DNA of 64,000 bases, from sequence record NC_100372.1; one strand, written 5' to 3'. This DNA is from a phage. Below are positions 1-64,000 of this stretch, one piece after another (within the stretch, counting starts at the first letter, position 1; every line of letters starts with the position of its first letter). Both the position numbers and the translations under genes were made by a program. The notes beneath the pieces were generated by a model, which searched no databases, was not told where the DNA came from, and saw only the letters and a list, made by a program, of their open reading frames with translations.

Positions 1-32
1 AATACAAAGAGACGATCTGCACACCTAAGAAC

Positions 33-1163
33 GTGGGTCGTGCCAATGAAACTACAGCTGAGCAACAGGCTGAGCTGGAAGCGATCAGTAAGTGGGAAAA
101 ACAAGTCCGTCTGGGGTATGTTGAAAATATGGAAGATTGCGAGCAGGGTGTTGACCTTTTACCCATGCTGGTGCATGACTACCTGAAGCGTGGAAAGGCA
201 CTTAAATTACCTTGCTGGATCTTGCGTAAGTTAGATGGCCTTCGTCTACTGGTTGTTTTCCAAAACGGTGAGCCTAAATTTATTTCCCGTGGTAATAAGT
301 CCTACCCTATTCAAGGAAAGCTTCTGGAGCAACTTCGTTCTTTCCACTTCACCACCGGGATTAAACAGCTCGACGGAGAGATCTATATTCATGGTCTGCC
401 TCTGCAGAAAATAGTGTCTCTTGCTAAACGTTGGCGCACACAGGAAGAGATTCAGGCCGAGATCGATAAAGACTACGAGGCAGATAAAAAACGCCGTCAT
501 GCCGCAATTAAGGCAGGCTTATCAACATACAAAAACTTCAATAAGGTAGATATTCCTGTTGATGTTGAGCCTGTTCGTGATGATTTGCGTTACGGAGGGT
601 ACTGTAGCTATGACTTAGAGTATCATATTTTCGACATCCCTAGTGACAAGGTATGGTGGGATCCGGAAACAGAATCTGGACGATGCAAGGATCTTATGGA
701 TGCAGAAGATACCATTACCACTCTGATGCTTGACCATATCAAGGTTGTTGACGCAGAGCTTGCGTACACAGTTGATCATTGCGAAGAATCTGTTGGTGTA
801 TTCATGTCCGAAGGATATGAAGGTACTATCATGCGTAACTTCTGTGGTAAATACGAATACGGTCAGCGAACATCTGAAGCATTGAAATGGAAAAAGTTCA
901 ACGATGCTGAGGTGAAAGTTATTGACGTTGAGAAAGATAAGAATGATGAAGGTGTTCTTATCTGTGTTGACAAGGAAGGTATCGTTGTTAAAATGAAGAT
1001 GAAAGGTACGCACGAGGAGCGTAGCTATGACAGGATGCAGGAAATGATCGGCAAGTTTGTCACCTTCAAATATCAAGCAAGGACAGAAGACAACAACTAC
1101 CAATTCCCTGTCGGCATCTGCGTCCGAAATGTTAACCCAGACACTTGGGAGGTTCTGGAATGA
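33..1163 (+). CDS. ATP-dependent DNA ligase (start uncertain; frame is open back to the window edge)
   Basis: Adenylation motif I K-L-D-G-L-R (RKLDGLRLL), motif IV-like EGTIMRN, motif V-like LKWKKF. No stop in frame between nt 3 and 33, so the N-terminus may lie upstream of the window. Confidence 0.85.
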   Translation: MGRANETTAEQQAELEAISKWEKQVRLGYVENMEDCEQGVDLLPMLVHDYLKRGKALKLPCWILRKLDGLRLLVVFQNGEPKFISRGNKSYPIQGKLLEQLRSFHFTTGIKQLDGEIYIHGLPLQKIVSLAKRWRTQEEIQAEIDKDYEADKKRRHAAIKAGLSTYKNFNKVDIPVDVEPVRDDLRYGGYCSYDLEYHIFDIPSDKVWWDPETESGRCKDLMDAEDTITTLMLDHIKVVDAELAYTVDHCEESVGVFMSEGYEGTIMRNFCGKYEYGQRTSEALKWKKFNDAEVKVIDVEKDKNDEGVLICVDKEGIVVKMKMKGTHEERSYDRMQEMIGKFVTFKYQARTEDNNYQFPVGICVRNVNPDTWEVLE

Positions 1164-1190
1164 TGTAGGAAGGTTTAGTAGGTAACGGTA

Positions 1191-1250
1191 GCCAATTGAA
1201 TGATGGTTTTTCAATTGGCACCTGCATAACCACATTATGCAGTGTTGTTG
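1191..1250 (+). terminator. Tandem hairpins downstream of the ligase gene
   Basis: GCCAATTGA(1191-1199)/TCAATTGGC(1211-1219), then CTGCATAA(1222-1229)/TTATGCAG(1235-1242), followed by TGTTGTTG. Confidence 0.45.
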
Positions 1251-1287
1251 ATCGGGTTAGTTATGAGTAAATTGGAGAGTATGAAAA

Positions 1288-1758
1288 ATGAAACTTGATA
1301 AAAATGTTCAACGAAAAGCTTTCTTGGATATGATCGCATATTCAGAAGGTACAGATAACGGTAGACAACCTACCAAGGATCGGGGCTATGATGTCATAGT
1401 CGGTGGCAAGCTGTTTAGCGATTACAGCAAGCATCCGGGTGTGTACGTTAAGCTAAATGCTAAACTTACCTCCTCTGCTGCGGGGCGCTACCAAGTTTTG
1501 GAGAAGTTTGCTAAACACTATATGAAACAGTTAGGATTACCAGATTTTGGCCCTGCCAGTCAGGATAAGATCGCACTACAATTGATCCGTGAGTGCAAGG
1601 CGCTCGATGATATTGATGAAGGTCGTATTCATCAGGCCATCCATCTTTGCAGATCCCGATGGGCAAGCCTTCCTGGTGCAGGGTACGGTCAGCATGAACA
1701 GAAGATTGAGAAGTTGATCGAGGTGTTTAAAAAGGCAGGCGGCATTGTCCTAGATTAA
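1288..1758 (+). CDS. Endolysin, phage lambda R-type lytic transglycosylase (GH24-like fold)
   Basis: Nearly collinear with my recollection of lambda R: QRKAFLDMIAYSEGTDNGRQ, GYDVIVGG, AAGRYQ, WASLPGAGYGQ, catalytic E in AYSEGT. Confidence 0.92.
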   Translation: MKLDKNVQRKAFLDMIAYSEGTDNGRQPTKDRGYDVIVGGKLFSDYSKHPGVYVKLNAKLTSSAAGRYQVLEKFAKHYMKQLGLPDFGPASQDKIALQLIRECKALDDIDEGRIHQAIHLCRSRWASLPGAGYGQHEQKIEKLIEVFKKAGGIVLD

Positions 1759-1761
1759 TCA

Positions 1762-1790
1762 TTGACATGACCACATGGACGTGGTATTGT
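1762..1790 (+). promoter_or_regulatory. sigma70-type promoter with palindrome in the spacer
   Basis: TTGACA(1762-1767), 17 nt spacer, TATTGT(1785-1790). Spacer holds ACCAC-ATGGAC-GTGGT. Confidence 0.6.
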
Positions 1791-1821
1791 TACCTAGTAA
1801 AATGTTAAGAAGGGTTTAACC

Positions 1822-2028
1822 ATGAAAGATTTTCTGTTGGCAATTTTGTTCATGGCAGCATGTCTGGCCTGTGGTGTCGTGTTTGCAGGTGAAACAGCGT
1901 ATCTTGTCGATGTATATCGGGACAATGGTAAACGTATTTGCCTTTATGAAACAAGCCAAGGTGAGCTCTACGAGCTTGTTAAACAAGGCGAGGCTGGATC
2001 TTGTCCTCGGACTCACTTCTTCGAATAA
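1822..2028 (+). CDS. Small secreted protein (signal peptide; possible lipoprotein)
   Basis: N-terminal h-region LLAILFMAACLACGVVFA followed by a charged mature part with 2 Cys. SD-like AAGAAGGG 8 nt upstream. Lies just after the endolysin. Confidence 0.55.
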   Translation: MKDFLLAILFMAACLACGVVFAGETAYLVDVYRDNGKRICLYETSQGELYELVKQGEAGSCPRTHFFE

Positions 2029-2038
2029 GGTTGGTAGT

Positions 2039-2257
2039 ATGGCTTTAGAAGGCACTGATTATATTCACGATTACCGTGGGAGTGCAGTGTATGTGGGCGA
2101 TACTGTTGCAGTATACTACGGTTATGGTTCCCTAGAAACAGCGAAGGTCATACAGATCAAGAATGACCGTGCTAAGCTTGAAGTTTATTACTCTAATGGT
2201 GAAAGATCGATTTCTAAGTGGAAAGATGGTCATTGTATGGTCAAATTGGAGGGCTGA
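2039..2257 (+). CDS. Hypothetical protein (72 aa)
   Basis: ATG at 2039 inside track ORF 1871..2257. The upstream part of that ORF overlaps the 1822..2028 gene. Stop overlaps the next start (TGATG). Confidence 0.55.
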   Translation: MALEGTDYIHDYRGSAVYVGDTVAVYYGYGSLETAKVIQIKNDRAKLEVYYSNGERSISKWKDGHCMVKLEG

Positions 2258-2721
2258 TGGAAGACGGACGTTTAATGAAGTCTGAACGCAGGCTTATTGT
2301 GCAGCTGATCCCAGAAACAGCTTGGTATAATAATCTCCGAAACGCTGTGAAGAAGAGTGAGTGGGATAAGATCCGTAAGAAGTGCTACAGAGAAGCCAAC
2401 TATACTTGTGAGGTGTGCGGCGGTAAAGGCAGCAAACATCCGGTGGAGTGTCATGAACTTTACACTTTCGAAGAGGGAGTGATCCGGCTTGTCGGACTGA
2501 TAGCGTTGTGCCCAGATTGTCACACATCGGTGCATCCTGGGTTAGCAAATATCCGTGGAAAGTATGCTCAGGCAGTTAATCAGTTGGCTAAGGTGAATAA
2601 GATCACCAAGGGTATGGCAGAGGCCTATTACCGAGACTGCTTTGCAGAATGGCGGGAGCTTAGCAAAGTTCCTGAATGGAGAACTGACTTTTCGTGGATA
2701 GAGGGTTACCTTGATGGCTAA
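2257..2721 (+). CDS. HNH-type zinc-finger nuclease
   Basis: CEVCGG...HPVECHELY...CPDCHTSVH (CxxC / H / CxxCH arrangement). ATG 2257 overlaps the upstream TGA. Confidence 0.65.
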   Translation: MEDGRLMKSERRLIVQLIPETAWYNNLRNAVKKSEWDKIRKKCYREANYTCEVCGGKGSKHPVECHELYTFEEGVIRLVGLIALCPDCHTSVHPGLANIRGKYAQAVNQLAKVNKITKGMAEAYYRDCFAEWRELSKVPEWRTDFSWIEGYLDG

Positions 2722-3004
2722 GAAACCTGTAAAAGAGAAATTTGATAAGACAGCTTTTGTATTCGATACACCTCTGGACGACATTATTAGAGGTATGCAA
2801 GCACTGTATCGAAAGGCTGAATCTGAGCAGTTGTCTGAATCAGAACTTTACTGGCTTGGTTGGTGGGAGTTAAACCTGCCTAAAGCTGAAAGTTCTTGTC
2901 TGAGAACTGTTAAAACGTGCGCCCAAGAAAACGCCGCACTTGGAATCTACCACAAAAGGAAAAGATCAACAAAAAGCTCTCCAAGAAAGACTAAAAAGTC
3001 TTGA
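2711..3004 (+). CDS. Hypothetical protein with basic C-terminus
   Basis: ORF overlaps the previous stop. C-terminal HKRKRSTKSSPRKTKKS. Confidence 0.55.
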   Translation: MMAKKPVKEKFDKTAFVFDTPLDDIIRGMQALYRKAESEQLSESELYWLGWWELNLPKAESSCLRTVKTCAQENAALGIYHKRKRSTKSSPRKTKKS

Positions 3005-3030
3005 CAAAAGTGCTATTAATCTGATATTAT
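3001..3030 (+). promoter_or_regulatory. sigma70-type promoter
   Basis: TTGACA(3001-3006), 18 nt spacer, TATTAT(3025-3030). Confidence 0.6.
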
Positions 3031-3063
3031 CAGTCAGATATTTATAAACTAGGAGAACTAGAC

Positions 3064-3372
3064 ATGCTTAAAATTTTTATTGTTGAAGATAAAGATATTG
3101 TCCAGTTGTATGCAAACGAGAATCATAAAGGTATGATCCTGAAGAAGGCAAGCAACCTTCATGAAAACACCATTCAACCTGGCGATGTAATTAAGATCTG
3201 TGGCTATCTGATACCAGACTCCTTGATGAAAATAACCCACCACTGGGGGTCTAATCCGTTCCTTTTTGAAAAATATTGGGATGTTGAGTCGCTTATTGCA
3301 GAGAGTGATGATGCATTCCATTACAGCATCCAACCATCTTGCAGAGTAACTAACAGGAGGGTCTTTGAGTAG
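3064..3372 (+). CDS. Hypothetical protein
   Basis: AGGAG SD upstream of ATG 3064. Follows the promoter at 3001. Confidence 0.65.
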   Translation: MLKIFIVEDKDIVQLYANENHKGMILKKASNLHENTIQPGDVIKICGYLIPDSLMKITHHWGSNPFLFEKYWDVESLIAESDDAFHYSIQPSCRVTNRRVFE

Positions 3373-4504
3373 AGAATATCCGCTTATTGAGTCCATAGAT
3401 TGTCTAGCTGATCTTCTTGAACCTGACGCTATAGTTTATTATGACTTCGATCAGGTTGCATACCAAGCTGCAGCAAGCTGTGAAAAAAGGACAATTGAGG
3501 TAACACATAAAGCCTCCGGACGTAAGAAGGTGTTTAAAACACGAACAGAGTTTTGGGGGAGGCAGAAGAACGCAGTTGGCGGCTGGTTAAAGGCTGAGAA
3601 CACCAACCGTGAAGCTGCATGTAAAAAAGCTGGCAAGGAGTTTATTCCGTGGACACGAGAAGATTTCGATGTCTTGGATATCCAAACCCCTGATCCTGTA
3701 GAGAACTGCTTGCACACAATTAAGTGTAAAGCTAATGCAGTCCTTAACTATCTCGGTATTCCTGAAGATCGGTGCGTAGGGGTGCTTGGAGGAACAGGCA
3801 ATTTCAGACTAGATCTTCCCATGCCGGAACGATATAAAGCCAACCGTAACAATACTCTTCGACCACTGTTGCTTGAAGATGCAAGACAGTATCTACAAAA
3901 GCAATATAACGCTCAAGTGATCAACGGTATTGAAGCTGACGACTGGTTAGCTATCCAGCAATTTGAAGGTTGGAACCACTACCAGAAAACAGGAAAGTTC
4001 AACAAGTTTATTATCTCTATAGATAAGGACCAGCGAACACTTCCTGGGCTTGTATTCGATCCGATGAGGAACGATAAAGGTGATTTTGTAAGAGAGACAC
4101 CTATGCTCATTGATAACGGTATGGGTAACATATTCATGAAACCAAACGGCGATGTTGGTGGGTATGGAATGTTGTTCTTCGGTTATCAAATGCTGTGTGG
4201 TGACTCGGCTGACAATATTAAGCCTTACCAAGGGCTTATTGGTAAAGGAAAGTTTGGAGATGCATCTGCATTCTCCTTACTGTCTCAGTGCAGCACACCG
4301 AAAGAGATGTGGTTAGCAATTATTGATCAGTATAAAAAATGGTTTCCGAAAGGTGCCGTTAAGTATACTGATTTCAATGGTATCGACCGTAGGATTTCCG
4401 TAGGCCAGTGGATGAGTATAATTTTTGACTGTTTGTATATGAAGCGAACATTCAATGATCAAACAAAACTTGTTAACGTTCTTAGAAATGTTGGAGCAAT
4501 TTGA
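3365..4504 (+). CDS. 5'-3' exonuclease / flap endonuclease (FEN, PIN-like)
   Basis: GIEADDWLA, ISIDKDQRTL and CGDSADNIKP acidic-cluster motifs typical of T5 D15 / T7 gp6 / Pol I 5' nuclease family. TTG start preceded by AGGAGGG. Confidence 0.8.
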   Translation: MSREYPLIESIDCLADLLEPDAIVYYDFDQVAYQAAASCEKRTIEVTHKASGRKKVFKTRTEFWGRQKNAVGGWLKAENTNREAACKKAGKEFIPWTREDFDVLDIQTPDPVENCLHTIKCKANAVLNYLGIPEDRCVGVLGGTGNFRLDLPMPERYKANRNNTLRPLLLEDARQYLQKQYNAQVINGIEADDWLAIQQFEGWNHYQKTGKFNKFIISIDKDQRTLPGLVFDPMRNDKGDFVRETPMLIDNGMGNIFMKPNGDVGGYGMLFFGYQMLCGDSADNIKPYQGLIGKGKFGDASAFSLLSQCSTPKEMWLAIIDQYKKWFPKGAVKYTDFNGIDRRISVGQWMSIIFDCLYMKRTFNDQTKLVNVLRNVGAI

Positions 4505-4827
4505 TGACTAAAAATTCTGTAGATAATGCAATTATGGAAGCTGTTTTTGAGGATGATCATACAACAGGGACCCTTAAAACAAAAAATACATTTATTGTTG
4601 CTACAGGTATGTGGCGGTTGTATGAAGATGACACTATTGCATACATCCTGTATACTGATGATTACGCAGATGATCGTGTATGGTCTGCTGTTTTAAAAGA
4701 AGATTGCGAGCTGATTGAGGGCGAGCGGTTATGCATGTTTACCAGCGTGGAAACAGACGTTAAGCTTTGCTCTCTTGTGCTATTCAAAGACAAAGCTTAT
4801 TCTCCAGATGAAGAGGAAACAGCATGA
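4504..4827 (+). CDS. Hypothetical acidic protein
   Basis: ATG 4504 overlaps the upstream TGA. No motif recognised. Confidence 0.6.
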   Translation: MTKNSVDNAIMEAVFEDDHTTGTLKTKNTFIVATGMWRLYEDDTIAYILYTDDYADDRVWSAVLKEDCELIEGERLCMFTSVETDVKLCSLVLFKDKAYSPDEEETA

Positions 4828-5453
4828 GAGAAAGACTGCTGTCTATAGACCAGTCTCTTACCCACACAGCCTGTGTTGTATGGGACGATGGTAAGCCTGT
4901 TCATAAGATTGTGTTACGCACACAAAGCTCATCTGCAAAAGAGAAGAAACCAGGGACGGTTTCTTTTGCAACAGCTGCTGAGCGTATTGACTGGATCTGC
5001 AAACAGGTTAGATATTATATCCACACGCACGGAGTCGATACTGTGGTTATGGAAGGGCTTTCCTTTGGATCGCGAGGTGATGCCACACGTGAGCTGGCTG
5101 GGTTGTTTTACGGTCTTGAAGTTATGCTTTGGGATGCTTTAGCAGATTGTGAAAATGACGGCCTGTTTAAGGTTCACACAGTGACACCAACAACTGCCAA
5201 AAAGTTTGCTCGTAGTCATCTTCCTGAAGAACTTGCTTTTGAGGAGAAGAAAAAGCTTGACAAAAGGACAGGTAAAGAGCATACTGTGAAGAAACCTGTT
5301 ACGATGGATAAAAAGTTGATGGTTAAGGCCTGCGAAGTATCTGAACCCGGGTTCCTGGATGGGATCAACTTGGTACAAGGTAAGGCCGATCTCGCAGATG
5401 CTTATTGGATAGGCAGGGCGCATCTGGAGGGATTATCGCAAAGCGTAAAATAA
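4824..5453 (+). CDS. RuvC-like Holliday junction resolvase
   Basis: LSIDQSLTHTACVV (first catalytic D), VVMEGLSFG (E), ADLADAYWIG (C-terminal D). Arrangement matches the RuvC/RNase H fold. Confidence 0.7.
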   Translation: MRERLLSIDQSLTHTACVVWDDGKPVHKIVLRTQSSSAKEKKPGTVSFATAAERIDWICKQVRYYIHTHGVDTVVMEGLSFGSRGDATRELAGLFYGLEVMLWDALADCENDGLFKVHTVTPTTAKKFARSHLPEELAFEEKKKLDKRTGKEHTVKKPVTMDKKLMVKACEVSEPGFLDGINLVQGKADLADAYWIGRAHLEGLSQSVK

Positions 5454-6010
5454 GAAAGAAAGCTGTCAAAGCCCCCGTTCATAGCGGGTGGCTAAAAGAT
5501 TCTAAGGACATAGCTAACTTTCGGAAAGAATTGTCAGAAGAGCAGGATGGTCTTGATCCGATCTTGTGCGAACCACTTCGTAAGCCTTGTTTAGATCATG
5601 ATCATCTGACTGGTCGTTGCAGGGGTGTTTTGTCCCAATGCACTAATACCTTTGAGGGGTATGTGCTTAAATACTGGATGAAATACTGTAACGAGTATAC
5701 AGATTGCAGTTTATCAGAGGCGTTACGCCGGATGGCTGACTATCTGGAGAAAGACTACAGCGACTTCCCGCTCCACAAAAACTACAGAGATGATATGACA
5801 AAGTTCTTGAGGAGATGCTCTAAAGCTACGATTATTGCACGTGCAGAATCAGATCTCGGTCTTGTCATTAATTCAGAGTATACCAAGCATGAGGCTATTG
5901 AGGCCTACATGCAGGAGTTTATAAAGAAAACTGAGGAGAGAGATTTCTATGGGGACGAAAAAGGTATTCAATCCTTGCGATTCAGTTCTGATCAGGATGA
6001 AATACCGTAA
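5405..6010 (+). CDS. Endonuclease VII-family (Endonuclease_7) protein; start codon uncertain
   Basis: CLDHDHLTGRCRGVLSQCTN matches the LDHDHxTGxxRGxLCxxCN core. No in-frame ATG before the domain. Only TTG 5405 or non-canonical codons after GGAGGG(5425-5430). Confidence 0.7.
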   Translation: MDRQGASGGIIAKRKIRKKAVKAPVHSGWLKDSKDIANFRKELSEEQDGLDPILCEPLRKPCLDHDHLTGRCRGVLSQCTNTFEGYVLKYWMKYCNEYTDCSLSEALRRMADYLEKDYSDFPLHKNYRDDMTKFLRRCSKATIIARAESDLGLVINSEYTKHEAIEAYMQEFIKKTEERDFYGDEKGIQSLRFSSDQDEIP

Positions 6011-6170
6011 CTGGAAAGGTGTTGTTGCAGATCGCTGCGTTACTGAGCCTAATTTATGGTTTGGCTCTACAGAGTATCATAAAGAAGAGCAGTGGTTGAT
6101 GCATGCATTTGACGTAGATAAGGGCGAATACCGTGACTTCGCTTTAAAAGACATTCTTCAGTTTTACTAA
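5997..6170 (+). CDS. Hypothetical protein (57 aa)
   Basis: ATG 5997 within track ORF 5949..6170. Confidence 0.5.
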   Translation: MKYRNWKGVVADRCVTEPNLWFGSTEYHKEEQWLMHAFDVDKGEYRDFALKDILQFY

Positions 6171-6182
6171 GGAATCTTAACG

Positions 6183-7166
6183 ATGATGACAAAGTTAACT
6201 CTTGAGCAAATTTTAACACTAAAGCAACAGGGATACACTAATAGACAAATTGCTCGTGAATTTTTAGGGCGTGAGTCGCGTGAGAGCTGGATCCGACTAC
6301 AGCTTAAACGTGCACAAGAGAATATGTCAGAGATTGTAGGAGAGGCAACGGAGCGCTTCCTTGAAGAACACAAAGGCGCTAAAGTTTGGGTGTATGATAC
6401 AGAGACATCCCCAACAAACGGCTGGTTCTTTGGGCACTATAAGACCAACATTCAAACCTGCGGTATTGAAATTATGCCTTATATGCTAACTTTCGCAGGT
6501 AAATGGTTAGACAGCCCTAGTGTGGTCGACTGTGCTCTTCCTGATTACAAAATGTGGGGCGAGGATATCCACAACGATCTTGAACTGATTCAAGATTTGT
6601 GGTATTATCTGGATAAATGTGATGTTGCAGTAGCGCACAACTCTGGTTTTGACTGTGGATGGGCCAACCAACGATTTGCATTTCACGGTTTACCACCAAC
6701 AAGTCCATACAAAGAGGTTGACACCCTCAAGATGATTAAAAAGGCATTCCGTTTGAATGCAAACACGTTAGAGTATGCATGTAAATACTTCCAACTGGCC
6801 CGACAGAAGCTGATTGACCACACATTTGAAATGTGGATCAAGTGTGTTCATGGTGATCTTGAGGCGTTTAAACAGATGCGGGAGTATAATGTTGGGGACA
6901 TCTTGTCTCTTGAAGGCCTGTATTTGCTGGCGCGTCCGTTTGCTAAGCAGCACCCTAACATGTCGTTGTACTACCAAGATGAGGAGTCAAAAGTTCGTTG
7001 CCCACGTTGTGGTGGAGAACACCTTCACGAGGAAGAAGCTTTGGCGTATACTCAGCTGAGTGCATTTAAAACATACCGCTGCGAAGGTTGTGGATCTGTT
7101 GTTCGTGATCGTAACAACATCCGTACTAGGGAAGAGATGAAAAACACCCTTATTCAGATAATCTAA
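6183..7166 (+). CDS. DnaQ-like 3'-5' exonuclease with N-terminal HTH and C-terminal zinc ribbon
   Basis: DEDD motifs VYDTET, AHNSGFD, YNVGDI. N-terminal GYTNRQIAREF helix-turn-helix. C-terminal CPRCGG...CEGCG. Confidence 0.75.
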   Translation: MMTKLTLEQILTLKQQGYTNRQIAREFLGRESRESWIRLQLKRAQENMSEIVGEATERFLEEHKGAKVWVYDTETSPTNGWFFGHYKTNIQTCGIEIMPYMLTFAGKWLDSPSVVDCALPDYKMWGEDIHNDLELIQDLWYYLDKCDVAVAHNSGFDCGWANQRFAFHGLPPTSPYKEVDTLKMIKKAFRLNANTLEYACKYFQLARQKLIDHTFEMWIKCVHGDLEAFKQMREYNVGDILSLEGLYLLARPFAKQHPNMSLYYQDEESKVRCPRCGGEHLHEEEALAYTQLSAFKTYRCEGCGSVVRDRNNIRTREEMKNTLIQII

Positions 7167-7172
7167 CAAATA

Positions 7173-7200
7173 GAGGGAGGCTTGCGCCTCCCTTTTCCTT
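7173..7200 (+). terminator. Rho-independent terminator
   Basis: GGGAGGC(7175-7181)-TTGC-GCCTCCC(7186-7192) followed by TTTTCCTTTT. Confidence 0.8.
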
Positions 7201-7211
7201 TTGGAGGCACT

Positions 7212-8018
7212 TTGAGCAAGAAAGAGTCCAACGACAAATATTACACAGACCCCGAGTATGCAGAATATCTTGTTGGTAAAGTAAAAGGTAAGTATGGGAA
7301 TTGTGCATACGTTGAGCCTTCTGCTGGAAAGGGTTCTTTTTCAAAACTATTTTCAGAGATACTGTCGTATGATTTGGTACCAGATCCTGAATTTGAAGGC
7401 CCAACCCCGTGTATTAAGGCAAACTTCTTAGAGGTGTACCCCAAGGCCGATGTATTCATAGGTAATCCTCCATTCGGCAAAAATTCGTCTTTAGCTTGCA
7501 AGTTCTTTAACCACTGTGCATCATTGCTAGAGCCTGGTGGAGCTATAGCCTTCATCTTGCCACGGACTTTTGAAAAAATATTTTTTGCAAACAAACTGGA
7601 CATGTCGATGCACCTTATTTACAGCGAAAGGTGCCCCAAGAACTCGTTTTTACTTAACGGCAAACCTTATGACGTGCCATGTGTTTTCCAAATTTGGGAG
7701 AAAAAGGTGTGCAATAGGGACCCTGTAGAGATCGGGGAGAATAAGTTATTTTCTTTTAGCACACCGGACGATTACGACTTCTGTATAAGACGTGTTGGGT
7801 ATAATGCTGGGAAAGTATTGGGAGAGGATGACCCAAAATCTGAAGAATCAACATATTTCATAAAATCTTTAGTTGATGGTGTTGACAGAGTGTTTGCTGA
7901 GTGCTATTCTTCTTTTCAAGAAGAAGCAGGTAAGACTGCTGGAATGAAGAGTATAGGCAAGAAAGAACTACAATACATTTTGGAGACCAGGTATGATCAA
8001 AAGTATAGACTTGACTAA
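7212..8018 (+). CDS. DNA N6-adenine (or N4-cytosine) methyltransferase, NPPF type
   Basis: AdoMet motif VEPSAGKGSF followed by catalytic IGNPPFG. TTG 7212 after GGAGG is preferred because the track start 7182 lies inside the terminator hairpin. Confidence 0.8.
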   Translation: MSKKESNDKYYTDPEYAEYLVGKVKGKYGNCAYVEPSAGKGSFSKLFSEILSYDLVPDPEFEGPTPCIKANFLEVYPKADVFIGNPPFGKNSSLACKFFNHCASLLEPGGAIAFILPRTFEKIFFANKLDMSMHLIYSERCPKNSFLLNGKPYDVPCVFQIWEKKVCNRDPVEIGENKLFSFSTPDDYDFCIRRVGYNAGKVLGEDDPKSEESTYFIKSLVDGVDRVFAECYSSFQEEAGKTAGMKSIGKKELQYILETRYDQKYRLD

Positions 8019-8451
8019 AGAGCTTACTGATGCAAAAGCTTTTGGTGAGACAGCTGTGCAAAGGGGGCAGGCTATGGGGCTGGCACTACCTTTTGTCTTA
8101 AAAGAGCATTTTACAGATTTTCAGCTTATCCGTGGTGAAAAGGGGATGCTTATTCTGGAGCATAAGCTGAGTAAGAAACGTTATAAAGTTGTTTTTAATT
8201 CTAAAGCTCCAACAAAACTTGGATTCAGAACTTACAATCTCAACCCTTCTTATACTAAGGGTGTTGGAAGAGTGGAACAGCAACATCTCAGTGCTAGAGC
8301 TTCTTTAGCCCCTTTGATGCTAAATTTCTCAGGTGTTGCTTTGGGATACCTGGATAAGAAAAGAGTTCTTCATGTTCGTTTTACAGACTTCGTAACGCTT
8401 TTAGCTAACAACGAAGTAGATGAAAAGGGACGTGTAAAAACAAACTTCTAA
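7993..8451 (+). CDS. Hypothetical protein
   Basis: ORF overlapping the upstream gene end. No motif recognised. Confidence 0.6.
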   Translation: MIKSIDLTKELTDAKAFGETAVQRGQAMGLALPFVLKEHFTDFQLIRGEKGMLILEHKLSKKRYKVVFNSKAPTKLGFRTYNLNPSYTKGVGRVEQQHLSARASLAPLMLNFSGVALGYLDKKRVLHVRFTDFVTLLANNEVDEKGRVKTNF

Positions 8452-8478
8452 TAACGTGCAGTATGATTGGAGACCGCA

Positions 8479-8670
8479 ATGACACCAGAGTTAACAATTC
8501 CAGACAGCTTTTCAGAAAGCTTTATCCCAGAAATGATGAAGAAGATGCAATCACTGCTTGATCAGATTGAGGAGGCTGTTTGGGAAGACGATGCTGTAGT
8601 AGCTAACGAGCTGGTAGATAAGTGTAAAAGTATTATTGATGCAATTGAAGAATACCACGGAGGTTTTTAA
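8479..8670 (+). CDS. Hypothetical acidic protein (63 aa)
   Basis: ATG 8479 five nt after GGAG. Stop overlaps the next start. Confidence 0.55.
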   Translation: MTPELTIPDSFSESFIPEMMKKMQSLLDQIEEAVWEDDAVVANELVDKCKSIIDAIEEYHGGF

Positions 8671-9272
8671 TGGATATTATTGTTCTTAATGCTCCACCAA
8701 GTTCTGGAAAAGACCATATCGCAGATCTTTTGTTGGAAGCCATTCCAAACTCGCATCACCGCGAGGTAAAGGAAATGCTATTCAGTGTGGCAATTAAGGC
8801 AGCGGGTATTTCACCACAGTTGTGGAATGCACTCTATGATCGCCGCTACAAAGAAGAACCGTGCCCGTTCTTAATGATAGACGGCAAGCATGTTTCTCCG
8901 CGAGAATGGATGATCCATTGTAGTGAAAATCTGATTAAACCTATCTTTGGTGAAGACGCTTTCGGTAAGGCCGCAGTCGCATCCTTGAAGAAAGATTTCC
9001 CTGAAGGTAAAGGGGTTGTTGTTTACTCCGATGGTGGCTTCAAAGAGGAGCTGGCATGCCTTGGCGAGTACGCATACAGCACAGGTGGCGATCTTCTACT
9101 GTTCCGTATCCACCGTGCAGGATATGATTGGGGAAATGATTCCAGAACTTACCTTAGCCTAGAGAAGAACGGGATAAAAGGTATCGAGTTTGATGTTGTT
9201 AACCCTGAGGGGTCTCCTTGGGAGTGCGCATCTGAGATTGTGTGCAAGTATATTGATGCTAAAGAGGTCTGA
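8670..9272 (+). CDS. Deoxynucleoside monophosphate kinase-like P-loop protein
   Basis: N-terminal P-loop LNAPPSSGKDHIADL resembling T4 gp1 (SGVKRSGKDT). Size and context (nucleotide metabolism) fit. Confidence 0.6.
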   Translation: MDIIVLNAPPSSGKDHIADLLLEAIPNSHHREVKEMLFSVAIKAAGISPQLWNALYDRRYKEEPCPFLMIDGKHVSPREWMIHCSENLIKPIFGEDAFGKAAVASLKKDFPEGKGVVVYSDGGFKEELACLGEYAYSTGGDLLLFRIHRAGYDWGNDSRTYLSLEKNGIKGIEFDVVNPEGSPWECASEIVCKYIDAKEV

Positions 9273-9277
9273 GAACA

Positions 9278-9871
9278 ATGCTGATCGGAATTGATGTAGA
9301 TTTAACACTGGTAGACTCAGGAACAGCATGGTGGGAGTGGCTAGAGCGTTTATATGGTCCAGCCAGCAAGACAGTCGCTAAACCTTCTAACGGACTGATG
9401 TATTACGATCTGTCAAAGTATTGGCCTGATCGCCCCAAAGAAAACATCATAGGGCCTTTTGATTTCTGGAGTGACCCGTTCCTCTACGACTTTCTTAAGC
9501 CTGAAGAGGGGGCTATTGAGGTTATGAAAGATTTGGTGGCTCGTGGTCACAAGCTTGCATTTATCTCTGTATGCAAGAAAGGTCACCTTGCATCTAAATC
9601 AAGGTTCTTAAAGCGTTGGACCAGCGATTTTATGGATCTGGACGATCACACCCAGGGTCACGGCTTCTACGCCACACATTTCAAAGGTAATGTGGCTGTA
9701 GATGTTATAATTGACGACAGACATGAATACCTGAACCAATTCGCTTCACGCCCTGAAGTTATTAAAATCTTAAAAGACACTCCTTATGAGCAATTCGAGG
9801 AGTTGAAGGTCAGTGTTGACTATACCACCAATAGTTGGTATAAAATAGGAAAGTTTTTAGAAGGTATTTGA
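9278..9871 (+). CDS. HAD-superfamily 5'(3')-deoxyribonucleotidase-like phosphatase
   Basis: Motif I IDVDLT (DxDxT). C-terminal acidic motif DVIIDDRHE. Confidence 0.7.
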   Translation: MLIGIDVDLTLVDSGTAWWEWLERLYGPASKTVAKPSNGLMYYDLSKYWPDRPKENIIGPFDFWSDPFLYDFLKPEEGAIEVMKDLVARGHKLAFISVCKKGHLASKSRFLKRWTSDFMDLDDHTQGHGFYATHFKGNVAVDVIIDDRHEYLNQFASRPEVIKILKDTPYEQFEELKVSVDYTTNSWYKIGKFLEGI

Positions 9872-9872
9872 A

Positions 9873-10073
9873 ATGGGCAGATGTTCTAAAGGTGGCGATC
9901 CTGTAGTCAGATACGGTGACTGGCTAGAGGTATATGATCTTGGAGGTAAGCTAGTGTATGCCTCCAGGATCACCCAAGACATGTGCTCTGATATGTTTAA
10001 CAGATACCTTGCATTTAAGGCCAACATAAACCCAGACGAAATTTCCAAAATTAAAACAAGGAGAGCTAAATAA
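9873..10073 (+). CDS. Hypothetical protein (66 aa)
   Basis: Tightly packed between the HAD gene and thyX. Confidence 0.5.
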   Translation: MGRCSKGGDPVVRYGDWLEVYDLGGKLVYASRITQDMCSDMFNRYLAFKANINPDEISKIKTRRAK

Positions 10074-11056
10074 TGCTAAAACTGTGCACTGCAAAGATTA
10101 TTGCCGACAGCATTTCCGAGAAAGGTAAGCGTATCACCACTTTTGAGCTAGAGTATCCTCGAATTATTCACTCAGAGCTTATGACACATCGAGTGTTCAG
10201 CCGAAACGCCATGTCTTCTCGTGCAGTTCCTGTCGGTAAGATGCTACAGCAGATCGTGGAGAATCCGGCAATGCCAGTTCGCTTCGGTGTAAATAAGCGA
10301 GGGATGGAAGATGGTGGGGAACACGATCAAAAGATCCGTGTAGAGTATACCGACATGGAGTTAACTCCTGAAGAGTTTTGGAAAGAAGCTGCAAAAAACG
10401 CCGCGTGGCATGCAGAGAAGTTCGCCCTTGCTGGTTACCATAAGCAAGTATGTAATCGCTTAGTGGAGCCGTTTCAGCGCATGAAAACAGTTGTAACAAG
10501 CACCGAGTGGAATAATTTTTTCCATCTGCGTTGCTGGCACGATGCTGATCCTACGATTCAGATGCTGGCTAATTGTATGTGGGATGCTCTTATGAATAGC
10601 ACTCCTGAAACCCTTAAACCAGGCCAATGGCACACCCCATATGTAGAGCACGTTTATTTGGACGGTGAGTTTAACTATGCCGTGCGTGACACAGAAGGGA
10701 AGCTATGCATTCTCGATACTGGAGAAGCTCTATCTATTAGTGCGAGCTGCTGTGCACAAGTATCTTATCGCAATATTGACAGCACGTTTGAAAAAGCAGA
10801 TAGTGTGGCTAAAAAATTGATTGGTGGGGATCGTATTCATGCAAGCCCTTACGAGCACCAGGCGACACCTATGGATCACGATAATGCAATGGAACGTTTA
10901 AACTACTACCTGTCTTCATGTGAAATCACACAAGATAGTTGTGTTTGGCAGGAAGGTGTAACCCATCAAGACCGTGATGGTAAATTCTGGTCTGCCAACT
11001 TTTGTGGGTGGGTTCAGCACAGACAGTTGCTTAATAACCACTTCATGAAAGGGTAA
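10073..11056 (+). CDS. thyX: FAD-dependent thymidylate synthase ThyX
   Basis: ThyX signature THRVFSRNAMSSRA (RHRxxSxxxxS-type). Length about 330 aa. Confidence 0.9.
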   Translation: MLKLCTAKIIADSISEKGKRITTFELEYPRIIHSELMTHRVFSRNAMSSRAVPVGKMLQQIVENPAMPVRFGVNKRGMEDGGEHDQKIRVEYTDMELTPEEFWKEAAKNAAWHAEKFALAGYHKQVCNRLVEPFQRMKTVVTSTEWNNFFHLRCWHDADPTIQMLANCMWDALMNSTPETLKPGQWHTPYVEHVYLDGEFNYAVRDTEGKLCILDTGEALSISASCCAQVSYRNIDSTFEKADSVAKKLIGGDRIHASPYEHQATPMDHDNAMERLNYYLSSCEITQDSCVWQEGVTHQDRDGKFWSANFCGWVQHRQLLNNHFMKG

Positions 11057-11085
11057 GCCTATCACAGCGATAGGTAACTTTTGTG

Positions 11086-11114
11086 TTGACTAATAGCATT
11101 AGATAATCTATAAT
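11086..11114 (+). promoter_or_regulatory. sigma70-type promoter (near consensus)
   Basis: TTGACT(11086-11091), 17 nt spacer, TATAAT(11109-11114). Confidence 0.75.
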
Positions 11115-11154
11115 AGTGGCTCACTTTGTTGGTGAGCCAGAAAGGGAGACAGAT

Positions 11155-11616
11155 ATGAGTGATGTTATGATTCCTAAAAAGACATTTATTTCAGTTACTT
11201 TAGATTTCCTATCTACCGTTCCTGGGTTTAACGTTCGCACACGAAACGGTCTTCGAGCTGCACTCTTTGCCGTAGGGTTTGATTTAAAAAATATTGATGT
11301 TCTTCGTGGAAAAAACGTTAGATGCAAAAATAAACCAACTCATTATCGAAAGGCCGATGTATTTGCTGGTGTCATGCGTGCAGACTTTAGATACCCACAA
11401 ATGTATAATGGTGTAGATATTCTAGATGTAGATAAAGCACCCGGTGAGACAATGCTTGTTCAAGATCTTCCGTATGATATCCCCGTAGAGGATCGTGTCA
11501 ATGTAAGAAAGTATACAAAACAATCTGAAAAGGCTGAAGATATTCATATTGTTGATGAACCTTTCAATTTTGAAGATCTGCATCGCCTGGAAAAATTATT
11601 CGGTATTGAAAGCTAA
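11155..11616 (+). CDS. Hypothetical protein
   Basis: ATG 11155 after GGGAG. The track start 11116 would precede the predicted transcript start. Confidence 0.6.
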   Translation: MSDVMIPKKTFISVTLDFLSTVPGFNVRTRNGLRAALFAVGFDLKNIDVLRGKNVRCKNKPTHYRKADVFAGVMRADFRYPQMYNGVDILDVDKAPGETMLVQDLPYDIPVEDRVNVRKYTKQSEKAEDIHIVDEPFNFEDLHRLEKLFGIES

Positions 11617-11626
11617 GGTGGTGAAG

Positions 11627-11857
11627 ATGAGTCATAACTCCAAGTGGAAGGATCTTGGTTTTGCAAGTCGGGCAGAATATGTTGGTTGGCTTTGGTTCAA
11701 TGGCCTGACAAACGATATTAAAATGTATGATGATGTTTATTATGACGAGTATACAGGTAAAATTATAAATATCTCTGTAGAAGAGGATACCTTTACCCAA
11801 CAAGATACTGATACCTGCCTTGATAAATACGTTGATGAAGTGGAGGAAGCAAATTGA
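11627..11857 (+). CDS. Hypothetical acidic protein (76 aa)
   Basis: ATG 11627 after AAGGTGG. Stop overlaps the nrdA start. Confidence 0.55.
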   Translation: MSHNSKWKDLGFASRAEYVGWLWFNGLTNDIKMYDDVYYDEYTGKIINISVEEDTFTQQDTDTCLDKYVDEVEEAN

Positions 11858-14169
11858 TCACCAAGGTAATTAAAAGCAACGGATGTGAAGTAGCATTCGA
11901 TCCGGAACGTTTAAATAAGGCAGCTATTTTCGGTGACGACGGTAACGGCAATTGGTCACATATTGCACTTGATGCATACAAACGGCTGTATGATGGATGC
12001 ACAACCAAAGAAGTTAACCAAGCTATTATAGACTCCTGTGTTAGCCGTAAGGACGAAGCACATTCTCGTATGGCTGGTCGTGTTCTTATCGGTCAGATTT
12101 ATAAAGAGGCTTTTGGAGGATTCACAAAGATCCCTTCCTTACCATCATTTTACAATACCATGGTTGATAAAGGGTATTGGGAGGATATGGGCTATAGCTT
12201 TACCGAGTTAAACACTTTAGACACTGTTATTGATCACAGTAAAGACCTTGGTTATGGCTATGCAGTCCTTAAACAGTTTCGAGACAAATACGGGATCAAG
12301 GATACTCTTAAAGACACCCTGTTCGAATCTCCACAGATGATGTTTATGGGGATAGCGATGGCTGTCATGAAAAATATGCCGAAAGAACGCCGTATTGACG
12401 ATGTTGTAAAATTATACACTTATCTGTCAGACTTAAAGATCAATGCCCCGACACCGTACTTAAACGGTCTACGCACAGGCAAGACAGGGTATGCATCTTG
12501 TTGTGTAATAAAAGCTGACGATACAGCAAAATCTATTGGTGTGGCACGTGAAGTTGCATACACAATGACGGTTAACCAAGCAGGTATTGGCTACTATTTA
12601 TCATCAAGATCTGCAGGTGATGGTGTTCGTGGTAACACTATTAAACATATGGGCAAGATTCCATATTATCGAGGTATTGATGCTGGAGTTAAGGAGAACA
12701 GACAACAATCACGTGGCGGTTCTGCAACAGTATCATTCCTTGCACTGGACCCGCAGATTGATGAGCTAATCCGTTTGAGAAACCCTATGACTGTTGCTTC
12801 AAAAAGAATCAACACCATGGACTACTCTATAGGTATTAATAGGTCGTTTATCAACCGTGTGGCTAAGAATTTAGATTGGATGCTTGTTTCTTATAAGCAC
12901 GCTCCTCAACTGCATGAGGGTATCTTCACCATGTCTATGGAGGAGTTTGATGCAGAGGTTGATCGTATCGCTAAAGATGACAGTATTCCTAAAACATGGA
13001 TCCGAGCTAGAGATCTTGCTGTTGAGCTGATCACTCAGCGTACCGAGGTTGGAAGGCTGTACGTATACTGGACAGATGAGATGAATAGACATACACCTTT
13101 TAAAGATGTAATCTATTCAAGTAACCTGTGTGCAGAAATAGCCCTCCCGACAAAAGGCTATTCAGATATGCGTAATATCTTCAAGTACGATGTTGATGAT
13201 GGCGAAGTTGCATTGTGCTTCCTGTCATCTCTTGTAGCCGGAAGGGTTACCCCAGAGGAGTATGAGGATGTTGCATACTACACGGTGCTTATGATTGACA
13301 ATGTTATGGAAATCATGACATATCCGTATGAAAATATGGAGAGCACTGTTAAAAAACGCAGATCCATTGGGGTTGGCCTTACTAATGTTGCACATTTTAT
13401 TGCCAGCCACAAGGTTACTTACGGATCTCCTGAAAGTAAACAGCTTGTTCACGATCTTGCAGAACTTCACAGCTACAGCTTGCATAAGGCAAGTTTACGA
13501 TTGGCAAAAGAGCGTGGTGTCTGTGAGTGGATGCATAAAACAAAATACCCGGAGGGTTGGTTACCAATCGACACCTATAACAAAGAGGTCGATAGTGTGG
13601 TGAAAGATCCTTCTCTTAAGCAGGATTGGGAAGGGTTACGTAAAGAAATCATTGAAAATGGTGGGCTACGTAATAGCGTTCTTGAAGCATATATGCCTAA
13701 TGAAAGCTCTTCGCTGGCAACAAACACCACTAACGGGGTTTATCCTGTCCGTGAACACATTATCTTTAAAAAGTCACCACAAGGGCAGGTGCTGTTTATC
13801 GTTCCTGAATATGATGAACTGAAAGAGTATTATACCTCGGCTTGGGACGTTGATACTAGCGACATGATTGATATGTATGCTGTGATTCAAAAATTCACAG
13901 GACAGGCAATCAGTGCTGACCTATATATTGATTACACCAAGTTGAAAGATGGTAAAATTTCAATGAAAGAGCAGCTGGGGTATCTTATCCGTGCTACTAA
14001 ATTCGGGATGAAGACATGGTATTACTTAAACTCTCGGGTTGGTGCTGGTGACTCTTTGACAGAGGAGCTTCACGCGAAGAAACAGGCTGAAGATGAAACC
14101 AGAAAGAACTATCCTTTGATTGCAGATAGTTCAGTTGAAGATCCGTATTGCGAAAGTTGTGCACTGTAA
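11854..14169 (+). CDS. nrdA: Ribonucleotide reductase class Ia, alpha subunit
   Basis: N-terminal ATP-cone (VIKSNGCEVAFDPERL), active-site NLCAEI, C-terminal CESCAL redox pair. TTG start after GGAGGA. Confidence 0.95.
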   Translation: MITKVIKSNGCEVAFDPERLNKAAIFGDDGNGNWSHIALDAYKRLYDGCTTKEVNQAIIDSCVSRKDEAHSRMAGRVLIGQIYKEAFGGFTKIPSLPSFYNTMVDKGYWEDMGYSFTELNTLDTVIDHSKDLGYGYAVLKQFRDKYGIKDTLKDTLFESPQMMFMGIAMAVMKNMPKERRIDDVVKLYTYLSDLKINAPTPYLNGLRTGKTGYASCCVIKADDTAKSIGVAREVAYTMTVNQAGIGYYLSSRSAGDGVRGNTIKHMGKIPYYRGIDAGVKENRQQSRGGSATVSFLALDPQIDELIRLRNPMTVASKRINTMDYSIGINRSFINRVAKNLDWMLVSYKHAPQLHEGIFTMSMEEFDAEVDRIAKDDSIPKTWIRARDLAVELITQRTEVGRLYVYWTDEMNRHTPFKDVIYSSNLCAEIALPTKGYSDMRNIFKYDVDDGEVALCFLSSLVAGRVTPEEYEDVAYYTVLMIDNVMEIMTYPYENMESTVKKRRSIGVGLTNVAHFIASHKVTYGSPESKQLVHDLAELHSYSLHKASLRLAKERGVCEWMHKTKYPEGWLPIDTYNKEVDSVVKDPSLKQDWEGLRKEIIENGGLRNSVLEAYMPNESSSLATNTTNGVYPVREHIIFKKSPQGQVLFIVPEYDELKEYYTSAWDVDTSDMIDMYAVIQKFTGQAISADLYIDYTKLKDGKISMKEQLGYLIRATKFGMKTWYYLNSRVGAGDSLTEELHAKKQAEDETRKNYPLIADSSVEDPYCESCAL

Positions 14170-14174
14170 TTTAA

Positions 14175-14197
14175 AAAGGGGCTTCGGCCCCATTTTA
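14175..14197 (+). terminator. Rho-independent terminator / attenuating hairpin
   Basis: GGGGC-TTCG-GCCCC followed by ATTTT. Confidence 0.7.
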
Positions 14198-14208
14198 GAG
14201 GTAGAATA

Positions 14209-15297
14209 ATGGCTGTATTTAATACTGAGAACACTGCTCATAAAACTGGTGATTATCCGCTGTTTTTAGGACAGCAGATGGGGATGTACGACTCTATTAA
14301 CAAAAAGTACCCACAGCTGTTTGAACTATACAAAAAACAAAAAGAACAAGATTGGGCAGAGGACGAAGTAGATTTGTCACAGTCTATTTCGGATTTCGTA
14401 ACATGCTCAAAGTCAACTTACGATGTAATGGTGCAGACACTGATGTGGCAATGGGAGGCAGACAGTGTTGCAGCAAGATCTATCATTTGTCTGTTTTCAC
14501 CATTTATCACTAATAGTGAACTTTTCACCTTGTTGATGAAGCAGTCTGAGATCGAGGTTCTTCATGCACTAACTTACTCAGAGATTGTTAGACAATGCCT
14601 TCCTAATGCTCGTGAGATTATAGAAGAGATTCAGGAAAACCAGAACGTGCTAAGCAGGTCTGGAGTTATTGTCAAATATATGCAAGAGCTTGAGGTTATT
14701 GGTGCAAAATACCGACTGGATCCTTCCAGTGTTGAAGAAGATGTTGTACGGAAATGTATCCTTAGAGCACTTTTTGCACTTTTAGCTCTAGAGAGTATTG
14801 AGTTTATTGCAAGTTTTGCATGTACGTTCGCAGTAGCTGAGCAAGGTATTTTTGTTCAAGTTGCACAACTCGTTCAAAAAATTATGCTTGATGAGATGCT
14901 GCATTCGAAAGGTGATTTTGCTATCATCGATATCCTGCTTGATGATCCTACATGGGAGCAAAGCTTTCTTGAGATTAAGGGAGAGTTAAAAGAGATTCTT
15001 GACGAAGTACGGATCAAGGAGTACGGTTGGAGTGACTATATTTTCAGCGAAGGAAGGGCGATTATAGGGCTTAACTCACCATTACTTAAAGAATGGGTTG
15101 ACTATAACTGTTCACCGATTTATGATTACTATAACATCGACAAAGACTTTGTGCCGCCAACAAAAGACCCGTTACCGTTTATGCAGGTGTGGATGAAACC
15201 TTCACTGCAACAGACGGCTAACCAGGAAATGTCTAACACCGACTATCGCGTCAACACAACTGTTAATGACGCTGAAGAAGAAATTTGGGAGTTTTAA
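14209..15297 (+). CDS. nrdB: Ribonucleotide reductase class Ia, beta subunit
   Basis: Di-iron ligand motifs EIEVLHALTYSE and DEMLHSKG. Acidic C-terminal tail ...EEEIWEF. Confidence 0.93.
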   Translation: MAVFNTENTAHKTGDYPLFLGQQMGMYDSINKKYPQLFELYKKQKEQDWAEDEVDLSQSISDFVTCSKSTYDVMVQTLMWQWEADSVAARSIICLFSPFITNSELFTLLMKQSEIEVLHALTYSEIVRQCLPNAREIIEEIQENQNVLSRSGVIVKYMQELEVIGAKYRLDPSSVEEDVVRKCILRALFALLALESIEFIASFACTFAVAEQGIFVQVAQLVQKIMLDEMLHSKGDFAIIDILLDDPTWEQSFLEIKGELKEILDEVRIKEYGWSDYIFSEGRAIIGLNSPLLKEWVDYNCSPIYDYYNIDKDFVPPTKDPLPFMQVWMKPSLQQTANQEMSNTDYRVNTTVNDAEEEIWEF

Positions 15298-15300
15298 TAT

Positions 15301-15579
15301 ATGAGCTGTGAAAAATCTTTTTTCATTATCATCTACGGTAAGGATAACTGCCCACATTGTGTAAGAGCAAAAGAATTTGCAGCAAGCAAAGGTATACCTT
15401 TCGTATACAAGACGCTCGGTGAAGGATACACAAAAGAAGAGCTTATTGAGAAGTGTAGTCCATTTGTTCCCAGAACGTTGCCTCAGATCTTCTTGGAAAG
15501 CAACCTTGATAGTGTCCACATAGGTGGTGCTGACGATTTCATCTCTTTTGTTAAGAATGGTTTTGGAGAGAAAAAGTGA
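15301..15579 (+). CDS. Glutaredoxin/thioredoxin-like redoxin
   Basis: Active site CPHC near the N-terminus (YGKDNCPHCVRAKE). Located between nrdB and nrdD. Confidence 0.85.
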   Translation: MSCEKSFFIIIYGKDNCPHCVRAKEFAASKGIPFVYKTLGEGYTKEELIEKCSPFVPRTLPQIFLESNLDSVHIGGADDFISFVKNGFGEKK

Positions 15580-17699
15580 AAGTTGTAAAACGGGACGGTA
15601 GAGAAGAGGTCTATAACGGAGTTAAGGTAATCAAGGCGGCAGAGTCCGCCTTACTTGAGTCTGGGCATACTGAAGAAGAAGCTTACCGGATCGCTTGTGC
15701 GATTAATGAAGTTGTTGCCAACAATCTACCAACCGACCAGTGCACGATCTCTGTAAAAAATATCCATATCCTTGTTGAAGATGCTCTTATGGATATGGGT
15801 TTAAAATGTGCAGCCAGAGAATATATCCAGTATAGACAGACAAGAGATAATAACAGAGAGGCAGGTGGAAAACTGCTTGCAGATATTAGTGGCTTCTTGG
15901 ATCGAACTTGTGATGAATTTACAAAAGAAAACGCAAATAAGCCCACTAATCATGTACATACTCATCGTGACCTGCTTGCAGGTATCCTTAGCAAACACCT
16001 TGCATCAACACAGATACTGCCAGATCGTGTCTCCGAAGAGCACAACAAGGGATTCATCCATGTGCATGATCTTGACTATCTGATCAGTCCGTTAACAAAC
16101 TGCTGTTTGGTGAATTATCCGGATATGCTGGAAAACGGATTCAACATTGGCAACGCCCATGTCAGTAAGCCGAAGTCAATAGGGGTTGCAACAACAATCC
16201 TCAGCCAAATCTCTAGTGCAGTAGCTAGTGCTCAATATGGTGGTCAGACCATGAGCCATATTGATCATTATCTGGCGCAGTATGCTGAAGCAACCTATGA
16301 GAAGAATCTTAAATTTTGTCAGGAACATTGGTTGCCGGATGCTGAGACTGTTGCAATGCAAATGACGGATAAAGACGTGTTTGATAGTATGCAAACTTTG
16401 CTATACCAAATCAATACGTTAACTTCTGTCAACGGGCAAACCCCATTCATCACATTAAGTTTAGGACTGGATACCTCAATCTTTGGTAGAATGATTACCA
16501 AAAACTACCTGAAAGTCCACAAAATGGGTCTTGGTGAAGAACGTATCACACCTGTGTTCCCTAAGGTGCTGTTCTTCCTGGAGGAGGGTATCAACATGAA
16601 CCCCGGGGATCCTAACTATGATTTGAAACGATTAGCTCTGGAATGCTCTGCAGAGCGGATTTATCCTGACTTCGTATCTGTACCACTAAATAGAAAAGTG
16701 ACAGGTTCAACAGAAGGTAATGTCACAAGCATGGGTTGCCGGAGTTTTCTTAGCAAATACAATGACTTGGAAACAGGAGAGGAGAAATACCTTGGCAGAT
16801 TTAACTTAGGTGTTGTTAGCCTTAACCTACCAATGATTGCGGCAAAAGCTAAAACGGAAGGTGTTGATTTCTTTGCAGTTCTTGACGAGTACTTGGATCT
16901 GGCATACGAGGCTCATCTTGTAAGGGTTAACCGTCTAAAAGGAACAAAGGCAGGGCAGAACCCCATCATGTGGTGTGAAGGAGCTCTTGCTCGCCTGGAT
17001 CCTGAAGAGAGTATTGATAAACTCTTCTATGACGGGTATGCTTCCATAAGTATTGGATATATTGGTGTGTATGAAACCTGCCAGATTTTAGGCAGAGAGG
17101 GAGACAAGTCCTTAGCTCTTGGGATCCTTCAGCACATGAAAGACGCTTGTGATCGGTACAAAAAAGAAAGTGGTCTGGCATTCAGCTTGTACGGCACTCC
17201 TTCAGAGAGCTTGTGCTATAAGGCTGCAACATGTCTAGATCGTGAATATCCTGAAGTGTTGAAGCACGAGCACGAATACCTTACCAACAGTTTCCACCAG
17301 CCCGTGTGGATCAATAGCTCACCTTTTGACAAGTGGAAGTATGAGGAAGGTTTTGCTATGATCTCTTCTGGCGGTAACATTGGATACATAGAAACACCTA
17401 ACCTGAAAAACAACCTGGATGCTTTGGAATCCCTTGTCGATTTCGGGTATAAACACATTATGTATTTTGGTATTAACCAACCTGTGGATAAATGTCTTAA
17501 GTGCGGATTCTCTGGTGAGTTCAGTGCAACAGCTAAAGGCTTTGTATGCCCAGAGTGCGGAAACCATGAAGAGGGAACGATCAGTGTGATTAGACGTGTA
17601 TCTGGGTATCTGTCCAGTCCAAACTCCCGACCTTACAACAAAGGTAAGCAAGCGGAAGTTATAGAACGGGTTAAGCACTACGGCAGCTGTGGTTGCTGA
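15576..17699 (+). CDS. nrdD: Anaerobic ribonucleoside-triphosphate reductase (class III)
   Basis: N-terminal ATP-cone, C-terminal zinc site CLKCG...CPECG and glycyl-radical motif RRVSGYL. Confidence 0.95.
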   Translation: MKVVKRDGREEVYNGVKVIKAAESALLESGHTEEEAYRIACAINEVVANNLPTDQCTISVKNIHILVEDALMDMGLKCAAREYIQYRQTRDNNREAGGKLLADISGFLDRTCDEFTKENANKPTNHVHTHRDLLAGILSKHLASTQILPDRVSEEHNKGFIHVHDLDYLISPLTNCCLVNYPDMLENGFNIGNAHVSKPKSIGVATTILSQISSAVASAQYGGQTMSHIDHYLAQYAEATYEKNLKFCQEHWLPDAETVAMQMTDKDVFDSMQTLLYQINTLTSVNGQTPFITLSLGLDTSIFGRMITKNYLKVHKMGLGEERITPVFPKVLFFLEEGINMNPGDPNYDLKRLALECSAERIYPDFVSVPLNRKVTGSTEGNVTSMGCRSFLSKYNDLETGEEKYLGRFNLGVVSLNLPMIAAKAKTEGVDFFAVLDEYLDLAYEAHLVRVNRLKGTKAGQNPIMWCEGALARLDPEESIDKLFYDGYASISIGYIGVYETCQILGREGDKSLALGILQHMKDACDRYKKESGLAFSLYGTPSESLCYKAATCLDREYPEVLKHEHEYLTNSFHQPVWINSSPFDKWKYEEGFAMISSGGNIGYIETPNLKNNLDALESLVDFGYKHIMYFGINQPVDKCLKCGFSGEFSATAKGFVCPECGNHEEGTISVIRRVSGYLSSPNSRPYNKGKQAEVIERVKHYGSCGC

Positions 17700-17702
17700 T
17701 AC

Positions 17703-17732
17703 TTGACAAAAGCCACAAGGATGTGGCATATT
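17703..17732 (+). promoter_or_regulatory. sigma70-type promoter with palindrome in the spacer
   Basis: TTGACA(17703-17708), 18 nt spacer, CATATT(17727-17732). Spacer holds GCCACA-AGGA-TGTGGC. Confidence 0.55.
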
Positions 17733-17762
17733 GTTGTTACACAGTAAACTAGGAGGTGCAGT

Positions 17763-17879
17763 ATGTCGTCAGGTATTTATAAAATTTGCAAGTGTGGTTG
17801 TCATTGCAATCTTCGTTGGTGCAAGGCACTGGATGATTTTATTTGGCATTGTCCTAAATGTGATGCGGAGTACTTATGA
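17763..17879 (+). CDS. Cys-rich mini-protein (38 aa, zinc-ribbon-like), translationally coupled to nrdG
   Basis: MSSGIYKICKCGCHCNLRWCKALDDFIWHCPKCDAEYL. AGGAGG SD. Its TGA overlaps the nrdG ATG (ATGA). Below the ORF-track size cut-off. Confidence 0.55.
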   Translation: MSSGIYKICKCGCHCNLRWCKALDDFIWHCPKCDAEYL

Positions 17880-18349
17880 ATATTGTCGGATACACAGAAA
17901 TATCCTACACCGAAGGGCCAGGTCTCAGGACGGCCTTGTGGGTATCTGGGTGCCCACACGCTTGTCCTGGTTGCTTTAATCAAGCATTTTGGTCCAAAGA
18001 TAAGGGAAGAGAATTCACCGAAGAAGATTTGCAGAGAATTTTGTCAGATTTGGACAATGAATCTATATGCGGTATTTCTTTGCTTGGTGGAGAGCCTTTG
18101 GCTACGTATAATGAGCCCGGTATTATTAAACTTATGAGGAGAATTAAGGAAAAGTTTGGTGACAAGAAAACTATTCTTGTGTATACTGGGTTCACATTTG
18201 AGCATATCTCTAGTGATGTTCTTGAGCTGGCTGATATCATCATTGATGGCAAGTATGTAAAAGATTTACCAACAAAGAAACCATTCCGAGGCAGCGATAA
18301 CCAAAGAATGTTTAAAAAGGTAGCAGGCGGTTGGGTTCAGGTTGACTAA
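17876..18349 (+). CDS. nrdG: Anaerobic RNR activating enzyme (radical SAM)
   Basis: CPHACPGC radical-SAM cluster motif (CxxxCxxC). Size about 157 aa. Confidence 0.92.
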   Translation: MNIVGYTEISYTEGPGLRTALWVSGCPHACPGCFNQAFWSKDKGREFTEEDLQRILSDLDNESICGISLLGGEPLATYNEPGIIKLMRRIKEKFGDKKTILVYTGFTFEHISSDVLELADIIIDGKYVKDLPTKKPFRGSDNQRMFKKVAGGWVQVD

Positions 18350-18352
18350 TCG

Positions 18353-18382
18353 TTGACAAAGCTTTGGTAAGTTGGTTATAAT
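18353..18382 (+). promoter_or_regulatory. sigma70-type promoter
   Basis: TTGACA(18353-18358), 18 nt spacer, TATAAT(18377-18382). Confidence 0.7.
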
Positions 18383-18411
18383 TATCGTAATGAAAGCAGA
18401 GGAGGTGCCAA

Positions 18412-18525
18412 ATGGCTAAAAAAGCCTTGAAGAAGGCGTACAAGAAAGAGATTGCGCTTGAGCTTAAGAAAAAACACAAGCGTGAAAAGAAATATCATGA
18501 AGATGAAGAGGGGGTGCAGCAGTGA
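18412..18525 (+). CDS. Lys-rich mini-protein (37 aa)
   Basis: MAKKALKKAYKKEIALELKKKHKREKKYHEDEEGVQQ. GGAGG SD. Stop overlaps the GTG of the next ORF. Confidence 0.45.
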   Translation: MAKKALKKAYKKEIALELKKKHKREKKYHEDEEGVQQ

Positions 18526-18872
18526 CACAAGAGCGTATTGATTTAGCCAGTAAGTTTGTAGATCTCATTTTGCCACGGTTGGTTACTCAACATGCAGACG
18601 CTATTTCTACCAATCTTGATGGCTTACGCCTAATGCTGAACCGAACAGATGACCCACGTATTCGGGCCGATTTAGAGGCCTCTGCCAACAAACTGGAAAA
18701 GTTCTTGCAAGTAGACACGCAAGAAGCCTTGCACAAGATTATGGTGGAAGGTTTCTCTAAAGAATTCACCGTTAAAGAGCTTAAGGAGCTGATCCGCCAA
18801 GAAGAGATGAATATCCGAGTTCAGGCTGTTGCAAGCAGCATGGAAGCGGCTATTGAAAAACTGTTGCAGTAA
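18522..18872 (+). CDS. Hypothetical protein
   Basis: GTG start overlapping the upstream stop. Helical-looking sequence. Confidence 0.6.
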   Translation: MTQERIDLASKFVDLILPRLVTQHADAISTNLDGLRLMLNRTDDPRIRADLEASANKLEKFLQVDTQEALHKIMVEGFSKEFTVKELKELIRQEEMNIRVQAVASSMEAAIEKLLQ

Positions 18873-18910
18873 AAGTCCTTGACACATCTCAATCTGAAAG
18901 GAGTCCCAAC

Positions 18911-19699
18911 ATGGGTCGAGCTAAAGAAACAAAACGCATGCGTGATGAAGCCAGAGAGGCTCGCAAATCTGATCGCCTGCGTAAGGCTGCTGAGAAATTT
19001 GCTGACGAACGAGAGCACACAGCTCCAGCTCTCCGACCAATGAACAAAAAGCAGCAAAAGTATCTTGATTATCTAGGATCGCGTAAGATTATTATTGTAA
19101 ACGGTGTGTTTGGATCCGGTAAGACATTCATGGCATCCGCATATGCAGGTGATCTTTTGCGTAAGAACGAGATTGATAAGATCATTGTTGCACGCCCTTA
19201 CGTTCAGACAGGAAAGACTTCAGGGTTTAAACCTGGAAACGCAATGCAGAAACTGTGGCCCTATCTCCGAAGCATGATGGACACGATTTGTCGTCGTGTT
19301 GGCAAAGGTGCTTTTGCCGCAATGCTGGGAGATGGTCAGAACAGTCGTATCGAGATCTGTGAAGTTGAAAGCATTCGTGGTCGTAGTTTCGATGAGCGAT
19401 GCTTTGTCCTAATTGACGAGGCACAGCAAACTAACCCTGAAGAGATGTTGTCAATTATCACAAGGATCTCTGATCAGGCCACACTTGTAATCATGGGTGA
19501 TAATAGCCAACGTGACATCCCTGGTAAGTCTGGGCTTGCATGGGTAACGGATTTCTTTACTCGTCATCCAGATCCTGAGGTTGGGATGATTAGCTTTGAT
19601 AGCCCAGATGATGTTGTTCGTTCTGGATTGGGCCGTCAGATTGCACTCAATCTTATTAAGGATCGTGCAAATCATATTTGGACACCTGTTTCCGAGTAA
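18911..19699 (+). CDS. phoH: PhoH-like ATPase
   Basis: Walker A GVFGSGKTF, Walker B VLIDEAQ, PhoH-like C-terminal region. Confidence 0.9.
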   Translation: MGRAKETKRMRDEAREARKSDRLRKAAEKFADEREHTAPALRPMNKKQQKYLDYLGSRKIIIVNGVFGSGKTFMASAYAGDLLRKNEIDKIIVARPYVQTGKTSGFKPGNAMQKLWPYLRSMMDTICRRVGKGAFAAMLGDGQNSRIEICEVESIRGRSFDERCFVLIDEAQQTNPEEMLSIITRISDQATLVIMGDNSQRDIPGKSGLAWVTDFFTRHPDPEVGMISFDSPDDVVRSGLGRQIALNLIKDRANHIWTPVSE

Positions 19700-19743
19700 T
19701 ACAAAAGGGTGGTTATTCCACCCTTAAATATCTAAAACAATTA

Positions 19744-19772
19744 TTGACAAACAGATAAGTTTTAGGTATTAT
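19744..19772 (+). promoter_or_regulatory. sigma70-type promoter
   Basis: TTGACA(19744-19749), 17 nt spacer, TATTAT(19767-19772). Preceded by hairpin AAGGGTGG/CCACCCTT (19705-19725). Confidence 0.7.
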
Positions 19773-19797
19773 CGAACAAAACAAGGAGAATGACAGT

Positions 19798-20109
19798 ATG
19801 GCTACAATACAAGAGAGACTGAATAAGATATACTGCCTATTTGTCTATAACGGTGAGACAATTTTGGCAAACAAAGGATACAAGAATGTGTGGATTAAGG
19901 ACAGCGGTGGTAACATAATCAACTTGGCGCTACTACGTGAGCGAAGACACCGATTCTTCACTGAGTCCCGTGTTATTGAAAGCAACACATTTTACAGAAC
20001 AGGGGATAAAGTAATTGTTGACAATGACACGTGGTATGTGGTAGACTGGCAATCGTTGACCTGTGATGCTTCTGACAATTGTAAGTATTCCATGGTAATT
20101 GCTAAATAA
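19798..20109 (+). CDS. Hypothetical protein
   Basis: AAGGAG SD upstream. No motif recognised. Confidence 0.65.
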   Translation: MATIQERLNKIYCLFVYNGETILANKGYKNVWIKDSGGNIINLALLRERRHRFFTESRVIESNTFYRTGDKVIVDNDTWYVVDWQSLTCDASDNCKYSMVIAK

Positions 20110-20170
20110 AGGCAAATGAGAATCAGGTTTAAATAGATCGCTTTTAACTTTCCAACATTAAGGACCTCAC

Positions 20171-21220
20171 ATGAATTTAACACCTCGCAGCACCATGGTA
20201 CACGGCATGAAAGAAAAACAGAACGGCTTCGAACCGATGAGTAATAAAATGTTTGGTATGCCTGGTGGTATTATGGAAACATACAGCTACCCAACGCCAG
20301 TTGTTGACCACGTGCTTTATATTGACGATCTTGATGATTTGCAGGATCATATGTCCCGTTTGCAAACAATTCGTATGGCACGGCCGGAAGAAAGTATCCG
20401 TGTAATTGTTAACAGCCCTGGTGGTTGCGTCCACATTGCTATGGCGTATTTGCAGGCATTCCGCGAGTCTCAGGCAAGCGTTGTTGTACACGCTGAAGGG
20501 ATGTGCTGCTCAGCAGGAACAATCTTATGGCTGGGTTGCAAAGAACGAACTGTGGCTCCGGACACAGAGTTTATGTTCCACTACTATCAAGGTGGCACCT
20601 ATGGCAACGGTGTGAACATGAATACTCAGGTCAACTACTGGAAGAAACGTTTTGAACGCCTGATCGAAAAATACTACGGTGGGGTTCTGACAGAAGATGA
20701 GATCGCATCCATCACGGCTGGTGGAGAAGTGTGGTTGGATGGAGAAGAGCTGGCAGCTCGAACTGGTGCTATCATTCTGGACGATGAAAACATTCAGCGC
20801 ATTCAGAATGGGCAGAAACCGAAAAAGCTTTTGGCAAAAAGTGATGAAGAAGGTGTGCTAGGCGAAGCAGGCCTGCCAGAGATTCACCAATGCACATCTC
20901 TGGACGAGCTGGTCCATGCTGTTGAGTCTGCAAAAGTAAATGGTATGAAAGGTGATGTTCACACTGTGTTCCTGAATCTGCAGATGGAGAGTGGTGAGAC
21001 CGTTAAGATTGCACTGGGTGAGATTACCTCGGAAGATCTGCAGCGATTCTCTGTGGTAGAGCTTCAGGACATTTTGTCCCAATTGAAAACCACCCTGAAC
21101 GGAGGTGAAGAAGTTCAGGTTAAAGATAAGACCCGCAAGCGTCTGGTGGACAATATTATTAAAACAGCAAAAGAGCTCAATGAAAAAATCCTGGGCGCAG
21201 GAATTGTCGAAGAAGCTTAA
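20171..21220 (+). CDS. ClpP/S14-like serine protease with about 150 aa C-terminal extension
   Basis: VNSPGGCVHIAMAYLQAF, nucleophile region GMCCSAGTILWLG, His region EFMFHYY. Collinear with ClpP INSPGG...AAS.G...MIHQP. Confidence 0.75.
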   Translation: MNLTPRSTMVHGMKEKQNGFEPMSNKMFGMPGGIMETYSYPTPVVDHVLYIDDLDDLQDHMSRLQTIRMARPEESIRVIVNSPGGCVHIAMAYLQAFRESQASVVVHAEGMCCSAGTILWLGCKERTVAPDTEFMFHYYQGGTYGNGVNMNTQVNYWKKRFERLIEKYYGGVLTEDEIASITAGGEVWLDGEELAARTGAIILDDENIQRIQNGQKPKKLLAKSDEEGVLGEAGLPEIHQCTSLDELVHAVESAKVNGMKGDVHTVFLNLQMESGETVKIALGEITSEDLQRFSVVELQDILSQLKTTLNGGEEVQVKDKTRKRLVDNIIKTAKELNEKILGAGIVEEA

Positions 21221-21232
21221 ACATTAATCTTA

Positions 21233-21256
21233 AAGCCCTCTTCGGAGGGCTTTTAT
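21233..21256 (+). terminator. Rho-independent terminator
   Basis: AAGCCCTC-TTCG-GAGGGCTT followed by TTTAT. Confidence 0.85.
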
Positions 21257-21271
21257 GATCTGGAGATTTGC

Positions 21272-21805
21272 ATGACTTGTGCTAGAAAACCTGACGAACA
21301 ACGTAACGCCTATGATGAATATGTGACACCAGAGTGGTGTGCAGAAGGGTTGTATGACCTCATTCCGTTCCCAGAAGATTGGACCTATTTGGAGCCTTGC
21401 AGGAATAGCGCCTCAGGTGTGTTCTACTCCCGTATGCCGTTAGGATCTGCATGGGGAGAAATCCAAGAAGGTGTTGACTATCTGAATACGGAATACAACC
21501 ATGTTGACTGTATTATCACCAACCCGCCGTACAGCCTGGCTCGTGAGTTTGTGGACAAGGCGTTGAAAGATGCCGACGTAGTTATTATGCTTTTGCGTCT
21601 TAATTTTCTGGAAAGCAAGGCCAGATTTGAATGGTGGCTTGATAATGCCCCTACCACTGTGATCACAATATCTAAGCGTCCATCATTCCAATCGAATGGC
21701 AGAACTGACGGGCAAGCATATGCATATTTTGTGTGGGACAAGAAGAACCGTTTAGACCTACCACCATTTATGTGGTTGGCACCTCCGGAGGCAGACTTGA
21801 AATGA
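21272..21805 (+). CDS. DNA methyltransferase, NPPY type (N6-adenine/N4-cytosine)
   Basis: Catalytic motif IITNPPYSLAREF. Small single-domain phage-type MTase. Confidence 0.8.
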   Translation: MTCARKPDEQRNAYDEYVTPEWCAEGLYDLIPFPEDWTYLEPCRNSASGVFYSRMPLGSAWGEIQEGVDYLNTEYNHVDCIITNPPYSLAREFVDKALKDADVVIMLLRLNFLESKARFEWWLDNAPTTVITISKRPSFQSNGRTDGQAYAYFVWDKKNRLDLPPFMWLAPPEADLK

Positions 21806-22086
21806 AAATGAGTGCTAAGGACAAGTTGCACCAGTTAGCGCTAAAACGTCCTGTAACTCTCCCTGACGAGCTTAACTCCATTTATGATGCGATTGTAGGG
21901 GAGATACAAAATAAGGCGTTAGCAGGCTTTCTGGGATGCGGATTTTCGATAAATCTTCCATCACACCTCTCAGACTACTTCCCACACATCGTTGGGGATT
22001 TGAGGGCAGGAGGTCTGCAGGTGGATGTTGTTGGCATCTCCCCGGAGAAAAATAACACAGTTGCCTACTTGACAGTGACCTGGTAG
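21802..22086 (+). CDS. Hypothetical protein
   Basis: ATG 21802 overlaps the upstream TGA (ATGA). Confidence 0.6.
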   Translation: MKMSAKDKLHQLALKRPVTLPDELNSIYDAIVGEIQNKALAGFLGCGFSINLPSHLSDYFPHIVGDLRAGGLQVDVVGISPEKNNTVAYLTVTW

Positions 22087-22122
22087 TAGTGTATTTTGTT
22101 TTCAACAAGAGGGGGGTCATCT

Positions 22123-22362
22123 ATGTATAAGTCATTTTCAATTTACTCAAGACAGGCAAAACACTACACAGAGATTCTGATCACTCAGAAAAAATCTGTG
22201 GAAGGTGAGTGGGAATATCATCATAAAATGTTGCGTCCAGACTGGGTTTTTGATAGGCTTATTGCTATGATCCCTCTTGGAGAAGTATACCCTCTGACAG
22301 GTCATAGGGATGCTTGGGATTTAATTGACTATATAGATTCATTTAAGGAGCCTAGATTATGA
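22123..22362 (+). CDS. Hypothetical protein
   Basis: ATG 22123 after AGAGGGGGG. Confidence 0.55.
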   Translation: MYKSFSIYSRQAKHYTEILITQKKSVEGEWEYHHKMLRPDWVFDRLIAMIPLGEVYPLTGHRDAWDLIDYIDSFKEPRL

Positions 22363-22757
22363 AGATTGAGATTACTGAAGAAGGTAAGAAAGTCTCTGGT
22401 AACTATGCAACAGTTATCCGTGATGTAATGTTCGAAGTCACTAAGATTGGCACATCCAAGGTTGGTCAAACGGTGAGTGTGCAAGGTAATATCACCGCAG
22501 GAGAGAAGATATTCATCGTGATAAAAGGCCAGGATCCTGTAGAAGGGACAGTTGGACGTGGTGGATACTTGTGTATCTCTGAAGAGCCTCGCATGCTAGT
22601 TGCTGATAACTCCACAGGTAAAAAGCGAGTATGTAACACGGACGAGGTGATGATTATCTATCCAGTCAACCCGGATGATCCGGCAACATGGATTGTGGGA
22701 AATGAAATCTTCTCTTTAGAAGAGCTATCCTTCCCAGCTCCGCGATCTGTTCAGTAA
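22359..22757 (+). CDS. Hypothetical protein (MKIEIT... family-like N-terminus)
   Basis: ATGA overlap with the upstream gene. Confidence 0.6.
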   Translation: MKIEITEEGKKVSGNYATVIRDVMFEVTKIGTSKVGQTVSVQGNITAGEKIFIVIKGQDPVEGTVGRGGYLCISEEPRMLVADNSTGKKRVCNTDEVMIIYPVNPDDPATWIVGNEIFSLEELSFPAPRSVQ

Positions 22758-22796
22758 TAATTTATCTTGCCAGGGACGGCAAAAGCAGGAGGTAGC

Positions 22797-23030
22797 ATGA
22801 AAGTTAAATTTCTTACAGATTTAGGGTACCCTTCCTTGGTTGACTGCGTTGGTAAAATTGTGGAAGCAAAACGGCTATCTGCAAACGATAATGTTGTCAT
22901 GGTTAAGGGAAAAGATTTACTAGCTGCAGGTGCAGAGTCTGGCAGGATCTCTCCTGACTATACGTATTACCTGTCTTTAAGTAATCTACCAGAACGAGGC
23001 GGCAAAGGCCTTGAAGTTGTGGAGGAGTGA
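22797..23030 (+). CDS. Small acidic protein, KGxDLxAAGA paralogue family
   Basis: MKVKFL...VMVKGKDLLAAGAE...VVEE. AGGAGG SD. Confidence 0.65.
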   Translation: MKVKFLTDLGYPSLVDCVGKIVEAKRLSANDNVVMVKGKDLLAAGAESGRISPDYTYYLSLSNLPERGGKGLEVVEE

Positions 23031-23035
23031 CAGGT

Positions 23036-23572
23036 ATGCTTCTGATTAACTGGGAAGACCTCTATGGGGACAAAGACCCTGTTGCGTTTGTTGATCGTAG
23101 GTGGAGGTACACTGAAGAACAACTGGCTGCAAAAAATTTAACTGCAAAACGCAGAAAGATCATCCAGTGCAAGTACAAATACGCACAGTTTGCTGCAAAA
23201 GTGTCTCCACAAATCGAGAGTTTTGTACTTAAATTGTATGACGAGTACCTCAAATTCAAATTGGATTTTGTACAGGTATACCGTGCACAGGTACGTCCAG
23301 ATACCAACATCTGTAGATGGAAGGTTGTTTGTGATGGTAAAGATTTGCCGCTCAGTTTGACAATTGAGTGGCGTTGGGGGTATCATGAGTGCGGTTTGTA
23401 TGATATTTGGGATGTCATTGTAGATCCTGCTAAGTACCTGAACACAGAGGAGCTGGAATATATCAATAAGGTTATTCTAGATATGTTTTTCAGCTACACC
23501 CATGAAAACTCTGAGAAAGAACGGGATAATTTTCTTGACACCCTCGGCAACCACCTGCAGTGTACAATTTAA
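23036..23572 (+). CDS. Hypothetical protein
   Basis: ATG 23036, 10 nt after GGAGG (GTG 23027 is too close to the SD). Confidence 0.6.
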   Translation: MLLINWEDLYGDKDPVAFVDRRWRYTEEQLAAKNLTAKRRKIIQCKYKYAQFAAKVSPQIESFVLKLYDEYLKFKLDFVQVYRAQVRPDTNICRWKVVCDGKDLPLSLTIEWRWGYHECGLYDIWDVIVDPAKYLNTEELEYINKVILDMFFSYTHENSEKERDNFLDTLGNHLQCTI

Positions 23573-23590
23573 CCTACAAAGGAGGAGCCA

Positions 23591-23827
23591 ATGAGTATAG
23601 ATGCTGTGCTGATAGGTTACCTGGTAGTAGCTGTTATAACAGCAGTAATCTTGGCAGGTATATGCATCGTGTCTACACGAAGGGTGAAGTTTGATGATTT
23701 TATCACCATCATCACTGCTGCGCCCTTTTGGCCTGTTGTTATCTTCATCGTAATAATGTGCCTAGTTGATTACCACAAGAATATCCGTAAGGAGAAAAAG
23801 GAGAGTAGGGATGGATACCGCACCTAA
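23591..23827 (+). CDS. Membrane protein (2 TM)
   Basis: Two hydrophobic spans VLIGYLVVAVITAVILAGICIV and ITAAPFWPVVIFIVIMCLV. AAGGAGGAG SD. Confidence 0.65.
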   Translation: MSIDAVLIGYLVVAVITAVILAGICIVSTRRVKFDDFITIITAAPFWPVVIFIVIMCLVDYHKNIRKEKKESRDGYRT

Positions 23828-23963
23828 AACTGTTTATACTGTTCTTAAAGAGATTGCGTTCTACGCAGATCTTAGCCGGGCACCTTTATGGGAAAAGAAT
23901 ATGTATTTAAAATGGTGCGTGAAATTAGGGGGGCCTTCTAATGTTTCAAGCCATGTTTATTGA
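23811..23963 (+). CDS. Hypothetical protein (50 aa)
   Basis: ATG 23811 within track ORF 23766..23963. Confidence 0.4.
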   Translation: MDTAPKTVYTVLKEIAFYADLSRAPLWEKNMYLKWCVKLGGPSNVSSHVY

Positions 23964-24069
23964 AATGCTCTCTGGGGTATTACTGCTGGTAGCCATTTTG
24001 GGTGGCGCGGCACTGATGTATAATTATCTTGAAAAAGGGGACAGTAATGACAAAAAAATAAATCCTTAG
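23941..24069 (+). CDS. Single-TM mini-protein (42 aa) ending at an A7 run
   Basis: MFQAMFIEMLSGVLLLVAILGGAALMYNYLEKGDSNDKKINP. See the frameshift finding. Confidence 0.45.
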   Translation: MFQAMFIEMLSGVLLLVAILGGAALMYNYLEKGDSNDKKINP

Positions 24070-24235
24070 AACAGGCTGAAAACCTTCTCCACGAGCTGGT
24101 AAAGGAGTGGAAAGTTGAATACTCAGATTTTAATGCAAGAGAGGGGGAAGATTATTGGCCTACAGAGCGCTCAGAGGGAGAGTGGTATCAAGATTTCATA
24201 GAATGGCTATATCAGACGTGCGATGAGGGGTGACG

Positions 24236-24691
24236 ATGTTTGTTAAATATGTAAAAACGTGCCTCAACAACCTTGGTAGAGAGCATTGGTACACACTGCT
24301 TGAAAAAGGAGAAATTTTAACAAAATCTGGAAAGATAACTTTGATACCTTTGGACGATAAAGACCCGTCACTACTTGTCATAGATGATTACGTTACAGGT
24401 GTGTCGTACGAGGTATCTGTGGAGAGGTTAATACGCAGATCTGGAGGTCCTTATGACCGAAGAGAGTATGTTTTCGATTCCGTTACAGAGAAGGAAGATC
24501 CGTCCCTAATGTTTAGAATGGTAATCAGGGATATGAAATCATCTATAAATAGGATCGTAAAGGACATTAAGGAGCCTTTTAGGGTAAAAGTTAATAAGTT
24601 TTTTGATTCTAAGATCAACATACTCACCGTTGTGCTAGGCGTAATTCAACTTCTGTTAATTTTGCACTATTTTGAACTGTTGTTTAAGTAA
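24236..24691 (+). CDS. Hypothetical protein with C-terminal TM helix
   Basis: ATG 24236 after GAGGGG. C-terminal ILTVVLGVIQLLLILHYF. Confidence 0.6.
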   Translation: MFVKYVKTCLNNLGREHWYTLLEKGEILTKSGKITLIPLDDKDPSLLVIDDYVTGVSYEVSVERLIRRSGGPYDRREYVFDSVTEKEDPSLMFRMVIRDMKSSINRIVKDIKEPFRVKVNKFFDSKINILTVVLGVIQLLLILHYFELLFK

Positions 24692-24751
24692 TGTGCATTA
24701 TGGCACAAAGGATGTGCCATAATTAAATAAACTAAGAAAGAGGTAGAGAGA

Positions 24752-25099
24752 ATGTCAAAGATTAAATCGATATTAATGTGGGTGGCTGTTGTAGCTTTTG
24801 TAGGATACTGGACTTGGGAAACTGAATTAAAAGATATTGGGTATACCAGCCTTGAGAGCAAGGCGTGCATTGGCATAACCGATGCATTCAGGCAGAATGC
24901 TATGGATCACGAATGTGTCGATGCAGATATAGATGAGAAACTGTCTAAGGACAAAGATTTTTACCATGGTCATGCCTTGCTTGATAGTGGTGACACTGTG
25001 GAATTCTGGTCGTGGTTCCGTGAAGATGGGACAATAAAGACAGCAGTAAAGATTTCCAACAAAGAGTTGATGCTGTTGCAGCAGAAGGAGGTGCAATGA
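24752..25099 (+). CDS. Membrane-anchored/secreted hypothetical protein
   Basis: N-terminal hydrophobic ILMWVAVVAFVGYWTW. AGAGG SD. Confidence 0.6.
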   Translation: MSKIKSILMWVAVVAFVGYWTWETELKDIGYTSLESKACIGITDAFRQNAMDHECVDADIDEKLSKDKDFYHGHALLDSGDTVEFWSWFREDGTIKTAVKISNKELMLLQQKEVQ

Positions 25100-25383
25100 T
25101 CTGGATATCCTACGCTGATGGCACCATGCTGTATACTGCAGGTACTAGATATGAAGTTAAGGAGGACGATAAAAAATTTATCGTAAAAACATTTGACAAG
25201 GACGACAACCTTTTGCTAGAATTGACTTACAAGGTTGGGGATGTATCTAGCATCCAATTAGATTGCGGTCATAAAGATAACCCGCTCAAGAAACCTGGGG
25301 TAGGTAAAGCTTCAGAAGAACGCCTGTCTCGTATTGCAGAAAGCGTTTCTGCACAAAAATCTAAAAAGGGGACTAGAAAATGA
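25096..25383 (+). CDS. Hypothetical protein
   Basis: ATGA overlap with the upstream gene. Confidence 0.6.
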   Translation: MIWISYADGTMLYTAGTRYEVKEDDKKFIVKTFDKDDNLLLELTYKVGDVSSIQLDCGHKDNPLKKPGVGKASEERLSRIAESVSAQKSKKGTRK

Positions 25384-25574
25384 AAAACTTACATTTTAAC
25401 ACTTATTACTACAACACTTTGAATGATTTGTATTATATTGTTCGAAGTAAAAATCCTGAAACAGTCCTATTCTGCCGCGAACCTTTCAAAGGAGAGGAAG
25501 TGGAGTCTGAGATGAATGTTAGCCAGATTACCTCTTTGTTGCTCTCAGGTGCAATGGAAGAAGCAATATTCTAA
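25380..25574 (+). CDS. Hypothetical protein
   Basis: ATGA overlap with the upstream gene. Confidence 0.55.
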   Translation: MKNLHFNTYYYNTLNDLYYIVRSKNPETVLFCREPFKGEEVESEMNVSQITSLLLSGAMEEAIF

Positions 25575-25592
25575 ACCAGGCGGGAGGGTTTT

Positions 25593-25778
25593 ATGAAGCA
25601 CTATTGTCTGTCTGGTAGGATGGGGGTGGATTGTGATTGGGTTTTCTTAAAACTTGTCAGCGTTCGAGAGTCCATCCCAGAGGAAGAGCAAGAAAGTGAG
25701 CTGATGTCATGGATCAACTATTACGGCAACACTTTCCGGCATGTCAAAATGGAAGAGCTGCCAAACGAGGCTGATTGA
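25593..25778 (+). CDS. Hypothetical protein
   Basis: GGGAGGG SD upstream. Confidence 0.55.
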   Translation: MKHYCLSGRMGVDCDWVFLKLVSVRESIPEEEQESELMSWINYYGNTFRHVKMEELPNEAD

Positions 25779-25780
25779 TT

Positions 25781-25870
25781 ATGGTCGCATCAATATTAAC
25801 GTTTATGGGTGGCGTGGCATTCGGATTCATTCTTTGTCTGTTTATAGTTATCATGGCTATGCGAGGCTGA
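25781..25870 (+). CDS. Single-TM mini-peptide (29 aa)
   Basis: MVASILTFMGGVAFGFILCLFIVIMAMRG. Fills the gap between neighbouring genes exactly. Confidence 0.4.
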   Translation: MVASILTFMGGVAFGFILCLFIVIMAMRG

Positions 25871-25873
25871 ATT

Positions 25874-26158
25874 ATGAAACTGTTCGAGTGGTTTAAAAAG
25901 TTTAAATACCAGGCTGTTGCTGTATCGAAATGGACCGTCCGCTGGGTGGACGATGATGGAACACAAATTCCCGGTGATCAGGATACCGGATACTGGGTTA
26001 TGATGGAGAACGGATTTGGGAAAAGGAAGTTTAAATGTGTTGGTGCTCCTACTCTTTTAAATGTTAGAAGTGTGCCAGGGTACAGCACTATGGTTGTTTG
26101 GGAGCTATCCGGTGTTCCTCCTGCTAATGTGCAATATCTGCCAAACCCAGAAAAATAA
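25874..26158 (+). CDS. Hypothetical protein
   Basis: GAGG SD. Start as in the ORF track. Confidence 0.6.
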   Translation: MKLFEWFKKFKYQAVAVSKWTVRWVDDDGTQIPGDQDTGYWVMMENGFGKRKFKCVGAPTLLNVRSVPGYSTMVVWELSGVPPANVQYLPNPEK

Positions 26159-26170
26159 AAGGAGAAGATA

Positions 26171-26455
26171 ATGAGCAATGGTGTTAGCAATAGTGCTGCA
26201 GAGTTTAAAGTGATCTGTAAAGGAACTTATTGGATAGTGAAACAGAAAGTGTACCTATTCGGTTTCATACCGTTTTGGCAGAGATTTTGCTGGGGAGCTA
26301 ACGAGCTTAAGAGATACGCAACCAAGGCTATGGCACTTATTGGTATAGCTGAATACATTGCTGCCAGGGACAGAGAGGGTAAAACTTGTTACTACACTGC
26401 TGACGAGATTCGTAACAGTGTTTACGTTCCACAACCGCCCGATGGAGACCGCTGA
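26171..26455 (+). CDS. Hypothetical protein
   Basis: AAGGAG SD upstream. Confidence 0.6.
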   Translation: MSNGVSNSAAEFKVICKGTYWIVKQKVYLFGFIPFWQRFCWGANELKRYATKAMALIGIAEYIAARDREGKTCYYTADEIRNSVYVPQPPDGDR

Positions 26456-26679
26456 TGAAAGTTAAAGTTTTAGATTCAAGCTTCTATATTGGTCAGGAGC
26501 CCTTAGTGGGGAAAGTGTTTACCGCTATCCCTAACGAAGATTATCCTGACCTTCTAAAAATAAAAGGTGCAGATCTTATTGCCGCTGGTGCATCCCAGGA
26601 ATGCTTTGACAGTCAGTGGACCTACAACTTTGCCCTAGGAGAGGATGTGGAGATAGTGGAGGACGATCATGAAGGTTAA
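26455..26679 (+). CDS. Small acidic protein, KGxDLxAAGA family
   Basis: MKVKVLD...LKIKGADLIAAGASQE...VEIVEDD. Confidence 0.65.
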   Translation: MKVKVLDSSFYIGQEPLVGKVFTAIPNEDYPDLLKIKGADLIAAGASQECFDSQWTYNFALGEDVEIVEDDHEG

Positions 26680-26923
26680 AATTCTTGACTCTAACGTCTA
26701 CTTGGGACAATCCTTCCTGAAAGGAAAGGTAGTACCTGCTGTATACTTCGAAGGGTTGCCGTGGGACGATCCTGTGCGGCAAAATCACAGCCATGTAGGC
26801 CACAATGTGGTGTTCATCTTGGGATCAGACCTGATCGCGGCTGGTGCCCCGGAATATTATTTCGGAGAGGACTCGTATTATGCCTTTGGGGCAGGGTCAG
26901 ATGCAGATATTTTAGAGCTGTGA
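26669..26923 (+). CDS. Small acidic protein, KGxDLxAAGA family
   Basis: MKVKILD...ILGSDLIAAGAPE...ADILEL. Confidence 0.65.
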   Translation: MKVKILDSNVYLGQSFLKGKVVPAVYFEGLPWDDPVRQNHSHVGHNVVFILGSDLIAAGAPEYYFGEDSYYAFGAGSDADILEL

Positions 26924-26935
26924 TGGGGAACTGTT

Positions 26936-27334
26936 GTGAAAAATAAACTGTTCAAAGTTACAATGAAAATTCGCGGAGCTTGGAGCGTAAAGCAAGGGCG
27001 TATCCCCGAATTTGAGAAAGACTTCTACGTAGTCTCCACCTCGGAGGAGGCTGCATGCTGGCAGGCTGGCTATGCCTATGCAAGAACCTGGTACGAAGGA
27101 TACCAGACTGGAGGCTATGACGGAGAAATTGTCAGTAAGGGTGTGGAAGAAATTAATGTGTTGACAAGTGAAAAAGTTTTTGTTATAGTGCATCCAGATT
27201 CCAGAGTGAAGCATTACTGGAATGCCAGAACAAAAACCTGGACACCGTTTGCAGATTCTGCTACACCACTTTTAAACCAGAAAGCTCTTGACTCTGCCCC
27301 AAGCTATGGGGTTGTTGAAGAAAAGATAAGCTGA
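26936..27334 (+). CDS. Hypothetical protein, paralogue of 29141..29536
   Basis: Shares FVIVHPDSRVKHYWNARTKTWTPFADSATPL with FVMRHPHSNIAYYWDVLNNEWTPDLQKATVL. GTG start. Confidence 0.6.
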   Translation: MKNKLFKVTMKIRGAWSVKQGRIPEFEKDFYVVSTSEEAACWQAGYAYARTWYEGYQTGGYDGEIVSKGVEEINVLTSEKVFVIVHPDSRVKHYWNARTKTWTPFADSATPLLNQKALDSAPSYGVVEEKIS

Positions 27335-27351
27335 AATAGTGGGGTGCTTAC

Positions 27352-27642
27352 ATGATGGATTTAGTTTTGGACGCTGATAACACCGGATCGTTTAAAAAAG
27401 ATGGTGTAATAAGCATGGACCAATCCTGCGATGTCAAGATTGACTCAAAATGGACCTACAAGTTTGACGGTGAGATCTTCGCAAATGATGAGAAGGTCGT
27501 GGATGCTGTAGCCATTTTAAACGCTTTAGGGTATGACCCTGTGAACTCATTGATCAAGGATCCTGTTGAGTTTGCAGAGTATGTTCGTAAAATGGCAGAT
27601 CTTGCAGTAGATATTTTAAAAACTATCGACAACAAGTTGTAA
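27352..27642 (+). CDS. Hypothetical acidic protein
   Basis: Start as in the ORF track. Confidence 0.6.
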   Translation: MMDLVLDADNTGSFKKDGVISMDQSCDVKIDSKWTYKFDGEIFANDEKVVDAVAILNALGYDPVNSLIKDPVEFAEYVRKMADLAVDILKTIDNKL

Positions 27643-27648
27643 AAACTG

Positions 27649-27677
27649 TTGACACAACGCTTCAGATTTAGTATCAT
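27649..27677 (+). promoter_or_regulatory. sigma70-type promoter upstream of the HPF homologue
   Basis: TTGACA(27649-27654), 17 nt spacer, TATCAT(27672-27677). A 5' leader hairpin AAGAGGG-GTTGGT-CCCTCTT at about 27687-27709. Confidence 0.7.
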
Positions 27678-27723
27678 TGTTTTCAAAGAGGGGTTGGTCC
27701 CTCTTCTTTAAAAGGAACACATT

Positions 27724-28041
27724 ATGCAAATTGAAATCACTGGCAACGTAGAGATCACTGAAGGTATGGTGTCTTTCATTTCCAACAAAATGTCCAAGCT
27801 GGAGCGTTTGCACCCCTCTGCCAACTATGCACGTGTGAGTGTAAAAGTTGAAAATGATCACCAGGAAGTTATGGCTTTCATTTTTGACACTTCTGGAAAA
27901 GAAGTTATCGCCAAAGCTAAAGGTAGTGATGCTTACGAGGCAACTGACCGTATGGTAGATGTTGCAGCACGCCAGTTGGCTAAGTGTGGTGGAAAGAAAG
28001 GTAAGGGAAAAGGCAAAGTAAAGATTGACTTTTTAGATTAA
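27724..28041 (+). CDS. hpf: Ribosome hibernation promoting factor / RaiA (YfiA) family homologue
   Basis: MQIEITGN-VEITEGMVSFISNKMSKLERL...VKVEN...AKAKGSDAYEATDRMVDVAARQLAK aligns along its length with E. coli HPF as I recall it (MQLNITGNNVEITEALREFVTAKFAKLEQY...LKVEK...ASAEGQDMYAAIDGLIDKLARQLTK). It has an extra Gly/Lys-rich tail. Confidence 0.85.
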   Translation: MQIEITGNVEITEGMVSFISNKMSKLERLHPSANYARVSVKVENDHQEVMAFIFDTSGKEVIAKAKGSDAYEATDRMVDVAARQLAKCGGKKGKGKGKVKIDFLD

Positions 28042-28050
28042 GGTGCTACA

Positions 28051-28152
28051 ATGGGCACGATTAAGAAATTAATCCCAAATGTAGAGATTGCATGCTTTGA
28101 AATTATGTTTGCAATCGCAGTTGTAGTTAATGTGTTAGGTTACGGCTATTAA
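28051..28152 (+). CDS. Single-TM mini-peptide (33 aa)
   Basis: MGTIKKLIPNVEIACFEIMFAIAVVVNVLGYGY. AAGGTG upstream. Confidence 0.4.
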   Translation: MGTIKKLIPNVEIACFEIMFAIAVVVNVLGYGY

Positions 28153-28178
28153 TATCAAATAATTGAGGAGACCTCTAA

Positions 28179-28448
28179 ATGAAAATTAAATTATTCCAAA
28201 CTGAGCTGGCAGACAAAAACTGTGGACTGGTTGAAGGCATGATCGTTGAAGCACAACCAGTTGACTACATGAAGGTGGTTCGTGATGCCCTGGGTGAAGG
28301 TTTTGATCTGATGGAGCCAGCTCTGCGAGAAGATGTCATCGAAATGGCTAAAAAGCACACACCGGAAGGTTTGGTAGTGTTTGTTGCTCCAGGTAATGGA
28401 GAGGAGTTGATTGTAACTCCGGATGTGTATGAGGTTGTAGAAGAGTAA
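28179..28448 (+). CDS. Small acidic protein, ...YEVVEE paralogue family
   Basis: MKIKLF...GLVVFVAPGNGEELIVTPDVYEVVEE. GAGGAG SD. Confidence 0.65.
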   Translation: MKIKLFQTELADKNCGLVEGMIVEAQPVDYMKVVRDALGEGFDLMEPALREDVIEMAKKHTPEGLVVFVAPGNGEELIVTPDVYEVVEE

Positions 28449-28540
28449 TCCTGCTTGGGTTGGAATACTTTCCTCGACAAGAAAGGTTTATAATTATTTG
28501 TGGGAAAGGAATCCCCATCTCTTACCAGAGGTGATACTAT

Positions 28541-28804
28541 ATGATTGTTTATTTTAAAACTTCAGGTGGATACCCTGATTCTCAAAGCTTGATTGGAAAA
28601 ACGTGCACAGCATACTCACCTCTTGATGAGGAGGTAAGTGGTATCCTACGAGATATGTATCGGATTGATCCACAAGAAGCTTTTGATCAAAACCTTGTAT
28701 TTGTCAAGGGATCAGACATAAAGTCTTTGGGGGCATTCCCTGAAGCAGATGATGATGCTGTTTATTCGTTTATGACACCTTTTGAAGCTATGGTTGTGGG
28801 GTAA
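28541..28804 (+). CDS. Small acidic protein, KGxDLxAAGA family (divergent)
   Basis: LVFVKGSDIKSLGAFPEADDDAVYSF. Confidence 0.6.
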   Translation: MIVYFKTSGGYPDSQSLIGKTCTAYSPLDEEVSGILRDMYRIDPQEAFDQNLVFVKGSDIKSLGAFPEADDDAVYSFMTPFEAMVVG

Positions 28805-28808
28805 GAAT

Positions 28809-29141
28809 ATGAAAGTACGCTTTATTGGTGAAACAATTCCTGTGCATCTCCGGTCTCCTGAAGACTCTGCAGATCTTGCATCTCAAAAGGCGAGAGGGTA
28901 TGATAAGAAAGTGATCTCAAGCAATGTAGAGCTTGAGGCCACCAGTCTGCCTGACCCAGCTGCATTCTTCAATCATTATGGCTACTATTTTAGCAATCTG
29001 ATGAATATTGGTGAGCTTGTGTTTATTAGTGGTGGAGAGATAGTTAGCAAGCTTGGTGGAGATCCGGATATCTTTCATGAAACCTGTCCTTTTGCATTTG
29101 TGGTGGGTTCAGATGTGGAAGTTATTGAGGAGGTTCGGTAA
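28809..29141 (+). CDS. Small acidic protein, KGxD family (divergent)
   Basis: MKVRFIG...LVFISGGEIVSKLGGDPD...VEVIEEVR. ATG 28809 inside track ORF 28782. Confidence 0.6.
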   Translation: MKVRFIGETIPVHLRSPEDSADLASQKARGYDKKVISSNVELEATSLPDPAAFFNHYGYYFSNLMNIGELVFISGGEIVSKLGGDPDIFHETCPFAFVVGSDVEVIEEVR

Positions 29142-29536
29142 TGGTAAGTCTATACCGTGTTGAGTATAGCTCGGATACTGTATACAACGTAAGAAGCAAA
29201 GATCGCAGTGATAGAGTGCAAGAAATGTATGTTCTTGCAGATAGTCCGTTATCTGCAGCGTTCAAGGCAGGAGCTCTTGCATCTCGTTGGAAATTTGAGG
29301 GTGGATCTTTCTATGAAGAAACCCTCGAAGATTCTGTTGTTATTTCTTCTGTAGAGGTTTCAACCGACTACGAAGGGAAAAAGTTCGTAATGCGGCACCC
29401 ACACAGCAACATTGCGTACTACTGGGATGTTCTGAACAATGAGTGGACCCCTGATCTTCAGAAGGCCACTGTTCTAACCCCATTCCTGGCAGATAAGTTC
29501 CCACCAGAAGGTAATTTATCTGCACTGTTTCAGTAA
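29141..29536 (+). CDS. Hypothetical protein, paralogue of 26936..27334
   Basis: See 26936..27334. ATG overlaps the upstream TAA. Confidence 0.6.
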   Translation: MVSLYRVEYSSDTVYNVRSKDRSDRVQEMYVLADSPLSAAFKAGALASRWKFEGGSFYEETLEDSVVISSVEVSTDYEGKKFVMRHPHSNIAYYWDVLNNEWTPDLQKATVLTPFLADKFPPEGNLSALFQ

Positions 29537-29554
29537 TTTTATGCCACACAGGTG

Positions 29555-29583
29555 TTGACAACACCAACCCTGTGTGCAATAAT
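29555..29583 (+). promoter_or_regulatory. sigma70-type promoter embedded in nested palindromes
   Basis: TTGACA(29555-29560), 17 nt spacer, AATAAT(29578-29583). GGTGTTGACAACACC palindrome sits inside CACACAGG...CCTGTGTG. Confidence 0.6.
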
Positions 29584-29615
29584 ACCTTCATCTTAACAAG
29601 ATAGGAGACCGACTG

Positions 29616-29873
29616 ATGAAGATTAAATTGAAAAACCTTGAAACGGCAGAGATTCAGGAAGGTGTTGATTTCCGTTCTAAAGATGGAGACATCCTAGAGG
29701 CGAATGTCCCGACATATAAGTTGATTAAAGGTTTTGGCAACGTTCCGGAGGAGGATATTACAGACATTCTTATGATGTTGATCCTTGACGGGACTGTGTT
29801 TGTAGGTGAAGGTGAGAACGCTATTGCAATCCCGAGCCATTTTTATGAAGTAGTTGACGAAGAGGTGCTGTAA
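29616..29873 (+). CDS. Small acidic protein, ...YEVVDEE family
   Basis: MKIKLKNL...GTVFVGEGENAIAIPSHFYEVVDEEVL. Confidence 0.65.
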   Translation: MKIKLKNLETAEIQEGVDFRSKDGDILEANVPTYKLIKGFGNVPEEDITDILMMLILDGTVFVGEGENAIAIPSHFYEVVDEEVL

Positions 29874-30224
29874 ATGAAAGTAGAGATCACAGGTTTTGAT
29901 ATGAATGCGGTTCCGGAAGATATTTTAGCTAAACTCCCGGAAGGTTTTAGTAACGGTGTTGTGGTGGATGCTGTCCCTCCTACCAAAGACATTCTGCTGC
30001 AGTATGGTGTAGCAGAGGAGGATGTCGATAAAGTTCTTACAATGATGGCAATCGACCGTGTTGTCGTTGTTAAAGGTCTTGAAGGTTTTGATGACGATCC
30101 TCTGATTATTCGTGGTGATGACTATCGCATCATCGACAACGAAGGCCAAGAGTTCTACGAACCTTCTGCTGAAGATGTTCTTAACTTACTACTGGAAGCA
30201 GGCACCGAAGAGGAGGAAGAATAA
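29874..30224 (+). CDS. Small acidic protein, same family
   Basis: MKVEITGF...RVVVVKGLEGFDDDPLIIRGDDYRIIDNEG. Poly-E tail. Confidence 0.65.
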   Translation: MKVEITGFDMNAVPEDILAKLPEGFSNGVVVDAVPPTKDILLQYGVAEEDVDKVLTMMAIDRVVVVKGLEGFDDDPLIIRGDDYRIIDNEGQEFYEPSAEDVLNLLLEAGTEEEEE

Positions 30225-30553
30225 TGAAAATTGATCCGTTACTGAAGGCTCGTGCAGAAAAAGCATACACTATCAAGCTGACCTCTCTGGTCCCTACTTG
30301 TCATCCGGATGTAGGTTGGCCTGAAGGCCTGGTAGAGGGGACTGTAACAGCTGCATACCTTCCTAACATCAAATACCTCATGGAGATCTTGGAGATGGAT
30401 GAGGAAACTGCAGAACAGTTCCAGTTAGACATGAAACAAAGTGGGACTCTGGTTATTCACGGGTGGTATAATACTAAAGATGCAGAAGATCCTCTGGTAA
30501 CTTCTAATCTGGCATATGAAATCTTAGGACCTTTGAACTTGGGGGAAGATTAA
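30224..30553 (+). CDS. Small acidic protein, same family (divergent)
   Basis: GTLVIHGWYNTKDAEDPLVTSNLAYEILGP. Confidence 0.6.
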   Translation: MKIDPLLKARAEKAYTIKLTSLVPTCHPDVGWPEGLVEGTVTAAYLPNIKYLMEILEMDEETAEQFQLDMKQSGTLVIHGWYNTKDAEDPLVTSNLAYEILGPLNLGED

Positions 30554-30840
30554 TGAAAGATTTGGTCAAGATCAAGATTAAAGATACCAATGGAGAACTC
30601 AGCCATTTTGGAATTAACGATGGTGACGAGCTGGTCGCCCACCTGCCTACCAAGGAAGTTGTAAGCAAGGCTGTTGCCGGAGAAGAAGATGCAATGCAGG
30701 CTGCTGGTGTGGATGAAAACTATGTAGCCATGTGCATGTGCCGAGATCAGGTTGTTCTGTATAAAGCGTATCGACCAAATGGAGCACCTGAGTGGCTTGT
30801 TTTCCGACCCGAAGGGTATGAAATTTTAGAGACACTATGA
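30553..30840 (+). CDS. Small acidic protein, same family (divergent)
   Basis: VKIKIKD...QVVLYKAYRPNGAPEWLVFRPEGYEILETL. Confidence 0.6.
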   Translation: MKDLVKIKIKDTNGELSHFGINDGDELVAHLPTKEVVSKAVAGEEDAMQAAGVDENYVAMCMCRDQVVLYKAYRPNGAPEWLVFRPEGYEILETL

Positions 30841-30920
30841 TAAATCTTGCCAAGGTTGCAATGGCACTGCTAATTATTTGCTGGATAGTGACCTTGGCAC
30901 TATGTCTTGTATTTCATTAA
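30837..30920 (+). CDS. Single-TM mini-peptide (27 aa)
   Basis: MINLAKVAMALLIICWIVTLALCLVFH. ATGA overlap with the upstream gene. Confidence 0.4.
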   Translation: MINLAKVAMALLIICWIVTLALCLVFH

Positions 30921-30929
30921 GGGGGCTGT

Positions 30930-31193
30930 ATGAACATCTTGGTGTGGGTTGTGGCAGTGGCGTTTGTTGCGTGCCTCTCTTGTTGGGTTGCTGTGAGGAT
31001 TTCTATAGCCACTCTTCGGAAATTAGGGTTCTCAGAGTGGGATATTAATATCCTTTCTTTTCGCAATGAGACAATCTCAGCCGCCCTGCTGTGCAAGAGG
31101 TTTAAGTGGGAACCTTGTGAGGTCATGAACTATCTAAGAACAGGGGATATTCCTGAGAGATTTAAAAAAGTTCTTGACGGCAAAGACAAATGA
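30930..31193 (+). CDS. Membrane-anchored hypothetical protein
   Basis: N-terminal TM ILVWVVAVAFVACLSCWVAV. AAGGGGG SD. Confidence 0.6.
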   Translation: MNILVWVVAVAFVACLSCWVAVRISIATLRKLGFSEWDINILSFRNETISAALLCKRFKWEPCEVMNYLRTGDIPERFKKVLDGKDK

Positions 31194-31202
31194 TAGTATA
31201 GT
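31174..31202 (+). promoter_or_regulatory. sigma70-type promoter
   Basis: TTGACG(31174-31179), 17 nt spacer, TATAGT(31197-31202). Confidence 0.6.
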
Positions 31203-31221
31203 GACTAACAAGAGGTGAGGA

Positions 31222-31362
31222 ATGACTGATTTTACTGAAGCTTTAATGATGGCCTTATCTGTTTTAGCGCTATCGGTGTGTTTTGGAGCGTTATTCACAT
31301 CTCTGGTTAGAGTTTTACATACCATATTATCACCCAAGGAGCACAGTAATGACGAAGATTGA
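31222..31362 (+). CDS. Single-TM mini-protein (46 aa) ending in UGA-C
   Basis: MTDFTEALMMALSVLALSVCFGALFTSLVRVLHTILSPKEHSNDED. GAGGTGAGG SD. Confidence 0.45.
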   Translation: MTDFTEALMMALSVLALSVCFGALFTSLVRVLHTILSPKEHSNDED

Positions 31363-31443
31363 CTTAAATGCTGGCGACCATTTGTTGTCAAATGCATCGG
31401 GGATTATCTTGGATTCACAATCGGCAACACTTACGAGGCGGTA

Positions 31444-31599
31444 GTGGCGAAGGTTTATCATGATAAAGTCCTCAGCCTTGTGTTTGACTGTGATGATGAC
31501 GGAGATGACCGTTACGTCTGTGAGGTGCTGGCACGTGACGATAGTGAAGACCAGAAATTCCTGGTTATTGAACTGAACGGTATTTTTGTAGAACGTTAA
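31444..31599 (+). CDS. Small acidic protein (51 aa from GTG; the open frame extends upstream to 31363 without a start)
   Basis: GTG 31444 five nt after GAGG. The frame is continuous with the 31222 ORF across its TGA. Confidence 0.35.
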   Translation: MAKVYHDKVLSLVFDCDDDGDDRYVCEVLARDDSEDQKFLVIELNGIFVER

Positions 31600-31627
31600 T
31601 TTAAAACAATATAAGGAGACTCTTACT

Positions 31628-31933
31628 ATGGCTAAATCTAAAGTTGAACTGTTCACCTCTCTGCCTTCTGACACTGCAGAGCGTGATCGCCTCCGTAAAA
31701 CAATTGAAGAGCTGGTGGAACTTCAGCTTCAGATTAAAGATCTGAAAGACGCTATCAAGGATATTATTCTTGTCGAGAAACAGGATCATCTGTATTCTCC
31801 TAAGTTTATCAAGTCATTGGTGGCTACCGAATTCGATATCCGCTACGAAGCTGAAAAACGTCGAGCTAAAATCGAAGAAGAGGTTGAGCACATGTCTGAA
31901 GCAGACATTCTGTTCAAACGCTCTGCAGAATAA
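31628..31933 (+). CDS. Hypothetical coiled-coil protein
   Basis: AAGGAG SD. Heptad-like RKTIEELVELQLQIKDLKDAIKD. Confidence 0.65.
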   Translation: MAKSKVELFTSLPSDTAERDRLRKTIEELVELQLQIKDLKDAIKDIILVEKQDHLYSPKFIKSLVATEFDIRYEAEKRRAKIEEEVEHMSEADILFKRSAE

Positions 31934-31941
31934 CAACGAGG

Positions 31942-31965
31942 AGGGGTCTTGGCCCCTATTTTTAC
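31942..31965 (+). terminator. Rho-independent terminator
   Basis: AGGGG-TCTTGG-CCCCT followed by ATTTTTAC. Confidence 0.7.
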
Positions 31966-31986
31966 TATCTATGGAGAAGATCAGAA

Positions 31987-32313
31987 ATGCTAATGCCGAT
32001 TACTGTAAAAGAGCTAAATGAACGTGATGCAGGGGGCCTGTGGCCTGCACGGAAAATACGCTGCGTTTATATGAAAGAGAATCTTGAGCACCTTGATCAG
32101 CAGATTGCGGTTGGTGATATTTTCGAAGTTCTCTATTCTAATCGTCGCAACTGGGAAACCATTCAACCTTCCGGTTTTGTTCTTGCCAGACTTGATACTG
32201 GAGAAGTGATTATCCCCGGGCTGGATATTGTCTTCGAAATTATCCAGGAGTGGGATCCTGATAAGATTAAATATGAAGAGTTATTCGGTGAAGGTATTAT
32301 CAAGCCTGTGTGA
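31987..32313 (+). CDS. Hypothetical protein
   Basis: Start as in the ORF track. Confidence 0.6.
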   Translation: MLMPITVKELNERDAGGLWPARKIRCVYMKENLEHLDQQIAVGDIFEVLYSNRRNWETIQPSGFVLARLDTGEVIIPGLDIVFEIIQEWDPDKIKYEELFGEGIIKPV

Positions 32314-32321
32314 GGTGGATT

Positions 32322-32621
32322 ATGTCTACAACGACAGCTAAATACTCCTATATGCCAGCAACCTCAGCAGAAATAGACTTCAGTTTCGATGTGTTTCCAT
32401 TGTTTGAGATAGTCCTGGCATACCCAACAATTCTATCTACTCCTGAATCACTTGTACCTGTTAAGTTGCAGAACGCTATGCATTCCATGCACTACAACAA
32501 TAAATGTAGGCACAGATGGTGTCAAGACGAGGAAAAAGATCTGGAGAGTTTGAAAGATTTTGACAGTCACCTTTTGACACCTTTTAGTTACTCAAACCTA
32601 GACAAACCCTCATGGGTATAG
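32322..32621 (+). CDS. Hypothetical protein
   Basis: ATG 32322 (the track start 32310 is GTG). Confidence 0.55.
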   Translation: MSTTTAKYSYMPATSAEIDFSFDVFPLFEIVLAYPTILSTPESLVPVKLQNAMHSMHYNNKCRHRWCQDEEKDLESLKDFDSHLLTPFSYSNLDKPSWV

Positions 32622-32645
32622 CAAAATATCAAATTTAAGGCACCT

Positions 32646-32672
32646 AGGACGCTCTGTGGCGTCCTTTTCTTT
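32646..32672 (+). terminator. Rho-independent terminator
   Basis: AGGACGC-TCTGTG-GCGTCCT followed by TTTCTTT. Confidence 0.85.
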
Positions 32673-32834
32673 ATCTGGTGCACGATTCCATACCTTAGAC
32701 AATTAATCTCCTTACAGAGCGTTTAAAGGCATCCTACAAACAACTCTCTATTTCGAGCGTAGCGAGAACGCACGCCCGTTTTGACCCAAATCACCATACG
32801 CTCGGATTTTAACCAAACCCTCGCGGTGTTTCTG

Positions 32835-32863
32835 TTGACACATTACCGCTCCTGTGATAATAT
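32835..32863 (+). promoter_or_regulatory. sigma70-type promoter
   Basis: TTGACA(32835-32840), 17 nt spacer, TAATAT(32858-32863). Confidence 0.65.
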
Positions 32864-32895
32864 CCACACATCGTTTGAAGAATATGGGATACACA

Positions 32896-32976
32896 ATGAA
32901 AACATTGTCAGAGGTTTTAGTGGTGATCCTGATGATCATTGCGTCCATAGCGGCTGTTGCCGGAATATGCTTATAG
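32896..32976 (+). CDS. Single-TM mini-peptide (26 aa)
   Basis: MKTLSEVLVVILMIIASIAAVAGICL. First ATG after the 32835 promoter. Weak SD. Confidence 0.35.
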   Translation: MKTLSEVLVVILMIIASIAAVAGICL

Positions 32977-33051
32977 CATCGACACGTTCCAGCCATATGT
33001 CGATAAAGTCTTATTTTTTAAACATGTTGCCGGAATACTCACGGGTGGAAC

Positions 33052-33237
33052 ATGACCAACACACATGCATCTACAGAAACATCTGAAGGAGTGACAGAGG
33101 AAAACTTCAATTCTGAGGATTCTCTATCTCCGTCCCAGGTGGACCCTGAGGCTGATGACCTAACGTGGGAGGATATCATAGCCATCTGGTTCTCTATTAT
33201 GCCTGAGCACGAAGAGTTCAGAGGTGGGAGACTATGA
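33052..33237 (+). CDS. Hypothetical highly acidic protein
   Basis: GGGTGGA upstream. D/E/S-rich. Confidence 0.5.
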   Translation: MTNTHASTETSEGVTEENFNSEDSLSPSQVDPEADDLTWEDIIAIWFSIMPEHEEFRGGRL

Positions 33238-33357
33238 AGCACCGAGCCCACATAAGTTTATCATGCTAAAGCATGGCCTGAAGGGGCAAACGTGCATAAT
33301 TCCATCGTATTGGAACGTATAAACCCCGTTCACACTCTCATTTCCAGAGGAGATTTC

Positions 33358-33573
33358 ATGAAAATAGAAATATTTGGTGGGGCTGACAACACTCGTGGCC
33401 TGATTTACCTTGAATTCGATGAATCTTACCTGCCAGAGGTGTTAAATATAGATGCTGTTGCGGAAGCCCTTGATGTAGACCCTAAAGATCTCTACTCCCG
33501 TGCTGAGATTGATGGTTGGGAAGAGACTCTGAACATTGATTTCAGTGAAGTAGTAGATGAACCTTTGGACTGA
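33358..33573 (+). CDS. Small acidic protein (MKIEIFGG..., family-like)
   Basis: ATG 33358 after AGAGGAG. Last gene of the + strand arm. Confidence 0.6.
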   Translation: MKIEIFGGADNTRGLIYLEFDESYLPEVLNIDAVAEALDVDPKDLYSRAEIDGWEETLNIDFSEVVDEPLD

Positions 33574-33713
33574 CACACAAGTCTGCTTTGCAGGTTTAGC
33601 TGCTCAGCTAAGGTTCTGGAGTCACCTATAACATCTTCCAACTAAATTTCCTACCAACACAGTTACTTACCCACCACACATGACTGTTTGCTTGTTTAGT
33701 GAGCAGTCATCCC

Positions 33714-33741
33714 TTGACATTCTTGCCTATCTTGATAAAAT
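33714..33741 (+). promoter_or_regulatory. sigma70-type promoter firing into ORF-free DNA
   Basis: TTGACA(33714-33719), 16 nt spacer, TAAAAT(33736-33741). No ORF with an SD downstream. Confidence 0.5.
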
Positions 33742-33936
33742 TAAGTTCTTCTCTTTTCTTTTACCGAGTAATTCGGGTTTTCTGTTCTCTTCGGTTTGAA
33801 GGGGTATGGAGATACACCTGAGTGAACAGGGTGAACAACCGAACCTTTAGCTATGGCATTAGCATGGCGAAGCGGACGGGTGACGAAAGAGGGGCCGGAG
33901 GACACCAGTCACTGCCATATAGTATATGGGTGATAA

Positions 33937-34476
33937 CCTGAAGAGTCTGAATAAGTGTTTAAGTACCAGTCAGAGGAAAAGGTGAATGGTAGCCGAAGGG
34001 GGAGGGGGGTTTCTTATATCTTTAATTTGTATACTTTATATACACTTGTAAACCAATTCAATTAGGATCTGTTTACCACACAAAGTGGATGGAGACAAAT
34101 ATCACCTATTAAACTTGAATTATTTATAGAAAATACCACAACACCGCTTAAGTCTTTGATTTTACACACAAATCTTACAAATATCCTACCTCCATATTTA
34201 ACATACTTGTAACATATTCCATATCCTACCTGCCTGATCAATTTACTCCCACCACATTCCCACATTTTCCCTGTCTGTACTACCCCACCCCCGCCGGGAG
34301 TCCCGTCATATCTGGCTTTCCAGCAAATATCACACCCACAAATATCATCACCTGAAGAGGGTTTCATCCCATAATACCTGCCTTACCTGAAGAGCGCTTC
34401 ATACACCACCTAAATTTTTTAATTGACCCCTCCCCGCCGCCGGAGAGGTTGGCTTTTCCCACACAGGCCTGAAGAG
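33937..34476 (+). repeat. CCTGAAGAG 9-mer, 4 direct copies
   Basis: Copies at 33937-33945, 34351-34359, 34386-34394 and 34468-34476. Confidence 0.8.
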
Positions 34477-34706
34477 TCAGCCAGAAATATCTGAACAGGT
34501 CCAGTTATGCCCCGATTTTGTGCTTGTCCTACAGGAGTGCTGCCCTGTCAGGAGCCGGTAGCGACTGGAGTGCTGCCAGGCGGACGGAATGGGAATACTT
34601 CTCATTTTTATAATAATTCTCAAATATCGAGGCAGTGAGGCAAATTAATAGGCCAGGCCGTTCACACAGTGGCACAACATTTGCAATCTATCTTGTGGGA
34701 GTGAAT

Positions 34707-34740
34707 GAGAATACCTATCATTGTGAGAATGGTTATCATT
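34707..34740. promoter_or_regulatory. Two adjacent Fur-box-like sites (GAGAATNNNTATCATT)
   Basis: GAGAATACCTATCATT (34707-34722) and GAGAATGGTTATCATT (34725-34740). The second matches 13/19 of GATAATGATAATCATTATC. Confidence 0.4.
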
Positions 34741-35038
34741 ACGGGCAATTTAACATAATACCTATTATGCGCACCACTGGCGATACATACAGGGATTGAT
34801 AACATGGGTTACTGTTTACGCACATAACAATTATATTTATTACTATTTGTGTGGGATATAGTTAGCAACCAATAGATTAGATATTGACCTGCAGACTTCT
34901 GACCGTCCAGACGTCTAAACGCCCACACAACAAGGATTATACATACATTCCTGAATGTAAACAGGGCCGCAAAAAATGCTACCATACCAGTTTGTAAATT
35001 TTTCATGCAGCACTTGACAAAGAGGAGAAAAACTTGTC

Positions 35039-35100
35039 TGACACAATGTGACAAAATTGCCACTTTTGACACTTTTACCTTTGACACAATATGACACAAT
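35039..35100 (+). repeat. TGACACAAT iteron cluster (5 copies, 3 perfect)
   Basis: Perfect copies at 35039-35047, 35082-35090 and 35092-35100. Variants at 35049 (TGACAAAAT) and 35067 (TGACACTTT). Confidence 0.8.
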
Positions 35101-35193
35101 AACGGCTGTTACTATTCCATATCTCACTGTTTACGTATAGACTGTTTACGCCTGAATAGTTTACGCCCAAACTGTTTACACAGAGATGATAAG

Positions 35194-35432
35194 CCATGAC
35201 ATTCGTTTGCATGAAAACAATTAACAAGTTAATAATATATGACATAATATAAAAGCAGGGCAACTATTAGAAGATCTATAGTTGCCTTGCTTGTTATGTC
35301 ATGATTAACTAAATACAAGGCAACTATGATCTGAATAATAGATTGCAGAAAAACTATCACGGGGGTGATTGTTACTGCTTTTATATTATGTCGCGACTCC
35401 GTCGCGCCATGCCATTCGTTTGCATAGTTGCC
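35194..35432. repeat. Nested direct-repeat / inverted-repeat / palindrome structure
   Basis: 19-nt DR CCATGaCATTCGTTTGCAT (35194-35212 and 35407-35425, 1 mismatch). 18-bp perfect IR GACATAATATAAAAGCAG (35241-35258) / CTGCTTTTATATTATGTC (35375-35392). GGCAACTAT/ATAGTTGCC at 35259, 35278, 35319 and 35424. Confidence 0.85.
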
Positions 35433-36040
35433 TTATTGTTACAGGTAAAACAATTACATTATTAATTATTTCTTATCTTTCTCTTAGTCATCTAATGATT
35501 CCAGTCAGTATAGTAATGTACAGTAAACATTAGACGACTAAAGATTTCTCTGTGTATAATAACTTATCGTGACAATTTCGAACTGTTTACGAAAAATGTT
35601 GACACCTGAGCTGATTTATGTTATGCAGTTTACACGAATAATTATTTTATGCAGGTATTGACTATTCCGTTATTCTGTGGTTGGAATAAATACTTTGCAG
35701 ACTATAGAATGGCGTGCGTACGTGAATTCTGAGATCTGGCGGCTATAGTTATACTCGATTTTTCGCGTAGAACACGCTTTCGATGCTGTGTAAGTGTATG
35801 ACTTATAAAGATTTTTAGTTGTTGACAAGATATTGGAGATGTGCATCAGGTTAAAATTTGTGCAATAGCGGCATTACGTGCACTTTTGGGAGAGAAAACG
35901 GGTAAAAATGGCCCTGCTACCACACAATGAAAGATTATGCAATGGTTATTTTCCATGTATATTTGTACAGTATGTGGGATTGATGGCTAGTCAATTATTC
36001 CACTTGCCAGGTAGGGCCGTTTATGGTAGGAGAAGAGCAG

Positions 36041-36069
36041 ACAAAAAGAAAGGGGCCTTTAAGCCCCTT
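36041..36069 (-). terminator. Rho-independent terminator ending the - strand arm
   Basis: On the - strand: AAGGGGC-TTAAAG-GCCCCTT followed by TCTTTTTGT. Confidence 0.8.
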
Positions 36070-36087
36070 GATAATTCAGTTAAGAAA

Positions 36088-36507
36088 TTATAATGATTCG
36101 TATATTTCAAAAATCCGATTTGCCAGGTCGTTACGGTAGCGGAATTTTTCATCGCGCTTGATCATTAAATCCTTATAGCCGTACTCTTTAAGCACTTCAT
36201 TAACTTTATAGCGGCATACCTGCATATTATCTTGAGCGTCACCAATAAACTTGTTGCTGTGGTGCATTGCTTTAATTTCTTCTTCCAGGACCAGGGCAAC
36301 TACCCGGACCGGATCAAGCTGGTAGGCGGTAACATCTATGCGGCATTGTAGACGGCTTTTAACGTCTGCCACCGGATATACTGCAACCTCTTCCCCGTCA
36401 ACATTGACAATAATTAGTTTACCATCGATTTCGAATCCTTTCGCCGCCGGACCGTGACAAAAAGCGTTATCAAAGCTATATGCCGGATTATCAGATTTAA
36501 TGTTCAT
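36088..36507 (-). CDS. Hypothetical protein
   Basis: AGAGG SD. Own promoter at 36557-36585. Confidence 0.65.
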   Translation of the reverse strand: MNIKSDNPAYSFDNAFCHGPAAKGFEIDGKLIIVNVDGEEVAVYPVADVKSRLQCRIDVTAYQLDPVRVVALVLEEEIKAMHHSNKFIGDAQDNMQVCRYKVNEVLKEYGYKDLMIKRDEKFRYRNDLANRIFEIYESL

Positions 36508-36556
36508 GGTGTTTTTACCTCTTAGTTAATTTTCTTACAACTTCCCTTCAAAAAAG

Positions 36557-36585
36557 AATATAGCAAAACTGCCGATCCCTGTCAA
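36557..36585 (-). promoter_or_regulatory. sigma70-type promoter (-35 inside a palindrome)
   Basis: On the - strand: TTGACA(36585-36580), 17 nt spacer, TATATT(36562-36557). ATCCCT-TGTTGAC-AGGGAT palindrome brackets the -35. Confidence 0.7.
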
Positions 36586-36651
36586 CAAGGGATAGCATAA
36601 TTTTTATGTGATCAAGGGGCTTTATCGCCCCTGACCATGCAACCTGTTGTA

Positions 36652-36915
36652 TTATTTGTTGCTCATCCAGTTTTCCCAAGCTGCCTGATAATCTGCCTCA
36701 CTACGGCGGATCTCTTCTTGTTCTTCAAGCCGGATCTCTTCTTCCAGGTACCCCAAGATATCGGCTTTTTTGGTCTGGCGTAACATCCAATCGTCTTTTT
36801 TGCGAGTAAAGATCTTGTACGCTTTCTCGCAAACTTCTTTTTTGCTACCTTTTTGGACTTCAAGAATTCTGTAAGCCATGTACTGAACTAGTTTGAGCTG
36901 GTCAAGACGTTTCAT
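36652..36915 (-). CDS. Hypothetical protein
   Basis: AAGAGGAAA SD. The overlapping track ORF 36663..36863 is rejected. Confidence 0.65.
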   Translation of the reverse strand: MKRLDQLKLVQYMAYRILEVQKGSKKEVCEKAYKIFTRKKDDWMLRQTKKADILGYLEEEIRLEEQEEIRRSEADYQAAWENWMSNK

Positions 36916-36971
36916 GATGTTTTCCTCTTTATGTGGTTCGTTTCGATTAGTTGATAATATAGCATGAATTG

Positions 36972-37190
36972 CTATTTACTCACAACAATATCGAAAACAA
37001 ATTTTTCTTTGTTGTCAAAACTCACGTATCCGATTCGACCACGCAATCCCCGAGTAGTGCCGTATTCGTAACCATCAAGGCCTTTAACCTTCCAATCCGT
37101 ACCCATTAAAACCGCATTATATTTCTGACCAACTACAAAAGCGCTACCAGTTGATTCAATGCAAACAACTTTAATTTTACGGGTTGCCAT
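36972..37190 (-). CDS. Hypothetical protein
   Basis: AGAGAGAAAG upstream. No motif recognised. Confidence 0.6.
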   Translation of the reverse strand: MATRKIKVVCIESTGSAFVVGQKYNAVLMGTDWKVKGLDGYEYGTTRGLRGRIGYVSFDNKEKFVFDIVVSK

Positions 37191-37252
37191 TTTCTTTCTC
37201 TCTTTTTGTGCGGTTCTGATTAGTGGGCCTTTTGGCCCGTGTCATTATCTTA

Positions 37253-37525
37253 TTACTTACGGCGGCAGAATTCAAGCGTTTTTAATTGATAATCTTCCTC
37301 AGCCTGAAGTACAACCGCCTCGATCATTTCGTTGGCATTGTTGAAGCCATACCCTTTAGCGAACTCGTCCGCACCACCTTCGTGATCATGTTCTGCGTTC
37401 ATCGCTTCCACGAAATGGAATTCAAGATTATTGAGATAAGGGCTTGATGTTCCGTCCTCTTTTTCGATGAGATCCCAAATAGTATTAAAACGTGATTCGA
37501 CTTCTTGGTTAATCCAGCTTAACAT
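37253..37525 (-). CDS. Hypothetical acidic protein
   Basis: AGAGAGGAAAA SD. Promoter at 37580-37608. Confidence 0.65.
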   Translation of the reverse strand: MLSWINQEVESRFNTIWDLIEKEDGTSSPYLNNLEFHFVEAMNAEHDHEGGADEFAKGYGFNNANEMIEAVVLQAEEDYQLKTLEFCRRK

Positions 37526-37579
37526 GGCGTTTTCCTCTCTTCTGGTTGTTGTGTGGGCACTTTTGCCCCTTCAAGATAA

Positions 37580-37608
37580 ATGTTACCCCACCGCCTGGCA
37601 GGTGTCAA
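37580..37608 (-). promoter_or_regulatory. sigma70-type promoter
   Basis: On the - strand: TTGACA(37608-37603), 17 nt spacer, TAACAT(37585-37580). Confidence 0.6.
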
Positions 37609-37630
37609 CGGTTTTTATAGTTTTTTATAT

Positions 37631-37677
37631 GACAGGCACCCCCGGTGATTGTCTCCCCCCGTCGCCAGGTGCCTGCC
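37631..37677 (-). repeat. GC-rich hairpin element, copy C (candidate ncRNA / protein-binding hairpin)
   Basis: On the - strand: GGCAGGCACC-UGGCGACGGGGGGAGACAAUCACCGGG-GGUGCCUGUC. The 23-nt core (37635-37657) is the exact reverse complement of 45480-45502. Confidence 0.7.
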
Positions 37678-37692
37678 GTGAAACAAGTATAA

Positions 37693-37720
37693 CAAAAAAC
37701 AGGACCATTACAAGCCCTGT
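37693..37720 (-). terminator. Rho-independent terminator
   Basis: On the - strand: ACAGG-GCTTGTAATGGT-CCTGT followed by TTTTTTG. Confidence 0.7.
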
Positions 37721-37737
37721 TTTATGGTTTATAAAGA

Positions 37738-37929
37738 TTATATTTTTTCGCCTATATAGTCCGGTCGGTTTTTCTCTGTCATACGCTTAAGCAATTCTTG
37801 CATGTTGCTTATGGCTTGCAGTGTATCCTCTTCAAGGGATGAATCGAGATAATCAGGATCATTCTTCACCTTGCAATGGTTATGGTAACGTAGTACTGCC
37901 AGTACTTTTTTAACTTCTTCTGCTGTCAT
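37738..37929 (-). CDS. Hypothetical protein
   Basis: AGGTGG SD. Third gene of a 3-gene unit. Confidence 0.6.
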   Translation of the reverse strand: MTAEEVKKVLAVLRYHNHCKVKNDPDYLDSSLEEDTLQAISNMQELLKRMTEKNRPDYIGEKI

Positions 37930-37937
37930 TATTCCAC

Positions 37938-38072
37938 CTAAAACAATGAGTTAATATATAACATTAGATCGCTGACTACCAGGACAACACTGATCAGCAC
38001 ATACCTAACCATAAGGGGAAAGATCGCCAACATTGCCACCACGATCCCCATGGTAATAATTATCTTTCTCAT
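37938..38072 (-). CDS. Membrane mini-protein (44 aa, 2 hydrophobic spans)
   Basis: MRKIIITMGIVVAMLAIFPLMVRYVLISVVLVVSDLMLYINSLF. ATG 2 nt after the upstream stop. Below the track cut-off. Confidence 0.5.
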   Translation of the reverse strand: MRKIIITMGIVVAMLAIFPLMVRYVLISVVLVVSDLMLYINSLF

Positions 38073-38074
38073 GG

Positions 38075-38359
38075 TTAACGGTTCACGTAAGTTTTCCCGT
38101 TTACGGTTATCGGCAGATCCTCCAGGTCTGGATCTTCTTTAAGGTCGCGAGCAAGTTCACCGCACCGGACGCCCTCGAATCCGTAGTACTCTGTAGTGCC
38201 GTCCTTAAAAGTTTTTGCGGCAAGGCATAGGCGATAAGTAACCCCGATTTGATTGACGGCATGGATATCAGTTAGATCTACCTCTTTTGCCAACTCTTTA
38301 GCCATTACAGGCGCATTAAGTCCAACAACCAGGGCAACCACTGCGATCATCTTTTTCAT
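38075..38359 (-). CDS. Secreted (periplasmic) protein with Sec signal peptide
   Basis: MKKMIAVVALVVGLNAPVMA|KE, a typical n-h-c signal with an AxA-like VMA site. AGAGGA SD. Confidence 0.7.
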   Translation of the reverse strand: MKKMIAVVALVVGLNAPVMAKELAKEVDLTDIHAVNQIGVTYRLCLAAKTFKDGTTEYYGFEGVRCGELARDLKEDPDLEDLPITVNGKTYVNR

Positions 38360-38450
38360 TGTGTCTATCCTCTTTCTGCTACGTTTAAGGCGGCAGTAAC
38401 CGCCTGTTTATGCTTTGTTGGTTAATTTTCGGGTATCTGTATAAATTAAA

Positions 38451-38666
38451 CTATGCTGTACGCTCAACTATAACAACGGCTTGAGGGATCTCACCTTCAA
38501 CCACTATCAAGGCTTTTTTCTGCGTGATAGATATCTTTACCCGCTTCAGCGTGGCGGTAAAATCTTTCATTTCGTCACGTGGTGTTTTAGTGCAATACCA
38601 GATCTCAGGCTTGCCGATCTGCAAGTTGCGTAAAAATTCTGTTTTGCCTGTTTTGTTGGTGATCAT
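38451..38666 (-). CDS. Hypothetical protein
   Basis: AGAGGGG SD. Confidence 0.6.
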   Translation of the reverse strand: MITNKTGKTEFLRNLQIGKPEIWYCTKTPRDEMKDFTATLKRVKISITQKKALIVVEGEIPQAVVIVERTA

Positions 38667-38722
38667 TTGCCCCTCTTTATTTTTTCATAATTTCAGGAGG
38701 GGCCTTTTCGGCCCCGCCAGGC

Positions 38723-39007
38723 TTATTTATTGATGGCGTGCAACGGGAAAGGTACGCCAGGTTGATAGATAACTTTTACAACCTCATCAGGGCAAAAGAA
38801 GTTGCAAAATTCACCGCAATAGGCTTCGTCTTCTTTTAGCTCTTCATCAACATACTCAAAAAAGTAGTCGATGCTTGGATAATCCTGGCCGGGATTATAG
38901 TCGACCATTGTCAGGACTAGCTCAAGATCGTTGCGTAGGATATGCATACCAGCTTTTAAGTATTTGGCTTCCATTTCTACTACATCGCCAACGGTAACAA
39001 TAGCCAT
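38723..39007 (-). CDS. Hypothetical acidic protein
   Basis: TAGGAG SD. TTGCAT/GATAAT promoter about 39070-39100. Confidence 0.65.
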   Translation of the reverse strand: MAIVTVGDVVEMEAKYLKAGMHILRNDLELVLTMVDYNPGQDYPSIDYFFEYVDEELKEDEAYCGEFCNFFCPDEVVKVIYQPGVPFPLHAINK

Positions 39008-39215
39008 GGTTTTAACTCCTATCTATCCGGTTAATGATTGGAGGCCTCACCGCCCCCCCCGACACCCTTTATTATCCATATTGTAGGACTTGATGCAAGT
39101 ACTTCTTTAAAAAATTTTTAAGCGCCTTGGGGCCGCTGTAACGCCAAAATAATAAAGGCCATGCGGGTTGCATAGCCTTTAGATGATTATATCGCTGTAG
39201 GCCCTGCTGGGGGCC

Positions 39216-39566
39216 TTATTTTGCATTATTTCCTATATTGCCGCTACGGTACCAGCGTTTACGGTGAAAATGGTAATAATCGCCATCGGCATTGAACATC
39301 AGATGGTTTTCAATAACCAGCTTACGAAGGTGGGCCGGATCTTGTTCCATTCTTGCCAGACTCTGGCGGCTGTTACGTAAGCGGATAAATTCCATATTCA
39401 GGCCGTTGATTGCAGCATGGATGTCAAAGTAACCACCTTTGAGACGTTCACGCATGGCGTTAATCTCAACACAATATACAGATTTCTCACAAATCAAGGT
39501 ATTAGCCAGGGCGCGGACCTGGGCAAGGGGGTTAAGCTCATTAAGGTAATATAGTTTTACTTTCAT
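39216..39566 (-). CDS. Hypothetical protein
   Basis: Start as in the ORF track. Weak SD. Confidence 0.55.
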   Translation of the reverse strand: MKVKLYYLNELNPLAQVRALANTLICEKSVYCVEINAMRERLKGGYFDIHAAINGLNMEFIRLRNSRQSLARMEQDPAHLRKLVIENHLMFNADGDYYHFHRKRWYRSGNIGNNAK

Positions 39567-39583
39567 AAAATAACCTGCTGAAA

Positions 39584-39883
39584 CTAGTTTGAGAAAACAT
39601 CGTTCACAATAGCGATCACAATGCCGTTCACCTTGTCACGGTCAACAATGCACAAATCGCCATAGATCATGTGGTAGTCTGGATGATCTTTCACGGAATA
39701 ATCAATGAGTGTTTTCTTATCGTCCAGCTTACTAACTTCCATTCTCATAACGATATGAGAATCATCAAAGGCATTATTCCGAAAAGTCATAACCTGACCG
39801 CCAGGGCACCCGGTGATCTCTACTTCCACGCCGTCTACGATCTGACCATCAAAGAAATAAAGATTATTAGCCTGGATAAACAT
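39584..39883 (-). CDS. Hypothetical protein
   Basis: ATG 39883, 8 nt after GGAG (the track start 39904 is GTG). Confidence 0.6.
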   Translation of the reverse strand: MFIQANNLYFFDGQIVDGVEVEITGCPGGQVMTFRNNAFDDSHIVMRMEVSKLDDKKTLIDYSVKDHPDYHMIYGDLCIVDRDKVNGIVIAIVNDVFSN

Positions 39884-39927
39884 GATCATTACTCCTTTTT
39901 GCACTGATTATTTTAACAGGGTTTAAA

Positions 39928-39972
39928 TTTACTTTATTGATGGCCCTGGAGTCAAGGCCATCTAAAAATAAA
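39928..39972 (-). repeat. 45-bp perfect repeat, copy 1: hairpin with the -35 hexamer in its loop
   Basis: Identical to 43671-43715. On the - strand: GATGGCC-TTGACTCCAG-GGCCATC, then about 18 nt to TAAATT. Confidence 0.85.
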
Positions 39973-39974
39973 TT

Positions 39975-40175
39975 TTACAGGCCTACAATCTCTTTAATTC
40001 GTTTTACTGCTGCCTCAGCGCCTTGAGGGTAAAAATTATGGTAACCAATCACGCGGGTAATACTGATCGCCACTTGATGATCTTCATAATCGCCTTTGAA
40101 GATTTCTTGACCGTCAATCAGCACGGCAATTTTTTCTTCTTTTTTGAAGTTAATAACGCGGATATTGTTGCTCAT
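39975..40175 (-). CDS. Hypothetical protein (66 aa)
   Basis: ATG 40175 after AAAGGAGAAA. Confidence 0.6.
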   Translation of the reverse strand: MSNNIRVINFKKEEKIAVLIDGQEIFKGDYEDHQVAISITRVIGYHNFYPQGAEAAVKRIKEIVGL

Positions 40176-40280
40176 TTTGTTTCTCCTTTCTGGTCTTTGT
40201 GTTGGTGGGGATTGCTCCCCGTTGATTGTTATTATCCATATTTCCGGACCGGATTGCAACACCCTAGAAGAAAAATTTTT

Positions 40281-40310
40281 GAAAAAGTTAAGCCCCCAGG
40301 GATTGGGGGC
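40281..40310 (-). terminator. Rho-independent terminator
   Basis: On the - strand: GCCCCCA-ATCCC-TGGGGGC followed by TTAACTTTTTC. Confidence 0.7.
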
Positions 40311-40315
40311 CGTTA

Positions 40316-40435
40316 TCAGTTACTTACAGCGATAAAGTACATCCCTACGCCTAACAATATTTCAAGGGCGATGATCTCAAGCCATACCGTAACACGGCGC
40401 ACCTTATCGGTGCGGGGCTTATCCTTGGGTGTCAT
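40316..40435 (-). CDS. Single-TM mini-protein (39 aa)
   Basis: MTPKDKPRTDKVRRVTVWLEIIALEILLGVGMYFIAVSN. GGAGG/GGGGGAG upstream. Confidence 0.45.
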   Translation of the reverse strand: MTPKDKPRTDKVRRVTVWLEIIALEILLGVGMYFIAVSN

Positions 40436-40455
40436 CGTCTCCCCCTTTCCTCCTG

Positions 40456-40677
40456 TTAGCAGTGACGTGGTTTGCAATGGCCCCCAGGAGTATTATCACC
40501 ACGCACATTACAAGAAAAATTATCTCTGTCGTTGTTCGATCCATTGTTATAAAATTCCTTAAGATCAGGCCTGAAAATAAAGCTTTCGTTATTGAATCCA
40601 TCCCGCCAGGCGGCTGGCTTCAAATCTTCACTAAATGGATTAATTAACGTGGTATTATTTAAACGGCTGGCCCACAT
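40456..40677 (-). CDS. Hypothetical N/D-rich protein (73 aa)
   Basis: Preferred over the overlapping TM-like track ORF 40419..40601. It has fewer rare codons and a clean stop-SD-ATG junction to the next ORF. Confidence 0.45.
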   Translation of the reverse strand: MWASRLNNTTLINPFSEDLKPAAWRDGFNNESFIFRPDLKEFYNNGSNNDRDNFSCNVRGDNTPGGHCKPRHC

Positions 40678-41026
40678 ATTTTCTATTCCTCTCAAATAAG
40701 CGATCCGCCTCAGTTAAACAAATCTCATGGGCGTGATCTCTGGTTTTAGCTTCATCGAAAACCTGTTGTGCAAGGCTGCAACGTAGGGAGACTGGAAGAT
40801 CACTATAATAGGCGTTGACAAACGTTTGAGCGTCGTACAGGTCTGAAAATACTTTACCCTTTCTATTATTCCCCTTGTCAACAATTGCAAGGATAACCAA
40901 TACAATAGTTGCAACCACTCCCAGGAAGATAGATATAATAAACCATAAAAAGGCGGATCTACCCATCTTGCCAGCGATCCAGGCGTTAAACAAGGCAACT
41001 AATATAGCCAAAATAATAAATTCCAT
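40655..41026 (-). CDS. Membrane protein (2 TM) with cytoplasmic C-terminal domain
   Basis: MEFIILAILVALFNAWIAGK...FLWFIISIFLGVVATIVLVILAIV. AAAGAGG SD at ATG 41026. Confidence 0.65.
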   Translation of the reverse strand: MEFIILAILVALFNAWIAGKMGRSAFLWFIISIFLGVVATIVLVILAIVDKGNNRKGKVFSDLYDAQTFVNAYYSDLPVSLRCSLAQQVFDEAKTRDHAHEICLTEADRLFERNRKYVGQPFK

Positions 41027-41093
41027 TCTATGTACCTCTTTTACAGTTCTGATTAACAATAAGGCGGCAAATATGCCGCCGCCTGTTACCTGA

Positions 41094-41474
41094 TTAAAAA
41101 TTATCGCCGTAAATCTTTCCGCTTTCTACCCATACCACCACGCGGGGCATACTATCCCACACATCTTGTTTTAGATTGAGCGAGTGCAGTTCTTCGGTGG
41201 TGCTCATACCGGGCACGGGCTGATTGTATACTGCAAAACGACCGCCTGCATAATCATAGGCCAGGGTTAAATCACACTGGATCATCTTTTTGATCATGGC
41301 ATTAAGCATAGCGTTAGCCGCGTACTGATCTCGTTTTAATGGCAACTCTTTAATCAGTTTGCGATAGTTTTCGATATGGTCGCACACTGTTTCACGCGGA
41401 AGATCTTTCATATCTTCACGGAATGTAACCAGGTTAAACATAACGGTGTCAATAGCTTTAGTAGTGTTTTTCAT
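41094..41474 (-). CDS. Hypothetical protein
   Basis: ATG 41474 after AAGAGGAAA. Confidence 0.65.
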   Translation of the reverse strand: MKNTTKAIDTVMFNLVTFREDMKDLPRETVCDHIENYRKLIKELPLKRDQYAANAMLNAMIKKMIQCDLTLAYDYAGGRFAVYNQPVPGMSTTEELHSLNLKQDVWDSMPRVVVWVESGKIYGDNF

Positions 41475-41529
41475 GATGTTTTCCTCTTTGTTTTGTGGGA
41501 GGCAAGTCATCTCGCCCCCTTGAGTTTTA

Positions 41530-41557
41530 AATATAGCAGGTTTTTAGATTATTGCAA
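41530..41557 (-). promoter_or_regulatory. sigma70-type promoter
   Basis: On the - strand: TTGCAA(41557-41552), 16 nt spacer, TATATT(41535-41530). Confidence 0.6.
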
Positions 41558-41565
41558 CACTTTAT

Positions 41566-42189
41566 TTATGAAAAACTCATCTCACCATATTCATCCACAT
41601 CAAACCGCCAATCATTGGCTTCAATAAGGCCGATCAGGTTTTCGGTAGTAAACTGTTCAAGATAGGCCTCCTCCAGGTCTACATAAACCTTGCGGGATAG
41701 CTCCCGTACCGTCTCGGTGATCAGCTCTTCCAGGTCTTCCACTTTGTTTTCTTGTTTGGCGGTCAGATCTAGCCAGGTGGTATCAATGTATCCGCTTACA
41801 GTGTTTTCATGGCTGTAATGGCTGTACTTGTCGCGTTCAACACTGGCTGATAACTCGCCATCGTGCATTGTGCCGAACAAGTGACGAATTGATCGGAACT
41901 TGGTCAGGGCCTTTACTTTACGCAAGAATTTTTCTAAATCCACGTTTTCAGCACTGATTGACGCGCCGTCACCCTGGCACCAAAAGCCGGACCAATGTAC
42001 TTCGGTATCTTCAAGGCCGTACTCTGGAAAAACTTGTTCTTTATAATATTCAATTACACTTTCTGCGAAAAAATCCTCTCCGCTGTGTTCTTCTCTTTCG
42101 CGGACCATTTCAATAGCTTTTTCTTTTTGTTCGTCGGTCAGCACGTCGAAAGATAAATTGCAACCTGTGGTAATGTTAACGGTGGTCAT
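41566..42189 (-). CDS. Hypothetical acidic protein (207 aa)
   Basis: AGGAGAAAA SD. Contains HWSGFWCQGDGA. No family assigned from memory. Confidence 0.7.
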   Translation of the reverse strand: MTTVNITTGCNLSFDVLTDEQKEKAIEMVREREEHSGEDFFAESVIEYYKEQVFPEYGLEDTEVHWSGFWCQGDGASISAENVDLEKFLRKVKALTKFRSIRHLFGTMHDGELSASVERDKYSHYSHENTVSGYIDTTWLDLTAKQENKVEDLEELITETVRELSRKVYVDLEEAYLEQFTTENLIGLIEANDWRFDVDEYGEMSFS

Positions 42190-42246
42190 GATATTTTCTC
42201 CTGTTTTCTTTATTAGTGGCGGGAAGTTTTCCCGCCTGTGTGTTTA

Positions 42247-42274
42247 ATTATACTTATTGAGATTTACTTGTCAA
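42247..42274 (-). promoter_or_regulatory. sigma70-type promoter (consensus hexamers)
   Basis: On the - strand: TTGACA(42274-42269), 16 nt spacer, TATAAT(42252-42247). Confidence 0.7.
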
Positions 42275-42524
42275 CACTATTTTTTAAATTATTGTGGCGT
42301 AAAATGTTCAAGATCTCTTCAACGTCATCAACACGGCGGTAATTTTTAAACGCTACCAATTGCCCCATGATTTTAATCACTGGGCGGCCTTGCCAGTGCC
42401 CCTGGAGAAAGCGCGCCTTGACTTTATCGGTGGAGCTATCACGCCACCAAATGGCCTTGTTGTTGCAGTAGTAAAAATTATTCAGGACAACATCAACCTT
42501 ATCAAAATTTTTTAATTTACGCAT
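42264..42524 (-). CDS. Hypothetical protein
   Basis: AAAGGAG SD. Confidence 0.65.
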   Translation of the reverse strand: MRKLKNFDKVDVVLNNFYYCNNKAIWWRDSSTDKVKARFLQGHWQGRPVIKIMGQLVAFKNYRRVDDVEEILNILRHNNLKNSVDK

Positions 42525-42556
42525 GGCGTTTACTCCTTTCTCTCTTTGATGTGGTT

Positions 42557-42584
42557 AGTATAGCTAACCTGTTTAAGATGTCAA
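42557..42584 (-). promoter_or_regulatory. sigma70-type promoter
   Basis: On the - strand: TTGACA(42584-42579), 16 nt spacer, TATACT(42562-42557). Confidence 0.7.
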
Positions 42585-42765
42585 GCTTTAAATAAAATCA
42601 CTGTCAATAATATTTTTAACGCCATAAAACGGCCCTGGGCGATGTTTTCAGGTTAAGAAAGGCGATTGCATAGGTGGGGGCCTTTTCGGCGCTTACAGGG
42701 CCAACCAGGGGCGCTATTCGTAGGATAGAAATAAAAAGCCCCGCACAATGGCGGGGCGTTGGTTG

Positions 42766-42963
42766 TTATTTGTCTTTATGGCGGTATCGTTCTGCCTGTC
42801 GTTCACGTTCCAAAAGTAGGCCAGGCAATTTACGATCATAATGATTTCGCCAGATCTTTCCAAATCTTTTTGGCTTATTTAGTTTATTGTTACGCTGGCG
42901 GCGTTCCGGCAGCTCTTCGGAATCATGAGATCGCTTTACAATCTTCTCAAAATTAATCTTCAT
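42766..42963 (-). CDS. Hypothetical basic protein (65 aa)
   Basis: ATG 42963 after GGGGGG. R/K-rich. Confidence 0.5.
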   Translation of the reverse strand: MKINFEKIVKRSHDSEELPERRQRNNKLNKPKRFGKIWRNHYDRKLPGLLLERERQAERYRHKDK

Positions 42964-43306
42964 ATATTCCCCCCTTGCTAACTTCAATATTTGCCTGAAT
43001 AGCCCGGATACGGCGCTTTATAACTTCCTGGTCTGTGTGATCGTATCCCCAAAAGTCTACAATTTTTGCGCCCCCCGCCTCCAGGCGGTATAGTGTTTCC
43101 TGCATCTTGTAAGCCGGGACCGGTCGCGGTGTTACTTGGTCACCTTCTTTATTTTTATACTTTATAATATAATCTTCGTTATCGTTGAATGCCCAAAATG
43201 GATATTTTGCAAGGGCGTTGCTTTCTTTTTCGTTCTTAGATTGGATCTTGTTTACAATTAAAGCCGTAGCAATAGCGCCGATAATAAAACTTGCACCGCT
43301 GATCAT
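42953..43306 (-). CDS. Membrane-anchored hypothetical protein
   Basis: ATG 43306 after AAAGGAGAAAG. N-terminal TM ISGASFIIGAIATALIV. Confidence 0.65.
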   Translation of the reverse strand: MISGASFIIGAIATALIVNKIQSKNEKESNALAKYPFWAFNDNEDYIIKYKNKEGDQVTPRPVPAYKMQETLYRLEAGGAKIVDFWGYDHTDQEVIKRRIRAIQANIEVSKGGIYED

Positions 43307-43381
43307 GTTACTTTCTCCTTTCATGGTGTTAATAAATTATCTTTATAGATGGCCCTGCAGCCAGGACCACCGAAAAAATAA

Positions 43382-43627
43382 CTATTTCACAATGCCCACA
43401 AAACAGATCCCGCCTTCCCCGACGTAGGCAATATCGGTCACTTTGTAGTCGGTTAAGATCTGTTTATTCAGATCATTAATAAAATCGGTCATTGCGTTGG
43501 TGTAGTTGTCTTCCATGTCTAGGGAATAATCCCAGGTGTAAACCTTTTTACGTCCGAAGCCTTTAACAACAACACGGGCACCTTTGGTGTTGGTTGGTGC
43601 ATAGTATTTAGTGATTAGTGCTGCCAT
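43382..43627 (-). CDS. Hypothetical protein
   Basis: GAGGAG SD. Confidence 0.65.
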   Translation of the reverse strand: MAALITKYYAPTNTKGARVVVKGFGRKKVYTWDYSLDMEDNYTNAMTDFINDLNKQILTDYKVTDIAYVGEGGICFVGIVK

Positions 43628-43670
43628 GGTTTTAACTCCTCTGTATTAGTTCAGTGTTAACAGTGTAAAG

Positions 43671-43715
43671 TTTACTTTATTGATGGCCCTGGAGTCAAGG
43701 CCATCTAAAAATAAA
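43671..43715 (-). repeat. 45-bp perfect repeat, copy 2
   Basis: Identical to 39928-39972. Sits between the stop of 43717..44121 and the start of 43382..43627. Confidence 0.85.
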
Positions 43716-43716
43716 C

Positions 43717-44121
43717 TTAGTAAGTTTTCAGTACTTTACCGTCCAACCTGTCAAGCTGGATCTCGATAGCTGCAGAAAACCTATTGTACACCACGTCGCC
43801 CATGGAATCCAACCAGTCTATGACGTTATACACCTGCTCTTTGTTCTTGCAGGTCCGGATCCGTTTCATGATGTAAGCCGGATCAATATTGGTACTTTCG
43901 TTGGTGTTCCCCTGTACCTGATTTGCCGTATTAGTTACATCTTTAATGGCCTTTACCACCACCTGGAAGGGCTTTAAGGTGCCTTTTGCGTTCATCTCAC
44001 GCGCTTTTGCGGCGCGGTTGTTATATGTTACACAACGGCGGCAAATGTTCACCAAATGCATGTCAATAATTTTTTCATCGTTTGCCAGTTCGTTCATGAT
44101 GCGGCGTACGTTCTTATTCAT
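43717..44121 (-). CDS. Hypothetical protein
   Basis: AAAGGAAAAAG upstream. Confidence 0.65.
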   Translation of the reverse strand: MNKNVRRIMNELANDEKIIDMHLVNICRRCVTYNNRAAKAREMNAKGTLKPFQVVVKAIKDVTNTANQVQGNTNESTNIDPAYIMKRIRTCKNKEQVYNVIDWLDSMGDVVYNRFSAAIEIQLDRLDGKVLKTY

Positions 44122-44203
44122 GATCTTTTTCCTTTGTGTTGGCGGGAAACATTCCCGCCTTTTGTGACTAGTTTACTTGAATTTTGCAGCGTGTCAACAA
44201 TTT

Positions 44204-44602
44204 TTATTCGTGGGCGCATGTTACAATGTGCTTTTTATAGCCCAGGTGGTTAGCAAGTGCCGACAAAAACTCTTCTTCATAGATCCAGCCGTTGGCAGTG
44301 ATCCCCATAGCATTTAATGCGCTCTCAAGTGCTGCATTAGCTTTATCGTAACCGTGACCGCTCGCCTTCCCGCCAGTATAACCGTACTTATTGTTCTTGT
44401 TGTCGTGAATCCAAAAAACGCAGTATTGAGTGTTCCCGCTGGCGGCGGCATAATACCGGATCTCAGCTACTTCGTGCAAATTATTGTCATCGTCCAGGCC
44501 CACCAGATTATAAGCCTTGTAAAATCCACGATCACGGCGGCAGTTCTTGACATCAGAAAAAGAAAAGTCCGCATTATCAAAATTAAAGGTAGTGGTTTTC
44601 AT
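44204..44602 (-). CDS. Hypothetical protein
   Basis: AAGAGGA SD. Confidence 0.65.
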   Translation of the reverse strand: MKTTTFNFDNADFSFSDVKNCRRDRGFYKAYNLVGLDDDNNLHEVAEIRYYAAASGNTQYCVFWIHDNKNNKYGYTGGKASGHGYDKANAALESALNAMGITANGWIYEEEFLSALANHLGYKKHIVTCAHE

Positions 44603-44666
44603 GATTTTATCCTCTTAGTGTCTTTTGTGCTTTTAGTGTATTTGGTGTCGGACTGTATGTCAATAC

Positions 44667-44864
44667 TTATTTTTTATTAAACCAGTGGTTGATCTGGCCT
44701 TTTGTCAGGGCGCAACGATTAAGCTGTTGCCGGGTATAGCTCTGACCGCGACGGAATTTATAAAGGCCTTGCCCGTTGTTGATGGTTACGTCCACCTGGC
44801 AAATCATTTGATCGGTGACGGCCTGGCGAGTGTTGCGACGTACTTTAATTCCGTAGGCGTTCAT
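44667..44864 (-). CDS. Hypothetical protein
   Basis: AGAGAGGA SD. Confidence 0.6.
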   Translation of the reverse strand: MNAYGIKVRRNTRQAVTDQMICQVDVTINNGQGLYKFRRGQSYTRQQLNRCALTKGQINHWFNKK

Positions 44865-44947
44865 GATTTTTATCCTCTCTGTTAATTAGTGTGGTGTTGT
44901 TCACCTTGCGAGGATAAGAATAACAGAACTATCCGAGCTGTCAACCA

Positions 44948-45121
44948 TTAGTTAGAATTATTTTTTGGGCAGAATTCTCCAGCCGCCGCCCCTGCCAGGT
45001 TAACCATCATTTTTTCGTACTCTTCTTTATGTTCCAACGCTCCCGCCATAGCCTTTTCAACCAGGGCGATAGCCTCAGCGTCATTAATCGCTACATTTCC
45101 AGGGATCCTATTACCTTTCAT
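44948..45121 (-). CDS. Hypothetical protein (57 aa, below the track cut-off)
   Basis: MKGNRIPGNVAINDAEAIALVEKAMAGALEHKEEYEKMMVNLAGAAAGEFCPKNNSN. GAGGAGG SD. Confidence 0.5.
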   Translation of the reverse strand: MKGNRIPGNVAINDAEAIALVEKAMAGALEHKEEYEKMMVNLAGAAAGEFCPKNNSN

Positions 45122-45281
45122 TTTTGTACCTCCTCTTCAATTGTTACCTGCCCTGTAGCATAGGCCTACCAGGTTTGCAAGCTTTCACTCTCTCCTACCT
45201 GGTCAGTCAGGTCCTGCCAGGCTGGCCCCGCCAGGTTGCAGCGGTTGGTGTATTATGTTAGAAAAAATTTTTGAAGAAGTG

Positions 45282-45312
45282 TTGACAGCGGCCCCGCCAG
45301 GTGGCACAATAT
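45282..45312 (+). promoter_or_regulatory. Candidate + strand promoter upstream of hairpin element A
   Basis: TTGACA(45282-45287) then CACAAT/CAATAT at 17-19 nt. Antisense to all neighbouring genes. Confidence 0.4.
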
Positions 45313-45327
45313 ACCTATCGAAAGGAC

Positions 45328-45374
45328 GGCAGGCACCGGTGACGGGGGAGACAACCACCGGGGATGGGCGCTGC
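45328..45374 (+). repeat. GC-rich hairpin element, copy A (candidate ncRNA)
   Basis: GGCAGGCACCGGTGACGGGGGAGACAACCACCGGGGATGGGCGCTGC. Inner stem CCGGUG/CACCGG. Followed by the Fur-box-like GAGAACGGTTATCATTATC (45382-45400). Confidence 0.65.
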
Positions 45375-45461
45375 ATAAAATGAGAACGGTTATCATTATC
45401 ATTTAAAAATTTATGCAAAAAATCCTTGCTTTCTTTGTCCTGTGTGATACTATAATAACAA

Positions 45462-45504
45462 GCCGGGGCAACAGGGGCCGGGAGACAATCACCGGGGGTG
45501 CCCG
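45462..45504 (+). repeat. GC-rich hairpin element, copy B (candidate ncRNA)
   Basis: GCCGGGGCAACAGGGGCCGGGAGACAATCACCGGGGGTGCCCG. Starts 6 nt after a consensus TATAAT (45451-45456). Followed by the Fur-box-like GAGAATGATTATCATT (45518-45533). Confidence 0.65.
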
Positions 45505-45639
45505 TTATTCTGCAAACGAGAATGATTATCATTCAAAATTCTAAATGAGAACTTTTCGCATTTCATAAATTTAGTTAGCATGCTAATTACCTACCGTGAC
45601 AATTCTATATAAAATAATACCTCCTTAAATATTTCCATA

Positions 45640-46110
45640 TACAAATTTTAAAAATCCATTTCCGAAAACGAAAAATCGATTTCGTCCCCAAAAATTTCAG
45701 GTCGAGCTCCGGAACGATTTCCAGAAAATCTGATTCAGAAAACGAAAAACAGATCGAGTACTAAGAAATTTATCGAGAAAAATTTTCAGAAAATTCAATC
45801 TTTGAAACGAAAAACAGATCGAGTACTGAGAGAGATGTATCAAAACCTGCTGAGAATAATGGGTTTATTGTTATAAAGGGTCAAAGGTAAGCTGGGAAAG
45901 TTCCGGTAGAAGGGTGAGAGTATGTGCGGAAAATCTGGAATAGTAACTTAAAGTACGGTGCGAACGATAGAATGAGCAGCACATCTTATCGCGCCTGTCT
46001 TGAAAAATCCATTTTAGTTTTCGATCCATTTTCTGATTTTCTAAGAATTTTAAAATATCCGGCTAGGTAAAATATCAAAAGGAGGAAATCCATTTTAGAA
46101 ATCCTCCTTA
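45640..46110. repeat. AT-rich degenerate tandem repeats / iterons (origin-like)
   Basis: 22-nt perfect DR AACGAAAAACAGATCGAGTACT at 45741-45762 and 45806-45827, with a degenerate copy at 45667. AAATCCATTTTAG at 46005 and 46086, with variants at 45652 and 46023. Confidence 0.75.
46071..46109 (-). terminator. Rho-independent terminator
   Basis: On the - strand: AAGGAGGA-(15 nt loop)-TCCTCCTT followed by TTGATATTTT. Confidence 0.6.
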
Positions 46111-46138
46111 TACTTGATGTGCCAGGGATTTTCAAGTA

Positions 46139-46468
46139 TCAACTGTCTTTGTTTTTAGGCTTGTGCATACGTAGAGGTATGGTCTTTATAACATTCCATC
46201 TGCCCAACCCCTCCCAGTTCCAATTGTGAGCGTGATACCCAGTTATGCATGCACTGCTGGCGTGATCATAAGCATAAGAGAACGCTATGCGAACCAGGTG
46301 GGGCCAGTCCCTCCACGGCTGTGGACCGTAAGCCTTTCTCCAACACCGACACAAACTAATTGTCTCAAGAATAGGTAGAATAACAAATCCATATACCGCC
46401 ACCAAAATGGTAAGAGCAATGATTGTCAGGAATACATACCCTGCAGTTGAAATAATGATCTCTGTCAT
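46139..46468 (-). CDS. Membrane protein (N-terminal TM hairpin)
   Basis: IIISTAGYVFLTIIALTILVAVYGFVILPIL. ATGA overlap with the upstream gene. Confidence 0.65.
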   Translation of the reverse strand: MTEIIISTAGYVFLTIIALTILVAVYGFVILPILETISLCRCWRKAYGPQPWRDWPHLVRIAFSYAYDHASSACITGYHAHNWNWEGLGRWNVIKTIPLRMHKPKNKDS

Positions 46469-46668
46469 TTGTCATCCCCTTTCTTACGGATATAGATGTG
46501 AGAGCCTGCTTGTACATAAATTTCCCGACCATCTTCTGCAAAGATGTGGAATACACGGTCGCCTTCGTATTCAATACGGGATATCTTCATAACGGTCTTC
46601 CCACCCGGAATGCGGATCTCATCACCCACAGCAATGTTCCATGCAGATTTAAGCTTAAACATCTGCAC
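46465..46668 (-). CDS. Hypothetical protein
   Basis: Overlapping starts and stops within an operon-like run. Confidence 0.6.
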   Translation of the reverse strand: MQMFKLKSAWNIAVGDEIRIPGGKTVMKISRIEYEGDRVFHIFAEDGREIYVQAGSHIYIRKKGDDK

Positions 46669-46900
46669 CCCCCTTTGGGAGCTCTAACTCTGGCATAGCC
46701 ATATACGCCACGACAGGGTTGTAATCAAAGTAGAAATGACCGTTAATTATCCCAGTTTTGTGGGCATAGTCACCAGATCCTGCAAGAACAATCTCGCAAA
46801 CTCCGAAATCCACCTCGCCATTCTCATCTGCCATGGCTACAATATACTTTCCTAGAGGCATGTTTTTAACGCCGTCTACAAATGTCCACCCTTTGTTCAT
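46655..46900 (-). CDS. Hypothetical protein
   Basis: CAGGAG SD. Confidence 0.6.
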   Translation of the reverse strand: MNKGWTFVDGVKNMPLGKYIVAMADENGEVDFGVCEIVLAGSGDYAHKTGIINGHFYFDYNPVVAYMAMPELELPKGGADV

Positions 46901-46920
46901 ACTTTATCTCCTGCACTTTC

Positions 46921-47253
46921 TTAAGGTAACCAGTAAACAATTTCGCCTTTCAGTTCCATGTCGTTACCGACATAGATTTTCCAGCCATCCATTTTAGCCA
47001 CTGCAGGAGTGAAGCCCGTAGAACCACTAACCTCTTTCCAAGTCCCGTAGTCAGGTTGCCAGATATAGAATCCACCTCCCTTGTCCCATGCTCCATATAC
47101 CACATCGAGCAGGTTGCCCATTGCAACAATAGTAGGCCGTGGGAATAATACATCTACAGATGCGCCACAATTTCGGGTAGATTTTAAATTACAATCCCAA
47201 AAGATGTCTGCCAGTGTGGCGGCGATAGCTTTACGTCTTTCTAATGTTACCAT
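46921..47253 (-). CDS. Hypothetical protein
   Basis: Start as in the ORF track. Confidence 0.6.
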   Translation of the reverse strand: MVTLERRKAIAATLADIFWDCNLKSTRNCGASVDVLFPRPTIVAMGNLLDVVYGAWDKGGGFYIWQPDYGTWKEVSGSTGFTPAVAKMDGWKIYVGNDMELKGEIVYWLP

Positions 47254-47263
47254 GGCACGATAC

Positions 47264-47455
47264 TCACTTGTTGTTAAGAAGTTCTAAAACTTTCTGTTTT
47301 ACTTTATCAAGGTCTGTTGATTCAAAAATTGTGCGATATCCCCAACTTTGCCCATAGGAATAACTGCAATCCCCGTAACACCATTGCTCAACTTGATAGT
47401 ATTCAAGGAATGGGTGCTGTCTGACTATGATACCGTCTCGATTAAAAATTACCAT
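47264..47455 (-). CDS. Hypothetical protein
   Basis: AGAGAGGGA SD. Confidence 0.55.
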   Translation of the reverse strand: MVIFNRDGIIVRQHPFLEYYQVEQWCYGDCSYSYGQSWGYRTIFESTDLDKVKQKVLELLNNK

Positions 47456-47518
47456 AATTTATCCCTCTCTGCTAGTCTATGTTTGTATTATATACTGCAG
47501 TTTTCAGATGTCAACCTT

Positions 47519-47713
47519 TTACAGGTTACTCCAGTATAATCGGCATTTACACTTCGGGCAATGAGGTTCTTTTATGTAATAACCATCAGTCTTTGGAACA
47601 CTTTTTGGTGCAGTTTTAAGATTGTACCGAGTAAAGCACCGGAAGCAGGTTACCTCTCCTACCTGTTGATCGTTTATCCACTCACCAGAGTAAAGCTCTT
47701 TCTTGTTTCTCAT
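47519..47713 (-). CDS. Zinc-ribbon protein (64 aa)
   Basis: CFRCF...CPKCKC (CxxC x2). ATG 47713 after GGGGAGAG. Confidence 0.55.
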   Translation of the reverse strand: MRNKKELYSGEWINDQQVGEVTCFRCFTRYNLKTAPKSVPKTDGYYIKEPHCPKCKCRLYWSNL

Positions 47714-47739
47714 AATTCTCTCCCCAATCCTCTGCAATC

Positions 47740-47910
47740 TTATACCAGAATCTCCAGCCAGAAAGCACACGGGAACACTTTGAGGATTGAATCTTTACTA
47801 GGCTCGGAAGTTCTTTTTCCGTAGGGCAGGTAGAAATACCCTCCTGCAGATTCAAACATGGCTCCTTCTGTTGTATCTATCACAGCTAGAATTAAGATTT
47901 TAGTCTCCAT
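47740..47910 (-). CDS. Hypothetical protein (56 aa, below the track cut-off)
   Basis: METKILILAVIDTTEGAMFESAGGYFYLPYGKRTSEPSKDSILKVFPCAFWLEILV. GGGGAG SD. Confidence 0.45.
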   Translation of the reverse strand: METKILILAVIDTTEGAMFESAGGYFYLPYGKRTSEPSKDSILKVFPCAFWLEILV

Positions 47911-47964
47911 AGTGCTCCCCTGTCTTAATCGTTGTGGTGACTATACCACCTTAAAATATAGCTG

Positions 47965-48423
47965 TCAACACTCTTTGTACTCCACCACGATAATATCTAT
48001 ATCAAAAGTGGCAAGGTTAATAATGTCCTCTACATGTTCCCACTTCAAACCGCCTATGCCGCACCCGATCTTAGGGATGTAGAATGGTAAAATCGACCCC
48101 TCAAATACTTCATTGACTCGCTCAAAGCCTTTCAGTATTGAGAAATATTCAGCATTAGGCCCTGGGTAGAACTGAGTATACAGATTTATTCCGTAGACAA
48201 TACCTCTCGGAGATAAGTGCTCCCAGCGGGAGAACGCGCCCAGTTTACTTAGGCAACCGTGCATAGTCATTTTATCAGCTTCCAATGCTTGAGGGAACTC
48301 ACGGGCAATCTGTTTTGCTACACCCTTACCCATTGTGTGGAAGCAGTTACAACCGTGGATCAGGTGACCATCACCGCTCTTAAAAAGGGAGATTAAATCT
48401 CCCTCTACAGTATCAATAATCAC
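47965..48423 (-). CDS. Macrodomain protein, TARG1/DarG-like (ADP-ribose hydrolase family)
   Basis: HGCNCFHTMGKGVAKQIA and IPKIGCGIGGLKWEHVEDII match the TARG1-type NC..MG.G(I/V)A and P.IGCG..GL.W motifs. GTG 48423 overlaps the upstream stop. Confidence 0.8.
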   Translation of the reverse strand: MIIDTVEGDLISLFKSGDGHLIHGCNCFHTMGKGVAKQIAREFPQALEADKMTMHGCLSKLGAFSRWEHLSPRGIVYGINLYTQFYPGPNAEYFSILKGFERVNEVFEGSILPFYIPKIGCGIGGLKWEHVEDIINLATFDIDIIVVEYKEC

Positions 48424-48838
48424 GATATTCCAGCTCCTCTTCCACAATTTCAAAAAACTCAGTCCAGCACTGTGGCATATTGGAGTTACCGAAGTGGCTT
48501 TCATAGTAAAGGTTTTTACCGCTCGGAAGATAGAAATCTGTTACCTCATAAAATCCACAATCGTCGCACTCTCCCTCTTCAAACTTGGCCTTAACCTTAA
48601 TGCCGAGGAAGGTGAAAAGTTTATGGATATCTTCGGTCTCGAACTCCCAATTAATGTTGTTTTCCGCATCGGTGTAAAACTGGATCAGTAGGCCATCATC
48701 CATTTTTCCAAAATATTCTGTGAAGTAGCTTCCTTCCCAGAAGTCTTTGTGACAAATAATATCCATGCGCTTGCCCATAATAAAGGTGTGGGCGTTTCGT
48801 GCATCGTCACGAATCAGTTTTGGCATTTCATAAATCAT
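48413..48838 (-). CDS. Hypothetical protein, translationally coupled to the macrodomain gene
   Basis: Start as in the ORF track. No motif recognised. Confidence 0.65.
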   Translation of the reverse strand: MIYEMPKLIRDDARNAHTFIMGKRMDIICHKDFWEGSYFTEYFGKMDDGLLIQFYTDAENNINWEFETEDIHKLFTFLGIKVKAKFEEGECDDCGFYEVTDFYLPSGKNLYYESHFGNSNMPQCWTEFFEIVEEELEYRDY

Positions 48839-48903
48839 CGTAGTTCTCCAGGATCAATAGGTGGTGCTACAGGAAGATCATAAAACATGGCGATCACATT
48901 CTC

Positions 48904-49101
48904 TTACGCAGGAATTGCTTCAAACAGGCCGTTATCGATACCATCCTTCAAGTAAAGATTATACTCTATGTCAGTATCTGTGTAAAGGGCAGCATCTAGC
49001 ATTCTATCTGTGAGTCCATCCATTGGGTGGAGAAACCACCACCCACGCCAGTCAAAGTAACAACCTGGTGCATCTTCTCTCACACGGATTCGATAAATCA
49101 T
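48904..49101 (-). CDS. Hypothetical protein
   Basis: CAGGAGG SD. Confidence 0.6.
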   Translation of the reverse strand: MIYRIRVREDAPGCYFDWRGWWFLHPMDGLTDRMLDAALYTDTDIEYNLYLKDGIDNGLFEAIPA

Positions 49102-49197
49102 GGGCAGTGGCCTCCTGTTAGTTACACATCCCAGTTTTCTTCGTTCATCACATCCTCCAGCTCAACAAGGTTATAATTGCACACCTTACAACCCGTG

Positions 49198-49614
49198 TCA
49201 ACAGAAAACTTCAACAAATTCTTCCACAGTTTTAATGTCATGGGAAAAAGGTTTGCGGCTATAACGGGCAATAGCACTGTCAACCACCGCCCGGTACTCC
49301 AAATCTTCAGAATATTTCATGAAGCATTGCAACGTCTCTGGACAGATAGCCAGATAGCTCCACCACCCCTCTTCAGATTGGTAGTCAAATCCCATACTCT
49401 CTAGCCACGAAGCGTATACACCTGCACCTTCCAGCCAGTGAGTATTTTCATCAAGAAACTTGTTCACAGTCATGTGAGCTTCTAAGCATTTATCCAGCTC
49501 TTTTCCGTTAACCAGCCACGCACTGACAGTGGCGCATCCAAGATCCACAGATTGAGCTGATAGATTGTATTGGTCATAGTTCTCAGGTTTAACAATGATA
49601 TCTTCTAATGTCAT
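49198..49614 (-). CDS. Hypothetical protein
   Basis: AGAGGA SD. Confidence 0.65.
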   Translation of the reverse strand: MTLEDIIVKPENYDQYNLSAQSVDLGCATVSAWLVNGKELDKCLEAHMTVNKFLDENTHWLEGAGVYASWLESMGFDYQSEEGWWSYLAICPETLQCFMKYSEDLEYRAVVDSAIARYSRKPFSHDIKTVEEFVEVFC

Positions 49615-49676
49615 TTTTCAGTCCTCTATATACAAAAATGCCCCACCCTTTCGGGTAGGGCTATGTTAACTAGATG

Positions 49677-50903
49677 TTAAAAAGGTATGTCATCATCAAA
49701 GGCGTACTGTGCCGGATTCTGATCCATCGGGTCGTCTTCCGCATCATCTACAGGAGGAGCGTCTACAGTGTTTTGCTGTGGGGCGGCTTCCTGTTTGGCA
49801 GCTTGAGGCTCTTGATGGTCAGTGGCTCCAGCACCGTTCTTGATCCAATCATACAACGGTTCAGCAAGATTAGTCAAGACATCTTTTGCCTCTGCAGTAA
49901 TTGCTACTGCAAAATCATCAACTTTCGTTTTCTTGTCAATACGGCGACAAGCGTTCAATACCGCATTACCAACACTGGCACCTACTTCATCTTCAGTTCG
50001 GTTAGTGGCTTGAGCGTACTCTTTCTTAAGCTCGATGGTGACCACGTGCAGTGTTTTAGCCACATCTAAAGGGCTGTCAATCTTAAACCCGCGATCCAGG
50101 ATGATCTGCAATGCATTGATACTGTGCCCTGTCTCTACACCGATGGGGTCGTAAGAGGATTTACGCTTACCACCAGAACCTTGTGTACCGTTCTCTGCTT
50201 TAGGCGGGTAGGCCTTGAAGCCGCTGATAATATTCCCGGTGTCTTTGTCAACAATAGCTGCAACACGACCACCTACCACCAGGTCTTTAAGCTGCTCATC
50301 AGAGACAACCATAGCACCTTCACCAATCTTGTGATCATTGACAGTAACCACGTTGCCAACAATCTGAGTCACATCGCCATAGATGCGTAAAACGTCCTGA
50401 TTGGCATTCTGCTGAGGTTTCTGCTTCTGGCCTTGTGATTGTGCACCTTGTTGCTGTTTTTGCTGCTGAGTCGCTGCTGGAGCCTCTCCTGCACCCAGCT
50501 TGACCATCTTAGCCAGGGAGCCTTTGTAATAGGTCTTACCGTTATGCTCGTTTGCCTTCAAAGGGATATTTACGATCCATCCTGGCGTTACAGTTTCCCA
50601 CTTGTCATCAATTTTAACAGAGACAGAGTCTTGATGACCCGGTTTAAGCAGCTTATCACCCATACTGATCCAAACTTCTTCACCACCTTGAAGCAGGTTA
50701 TCAGAGGAATCCAGTTCAGAAATCAGTAAAGAGATGGTGTGGCTGGATTCAATTTTCTTACCTTGCCACACAGTGGTTTTAATACCTGTTGTAGGATCAG
50801 CACCTTTGATAGGCTTGATGCTGACACGTTTAATCATGCCGTGAGCCAGTAAAACAGTTTCACGCGGATTCATCGGGTTAGCGAATTGTTGAATAACGCT
50901 CAT
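49677..50903 (-). CDS. SSB-like protein carrying the bacterial SSB C-terminal tip (...FDDDIPF)
   Basis: Last 7 residues FDDDIPF equal the E. coli SSB acidic tip. Q/G-rich low-complexity linker. Placed in the replication module. The OB fold was not verified. Confidence 0.65.
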   Translation of the reverse strand: MSVIQQFANPMNPRETVLLAHGMIKRVSIKPIKGADPTTGIKTTVWQGKKIESSHTISLLISELDSSDNLLQGGEEVWISMGDKLLKPGHQDSVSVKIDDKWETVTPGWIVNIPLKANEHNGKTYYKGSLAKMVKLGAGEAPAATQQQKQQQGAQSQGQKQKPQQNANQDVLRIYGDVTQIVGNVVTVNDHKIGEGAMVVSDEQLKDLVVGGRVAAIVDKDTGNIISGFKAYPPKAENGTQGSGGKRKSSYDPIGVETGHSINALQIILDRGFKIDSPLDVAKTLHVVTIELKKEYAQATNRTEDEVGASVGNAVLNACRRIDKKTKVDDFAVAITAEAKDVLTNLAEPLYDWIKNGAGATDHQEPQAAKQEAAPQQNTVDAPPVDDAEDDPMDQNPAQYAFDDDIPF

Positions 50904-51268
50904 TATTTATCTCCTTGTTCTTCGTTAGTGTTTGCCGTGTGTGCAAACCCTGCTTGAATTAATTTGTCCTGAACTTGAGCCAACAGGCCCATTGCAAAAC
51001 TTGTGGTCCCAGAGAGGGCCATCAGCATATCTCGTTGTTGAGCTACCCAACCTAAGGCATAGTCCAAACGACGATATTTTTCTTCTTCACGCAGAGCCTG
51101 GAATAATTGTTCAGCCTCTGGCTGTTGTGTAAGCTCCTGAAGTCTTCCCATGAAAGAAGAAAGCACTAGCAGAAGAGACACTTGATCTTTACTTAACCCT
51201 AAGAAAAATTCTTGAGGTTGTTCTTGCTCGTTCATCGCAACCGACGCTTGATCGTTCATTTGTTCCAT
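50903..51268 (-). CDS. Hypothetical protein
   Basis: ATG 51268 after CGGAGA. Confidence 0.55.
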   Translation of the reverse strand: MEQMNDQASVAMNEQEQPQEFFLGLSKDQVSLLLVLSSFMGRLQELTQQPEAEQLFQALREEEKYRRLDYALGWVAQQRDMLMALSGTTSFAMGLLAQVQDKLIQAGFAHTANTNEEQGDK

Positions 51269-51351
51269 TATGGAATCTCCGATTTTATTTGAACAACATA
51301 GAAGGAGACACCATTTTAGCATCTCCTTCTGCAAATTACAACAGGTATTTG

Positions 51352-51597
51352 TTAGCCAATTACTTCGAAAGTACCCCAACTCCCGTTCAGCAGGCAGGTG
51401 ATCGGATCACCATCATCGTCAATTATTTCAAAGTTTTCAACATCCAGAATATGGTCATCGAACACAATGCTCTTATCGCCACCACCAGAAATAACAGCGT
51501 ATTCCTTACCTTGTGTTAGGTTCTGGCAACCTTTGCCGCCGAAACCAACTTCAACACAACGTACTTTCTGTCCTGCGCGAGCAACTACTCCAGCCAT
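51352..51597 (-). CDS. Small protein, G(K/E)xY...DD.G paralogue family
   Basis: LTQGKEYAVISGGGDKSIVFDDHILD...DDDGDPITC. Confidence 0.6.
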   Translation of the reverse strand: MAGVVARAGQKVRCVEVGFGGKGCQNLTQGKEYAVISGGGDKSIVFDDHILDVENFEIIDDDGDPITCLLNGSWGTFEVIG

Positions 51598-51614
51598 CTT
51601 AAGGTCTCCTGATA

Positions 51615-51917
51615 TTAATCGTCAAGTTCAAAATAGATTTTAACAGCTTCATCAAAGATTGGAATCCCGATGTTGTTGATAAGCTGCCAAACTACCATAT
51701 CTTTTCCTGGATCTGGGAGAATGTCAACCTTTCTCCATGCGCTGTATATCCAGTTCGGACCGCCTTCTGCACTAACTGGTAGATTTTCACCAGCTTCTTG
51801 TAAATACTTATACAGCAAAAGGTATTCTGGGTACTCTAGAACACTGTCCTCTGTAGTATATAGCAGTTCACGGTATACTTTCAAGAATCCTGTTGGGTTG
51901 ATGTTTTCAGTCTTCAT
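51615..51917 (-). CDS. Hypothetical protein
   Basis: ATG 51917, 9 nt after GGAG (alternative start 51935). Confidence 0.55.
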   Translation of the reverse strand: MKTENINPTGFLKVYRELLYTTEDSVLEYPEYLLLYKYLQEAGENLPVSAEGGPNWIYSAWRKVDILPDPGKDMVVWQLINNIGIPIFDEAVKIYFELDD

Positions 51918-52311
51918 TTGCTGCTTCTCCTGCATTCATCAGATCTGCCATAGCGTCACCAACGAAGAGGACAACCACGTCGTTGACAGCGTCAGCATCA
52001 TCTTTATTGATGTTGCTGAATTTGGGGCACACTGCAATGACCATATAGACCCCGTTGCCCAACTGAACAGTGCGTGTAGTGCACATTAGTGTGGTGCTTG
52101 TGCCTTCTTTAAAGGCAAATCCTTGCAGACGTTCTTCCAGAGAGTCACCTGTGGATTTCAACAAGGCAAGATCGCCCAATGCGTAGGTAGTGTCCTCATA
52201 GGTCAGTCCAGAGGTCAATGTTGCCTTTCCATCAGAAACTATAATAACCCCATCGGCACCGTCAAGCTCAGAGGCTTCAAAGATATTAATATCCCAAATG
52301 TTTTTCATCAC
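51907..52311 (-). CDS. Hypothetical protein
   Basis: ATGA overlap with the upstream gene. Confidence 0.6.
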   Translation of the reverse strand: MMKNIWDINIFEASELDGADGVIIVSDGKATLTSGLTYEDTTYALGDLALLKSTGDSLEERLQGFAFKEGTSTTLMCTTRTVQLGNGVYMVIAVCPKFSNINKDDADAVNDVVVLFVGDAMADLMNAGEAANED

Positions 52312-52568
52312 GCTTCCTCGTCATCTAATGAGTTGAAGATTTCACCGAAGTATTCTAAGACTTCCAGCTCACGGGTGGTGCAGAAAACACAGTCCCCGTT
52401 GTCATCTTCGATAACGGCCTCTTTACCAAGAACATCCACTTCAAATTCGTCGTTTAACAGAACGGAACCTGTGTAAACTTTATCTGCCGTGCAGTCCCGA
52501 AAAGCAGAGTCCTTCTCCAAGTAGTCTGGCTTAACCTTGGCTTTAATTCGTTGATATTGTTTGGTCAT
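52308..52568 (-). CDS. Small acidic protein, paralogue of 52632..52886
   Basis: KVKPDYLEKDSAFRDCTADKVY...EDDNGDCVFCT vs LKPECVANDRAFKDCTIGTVY...KDDEGDSVWCT. ATG 52568 lies downstream of the promoter at 52600-52628. Confidence 0.6.
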   Translation of the reverse strand: MTKQYQRIKAKVKPDYLEKDSAFRDCTADKVYTGSVLLNDEFEVDVLGKEAVIEDDNGDCVFCTTRELEVLEYFGEIFNSLDDEEA

Positions 52569-52599
52569 TGCTGTGGTCCCCTTTCGTTTTGATAGGGCC

Positions 52600-52628
52600 A
52601 TTATATTAGGCCCTATCGCTATTGTCAA
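52600..52628 (-). promoter_or_regulatory. Consensus sigma70 promoter with a palindrome across the -10
   Basis: On the - strand: TTGACA(52628-52623), 17 nt spacer, TATAAT(52605-52600). ATAGGGCC-TAATATAA-TGGCCCTAT. Confidence 0.8.
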
Positions 52629-52631
52629 GTA

Positions 52632-52886
52632 TTAATGCTCAGGTTTTACAAAAACTACTTCGTTAACAGTGCACCAGACAGAATCTCCTTCATCATCTTT
52701 AAAGGTAAGACACTGGGCTGAGTTTTCCAACTCATCGAGCTCTTCTTGTGATAAATAGGTCCCTTCTTCCAGAAGAGCTTTTACCAGAGGGTTCTCACAA
52801 AACTCTGCTTCATAAACTGTACCGATTGTGCAATCTTTAAAAGCTCGGTCATTTGCAACGCACTCTGGCTTCAAAGTGATTTTCAT
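52632..52886 (-). CDS. Small acidic protein, paralogue of 52308..52568
   Basis: GAGGAG SD. See the paralogue motif. Confidence 0.65.
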   Translation of the reverse strand: MKITLKPECVANDRAFKDCTIGTVYEAEFCENPLVKALLEEGTYLSQEELDELENSAQCLTFKDDEGDSVWCTVNEVVFVKPEH

Positions 52887-52962
52887 TTTAGCAGTCTCCT
52901 CAATTATTTAAAAATCAACTCTCTGTTTGTGTGGAGCATCTTATATCCAATCTTACTTCTTG

Positions 52963-53334
52963 TCAATGACTATTTTCAATCATCCACACAGGGTCGAGGT
53001 AAATTTGTTGGCGTTTTGCCCAATGACAAACTTCATTGTACATCTGAATCTCTTTGTCTGTCAATTCACGAATAGGCTCATCTATACCCTCATTTTTGTG
53101 GTAATCCCAGTCGGCATCGATTTCCCACAACCATGACTTACGATCTTCACGCTTACGCACACAAAAGTCCCCAGGACGGCCTGCCAGTGCATTTAAGAAC
53201 TCGTTCTCCGCTCGCTCCTGAAGAATACTAAGGAGCAAAACGTTGGAGCATGACCGTAAAATATGCTTCAGCTCACAATCATCAATCTCAACTTCAATAC
53301 GTTGCTTGACTGTGTGGGTACCTTTTACTAACAT
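52963..53334 (-). CDS. Hypothetical protein
   Basis: ATG 53334 after GAGGAGG. Confidence 0.6.
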   Translation of the reverse strand: MLVKGTHTVKQRIEVEIDDCELKHILRSCSNVLLLSILQERAENEFLNALAGRPGDFCVRKREDRKSWLWEIDADWDYHKNEGIDEPIRELTDKEIQMYNEVCHWAKRQQIYLDPVWMIENSH

Positions 53335-53344
53335 TCTACCTCCT

Positions 53345-53539
53345 CTATACAAACTCTGCAAGGGTTGTGTTGTTCACCGCACCACAGTAGATGGAATATC
53401 CCAACCCATTATGGTGCAGAAACCACGGCACACCTTGGTCATCCTTCACGTATACATCTCCATTTTCCGTGAAGGGCCAATACTCTTCCCCAAGGGTAAA
53501 ATACCTACTCATACCTTCAGCCAGATACTTTACTTTCAT
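53345..53539 (-). CDS. Small protein, G(K/E)xY...DD.G..W(F/Y)(L/I) family
   Basis: FTLGEEYWPFTENGDVYVKDDQGVPWFLHH. Confidence 0.6.
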   Translation of the reverse strand: MKVKYLAEGMSRYFTLGEEYWPFTENGDVYVKDDQGVPWFLHHNGLGYSIYCGAVNNTTLAEFV

Positions 53540-53763
53540 AGATCCTCTTCAACAACTACAAACTTGGCAAGTAGGGTGGTCCCATAGATATGATACTCAC
53601 CATTTGCCAGATGGGAGATATACCAGGAGATACCGTCCTCGTCTTCGATCATATTGTTCCTGCGATCCTTATCGTAATAAACCTTGTAGACCTTACCTTC
53701 TTCAAAGAATGACAGGTCTGTCATCTTTTCTTCTACAAATGTAGCTTTAACCAAAGTTGTCAT
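53536..53763 (-). CDS. Small protein, same family
   Basis: FEEGKVYKVYYDKDRRNNMIEDEDGISWYISH. Confidence 0.6.
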   Translation of the reverse strand: MTTLVKATFVEEKMTDLSFFEEGKVYKVYYDKDRRNNMIEDEDGISWYISHLANGEYHIYGTTLLAKFVVVEEDL

Positions 53764-54044
53764 TGATCTGTCTCCTTCTTGTTGAGCCGGAACACTGCAA
53801 TAATAGCATTTCCAAGATGCAGTGTCAAATCATTCCCCAGATACCATAACATTCCACGGTCATCTTTGATGAAAGGATAACAATCCGGTGCTTTCCAGAC
53901 ATTATACACTTTGCCGACCTGAAAGAAATCAGGCCCTGTTGGAATTTTAGTACCGGGCCACACTTGAGACACCTGAACGCACTCTACCTGCATAATGACA
54001 GGGATAGTCATAGAAGTAAATGTTTTTGTTGGTTCTACTACCAT
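53760..54044 (-). CDS. Small protein, same family
   Basis: FQVGKVYNVWKAPDCYPFIKDDRGMLWYLGN. ATG 54044 after GAGAGGAG (the track start 54134 would overlap the polymerase gene). Confidence 0.6.
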   Translation of the reverse strand: MVVEPTKTFTSMTIPVIMQVECVQVSQVWPGTKIPTGPDFFQVGKVYNVWKAPDCYPFIKDDRGMLWYLGNDLTLHLGNAIIAVFRLNKKETDQ

Positions 54045-54093
54045 AAAAGTCTCCTCTCTGTCTAACAACACTTCCGTGTGTTGATAGTTTACA

Positions 54094-56871
54094 TTAGTGA
54101 CAATCGCCCCAGTTACGACCGCACAAGTATTCACCTGTGATCTGGAACGGAACGCCCATCATTTTAGAAGCCTGCCAGAAGCAATGCACCACCATTTCGC
54201 CCACAGGGCTCCAGATAAGTTCAAGCTTTCCGTCATCGTTCAAGATAGGATCGTATACCGTATTTCCGTCCTTGTCAACCACTTCGTTTCCGTCCTCATT
54301 TTTGCGTGCCTTTTTGTACTTATGACCGTCGAACACATGAAGTTTAGCCTCTTGTTGGGCTTTAAATGTTTCCAGCTCTTCAATTGTGTCGAAGGTGTAT
54401 ACAGTTTTATACTTAGGGGTGTCAGGCACTTGAAGCTGATATTCGTCATGGTAATAAATAATACGACGAACACCTTCATCATACCATCCACGCTTCACCA
54501 TTTGGTGGTGCATGAGGATTCCGACCAAGTCGCACAACGATGCACCGCCATTTTGCTGATATGCATTAAGCAAAGAGTGTTTAGAGCGGGTCCAAATGGC
54601 ATGCCCGTCAAAAGAGTAGATAAATTTCTTACCTGTTGCTTCCCAGAATTTCTCCAGATCCTCTTTGCGCCCCTTAAGACCTGGGTTGGCATCCCAGAGA
54701 GCATCAATTACTCTCTGCCCCAGTTCTGGAGAGATATCCAGCATATCTGCAACTTTATCTTTTTGTGCCCCATACATAACCCCATACGTGATAGGTTTAC
54801 CATCGTTACGAGACACCTCTCTACCTGCTACTTTTGTATATGCCTCAGCATTGTTTTGGTGCGCGTCCCCGTTACTTACAACATCATAATACAGACCGTT
54901 GTCAAACTCAAAGGCACCCCAGGCCCCGATGAGCTGCTCTAAGTTGGACCCGTCAATACCGATCTCAAAGTATCCAGGAGGAACACCCCACAGACTACGC
55001 ATCTCTTTACCCATAACCACTTTAGGAGATGGTTTAGGCATGTTTGCACAAATACTATGTTTCTGTCTGGAAGTGTTTGTTAATCCAGAACTTTTAGCAG
55101 GAAGCTTGTGGTCAATCTTCAAACGTGGATGATTAAGAAGACCAGTATCTACCTTATCTTCCTTGATTGGATCAAGGACCGATCTGCGGTTTCGCAATGA
55201 TAACCACAAAACGATATCTTTAGCCATCTCTCCGTTCAATTTTTCAAGATTCGGGCACAGGTGTCCAAACGTATCTTTCAGTTGCGGAGAAGTAATAAGC
55301 GCTCTGGCTTTTCTACGTATCTTCCCAAACACTTCCTTTTTAATCCTTTCTGAGTTAGGGAAGCTTCGGAACTTGTGCACGGTTGTCTGGAACTTAGCAT
55401 CGGTTTTGTTCCAGAAGTTGATAATCAGGTCACAATACTCTGACTCTAAAAGCTCGTCCATATATGCATATACTCGTGCATCAACATCTGCATCAGGTAG
55501 AGCTTTCTTCTTGCTGTCTTTAGTTACATCCTTAGTTCTCCACATTGTCGGAAGCCAACCAGCACTGATCAGGTATCGCTTAATGTCGTCCTGGTTGCTG
55601 ATTTTCATAGGTATCTTGCAGTCCGGCATTCGCTTCTGCTGTAGATCACTTATTGCCTGATCCATTAGCTCTTTAGGTAAAGGTTGTGGTGTGGAGGTGC
55701 CCTTAATATAGCCTCTCAAGAAATCAGCCATCTTATCGGGGTCTTTGCAGCCCATCTCTTCACACCATTTTATCCCCATCTTGCTGACATCTCCTGTGGA
55801 GGTAAATGCTCGCTTAGGCGGGGCTTTGAACTCTAAAGCGCTCATGTCCACAGGATAGCCAAGCTTATCTTTTAACCATTTCCAACCATTATTGGAGATT
55901 GTCCCATCTTGGTTAAACGGCTTTTCAGGGAACTTGGGCCGCTGAGACATTGACAACTCTTTTAAAGGAAGTTGAGGTTCAACACGATCAGCGATCTCTT
56001 TCATCCACGCATCGCAACGGTCCCGTAAAGCAATAGCCCCATCTATGTCGAAATACACCCCCTGTCGAGCCTGCAGCTCCATCAGAAAGTGCTGTAACAT
56101 GCCTCGGCGTAATGCGTTCTTCCAGGTGATTTTCTTGAAGCCTTTCGGCTTCTCTTTGGCAGGATCGTACATAAAGTTCTGCATGTCAGATTTGCCGTAG
56201 AATACACCTTTTGATTCCGCTACCAACTCCTTCCAGAGCAACTCCTGGATGATAACGTCCTCGAACACACGATCCACATACTTCCACAGAGGAAGCTCAC
56301 GCCAGTCATCGATTTGAACTTTCTGGTTACCAAGGGCATAGCCCCATGCCATAAGGCCATGAGGTCCAACAGGTTGCATTTTCTTGGTAACTGGATTAAA
56401 TACTGCGTCCGGACAACCTTTTGGCAAAGGGCGGTCAGGCCACAAGATTCGACTCATTGCTAACGTATCGAACAGATTAACCTGGTGGTCGTTGATAGTC
56501 CCCATGCATTTAGGATCACGGAACATATCAAAATGAATACCGGATAATCTCTCCATCAGCATAAAGTCGTAGCTGTAGCAGTTATGACAGTTCAAAGCTG
56601 TAGGTGACCAGTCTGAGTTGCCTGTAAGCCAGCCTTCCAACTCTGAAAAATCTGCTATGCGAGCCTCAAAATCTGTATAAAGGGTCTTCTTTGCCAGAAT
56701 GAAGTTCTTAGCTTTCTCCACATCCTCTTCAGAGTAGTGTGTGCGGTCATTTAGAGGAAGGAACAGCATAAAACGGTTCTTATTCAGCTCTTTAAACAAA
56801 CCGCAGTGATAATAAAGATCTGGGTCTTCCAGCAGGCCAGAGGCCTCAAAATCGAACGACCACATGCTCAT
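54094..56871 (-). CDS. DNA polymerase, family A (with 3'-5' exonuclease domain)
   Basis: Exo I FDFEASG, Exo II NCYSYDFMLM. Pol motif A IGIDGSNLEQLI, motif B RNDGKPITYGVMYGAQ, motif C YYHDEYQLQV. Confidence 0.93.
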   Translation of the reverse strand: MSMWSFDFEASGLLEDPDLYYHCGLFKELNKNRFMLFLPLNDRTHYSEEDVEKAKNFILAKKTLYTDFEARIADFSELEGWLTGNSDWSPTALNCHNCYSYDFMLMERLSGIHFDMFRDPKCMGTINDHQVNLFDTLAMSRILWPDRPLPKGCPDAVFNPVTKKMQPVGPHGLMAWGYALGNQKVQIDDWRELPLWKYVDRVFEDVIIQELLWKELVAESKGVFYGKSDMQNFMYDPAKEKPKGFKKITWKNALRRGMLQHFLMELQARQGVYFDIDGAIALRDRCDAWMKEIADRVEPQLPLKELSMSQRPKFPEKPFNQDGTISNNGWKWLKDKLGYPVDMSALEFKAPPKRAFTSTGDVSKMGIKWCEEMGCKDPDKMADFLRGYIKGTSTPQPLPKELMDQAISDLQQKRMPDCKIPMKISNQDDIKRYLISAGWLPTMWRTKDVTKDSKKKALPDADVDARVYAYMDELLESEYCDLIINFWNKTDAKFQTTVHKFRSFPNSERIKKEVFGKIRRKARALITSPQLKDTFGHLCPNLEKLNGEMAKDIVLWLSLRNRRSVLDPIKEDKVDTGLLNHPRLKIDHKLPAKSSGLTNTSRQKHSICANMPKPSPKVVMGKEMRSLWGVPPGYFEIGIDGSNLEQLIGAWGAFEFDNGLYYDVVSNGDAHQNNAEAYTKVAGREVSRNDGKPITYGVMYGAQKDKVADMLDISPELGQRVIDALWDANPGLKGRKEDLEKFWEATGKKFIYSFDGHAIWTRSKHSLLNAYQQNGGASLCDLVGILMHHQMVKRGWYDEGVRRIIYYHDEYQLQVPDTPKYKTVYTFDTIEELETFKAQQEAKLHVFDGHKYKKARKNEDGNEVVDKDGNTVYDPILNDDGKLELIWSPVGEMVVHCFWQASKMMGVPFQITGEYLCGRNWGDCH

Positions 56872-56929
56872 ATACAGTTCTCCTTAAAGGGGAGGCGGTT
56901 GTACTACCCCTCCCACTCTTGGTTAAACA

Positions 56930-59008
56930 TTAAAAAGGTGTTTCGTCGTCTTCAAAACCAGGAACGTGGTTAGAGGACGGATCATCATACTGAAGATCTT
57001 CCTGTGTGTCAACAGGGTTAACAGCAGGGGTTATAACCTTATCAGCCACAACCTTGCCCACAGGTGTTTCTACAACTGCATGCTCCTGATCCTCAAACAT
57101 AGCCTGAGGTCTCCAAACAACCTCCCCACCTTCCCCATCTGTAAACATCTGCATTTCTTTGTCCCAGTACCAGTTGCTGGCATCATGGAACTTGCCTGTG
57201 TGGGGATCCATAACTAGAGTGTCTGCAATACCTAAGGTTTTTGCTGGGCGGTTTTTAAGACCTACCAGTCGGACACGTCCACGGGAACGATCCACCATCT
57301 CCTCTGCCTCTACCCCGACAACCACCCAGCTAAGTTGCTCCAATCCGGCACTACCGCGAAGGTTCTCTTTTCGTACAGGGTACCAGAAAGGTAACGGATT
57401 TCCATCCTTATCCTTCGGAGGTACAATCTCTGTGCGCTTCAGGTGAGCAATCACCAAGATAAACACATTAAACTGCTTACAGAACGCGGCTAGTTGAGTC
57501 ATAGCCATGTCAAGTTCTTTGCGCTCATCCTTAACATTAAGCCCTGAAATCACCATAGACAAGTGATCCAGCACAATGTAACGGCAGTGATACAGGCACA
57601 CCATTTGTTTAAGCTTAGTGATCAGCTCATCTACAGGAATGGAGCCGAAATGCTTGAACACTTTGATTTTTCCGGCCTTGGCCCAAGATTGATGAATCTC
57701 AGCGTGCTCCTGATCGGTCAGGAACTGACTGGGGTCTTCAACAAACTCTTTAACATCAAACCCCAGCTGGTTAGCGTACAGAGAGTTGATTGCTTCCTCA
57801 GGATCCTCTTCAAGGTGAATCAGGCACAGGCGATCATCCTCTTCATAATCATCAGCTTTAGGGCATGTTGGATCCATCAAGTATCTTGCAATGCAATGTT
57901 CCAGCTTCTTGGCTACAGTTGTTTTACCACCGCCAGACGGGCCTGTCAGCATCATCAAGGTGCCTTTGTGGAGTCCTTTCAGCATCTTCTGCAGTTTAGG
58001 GAACTCTGCACTAATATCCACGCCATTGGAAGTCTTCTTACGAAGAGATTCAATGGAGAAGTCTTCTAAATCAGATACAGCATCAGGCACATATTTGACT
58101 GGGTGACGGAACATGTTGACAATATCTTCCAGCTTTTTAGCCTTCAGCATGTCACGAATATCTTTTACACCATCAGGGTCGTTTACCTCACCTGGGTATT
58201 CCACGTGGTAAACGTTGTCAGCCATCAAAAATGCTGCGATATTATGCGTAGCTTCAACACCTTTGATAACGTGTTTTTGCTTCTCTACCTCGTTAGCTGC
58301 ATCGTTGTCCATTGCAAGGACTACTGTTCCGTAGCTACGGATAAATTTCTCATTGTTCGCAAAAGTGTCTACGGCGTTTGCACACCCGCAGTTAATTCCG
58401 ACAAAAGGCAGGCATGGTTTTCCTGCCAGATCACCGCCGTTGATAACTGCATCAATCCCATCCTGGACTTCTTTAGCCCACTGCTTCACCTTCGCCGGGG
58501 CTTTAGCATTGGTGAGAATTCCTTTTACTTGTACCTGATATGCAGCCTGCCACGCTGCAATAACATCTCCTTCCCCCTCACAAACGTTAATCTGCTTGCG
58601 GTTGTTGGAGGATGCACACAGCTTTTGACCAAACATCTGGGAGTTGGCCTTTACTATGCCGACAACCGAGAAATGGCCCCTTTGCTCTTTAGGGATTGTC
58701 CAGTCACGCTTTTTAAAGCCAGATAGATTACCGTAGCGGTCATAATACGGAAAGTAGGTGGCAGTAACAGTTACGCCATCCTCTTGGGATAGCGATGATC
58801 GTACACCAAAATATTGTGCAGCCATCAGTCCAATATTTTGTTGTGGAACAGGGACAATTTTAGTGTTTTCTAAAACAGTCTCCACAGTTTCAACTTCTTT
58901 TTCATCACGATAGTCTCGTTTCACACTTCCCCCACTTTTATACTTAGTTGCTTTCGGGTTTGGCTCACCGAAACGGTTGTATGCAGATGCCATGAATTTA
59001 CTGCCCAT
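56930..59008 (-). CDS. Bifunctional primase-helicase (T7 gp4-like: TOPRIM + DnaB/RecA-type helicase)
   Basis: TOPRIM CEGEGDVIAA and AMDNDAANE. Walker A LTGPSGGGKTT, Walker B-like YIVLDHLS. Acidic C-terminal tail ...GFEDDETPF. ATG 59008, 8 nt after AGGAG. Confidence 0.9.
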   Translation of the reverse strand: MGSKFMASAYNRFGEPNPKATKYKSGGSVKRDYRDEKEVETVETVLENTKIVPVPQQNIGLMAAQYFGVRSSLSQEDGVTVTATYFPYYDRYGNLSGFKKRDWTIPKEQRGHFSVVGIVKANSQMFGQKLCASSNNRKQINVCEGEGDVIAAWQAAYQVQVKGILTNAKAPAKVKQWAKEVQDGIDAVINGGDLAGKPCLPFVGINCGCANAVDTFANNEKFIRSYGTVVLAMDNDAANEVEKQKHVIKGVEATHNIAAFLMADNVYHVEYPGEVNDPDGVKDIRDMLKAKKLEDIVNMFRHPVKYVPDAVSDLEDFSIESLRKKTSNGVDISAEFPKLQKMLKGLHKGTLMMLTGPSGGGKTTVAKKLEHCIARYLMDPTCPKADDYEEDDRLCLIHLEEDPEEAINSLYANQLGFDVKEFVEDPSQFLTDQEHAEIHQSWAKAGKIKVFKHFGSIPVDELITKLKQMVCLYHCRYIVLDHLSMVISGLNVKDERKELDMAMTQLAAFCKQFNVFILVIAHLKRTEIVPPKDKDGNPLPFWYPVRKENLRGSAGLEQLSWVVVGVEAEEMVDRSRGRVRLVGLKNRPAKTLGIADTLVMDPHTGKFHDASNWYWDKEMQMFTDGEGGEVVWRPQAMFEDQEHAVVETPVGKVVADKVITPAVNPVDTQEDLQYDDPSSNHVPGFEDDETPF

Positions 59009-59792
59009 CAATTCTTCTCCTTACTACAGGCTCGTTTGCTAAGAATACAGCTCTTGCCCAGCCACGTGGTGTAAGGCTTCGAATCATCTTCGTCCTTGCA
59101 CTCTTTCCACCTAGCTTAGCGTGTTGCATGGAATAACCACTAACCACATCAACTATTTGCGGGACAGGTTTTGTGGCGGGGATTATAAATCCATTTCCTA
59201 TCCAACCGCAAGTTATTTTTGGGTAGGCATCACGTGGAGCTATAAATTCAGGAAACCATGGGTTTACATCATCCTCTGGTAAATACCCACCATAATCCGA
59301 AGGATGAAAACGGTAATCAGGTTTTCGCCACAGTGTTGACATAACTCCTACAGGGTTCTCTACATGCCACGGGCAATCGTAAATCTCTCCCAACTCTTCT
59401 GCAACCCGAGCATCTTTCACAGCATTAATTTGGATCAGAGGATCCTTAGCCAGCTTTTTCTTAAAGTGTGCAGCTCCGGATACTGCTAAATGCGTGCACG
59501 GAGGAAATGCAAGAATAAAGTCTGGAGCTGGATACATGCAAAAAGTTTCTTGAGGGAACCATGGATCAATCCAATAATCCACATAGTGAATGTTAGGATG
59601 ATCTGTTATCACCTCTGCATAACTACCGTGGTCAGCACCTTCTGCATTAAAGCACAGGCACAGGTACCCAGCTTTTGCCCAGTCAATAACTGCACCACCA
59701 GACCCGTCAAATAGACTCCACACAACACCTTTGTGGTAGTGTTCTTTGTAGATAAATTTCAATTTGCTGTCTCCTAATGCAAAAAGCCCCAC
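58998..59792 (-). CDS. DNA (cytosine-5) methyltransferase-like protein (compact)
   Basis: Motif I LFDGSGG, motif IV AFPPCTHLAVSG (catalytic PC), motif VI HVENPVG. Only 264 aa, so the target-recognition region is short. Confidence 0.75.
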   Translation of the reverse strand: MGLFALGDSKLKFIYKEHYHKGVVWSLFDGSGGAVIDWAKAGYLCLCFNAEGADHGSYAEVITDHPNIHYVDYWIDPWFPQETFCMYPAPDFILAFPPCTHLAVSGAAHFKKKLAKDPLIQINAVKDARVAEELGEIYDCPWHVENPVGVMSTLWRKPDYRFHPSDYGGYLPEDDVNPWFPEFIAPRDAYPKITCGWIGNGFIIPATKPVPQIVDVVSGYSMQHAKLGGKSARTKMIRSLTPRGWARAVFLANEPVVRRRIDGQ

Positions 59793-59813
59793 CCTTTCGG
59801 GCAGGGCCTAGTG

Positions 59814-60296
59814 TTAAACCCGGATACCTATTGTATACTCGGTGGATACCAATGTCAAATCTAAATTTAAAATTTCTTGCATCTCATAGTATGCATCCAG
59901 AGTGAGATACATTTCCCCATCCTCTTCTACATACTTGTCGAGATGTTTGAGGCACTTTGGATAACTATCAAGGGCAGCTTTTAAGCACTCAAACTCCGTG
60001 CTGTTGATGAATCCTTCCATCTTAGCTACCCGTTCTGGAGTAACAATAGCACTGTAGTGAGATTTAGCTTCCTGAATGCAATGGGTCCAAGCATCAACTT
60101 TCTCTTCAAAAAGCCCGAAGAATTTCTTTTTGGTGAGTTTCAGATTTTTTAAGTGCTTAAGCACTCGGTTGCCGATTACAGCCACATCACGAAACTTAAA
60201 GATAACTTTGTCGATATCCTCGCGGCCTATTTTCACAAAGCAGGCCTTGCACATCTCGGGAGCAGCGTAGCCTACCTTCCACATAAAATCTGACAT
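59814..60296 (-). CDS. Hypothetical protein
   Basis: AAGGAGAGAG SD. Confidence 0.65.
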   Translation of the reverse strand: MSDFMWKVGYAAPEMCKACFVKIGREDIDKVIFKFRDVAVIGNRVLKHLKNLKLTKKKFFGLFEEKVDAWTHCIQEAKSHYSAIVTPERVAKMEGFINSTEFECLKAALDSYPKCLKHLDKYVEEDGEMYLTLDAYYEMQEILNLDLTLVSTEYTIGIRV

Positions 60297-60308
60297 AACA
60301 CTCTCTCC

Positions 60309-60704
60309 TTATTCCTGAAAAGCAACAATATCATATGCACTTGCAGATGATCCTGGTGAAGAGTGACTCCAGTCTAGGTCATCAGAGTAGTCAGCATACT
60401 GTGCACCGCTACGTAGTTTGTATTTTACCCACTTACCTGGTGCAGGGTTTTCACCACCTTCCCATGCTTCCCAGCCTTCTGGTAGGCCATCCTGAGAGTA
60501 GTCGTCCACCTCACTAATAATCTTAGGGTTTGGCACCAAGATTCCGGCTGGTTCTTCCTTCTTAGCAAGTGTCCACACAATGTATGTGTCTGAACAGGAG
60601 CATGTCAGTAAAGTATACCCACTGTTCAGAACTTCTGAAAGCTCTTTTTCAGCATCTTCTAATTTGGTTAGGTGGTATTGGATAATCTTCACATCTGTAA
60701 TCAT
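60309..60704 (-). CDS. Hypothetical protein
   Basis: Start overlaps the upstream stop. Confidence 0.65.
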   Translation of the reverse strand: MITDVKIIQYHLTKLEDAEKELSEVLNSGYTLLTCSCSDTYIVWTLAKKEEPAGILVPNPKIISEVDDYSQDGLPEGWEAWEGGENPAPGKWVKYKLRSGAQYADYSDDLDWSHSSPGSSASAYDIVAFQE

Positions 60705-61006
60705 TAGAAACCTCCTGTCTCTTCAGCAAATGCAGCCGCTGTCGTCGCTGCATCCAGATAGGACTCTAGTTCACGTGCTGCACGTTTGTAAATCGAGTGG
60801 CGCAGATCATTTGGTAACTGGTGAAAATCAACCTCTTCTCCGTTGTGGTAAACATGCACATCAGTAATCTGTCTAAATCCATAATAATCAACATCAGAAT
60901 CACGGCACTCCGGATCTGGCAACTGGACAACTGCCTGAGCTTCTACAGTGAGCATATCGTCAAGTTCGAAATCGATTTCAAAAGTGTATGGTTTATAACG
61001 CTTCAT
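60704..61006 (-). CDS. Hypothetical acidic protein
   Basis: GAGGAGAG SD. Confidence 0.65.
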   Translation of the reverse strand: MKRYKPYTFEIDFELDDMLTVEAQAVVQLPDPECRDSDVDYYGFRQITDVHVYHNGEEVDFHQLPNDLRHSIYKRAARELESYLDAATTAAAFAEETGGF

Positions 61007-61076
61007 CGTTTGGTGCTCTCCTCAGTTTTGTGGGGAGGAGTTCCTCCCCCTTTTTTTTTTTTATACTCACATCTTA

Positions 61077-61418
61077 CTACTCAAGGTCTTCAGAGTCAAG
61101 CTCAAAAAGAATCAAACTGTGCATGCCTGCAGAGAGATCAACACACCCTGCAACAATAAGGGTTTGATAGTAAGGTTCAGCACCCTCAATATCTTCGTTA
61201 AAATCCACAACAAGGTAGTCACCTTTGTTAAAGGTGTATTTGTCCGATGTAAACGCAAAACCTGCCCAGTCCCCTACTGCAGGATCTTTATCAGTCACCT
61301 TTGTTAGCAGTAGATCTTTTTCACGGGATCTTTTAGTAAAATCGTGAATCACAACATCCTTCTCTTCAGGAGTCGGATTGCCACACACGTAGTTAACGAT
61401 ATTTCTCCACAAACTCAT
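61077..61418 (-). CDS. Hypothetical protein
   Basis: ATGA-type overlap with the helicase gene. Confidence 0.65.
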   Translation of the reverse strand: MSLWRNIVNYVCGNPTPEEKDVVIHDFTKRSREKDLLLTKVTDKDPAVGDWAGFAFTSDKYTFNKGDYLVVDFNEDIEGAEPYYQTLIVAGCVDLSAGMHSLILFELDSEDLE

Positions 61419-62785
61419 ACGTCCCCCTTTTCTGCTCTAGTTTCAAAATCTTTCCTGACTTTCTCGTCTAAGCCAGGGAAAGTTGTATTATAAAACTCTA
61501 CGACTCTCGGGTCAACAATAATATCCACCTCTCTTAATGGACGCAACAAGTTTATTCCTTGTATCGTCTTAACCCGACTCAAGGCAACATACGTCATTCC
61601 GGGAGAGAAAGCTCCGTTCTTTCCGAGGTCTAGGTTGTAACAATCTAACGTAAGTCCTTGACTTTTGTGCGATGTTACTGCGTACCCAGATTTCAAAGGA
61701 AGTTGCTCATAAGACCCGATCACAACCCTCTCTATGAACTTCTCCATCTTCCTTTCGGCAATATTGTACCTCTGGGAAGGTTTGTACTCGTTATTCTCCC
61801 ACAATCTCGGCTCAATTTCAACCTGTGTCCCGTCTTCCAGCTCAACCACCACAGACTTGGTCTTGAATTTTACCACTGTGGCGCGTGTCCCGTTGACATA
61901 GTACGGAACTTTGTGTGTCGGGTCAACATCGTTTGAGGTTATCATAACCTTCATCCCTATCTTCAGCCTCATTTCCTGCTCCACAGGCAGTGTGGAGGGG
62001 AACTTACCTTTCATTTTACCAATGTAGGTCTTCTCTGGGGCCTTGATGGCATCATAGAAACGTCTGTTCACCTCCTCTGCTTGCTTATTGGTGGCACAGA
62101 TGGTCAAGGCATCTGTTGGGACACCACCATGATAGCAACGAGTGTTAAGCTCTGCTACAACCTCTTTTATGCGACGACCTTCACGAACACAGTTCAACAT
62201 TGTGGCGAAGCGAACAGATTCCTGACGGAACTGGTCTACTAATGCTATATTGTGAAGATTAAGATCCTCCCAAGATTTTGTATAGCAACACAGGTCTGTG
62301 TGGTAGAAGTTGAAGTAGGCTTCTTTCTCCATAGAAGAGACAACTGGGGGTGCTTGGTAGAAATCTCCAAACAATAACACCTGAATGCCTCCGAAAGGTT
62401 TGTCATTTTTCCGAAGAAAGCGGAGTTTTCTATCCATCTCTATGAACTTGTCAGCACGGATCATAGAGATTTCATCGATAATTAGGATGGTAAATGCCTT
62501 GCTTTTCAGAGGCTTTGCTGTTTTTGCCCTTATTGCTGTCCAGTCTGACTCCATGCTCACACCTGCGGCAAGATCGAAAGTTCGGTGCGCTGTTGCTCCA
62601 TTAACGTTTAAAGCGGCTACCCCTGTCGGGGCAACCGTTATGCAAGAGTCTCCATACATGGACTGGATCATGTTGATAAGATATGTCTTCCCGGTTCCAC
62701 CAGGTCCACTTACGAAGACATTCTCACCGCTCATGATTGCAACAAGGGCAGCATCTGTGCCTACATCGTACTGCCCTTTTTCCAT
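61415..62785 (-). CDS. SF1B helicase, Pif1/RecD/Dda-like
   Basis: Walker A VSGPGGTGKTYL, Walker B LIIDEISMI, GDFYQAPPV, TSHKSQGLTLD, YVALSRV. Confidence 0.9.
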   Translation of the reverse strand: MEKGQYDVGTDAALVAIMSGENVFVSGPGGTGKTYLINMIQSMYGDSCITVAPTGVAALNVNGATAHRTFDLAAGVSMESDWTAIRAKTAKPLKSKAFTILIIDEISMIRADKFIEMDRKLRFLRKNDKPFGGIQVLLFGDFYQAPPVVSSMEKEAYFNFYHTDLCCYTKSWEDLNLHNIALVDQFRQESVRFATMLNCVREGRRIKEVVAELNTRCYHGGVPTDALTICATNKQAEEVNRRFYDAIKAPEKTYIGKMKGKFPSTLPVEQEMRLKIGMKVMITSNDVDPTHKVPYYVNGTRATVVKFKTKSVVVELEDGTQVEIEPRLWENNEYKPSQRYNIAERKMEKFIERVVIGSYEQLPLKSGYAVTSHKSQGLTLDCYNLDLGKNGAFSPGMTYVALSRVKTIQGINLLRPLREVDIIVDPRVVEFYNTTFPGLDEKVRKDFETRAEKGDV

Positions 62786-63990
62786 TACGCCTCCTCGTAG
62801 ATAATGTCGATAGTATTACCGTCGCGGTCAACCACGTACTCAATTGGGTCGCCATCTTTGCGCGATTCTGGAGCTACTACGATTTCGTAGCGGCATGCAC
62901 GGCACTTGGCGCTGTTGTGTTGGTAAGGTACACTAACTACATCGGCAGGGTCAACCATAACCGTCATCACAGTTCCGTAGCTCTTTGCATACTCTTTGCT
63001 GGCACAGTGCAGGCCATAAGAGCATGCAGCTTCCGGATCATCCTCTACAAAGTTACGAGGCATGGATACAAAAGCCCCCTGGTATTGTGGGACTTTACCA
63101 CTGTGCCAATCCACCCACTTGTCGCCGTTAAACTGAACCCCTTTGTAGCAAATGATTCGACCATCTTCTGCAATCTGAATGTCGTTTGCCTGCATAAAAT
63201 CGTAGAGCATGTTTACAGATTTTGCAGAAGGATTGCGTAGCAGGCGAACGAGGAATTTCACATAGCGGTCATCCAGTGTTCCGTCTGCATAATCTTTCTC
63301 AATTTTCTTTGCAATGGTGGATCGCATCTCTACACCGTAGTAGTAGAGCTTACCGTCTTTCATGATCAGGTTGTCTGCAAGTGTGGTGAACTCATTCTTG
63401 CGTTCCAGCCAGACAAGGATTTCACCAATTGCCTCGTCATATTCCTGAACAGAGATATGGTCGAAAACTTTCTGGTAAACTTCCTCACTTTCACTGCGGC
63501 GAATTTCAAAAATACCTTCGTTGCAGGTGATCTGGAGGAGTTCCCCGCAAATAACCACCAAAGGCTCGATGCTTCGGGTCTGTTGCTGAGACACACTGCT
63601 CACCACCTCCAGCACCGGGTCTTTTACTTCTACTAAAGGTTCTTCTGACTTGATTGCTACCCCAGTGAACCCTACACCGTGAACAACACACAGTGGATAT
63701 ACCACACCCCAACGTTTAACGGAACCTTCTCCTAAATCTAAGATCATGGCGTACTTACCGTTATCTTCCAGCCCATATCGAAATAAACGGGCCTCTTCAC
63801 GGGTTTCAAAATCCTCACGGGTGTAGCAGACGCTGTCACGGTCAGGATCGAACAACTCTGGGGCACCTACTGCCAGTGTCCAGGTTGTGTTACCTTTCTC
63901 AATAGCGCATGTGAAACCCTTCTTCTCAAGCTCTGCACGGCGGTCACGTGCTTCTTTACGAGTTTTGAAATGTTCGTAGATGAAAATCAT
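62785..63990 (-). CDS. Hypothetical protein (401 aa) with duplicated N-terminal F.TR(K/E)EAR..R..LE..G motif
   Basis: GGAGACC SD at the window edge. HFKTRKEARDRRAELEKKG and DFETREEARLFRYGLEDNG repeats. No family assigned. Confidence 0.7.
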   Translation of the reverse strand: MIFIYEHFKTRKEARDRRAELEKKGFTCAIEKGNTTWTLAVGAPELFDPDRDSVCYTREDFETREEARLFRYGLEDNGKYAMILDLGEGSVKRWGVVYPLCVVHGVGFTGVAIKSEEPLVEVKDPVLEVVSSVSQQQTRSIEPLVVICGELLQITCNEGIFEIRRSESEEVYQKVFDHISVQEYDEAIGEILVWLERKNEFTTLADNLIMKDGKLYYYGVEMRSTIAKKIEKDYADGTLDDRYVKFLVRLLRNPSAKSVNMLYDFMQANDIQIAEDGRIICYKGVQFNGDKWVDWHSGKVPQYQGAFVSMPRNFVEDDPEAACSYGLHCASKEYAKSYGTVMTVMVDPADVVSVPYQHNSAKCRACRYEIVVAPESRKDGDPIEYVVDRDGNTIDIIYEEA

Positions 63991-64000
63991 CTTGGTCTCC

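What the first reader, a model, noticed from the sequence alone, without database searches (positions are those of the whole stretch)
33574..36087. 2.5 kb ORF-free island at the convergence point of the two gene arms, saturated with several independent repeat systems
Coding density elsewhere is above 90 percent, yet this 2.5 kb stretch has no ORF with an SD or plausible composition.

It contains at least five unrelated repeat classes, detailed in separate findings:
- CCTGAAGAG x4
- CTGTTTACG x7
- TGACACAAT x5
- a DR/IR/palindrome nest
- Fur-box-like pairs

Other repeats in the island include GGAGTGCTGCC x2 (34543-34553 and 34567-34577) and the palindrome CCATATA-G-TATATGG (33914-33928).

Its position is between the last + gene (ends 33573) and the terminator of the last - gene (36041-36069). 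That position, and its motif sharing with the second island at 45.1-46.1 kb, suggest a cis-acting hub. Options are a replication origin, packaging or terminus signals, an injection-pause region like the repeat-rich ORF-free region known in T5-type phages, or a cluster of ncRNA genes. I cannot tell which from sequence alone.
Basis: partly seen in the sequence, partly recalled or inferred. Interest (0 to 1): 0.72.

Follow-up and report, generated by a model that had tools for sequence, protein, structure and literature searches.

The report
Terminal-repeat region of an rV5-like phage
This gene-free stretch is where the linear chromosome of an rV5-like E. coli phage begins and ends: it holds a 460-bp terminal repeat and flanking end-processing signals, an expected kind of region, plus two strongly conserved elements that I did not find described.

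Summary
Window 33574-36087 has no conserved ORF, sits where the + and - gene arms converge, and carries the listed repeats (two coordinates are slightly off).

The window is a Vequintavirus (rV5-like myovirus). The rV5 paper already draws this stretch as "non-coding".

The main result is that the virion DNA ends lie inside the island.
- Window 34579-35038 is homologous to the exact 459-bp direct terminal repeat (DTR) at both ends of the EdH4 record.
- Several deposited genomes start or stop at these two bases.
- DTRs of 458/459 bp are published for this genus, and 514 bp for Klebsiella phage KPP-1.
- A 27-nt DTR core and both boundary motifs recur in 21 IMG/VR loci from about 10 lineages beyond Vequintavirus (genus labels partly inferred).

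The repeat arrays abut the DTR boundaries and vary in copy number between close relatives.

Two blocks are more conserved than the neighbouring genes:
- a consensus sigma-70 promoter driving a ~264-nt non-coding unit (33748-34011, genus-specific, no Rfam match);
- a palindrome nest whose 16-22-nt perfect inverted repeat co-varies across 10 lineages.

Replication-origin and T5-type injection-stop readings are not supported. This is a known kind of region with undescribed parts.

The parts
33714..33741 (+). Near-consensus sigma-70 promoter (TTGACA, 16-nt spacer, TAAAAT) with an extended -10 TG.
   Evidence: Promoter scan scores 11/12 with TG. Both hexamers are unchanged in 26 of 27 sequences (CM1 has one substitution in the -35 hexamer). 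In the L007/L030 lineage the spacer has 6 substitutions plus a 2-nt insertion, and the discriminator has 3 substitutions.
33748..34011 (+). Candidate non-coding RNA gene of ~264 nt. It has a 5' polypyrimidine tract and ends in GAAG-G5AG6-UUUCUU. It is specific to the genus Vequintavirus.
   Evidence: Nucleotide diversity (pi) is 0.002-0.03, against 0.02-0.10 in the flanking genes. Conservation starts at the predicted transcription start and stops after the G tract. Substitutions are non-synonymous in every frame. No Rfam match and no match in E. coli genomes. Absent from the KPP-1, A73 and all non-Vequintavirus loci. Fold z-score is -1.76 and there are 0 compensatory pairs.
34012..34065 (.). 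AT-rich stretch directly after the conserved unit, variable in sequence.
   Evidence: Sequence; pi 0.125.
34134..34293 (+). C-rich, G-poor tract that looks like a Rho-utilisation (rut) site. It contains a 40-nt tandem pair and the C4AC5 tract.
   Evidence: C 0.28-0.42 and G 0.05-0.06 in 80-nt windows. The equivalent stretch left of the DTR in KPP-1 and A73 is also C>G (C/G about 1.5). C or G runs recur left of, or at the left edge of, the DTR in most lineages.
34351..34476 (+). Three of the four CCTGAAGAG copies. The last one, CCTGAAGAGTCAGCC, has counterparts in KPP-1 and A73.
34531..34578 (+). 33-nt tandem duplication carrying GGAGTGCTGCC. The proximal copy plus an A forms the invariant outer context of the left DTR boundary.
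   Evidence: The duplication is absent or replaced in many relatives, while ...GGAG[TC]GCTGC[CT][AT]^GG is nearly invariant (18 of 20 genomes). pi is 0.42 at 34524-34573.
34579..35038 (.). Direct terminal repeat (DTR), present once here as in a concatemer junction or a collapsed assembly. The left end starts GGCGGACGG and the right end finishes ...CTTGACAAAGAGGAGAAAAACTTGTC.
   Evidence: The first 459 nt of the EdH4 record equal its last 459 nt exactly, and they map here. Four records start at 34579 and two break at 35038. The segment is 457-460 bp in 20 genomes. Published DTR lengths are 458/459 bp (PMC6563267, PMC7471380).
34705..34743 (+). Two adjacent Fur-box-like sites inside the DTR.
   Evidence: 13/19 and 15/19 matches to GATAATGATAATCATTATC. 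The same motif occurs in the second island and in KPP-1.
34748..34774 (+). 27-nt DTR core ATTTAACATAAWAC-N3-TTATRCGCAC, found well beyond Vequintavirus in Vequintavirinae-sized contigs.
   Evidence: The exact pattern hits 21 IMG/VR loci. It also matches KPP-1 and A73. It lies at a fixed distance from the left-end motif GNCGGAC.
35039..35100 (+). Array of TGACAYAAT-type units with a period of about 10 bp, starting at the first base after the DTR. Candidate recognition array for the packaging or end-processing machinery.
   Evidence: Copy number and unit sequence differ among the 20 genomes. pi is 0.24-0.51.
35126..35181 (+). Four (A/C)TGTTTAC iterons at exactly 15-bp spacing.
   Evidence: Number and spacers vary among relatives.
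35193..35445 (.). Ultra-conserved palindrome nest. It contains a perfect 18-nt inverted repeat (35241-35258 / 35375-35392), four AAGGCAACTAT copies in alternating orientation, the direct repeat GCCATGNCATTCGTTTGCAT, and a small hairpin GCGAC-TCC-GTCGC (35393-35405) followed by GCCA.
   Evidence: pi is 0.002-0.03 at 35274-35423. Fold z-scores are -7.7 (+ strand) and -7.2 (- strand). Homologous perfect 16-22-nt repeats occur in 10 lineages: 100% Watson-Crick, 14 of 16 pairs changed on both sides, no G-T pairs.
35446..36040 (.). AT-rich spacer (GC about 0.36) with weak promoter-like sites on both strands. Moderately conserved.
36050..36069 (-). Intrinsic terminator of the - arm.
   Evidence: Also annotated as a terminator in Alma, Murica and EdH4.

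Best explanation
The island is the chromosome-end region of a Vequintavirus. In replicating DNA this is the concatemer junction.

Shown.
- The packaged linear genome starts at window 34579 and ends at 35038. This 460-bp segment is carried at both ends as a direct terminal repeat (DTR).
- The window shows it once, as in a concatemer or an assembly that collapsed the repeat.
- The two cut-site contexts, the DTR length and an internal DTR skeleton are conserved. The skeleton runs GNCGGAC, AAATATC, the 27-nt core, Fur-like boxes, then TTGACA-purine-run-TTGT.

Inferred, by analogy with T7-type DTR packaging.
- The terminase cuts at fixed sequences on either side of the single junction copy. The repeat is then duplicated by synthesis.
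- The short-repeat arrays that begin at the boundaries (the GGAGTGCTGCC unit on the left, the TGACAYAAT and TGTTTAC arrays on the right) are recognition or architectural sites for this machinery. They evolve by expansion and contraction.
- The perfectly paired inverted repeat about 200 bp inside the left end acts at the DNA level, either as a hairpin in single-stranded replication or processing intermediates, or as paired protein sites.

Transcription is kept off the ends. The - arm stops at an intrinsic terminator. The + side carries a C-rich, G-poor Rho-type tract.

Vequintavirus has also inserted a strong host-type promoter driving a ~264-nt conserved non-coding transcript between the + arm and this tract.
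For: Termini.
- The EdH4 record carries an exact 459-bp repeat at both ends, and it maps to 34579-35038.
- EdH4, ECP2309, bov11CS3 and bov25_3 start at 34579. Aya and YN3 break at 35038.
- In CM1 the second DTR copy starts exactly at GCGGACGG.
- Published DTRs: 458 bp for EdH4/HdK5 (PMC6563267), 459 bp for Gotham with 'same specific start sequence' (PMC7471380), and 514 bp of T7 type by PhageTerm for KPP-1 (PMC9862379).

Conservation.
- The DTR segment is 457-460 bp and the boundary contexts are invariant or nearly so in 20 genomes.
- The KPP-1 DTR also sits in a gene-poor island between convergent arms.
- Its right end is significantly similar to the window's (z=5.1, 0 of 300 shuffles).
- IMG/VR contig 2974564184 has an exact 519-bp terminal repeat. 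It starts GACGGAC and ends ...TTGACAGGAAGATAGAAAAGTGTT.
- The 27-nt core occurs in 21 loci from Vequintavirinae-sized contigs, with GNCGGAC at a fixed offset.

Arrays and inverted repeat.
- The hypervariable stretches lie exactly outside both boundaries.
- Covariation of the inverted repeat is shown.

General T7-type mechanism: one repeat copy per junction, the second copy synthesised, and collapse of the repeat in assemblies (PMC10438801).
Against: - No reads are available for this particular phage, so its ends are inferred from homologues.
- One report infers headful packaging for a Vequintavirus from PhageTerm (PMC13211470).
- No protein-DNA or cleavage data exist for any of the arrays.
- The TGACAYAAT and TGTTTAC arrays are not present in KPP-1 or A73, so they are not universal parts of the system.
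- The role of the inverted repeat is unknown. The arms were picked as perfect repeats, which biases the pair statistics.
- The RNA unit has no covariation support and only a weak fold z-score.
Confidence: 0.8

Rival explanations
1. The island is, or also contains, the replication origin. In one version a strong promoter makes a transcript whose G5AG6 tract, next to an AT-rich stretch, forms a persistent RNA-DNA hybrid that primes leading-strand synthesis, in the manner of ColE1 RNA II or mitochondrial CSB II. In the other version the 15-bp iterons bind an initiator.
For: - Promoter, then a conserved transcribed unit, then a G tract, then an AT-rich stretch.
- Four iterons at regular 15-bp spacing.
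- The cumulative GC-skew maximum falls here.
- The CSB II principle is documented (PMC3488243).
- The phage encodes a PolA-type polymerase and a T7 gp4-like primase-helicase (PMC3606486).
Against: - The skew switch coincides with the change in transcription direction, as the rV5 authors noted.
- Only one weak DnaA-box match lies in the island.
- The iterons differ in number and spacer between close relatives.
- The RNA unit is missing from the homologous islands of other genera.
- The resemblance of the G tract to CSB II is recalled from memory, not tested.
Confidence: 0.2
2. The main content is a set of non-coding RNA genes: the 264-nt unit, and possibly a second structured RNA over the palindrome nest. 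They would act in trans on host or phage functions, and their position at the ends would be incidental.
For: - Near-consensus promoter with conserved hexamers and a variable spacer; conservation begins at the predicted transcription start.
- Stronger conservation than the neighbouring genes, with no coding signature.
- The nest folds far better than shuffled sequence.
Against: - No Rfam family matches.
- No compensatory changes in the 264-nt unit.
- The nest folds equally well on both strands, and its conserved stem has no G-U pairs in 160 cells. This points to DNA-level rather than RNA-level pairing.
- No expression data were found.
Confidence: 0.3
3. It is a T5-type injection-stop (first-step-transfer) region, where DNA entry pauses until early proteins are made.
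For: The region is repeat- and palindrome-rich, ORF-free and next to a genome end. Arms of small genes flank it.
Against: - The terminal repeat is 460 bp and gene-free, not a ~10-kb repeat carrying pre-early genes.
- Both flanking arms are transcribed towards the ends, so no genes lie between an end and the putative stop.
- There is no DnaA-box cluster.
- No two-step transfer is reported for this group in the papers searched.
Confidence: 0.05
4. It is non-functional spacer, or it holds unannotated small protein genes.
For: Some records annotate short hypothetical proteins here. Parts of the island are hypervariable.
Against: - Two blocks are more conserved than the flanking genes.
- The ORFs are not maintained across relatives.
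- The DTR skeleton and the inverted repeat recur across about 10 lineages.
Confidence: 0.04

Closest known systems
Concatemer junction and terminal repeat of T7/T3-type phages (short DTR, sequence-specific cutting, repeat duplicated by synthesis)
   Same: - A short exact direct repeat at both genome ends with fixed end sequences.
- One copy per junction.
- The region is non-coding.
- Arrays of short repeats abut the repeat. This T7 feature (SRL/SRR arrays) is recalled from memory.
- PhageTerm classed the KPP-1 relative as T7-type (PMC9862379).
   Different: - The phage is a 137-kb myovirus that uses host RNA polymerase.
- The repeat is 460 bp.
- The ends lie between two convergent gene arms rather than ahead of a single co-directional gene set.
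- The signals share no sequence with T7.
- None of the T7 elements (pacB, the RNA-polymerase pause at the junction, the hairpin intermediate) has been shown here.
Published DTRs of Vequintavirinae (EdH4/HdK5 458 bp, Gotham 459 bp, KPP-1 514 bp) and the 'non-coding' box in the rV5 genome map
   Same: This is the same element. The window's 34579-35038 is homologous to these repeats, and the island is the rV5 'non-coding' box.
   Different: The papers read here give only lengths or coordinates. None describes the conserved DTR skeleton, the boundary arrays, the co-varying inverted repeat or the promoter-driven conserved unit.
Phage T5 injection-stop region (repeat-rich ORF-free stretch in the long terminal repeat)
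   Same: An ORF-free stretch dense in direct and inverted repeats, close to a chromosome end.
   Different: No long terminal repeat, no pre-early genes outside it and no DnaA-box cluster.
Transcript-primed origins (ColE1 RNA II; mitochondrial LSP-CSB II)
   Same: A strong promoter, a conserved transcribed leader, and a bipartite G run followed by U/T-rich, AT-rich sequence.
   Different: The element is genus-specific. No hybrid formation or initiation has been shown. The sequences downstream of the G run are C-rich in the RNA, which does not favour an extended hybrid.
Lambda cos (cosN/cosB/cosQ, with host-factor sites)
   Same: A cut site flanked by arrays of short protein-binding repeats and possible host-factor sites (here Fur-like boxes).
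   Different: The ends are direct repeats, not cohesive single strands. No sequence similarity.

Membership tests
T7-type short direct terminal repeat (DTR) chromosome end | The same sequence, in the same orientation, at both ends of the complete linear genome. | tested here: met
   EdH4 has an exact 459-bp repeat at both record ends, homologous to 34579-35038. A distant relative has an exact 519-bp repeat with the same boundary motifs. For the window's own phage this rests on homology.
T7-type short direct terminal repeat (DTR) chromosome end | Fixed, sequence-specific ends shared by independent isolates (no circular permutation). | tested here: met
   Six records start or stop at the same two positions. 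Boundary contexts are invariant or nearly so in 20 genomes. GNCGGAC sits at a fixed offset in several genera. One dissenting PhageTerm inference exists (PMC13211470).
T7-type short direct terminal repeat (DTR) chromosome end | Two-fold read coverage over the repeat and read-start pile-ups at both boundaries. | not testable with these tools
   No reads are available. Doubled coverage is reported for KPP-1 (PMC9862379); Gotham is reported only as having 459-bp terminal repeats and one specific start sequence (PMC7471380).
T7-type short direct terminal repeat (DTR) chromosome end | Terminase recognition and cleavage signals at the junction; the repeat is duplicated by synthesis. | not testable with these tools
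   Only positional evidence: the arrays begin exactly at the boundaries.
T5-type injection-stop region | Lies within a ~10-kb terminal repeat that carries pre-early genes. | tested here: not met
   The repeat is 460 bp and gene-free.
T5-type injection-stop region | Cluster of DnaA boxes together with repeats and palindromes. | tested here: not met
   One one-mismatch DnaA box in the island. Repeats and palindromes are present.
Replication origin (iteron / DnaA-box / unwinding-element type) | Regularly spaced iterons. | tested here: inconclusive
   Four TGTTTAC units at 15-bp spacing, but number and spacers differ among close relatives.
Replication origin (iteron / DnaA-box / unwinding-element type) | DnaA boxes, or an adjacent initiator gene. 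| tested here: not met
   The flanking genes are small hypotheticals.
Replication origin (iteron / DnaA-box / unwinding-element type) | Mapped start of DNA synthesis. | not testable with these tools
   Needs marker-frequency data or 2D gels.
Any Rfam RNA family | Covariance-model score at or above the family's gathering threshold. | tested here: not met
   0 matches at gathering score over the whole window. Only chance-level hits at E up to 10 in the island, and none in 33748-34011.
Structured non-coding RNA gene (generic) | Own promoter, with conservation confined to the transcribed part. | tested here: met
Structured non-coding RNA gene (generic) | Compensatory base changes supporting a secondary structure. 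| tested here: inconclusive
   0 of 86 predicted pairs show double changes. Only about 15 variable sites exist in 27 sequences.
Structured non-coding RNA gene (generic) | A detectable discrete transcript. | not testable with these tools
   No transcriptome for this genus was found.
Fur-regulated operator | Close match to the 19-bp Fur box. | tested here: met
   15/19 at 34725, 16/19 at 45382 and 15/19 at 45518; these are the window's best sites together with 38052. Binding by Fur was not tested.
Rho-dependent terminator | A C-rich, G-poor stretch of 80 nt or more in the transcript. | tested here: met
   34134-34293 has C 0.28-0.42 and G 0.05-0.06. Dependence on Rho cannot be tested here.

The most novel reading that the evidence does not exclude
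Two undescribed elements could be working parts of a new way of handling DTR chromosome ends.

(1) The subfamily-wide inverted repeat. It is perfectly Watson-Crick, 16-22 nt long, sits about 200-300 bp inside the left end, is followed by a small GC hairpin, and co-varies in 14 of 16 pairs across 10 lineages. It could be a fold-back structure in single-stranded intermediates that primes or guides duplication of the terminal repeat.

(2) The Vequintavirus-specific 264-nt transcript. It has a consensus promoter and ends in GAAG-G5AG6-UUU, like the mitochondrial CSB II primer-forming site (resemblance recalled from memory). It could be a new class of phage RNA: a replication or junction-processing primer, or a trans-acting early RNA directed at the host.

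A further lead is that the TGACACAAT units are the complement of the T7-type primase site GTGTC. An array at the inner DTR boundary would place the last primers so that exactly the repeat is left single-stranded for concatemer annealing.
Probability: 0.2. Interest if true: 0.7.

Novelty: new member of a known kind. Interest (0 to 1): 0.42.

Why it matters
rV5-like phages are widely used as therapy and biocontrol candidates against pathogenic E. coli. Most of their roughly 120 deposited genomes are opened at arbitrary points, with the terminal repeat collapsed and this region left blank.

- Knowing that the true ends lie at 34579 and 35038, and that a 27-nt core plus two boundary motifs mark them in about 10 further lineages, gives a sequence-only way to orient and complete these genomes.
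- It also defines the minimal junction fragment for packaging and transduction assays or for engineering.
- The co-varying inverted repeat and the conserved promoter-driven RNA are concrete, testable candidates. They bear on how a large myovirus with short terminal repeats replicates and processes its ends, which has been studied in depth mainly for T7-type podoviruses.

Tried and rejected
- Rfam at gathering score and at E up to 10, and a tRNA/tmRNA scan: nothing relevant.
- Host origin of the 264-nt unit: no match in 5,426 complete E. coli genomes.
- Distant homologues of the unit:
  - A 25-mer scan of viral contigs and a 20-mer scan of metagenomes returned only Vequintavirus contigs plus two chance hits in high-GC coding DNA.
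  - nhmmer against KPP-1, A73/A5-4 and 19 other Vequintavirinae loci found nothing.
- Covariation in the unit: none. An apparent paired change in lineage L007 (33844 C>T, 33875 G>A) does not fall on a plausible helix.
- CCTGAAGAG as a genome-wide regulatory motif: rejected, because the copies outside the island are in-frame Pro-Glu-Glu codons.
- BLAST between the window's island and those of KPP-1 or A73: only one 28-37-nt hit. A pairwise alignment of the left boundary was not significant (z=0.5). The left-end motif was accepted only after it recurred at a fixed offset in many lineages and at a contig end.
- Broad motif sharing between the two islands: only the Fur-like box is significant.
- DnaA-box cluster: absent.
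- The inverted-repeat arms as tails of back-to-back terminators: this fits the window's T-rich arms but not KPP-1 or other genera, so it was dropped.
- TGACAYAAT as extended -10 promoters or as primase sites: kept only as leads, because the array is absent in other genera.
- Literature search for a transcriptome of this genus: none found.
- The I29 and CM1 records show extra duplications around the DTR. These were treated as probable assembly artefacts.
Full report
**Identity of the window.** The 2.5-kb query matches 121 phage records at 86-98% identity. All are Vequintavirus (rV5-like myoviruses of E. coli); the best matches are ECP26 and S127 BCL3. Nineteen hits are unverified records named 'Campylobacter phage'. 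The four that were opened or that carry a match in a short contig context are classified as Vequintavirus. In annotated relatives the island lies between the last gene of a + arm and the last gene of a - arm, both made of small hypothetical genes. The rV5 genome paper draws it as a grey box, 'non-coding ... contained no ORFs'. That paper expected, but did not find, a bidirectional terminator there (PMC3606486).

**Check of the observation.**
- The island has no maintained ORF. Of the nine mechanical ORFs of 54 aa or more, eight are intact in only 1-8 of 20 aligned genomes.
- The remaining ORF lies in a block with almost no substitutions, and the few that occur are nearly all non-synonymous in every frame.
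- The repeat classes are present at or near the stated coordinates, with small errors for two of them.
- CCTGAAGAG is over-represented in the whole window, but the copies outside the island are in-frame Pro-Glu-Glu codons.
- The only statistically supported motif shared with the 45.1-46.1 kb island is a Fur-box-like 16-18-mer.

**What the island is.**
- Several deposited genomes begin at query position 1006 (window 34579). Others break at query position 1465 (window 35038), which is 459 nt apart.
- Korf et al. report 'short terminal redundancies of 458 bp' for EdH4 and HdK5 (PMC6563267).
- I fetched both ends of the EdH4 record. Its first and last 459 nt are identical and align to window 34579-35038.
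- In a 20-genome alignment this segment is 457-460 bp everywhere. The contexts ...GGAG[TC]GCTGCCA^GGCGGACG... and ...AAAACTTGTC^TGACAY... are invariant or nearly so (18-19 of 20 genomes).

The window therefore shows the junction form, with one copy of the repeat. T7-type concatemers have this form, and short-read assemblies commonly produce it (PMC10438801).

**The architecture is older than the genus.**
- In Klebsiella phage KPP-1 (Mydovirus), the PhageTerm-defined 514-bp DTR lies in a ~1.8-kb gene-poor island at the convergence of the same two arms (PMC9862379).
- Overall DNA similarity to the window is below BLAST detection. The right end of the DTR still aligns significantly (z=5.1), and one internal block is shared.
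- That block, written as ATTTAACATAAWAC-N3-TTATRCGCAC, also matches phage A73. It returned 21 IMG/VR loci on contigs of 14.8-262 kb, 13 of them 120-153 kb.
That assignment is from memory.
- In many of these loci GNCGGAC sits 203-215 nt upstream of the core (169 nt in Vequintavirus).
- One complete contig starts exactly at GACGGAC and carries an exact 519-bp repeat at its other end. The repeat finishes ...TTGACAGGAAGATAGAAAAGTGTT^TAGCA.
- A 24-sequence alignment gives a conserved DTR skeleton: left-end motif, AAATATC, a TTGAC, the core, Fur-like boxes, and TTGACA-purine-run-TGT at the right end.

**Anatomy and conservation inside the island.**

Hypervariable, indel-rich stretches lie just outside the two DTR boundaries.
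- 34524-34573 (pi 0.42) holds a 33-nt unit carrying GGAGTGCTGCC. The unit is single, duplicated or replaced in different genomes.
- 35024-35173 (pi 0.24-0.51) holds the ~10-bp-period TGACAYAAT array and the 15-bp-period TGTTTAC iterons. Their number and spacers vary even between close relatives.
- These arrays are absent from KPP-1 and A73. Those phages have other short repeats in the same places, such as a 27-nt tandem unit left of the KPP-1 DTR and CCACAGAG units in A73.

Two blocks are more conserved than the flanking genes (pi 0.002-0.03 against 0.02-0.10).

**Block 1 (33674-34023).**
- It starts with a TTGACA-16-TAAAAT promoter with an extended -10.
- In the most divergent lineage the spacer and discriminator carry nine substitutions and a 2-nt insertion, while both hexamers stay unchanged. 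From the predicted start (about 33748) to the GAAG-G5AG6-TTTCTT at about 34011 the sequence is almost invariant.
- This pattern, and the absence of a coding signature, point to a conserved transcript.
- The transcript has no Rfam relative, no E. coli counterpart and no homologue outside the genus.
- Structural support is weak. The fold z-score is -1.76. No pair shows compensatory change, because there is almost no variation. The variable AG/GA lies at the centre of the CCATATA...TATATGG hairpin.
- Downstream come an AT-rich variable stretch and then a 160-nt C-rich, G-poor tract (C up to 0.42, G 0.05). The equivalent stretch in KPP-1 and A73 is also C>G.
- I read this tract as a Rho-type terminator that keeps + strand transcription out of the terminus. 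That is an inference.

**Block 2 (about 35193-35445).**
- It is a nest of palindromes that folds far better than shuffled sequence on both strands (z=-7.7 and -7.2). The KPP-1 counterpart behaves likewise (z=-8.0).
- Its outer element is a perfect 18-nt inverted repeat (35241-35258 / 35375-35392).
- A perfect 16-22-nt inverted repeat occurs at the same relative place in ten lineages. Each is followed by a small GC-rich hairpin with a three-base loop and GCC.
- On an ungapped alignment of the arms all 160 cells are Watson-Crick. Fourteen of 16 pairs show changes on both sides and none shows a G-T pair. No shuffle or slid control comes close.
- The arms were selected as perfect repeats, so the statistics are biased towards pairing.
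- Even so, the arm sequences differ between lineages, G-T is absent, and both strands fold equally well. Together these point to pairing at the DNA level (a hairpin in single-stranded intermediates) or to two copies of one protein site kept identical, rather than an RNA stem.

**Mechanism.**
- Shown: the ends, the repeat, their conservation, and the position of the arrays and the inverted repeat relative to them.
- Inferred from the T7-type model (PMC10438801, and my own knowledge of T7): cutting at both sides of the single junction copy, synthesis of the second copy, the arrays as recognition or architectural sites, and the inverted repeat as a processing or replication structure.

**Alternatives.**
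- A replication origin is not excluded but lacks its usual marks.
- The T5 injection-stop analogy fails on context.
- Junk or hidden genes are contradicted by the conservation pattern.

**Novelty.** The DTR and the 'non-coding' box are each published, but only as a length and a label. The papers I could search do not describe the conserved DTR skeleton, the boundary arrays, the co-varying inverted repeat or the promoter-driven unit. No transcriptome for the genus was found. The island is thus a member of a known kind, a DTR junction region, with parts that deserve experiments.

Noticed in passing
window 45130-46100: The second ORF-free island holds two tandem units on the + strand, antisense to the surrounding - arm. 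Each unit is a sigma-70-like promoter (TTGACA-17-CACAAT at about 45283; TTGCTT-17-TATAAT at about 45428), then a GC-rich hairpin (GGGAGACAAYCACCGGGG), then a near-consensus Fur box (45382 at 16/19, 45518 at 15/19). Tandem repeats of 65-74 bp follow at 45651-45831, along with four CC[CT]GCCAGG motifs.
   Followed up: partly
window 34705-34743, 38052, 45382, 45518; L023 5795-5815: The best matches to the E. coli Fur box in the 64 kb lie in the DTR and the second island. KPP-1 has a 16/19 site inside its palindrome nest. A host iron regulator, or a phage protein with similar specificity, may bind the chromosome ends.
   Followed up: partly
L015 (Shigella phage CM1) 2524-3110; L018 (phage I29) 2661-2721: The CM1 record carries the DTR twice, separated by a 65-bp spacer, and the second copy starts exactly at the left-end motif. 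I29 duplicates window-equivalent 34220-34795 with a short inverted piece. Both are probably assembly artefacts caused by the terminal repeat.
   Followed up: partly
window 36088-36623 and 36924-37223: The last - arm gene (139 aa, 36088-36507) is missing or replaced in about 20% of the aligned genomes (for example nomo, Alma, EdH4, APCEc02). A ~300-bp segment is absent from about 70%. The gene content next to the terminus is a variable cassette. The same 139-aa gene is 81% identical at the DNA level in phages A73 and A5-4, whose islands are otherwise unalignable.
   Followed up: no
whole window: Nine-mers within one mismatch of the DnaA box TTATCCACA occur 37 times against 19 expected (0 of 100 shuffles reach 37). 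They are spread over the coding arms and not concentrated in the island.
   Followed up: no
phage collection hits: Nineteen records named 'Campylobacter phage' (MG0656xx) match this region. The one opened (A147) is marked UNVERIFIED and classified as Vequintavirus, so these are probably mislabelled or contaminated. The 87-aa protein at 36652-36915 is annotated 'DNA translocase FtsK' in many records, without evident basis for so small a protein.
   Followed up: no
L020 (APCEc02) 2306-2440, equivalent to window ~34400-34535, - strand: A 44-aa ORF inside the island is annotated 'structural protein' in APCEc02. The ORF is not maintained in relatives.
   Followed up: partly
window 34283-34292, 34427-34435, 33998-34009; loci L033-L051: Bipartite C runs (C4-6 N1-2 C4-6) lie 90-150 nt left of the DTR in most lineages. 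In Certrevirus-like loci and A73, G runs lie at the DTR's left edge instead. This is a recurrent tract prone to quadruplex or i-motif formation near the left cut site.
   Followed up: partly
window 35039-35100 and 35241-35248, 35384-35392: TGACACAAT/TGACATAAT units are the reverse complement of the T7-type primase recognition sequence GTGTC. They also read as extended -10 elements (TGnCAYAAT). The outer ends of the conserved inverted-repeat arms carry the same GACAY/RTGTC in most genera, and TGGTC in Certrevirus-like loci.
   Followed up: no

What the first reader, a model, noticed from the sequence alone, without database searches (positions are those of the whole stretch)
33714..34015. Promoter-driven, strongly purine-rich, non-coding stretch mirrored by a G-poor stretch on its right
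A good promoter (TTGACA, 16 nt spacer, TAAAAT, 33714-33741) points into DNA with no translatable ORF. The longest ATG ORFs I found there are 14 and 26 codons without an SD.

The + strand at about 33790-34015 is conspicuously G/A-rich and C-poor, ending in GGGGGAGGGGGG (33999-34010). The adjacent 34030-34440 is G-poor on the + strand, which makes it purine-rich on the - strand. Two purine-rich strands therefore face each other across an AT-rich centre at about 34015-34075.

A short leader hairpin CCGAG-TAA-TTCGG followed by GTTTTCTGTT (about 33763-33785) lies right after the predicted start. It could be an attenuator.

This could be a longer ncRNA or convergent ncRNA pair, or decayed coding sequence.
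Basis: partly seen in the sequence, partly recalled or inferred. Interest (0 to 1): 0.5.

Follow-up and report, generated by a model that had tools for sequence, protein, structure and literature searches.

The report
Ultra-conserved orphan RNA gene beside phage genome end
A strong bacterial-type promoter in an rV5-like E. coli phage drives a ~265-base G-rich stretch that codes for no protein yet is almost invariant in over 100 related phages, so it is most likely an undescribed phage RNA gene sitting just inside the physical end of the genome.

Summary
The window is an rV5-like coliphage (Vequintavirus). The finding lies in the 2.5-kb ORF-free gap between convergent gene blocks. This gap also holds the physical genome ends, a ~460-bp direct terminal repeat at 34579-35038.

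The promoter is 11/12 to consensus with an extended -10. G content at 33790-34015 is the window maximum, and at 34030-34440 the window minimum.

The key new fact is conservation. Block ~33675-34010 is nearly invariant: about 10 variable columns in 249, against ~20% in flanking genes. All 118 GenBank relatives are at least 95% identical. The body of the block runs from the predicted transcription start to the end of the G5AG6 run.

One lineage has a rewritten 18-nt promoter spacer but intact hexamers. No ORF is conserved, substitutions show no codon periodicity, and no protein, Rfam or host homologue exists. Sister genera lack the block.

Best reading: an unannotated, genus-specific ~265-nt non-coding RNA gene. 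The G-poor stretch is a separate element, a C-rich pre-repeat zone with conserved composition that looks like a Rho-loading site and/or packaging region. It is not a mirror-image RNA.

RNA structure and function remain untested, because there is too little variation for covariation analysis.

The parts
33680..33710 (.). Perfect 7-bp inverted repeat ATGACTG-N17-CAGTCAT, ending 3 bp upstream of the -35. It lies inside the invariant block and may be an operator or a processing hairpin.
   Evidence: Unique in the window, against 0.01 expected by chance. Only two singleton substitutions in 20 relatives, at 33680 and 33682.
33714..33741 (+). Sigma-70-type promoter: TTGACA, 16 nt, TAAAAT, with TGn extended -10.
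   Evidence: It is the last of 11 near-consensus + strand promoters, all co-oriented with the + strand genes. In L032/L043 the spacer is rewritten and 2 nt longer, but both hexamers and the TG are intact.
33748..34010 (+). Body of the proposed ~262-265-nt non-coding RNA. The start is predicted at 33745-33749. The conserved body ends with the G-run.
   Evidence: About 10 variable columns of 249 in 20-25 relatives. All 118 GenBank records are at least 95% identical. It ranks in the top 0.3% of 263-nt windows for invariance over 41 kb. Variable-site counts by position modulo 3 are 3/1/4, so there is no codon signature. The + strand folds at -82.9 kcal/mol, z -1.85; the - strand at -53.3, z -0.71.
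33764..33776 (+).
   Evidence: It is weak (-4.5 kcal/mol, z -0.85). In the full-length fold it is replaced by a long 5' hairpin.
33844..33849 (+). Hypervariable 6-nt patch (CCTTTA, CATTTG, CCATTG, CAGTTG, TCTTTG and others), presumably unpaired and unconstrained.
   Evidence: Unpaired in the RNAalifold consensus.
33915..33929 (+). Hairpin CCAUAU-NNU-AUAUGG with a variable loop.
   Evidence: The loop occurs as AGU, GAU or GGU. One relative has A33924G, which keeps a U.G pair on the + strand only.
33998..34009 (+). G5AG6 run marking the 3' edge of the conserved block. It is predicted to pair with the 5' pyrimidine tract CUUCUCUUUUC (33748-33758).
   Evidence: The run length varies by 1-2 nt among relatives. 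In L028/L030 the sequence diverges completely from the 3rd base after the run, after a shared TT. The closing helix appears in both the MFE and alifold structures.
34010..34075 (.). A+T-rich, fast-evolving spacer.
   Evidence: 78.5% A+T. 73% of columns are variable. A+T is 74-80% in most relatives and 62-63% in two.
34076..34465 (+). G-poor, C-rich zone ahead of the terminal repeat. It looks like a Rho-loading (rut) site on + strand RNA and carries repeated motifs.
   Evidence: G 7.5% and C 31% at 34100-34300; the most extreme C/G windows of the 64 kb are here. Relatives keep the composition (G 11-13%, C 29-31%) although 18-46% of columns vary. The 101-aa - strand ORF here is broken in relatives. 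KPP-1 has an analogous C-rich stretch with shared motifs.
33937..34476 (+). Four copies of CCTGAAGAG (33937, 34351, 34386, 34468). One lies inside the RNA body and three in the C-rich zone.
   Evidence: The other five window copies are in-frame Pro-Glu-Glu codons. The three C-rich-zone copies are invariant in 17 relatives. KPP-1 has CCTGAAGTGTCAGCC at the start of its C-rich stretch.
34520..34578 (.). Hypervariable array of roughly 33-nt units directly left of the terminal repeat.
   Evidence: 93% of columns are variable or gapped. Repeat family D17.
34579..35038 (.). Direct terminal repeat, i.e. the physical genome ends, collapsed to one copy in this window.
   Evidence: The first and last 459 bp of the HdK5 record are identical and map to 34579 and 35038. 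Korf et al. 2019 report 458-bp terminal redundancy. Other records start or end at these points.

Best explanation
The stretch is an unannotated non-coding RNA gene specific to the genus Vequintavirus.

Proposed mechanism, step by step:
1. Host RNA polymerase starts at a near-consensus sigma-70 promoter (33714-41). This is one of the phage's family of strong promoters and is probably active early.
2. It makes a G-rich RNA of about 262-265 nt (33748 to about 34010). The 5' pyrimidine tract is predicted to pair with the 3' G5AG6 run.
3. There is no canonical intrinsic terminator. Polymerase instead runs into about 400 nt of unstructured, C-rich, G-poor RNA. This is the classical substrate for Rho, which would stop transcription before the 460-bp direct terminal repeat.
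4. Exonucleases would then trim the RNA back to the closed G-rich body.
5. The mature RNA most likely acts in trans on an invariant host or phage partner.

Status of each point:
- Shown: promoter quality and the conservation pattern of its hexamers; extreme conservation with boundaries at +1 and the G-run; absence of a coding signature; conserved composition of the downstream zone; position relative to the genome ends.
- Inferred: that the RNA is made and stable; Rho-dependent 3' end formation; the fold; action in trans.
- Unknown: the target.
For: Identity of the window: searches identify an rV5-like phage. The rV5 paper marks this region only as 'non-coding'.

Promoter. In L032/L043 the hexamers are kept while the spacer is rewritten.

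Conservation:
- 0-8% variable columns per 50 nt across 33675-33975, against 20-35% in flanking genes and 73% just after the G-run.
- About 10 of 249 columns variable.
- 118 records at least 95% identical, while the neighbouring 71-aa protein is only 80-90% identical in 96 of 117 records.
- Top 0.3% for invariance over 41 kb.
- The 3' boundary is fixed by L028/L030.

Not coding.

Strand: the + strand fold is far more stable than the - strand fold. Three or four substitutions at predicted pairs are wobble-compatible on the + strand.

Rho-like zone.

Genus-specific add-on: absent from Septuagintavirus, Phapecoctavirus and Mydovirus loci, although the terminus architecture is the same at least in Mydovirus KPP-1.

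Precedent for an ncRNA in an rV5-like phage: PhiTE pseudo-ToxI (PMC3475682).
Against: - I had no expression data of any kind.
- Folding energy is only marginally better than shuffles: z -1.85 for the exact block and -1.2 for a slightly longer piece.
- None of the 85 predicted pairs shows a compensatory change.
- On the structure predicted from the window sequence alone, 4 of 7 substitutions at paired sites break pairs.
- There is no canonical terminator, no Rfam family, and no complementarity to phage mRNAs beyond chance.
- About 40 bp upstream of the -35 is equally invariant, so part of the constraint acts on DNA.
- The location next to the genome ends would also suit a cis-acting role.
Confidence: 0.5

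Rival explanations
1. The transcript acts in cis at the genome end. A strong promoter makes a G-rich RNA that stays hybridised to its C-rich template as an R-loop, possibly anchored by the G5AG6 run. This would open the adjacent A+T-rich DNA to prime or activate replication, or drive polymerase toward the concatemer junction to help end processing or packaging. Analogues: ColE1 RNA II, T4 oriF/oriG, mitochondrial CSB II, T7 phiOR and the T7 concatemer-junction pause.
For: - An orphan promoter lies 865 bp upstream of the terminal repeat and points at it.
- The highest G content of the window is on the non-template strand, with several G3-G6 clusters ending in G5AG6, followed at once by 78% A+T.
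- The block borders the terminal cis region, which is marked by CTGTTTAC, TGACAC and GGCAACTAT repeats.
- The rV5 replisome is T7-like, with a gp4-type primase-helicase, and no origin is known.
- A cis-essential element would explain universal presence in the genus.
Against: - Sister genera have no counterpart, although KPP-1 at least shares the terminus layout, and presumably homologous machinery. KPP-1 has only 335 bp, all C-rich, before its repeat.
- Near-total invariance of about 250 nt is more than an R-loop requires.
- The A+T-rich spacer is replaced by 62% A+T sequence in two relatives.
- No antisense control RNA promoter is present.
- Skew extremes here also coincide with the switch in gene orientation.
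Confidence: 0.22
2. The block is a DNA-level cis element, for example a binding platform for the terminase small subunit or for a replication or partition protein at the right genome end. In this view the promoter is incidental or only helps to open the DNA.
For: - Conservation extends 40 bp upstream of the -35 and includes a perfect inverted repeat.
- One CCTGAAGAG copy, a motif repeated three more times in the zone ahead of the terminal repeat, lies inside the block.
- Cis sites for packaging are typically the most conserved non-coding DNA in a phage.
Against: - Protein-binding sites do not normally require about 330 contiguous invariant base pairs.
- The body of the block runs from the transcription start to a G-run rather than to the repeat-motif region.
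- The promoter hexamers are selectively kept while the spacer changes.
- The strong strand asymmetry, and the difference in fold stability between strands, point to RNA.
- The true repeat-rich terminal region (34069-35590) evolves fast.
Confidence: 0.1
3. The low diversity has no functional cause. It reflects a recent recombinational sweep or gene conversion of this segment through the genus, so the block is neutral DNA or a decayed gene or small-peptide locus.
For: These phages are mosaics. The left boundary coincides with a haplotype break (a 21-nt indel at 33581-33601), and the right boundary with a replaced segment in L028/L030.
Against: - A sweep would have to have reached all 118 sequenced isolates from four continents, and to stop exactly at a promoter and a G-run.
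- A few sites inside the block (33844-33849, 33921-33922) have accumulated multiple alleles while about 240 others have none. That pattern indicates constraint, not recency.
- No ORF, periodicity or protein homologue was found.
- G-run indels frameshift the only ORF that has a plausible Shine-Dalgarno sequence.
Confidence: 0.06

Closest known systems
Phage-encoded non-coding RNAs of unknown or anti-host function (T4 stable RNAs; PhiTE pseudo-ToxI in an rV5-like Pectobacterium phage, PMC3475682)
   Same: A promoter-driven RNA with no ORF in an intergenic region of a lytic myovirus. The related rV5-like phage PhiTE provides the precedent.
   Different: There are no tandem 36-nt repeats and no similarity to ToxI or any Rfam family. 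The element is single-copy, about 265 nt, universal in the genus and invariant, rather than evolving by repeat expansion.
phi29 packaging RNA (pRNA); this comparison rests on my own knowledge
   Same: A small phage RNA gene placed close to one physical end of a linear genome and transcribed toward that end from a strong host-type promoter. It sits next to sequences involved in packaging.
   Different: phi29 is a small, protein-primed podovirus. Terminase-using myoviruses are not known to need an RNA. No structural similarity was tested or found.
Transcription-primed or R-loop origins: ColE1 RNA II, T4 oriF/oriG, T7 primary origin and phiOR, mitochondrial CSB II (G6AG8); this comparison rests on my own knowledge
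   Same: A promoter, then G-rich RNA, then a G-run, then A+T-rich DNA. The orientation toward the terminal repeat resembles T7 phiOR.
   Different: No antisense regulator is present. The spacer is not uniformly A+T-rich in relatives. The element is absent from sister genera. The RNA body is far more conserved than such origins need.
Rho-dependent terminators (rut sites) following untranslated bacterial RNAs
   Same: About 400 nt with C about 30% and G 7-12%, directly after an untranslated RNA. The composition is conserved although the sequence drifts.
   Different: Rho dependence is untested. The same zone carries conserved motifs (CCTGAAGAG, AAATATCA), partly shared with KPP-1. These suggest an additional DNA-level, packaging-related role.

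Membership tests
Sigma-70 promoter | -35 and -10 hexamers close to consensus at 16-18 nt spacing | tested here: met
   TTGACA, 16 nt, TAAAAT with TG extended -10, scoring 11/12.
Sigma-70 promoter | Selective conservation of the hexamers relative to the spacer | tested here: met
   L032/L043 have six substitutions and a 2-nt insertion in the spacer, with both hexamers and the TG intact.
Sigma-70 promoter | Mapped transcription start | not testable with these tools
   No RNA data were available.
Any curated RNA family (Rfam 15) | Covariance-model score at or above the gathering threshold | tested here: not met
   No hits in the window at gathering thresholds. At E up to 10 over 33400-36300 there were only four weak hits, none in 33748-34010.
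Structured non-coding RNA (generic) | Base pairs supported by compensatory substitutions | tested here: inconclusive
   Of 85 alifold pairs, none shows a compensatory change and about 6 show one-sided wobble changes. On the single-sequence MFE, 3 substitutions are compatible and 4 break pairs. There are too few substitutions for a real test.
Structured non-coding RNA (generic) | Folding energy below that of shuffled sequence | tested here: inconclusive
   z -1.85 with 4 of 200 shuffles as good for 33748-34012. z -1.2 for 33745-34030.
Transcription attenuator / leader | Stable G+C-rich hairpin plus U-tract, upstream of a regulated gene | tested here: not met
   The hairpin is -4.5 kcal/mol and no better than shuffles. 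No + strand gene lies downstream.
Hfq-type sRNA | Rho-independent terminator hairpin with a 3' poly-U | tested here: not met
   No terminator-like site lies near 34010. The U-rich tail is replaced in L028/L030.
CsrB-type sponge | Many GGA motifs presented in hairpin loops | tested here: not met
   There are about six GGA motifs in 265 nt, and only one sits in a plausible loop (33807-33811). Three relatives lose that one through G33808A.
Hammerhead ribozyme | CUGANGA and GAAA cores joined by three helices with an NUH cleavage triplet | tested here: not met
   CUGAAGA (33938-44) and GAAA (33976-79) flank a helix. However, three extra nucleotides separate stem I from the core, position 10.1/11.1 would be G.G, and the triplet would be CCA (sequence inspection). 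There is no Rfam hammerhead hit.
Type III antitoxin mimic (pseudo-ToxI) | Tandem repeats of about 36 nt similar to an antitoxin RNA | tested here: not met
   No tandem repeats in 33700-34100.
R-loop / transcription-primed origin | Promoter, G-rich non-template strand with a G-run, and an adjacent A+T-rich unwinding region | tested here: met
   The A+T-rich part is weaker (62-63%) in two relatives.
R-loop / transcription-primed origin | Persistent RNA:DNA hybrid and DNA synthesis starting at its 3' end | not testable with these tools
   Requires DRIP assays, 2D gels or marker-frequency analysis.
Rho-dependent terminator | At least 80 nt of C-rich, G-poor, untranslated RNA | tested here: met
   78-nt windows reach 21-28 C against 2-3 G, the most extreme in the window. 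The composition is kept in 15 distinct relative sequences.
Rho-dependent terminator | Termination abolished by bicyclomycin or rho mutation | not testable with these tools
   Requires an experiment.
Protein-coding gene or pseudogene | Conserved reading frame, third-position bias of substitutions, protein homologues | tested here: not met
   Frames are broken in relatives. Variable-site counts by position modulo 3 are 3/1/4 in the core and 31/25/22 in the G-poor stretch, against 7/6/31 and 53/7/8 in real neighbouring genes. There are no PHROG or Pfam hits, and tblastn finds only the same locus.
Short direct terminal repeat (T7-type ends) | Identical sequence at both ends of the virion DNA | tested here: met
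   The first and last 459 bp of the HdK5 record are identical and map to 34579-35038. Supported by the literature. It was not shown for the phage of this window itself.

The most novel reading that the evidence does not exclude
The RNA is an essential cis- or assembly-linked component of genome-end biology in a large terminase-using myovirus. It would be either an R-loop-forming primer or activator RNA that defines the replication origin next to the terminal repeat, or a pRNA-like RNA cofactor for concatemer processing or packaging. Neither role has been described for this kind of phage.
Probability: 0.15. Interest if true: 0.8.

Novelty: new member of a known kind. Interest (0 to 1): 0.5.

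Why it matters
Vequintaviruses (rV5, FFH2, EdH4, several BASEL phages) are common in biocontrol and therapy cocktails and are used as model non-T-even coliphages. Their only large 'non-coding' region has never been dissected.

This work adds three things:
- It places the genome ends inside that region.
- It shows that 265 nt next to the ends are as conserved as the best-conserved enzyme gene.
- It gives a precise candidate RNA gene, with predicted start and conserved 3' boundary, that can be tested with existing Cas13a editing tools for EdH4.

If the RNA acts on the host, it is a new phage takeover or anti-defence RNA. If it acts in cis, it identifies the origin or packaging control of the genus. 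In either case the block is a good genus-specific marker.

Tried and rejected
- **Rfam.** Nothing at gathering or permissive thresholds.
- **First IMG/VR pattern.** CCCTTGACATTCTTGCC gave 14 chance hits because it included a polymorphic base. A second pattern gave 2 true loci.
- **Metagenome scan.** It gave 5 true, near-identical loci and 2 chance 23-nt matches in G+C-rich bacterial contigs. No diverged homologue turned up, so no covariation could be obtained.
- **nhmmer and covariance-model searches.** Septuagintavirus A73 and W70, Phapecoctavirus Ro121c4YLVW and Mydovirus KPP-1 terminus regions gave nothing.
- **blastn against 5,426 E. coli genomes.** Nothing, so this is not a captured host RNA.
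- **Giant hairpin between the G-rich and G-poor halves.** The 756-nt folds are no better than shuffles on either strand.
- **Genome-wide CCTGAAGAG signal.** The copies outside this region are Pro-Glu-Glu codons.
- **Antisense targets in phage mRNAs.** The longest match is 11 nt, within chance.
- **Specific RNA classes.** Hammerhead, CsrB-like, 6S-like, pseudo-ToxI and CRISPR-repeat-mimic readings were all rejected on inspection or on Rfam results.
- **Small peptides.** The 21-codon ORF at 33986 has a Shine-Dalgarno-like sequence but is frameshifted by G-run indels in relatives.
- **Literature.** No description of this element was found.

Full report
**What the window is**

Megablast of 33600-34500 finds 119 phage records, almost all Vequintavirus (rV5-like coliphages of about 137 kb), at 93-99% identity. 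One 137-kb 'plasmid' is really the same kind of phage.

In annotated relatives, + strand genes end just left of the finding and - strand genes end about 2.5 kb to the right. In the window the last + gene ends at 33573 and the last - gene at 36088. This is the grey 'non-coding' box in the rV5 genome paper. That paper gives it no function and reports no terminators there.

**Where the genome ends are**

Several GenBank records start at window position ~34579 or end at ~35038. The first and last 459 bp of the HdK5 record are identical and map to 34579 and 35038. This agrees with the 458-bp terminal redundancy reported for HdK5 and EdH4 and with a 514-bp T7-type repeat in the related Klebsiella phage KPP-1.

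The window therefore carries the collapsed direct terminal repeat (DTR) at 34579-35038. The finding sits at the right end of the virion DNA, 570-865 bp inside the repeat, and its promoter points toward the end.

**Checking the observation**

All elements are present as described:
- The promoter is TTGACA, 16 nt, TAAAAT with an extended -10.
- ATG ORFs inside the transcript are at most 26 codons.
- G content is 34.5% at 33790-34015, the window maximum. It is 10.2% at 34030-34440, the window minimum. The centre is 78.5% A+T.
- The G-run is at 33998-34009.
- The 'leader hairpin' exists but is weak (-4.5 kcal/mol) and no better than shuffled sequence.

One caveat applies. Sense strands of this phage are G>C everywhere, so only the magnitude of the skew is unusual.

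The promoter is one of 24 near-consensus sigma-70 promoters in the window. These are almost perfectly co-oriented with the genes, which raises the prior that this one is used.

**The decisive evidence is comparative**

I aligned 16 GenBank relatives, and later added IMG/VR and metagenome loci.
- Per-50-nt variable-column fractions are 0.08, 0.04, 0.02, 0.06, 0.06 and 0.00 across 33675-33975. They are 0.20-0.35 in the flanking genes and 0.73 just after the G-run.
- In 33748-33996 about 10 of 249 columns vary in 20-25 sequences.
- All 118 GenBank records are at least 95% identical over 331 nt. The adjacent 71-aa protein is only 80-90% identical in most of them.
- Over 41 kb aligned to rV5 and phage navn, the block ranks in the top 0.3% of 263-nt windows (98.5% invariant against a mean of 90%). 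Only a piece of the ribonucleotide reductase gene ranks higher.

The boundaries are informative:
- In L032/L043 the promoter spacer carries six substitutions and is 2 nt longer, and the bases around +1 differ. Both hexamers, the TG, and everything from 33748 onward are intact.
- In L028/L030 the sequence is replaced from the 3rd base after the G-run, after a shared TT.
- The constrained RNA body therefore runs from the transcription start to the G-run. Conservation also covers about 40 bp upstream of the -35, including a unique perfect inverted repeat at 33680-33710.

**It is not coding**
- Real neighbouring genes show strong third-position bias of substitutions (7/6/31 and 53/7/8). The core shows 3/1/4, and the G-poor stretch 31/25/22.
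- Every polymorphism changes the amino acid in the 39-aa + strand and 54-aa - strand ORFs.
- The 101-aa - strand ORF in the G-poor stretch is frameshifted or stopped in most relatives.
- G-run indels frameshift the 21-codon ORF that has a Shine-Dalgarno-like sequence.
- PHROGs and Pfam give nothing. tblastn finds only the same locus in the same genus.

**RNA structure is unproven**
- The exact block folds at -82.9 kcal/mol on the + strand (z -1.85, 4 of 200 shuffles as good). The - strand folds at -53.3 (z -0.71).
- The model closes the 5' pyrimidine tract on the 3' G-run.
- RNAalifold gives 85 pairs with no compensatory change.
- The few variable sites fall in a 6-nt patch (33844-49) and in the loop of the 33915-29 hairpin, or are wobble-compatible on the + strand (G33808A, A33924G, C33994U).
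- On the structure predicted from the window alone, four substitutions break pairs.
- I therefore claim an RNA gene on the grounds of conservation, boundaries and strand asymmetry, not a verified fold.

**Distribution**

No homologue was found in any of these searches:
- Rfam.
- E. coli genomes.
- The terminus regions of Septuagintavirus, Phapecoctavirus or Mydovirus, by nhmmer or by a covariance model.
- As a diverged form, in IMG/VR or metagenomes.

KPP-1 has the same layout of convergent genes and a DTR. Only 335 bp, all C-rich, lie between its last gene and the repeat.

**The G-poor stretch is a different element**

Its sequence drifts at ordinary rates. In every relative, however, the 400 nt after the spacer keep G at 11-13% and C at 29-31%. 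It holds the most extreme C/G windows of the 64 kb.

It carries invariant CCTGAAGAG and AAATATCA motifs. Variants of these occur in the C-rich stretch ahead of the KPP-1 repeat.

From established knowledge of Rho, such C-rich, G-poor untranslated RNA is the preferred loading site. I infer that it stops + strand transcription before the DTR. It may also serve packaging. No convincing - strand promoter supports a mirror-image RNA.

**Mechanism and rivals**
- Most likely (0.5): a stable RNA of about 265 nt, with its 3' end formed by Rho termination and trimming, acting in trans. Genus-specific presence together with invariance fits an invariant host target.
- Rival (0.22): a cis-acting R-loop or transcription-toward-the-end role in replication or concatemer processing. 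This is favoured by the position, the G-run and the A+T-rich spacer. It is disfavoured by absence from sister genera, by the 62% A+T spacer in two relatives, and by over-conservation.
- Rival (0.1): a DNA-level binding platform.
- Rival (0.06): a neutral recombinational sweep.

**Novelty**

I found no description of this element in the literature I could search. The PhiTE pseudo-ToxI RNA is the nearest precedent, in an rV5-like phage. I rate the element as a new member of a known kind, namely phage-encoded non-coding RNAs, with moderate interest.

Noticed in passing
window 34579-35038: The direct terminal repeat (about 460 bp), i.e. the physical genome ends, lies inside the non-coding gap. Fast-evolving repeat arrays flank it on both sides, at 34520-34578 and 35039-35324.
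   Followed up: yes
window 34069-35590: CTGTTTAC occurs 8 times in the window, and 7 copies lie in this 1.5-kb terminal region, against 2.2 expected per 64 kb. These include a period-15 array at 35126-35179. TGACAC is repeated about 7 times at 35039-35100, directly after the repeat. They are candidate binding sites for terminase or an initiator protein.
   Followed up: partly
window 35241-35441: GGCAACTAT occurs four times in alternating orientation, together with an 18-bp perfect inverted repeat (35241-58 / 35375-92). The adjacent block 35325-35424 is nearly invariant (2-14% variable columns). This is a second conserved non-coding element, on the left-end side.
   Followed up: no
window 33680-33710: A perfect inverted repeat ATGACTG-N17-CAGTCAT ends 3 bp upstream of the -35. 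It is unique in the window and nearly invariant in relatives. It may be an operator for the orphan promoter.
   Followed up: partly
whole window: There are 24 promoters scoring at least 11/12 to the sigma-70 consensus. All but one are co-oriented with the genes (+ strand left of 33.8 kb, - strand right of 36.5 kb). Sense strands are G>C throughout.
   Followed up: partly
window 33358-33573: The last + strand gene encodes a very acidic 71-aa protein (PHROG 12108, function unknown). Its third-position divergence was used here as the neutral yardstick.
   Followed up: no
window 36050-36069 (- strand): A strong intrinsic terminator (8-bp G+C-rich stem plus T-run) ends the - strand gene block. The + strand block has no equivalent.
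   Followed up: no
L038 (KPP-1) 3500-4330: The Mydovirus terminus shares motifs with the window: CCTGAAGnGTCAGCC before the repeat, and CTTGACAA(A/G)GAG at the right edge of the repeat. This suggests conserved end-recognition signals across genera.
   Followed up: partly
public records CP057073.1, MG0656xx: A 137.5-kb E. coli 'plasmid' record and 18-19 'Campylobacter phage' records (at least one flagged UNVERIFIED) are vequintavirus genomes. Record MG065635 starts exactly at the G-run (33998), probably an assembly break at the homopolymer.
   Followed up: no
window 31987-31997 vs 33855-33865: The apical loop region of the 33850-33868 hairpin is complementary over 11 nt to the start-codon region of the 108-aa ORF at 31987. 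This is within chance expectation (half of shuffles reach 11 nt).
   Followed up: partly
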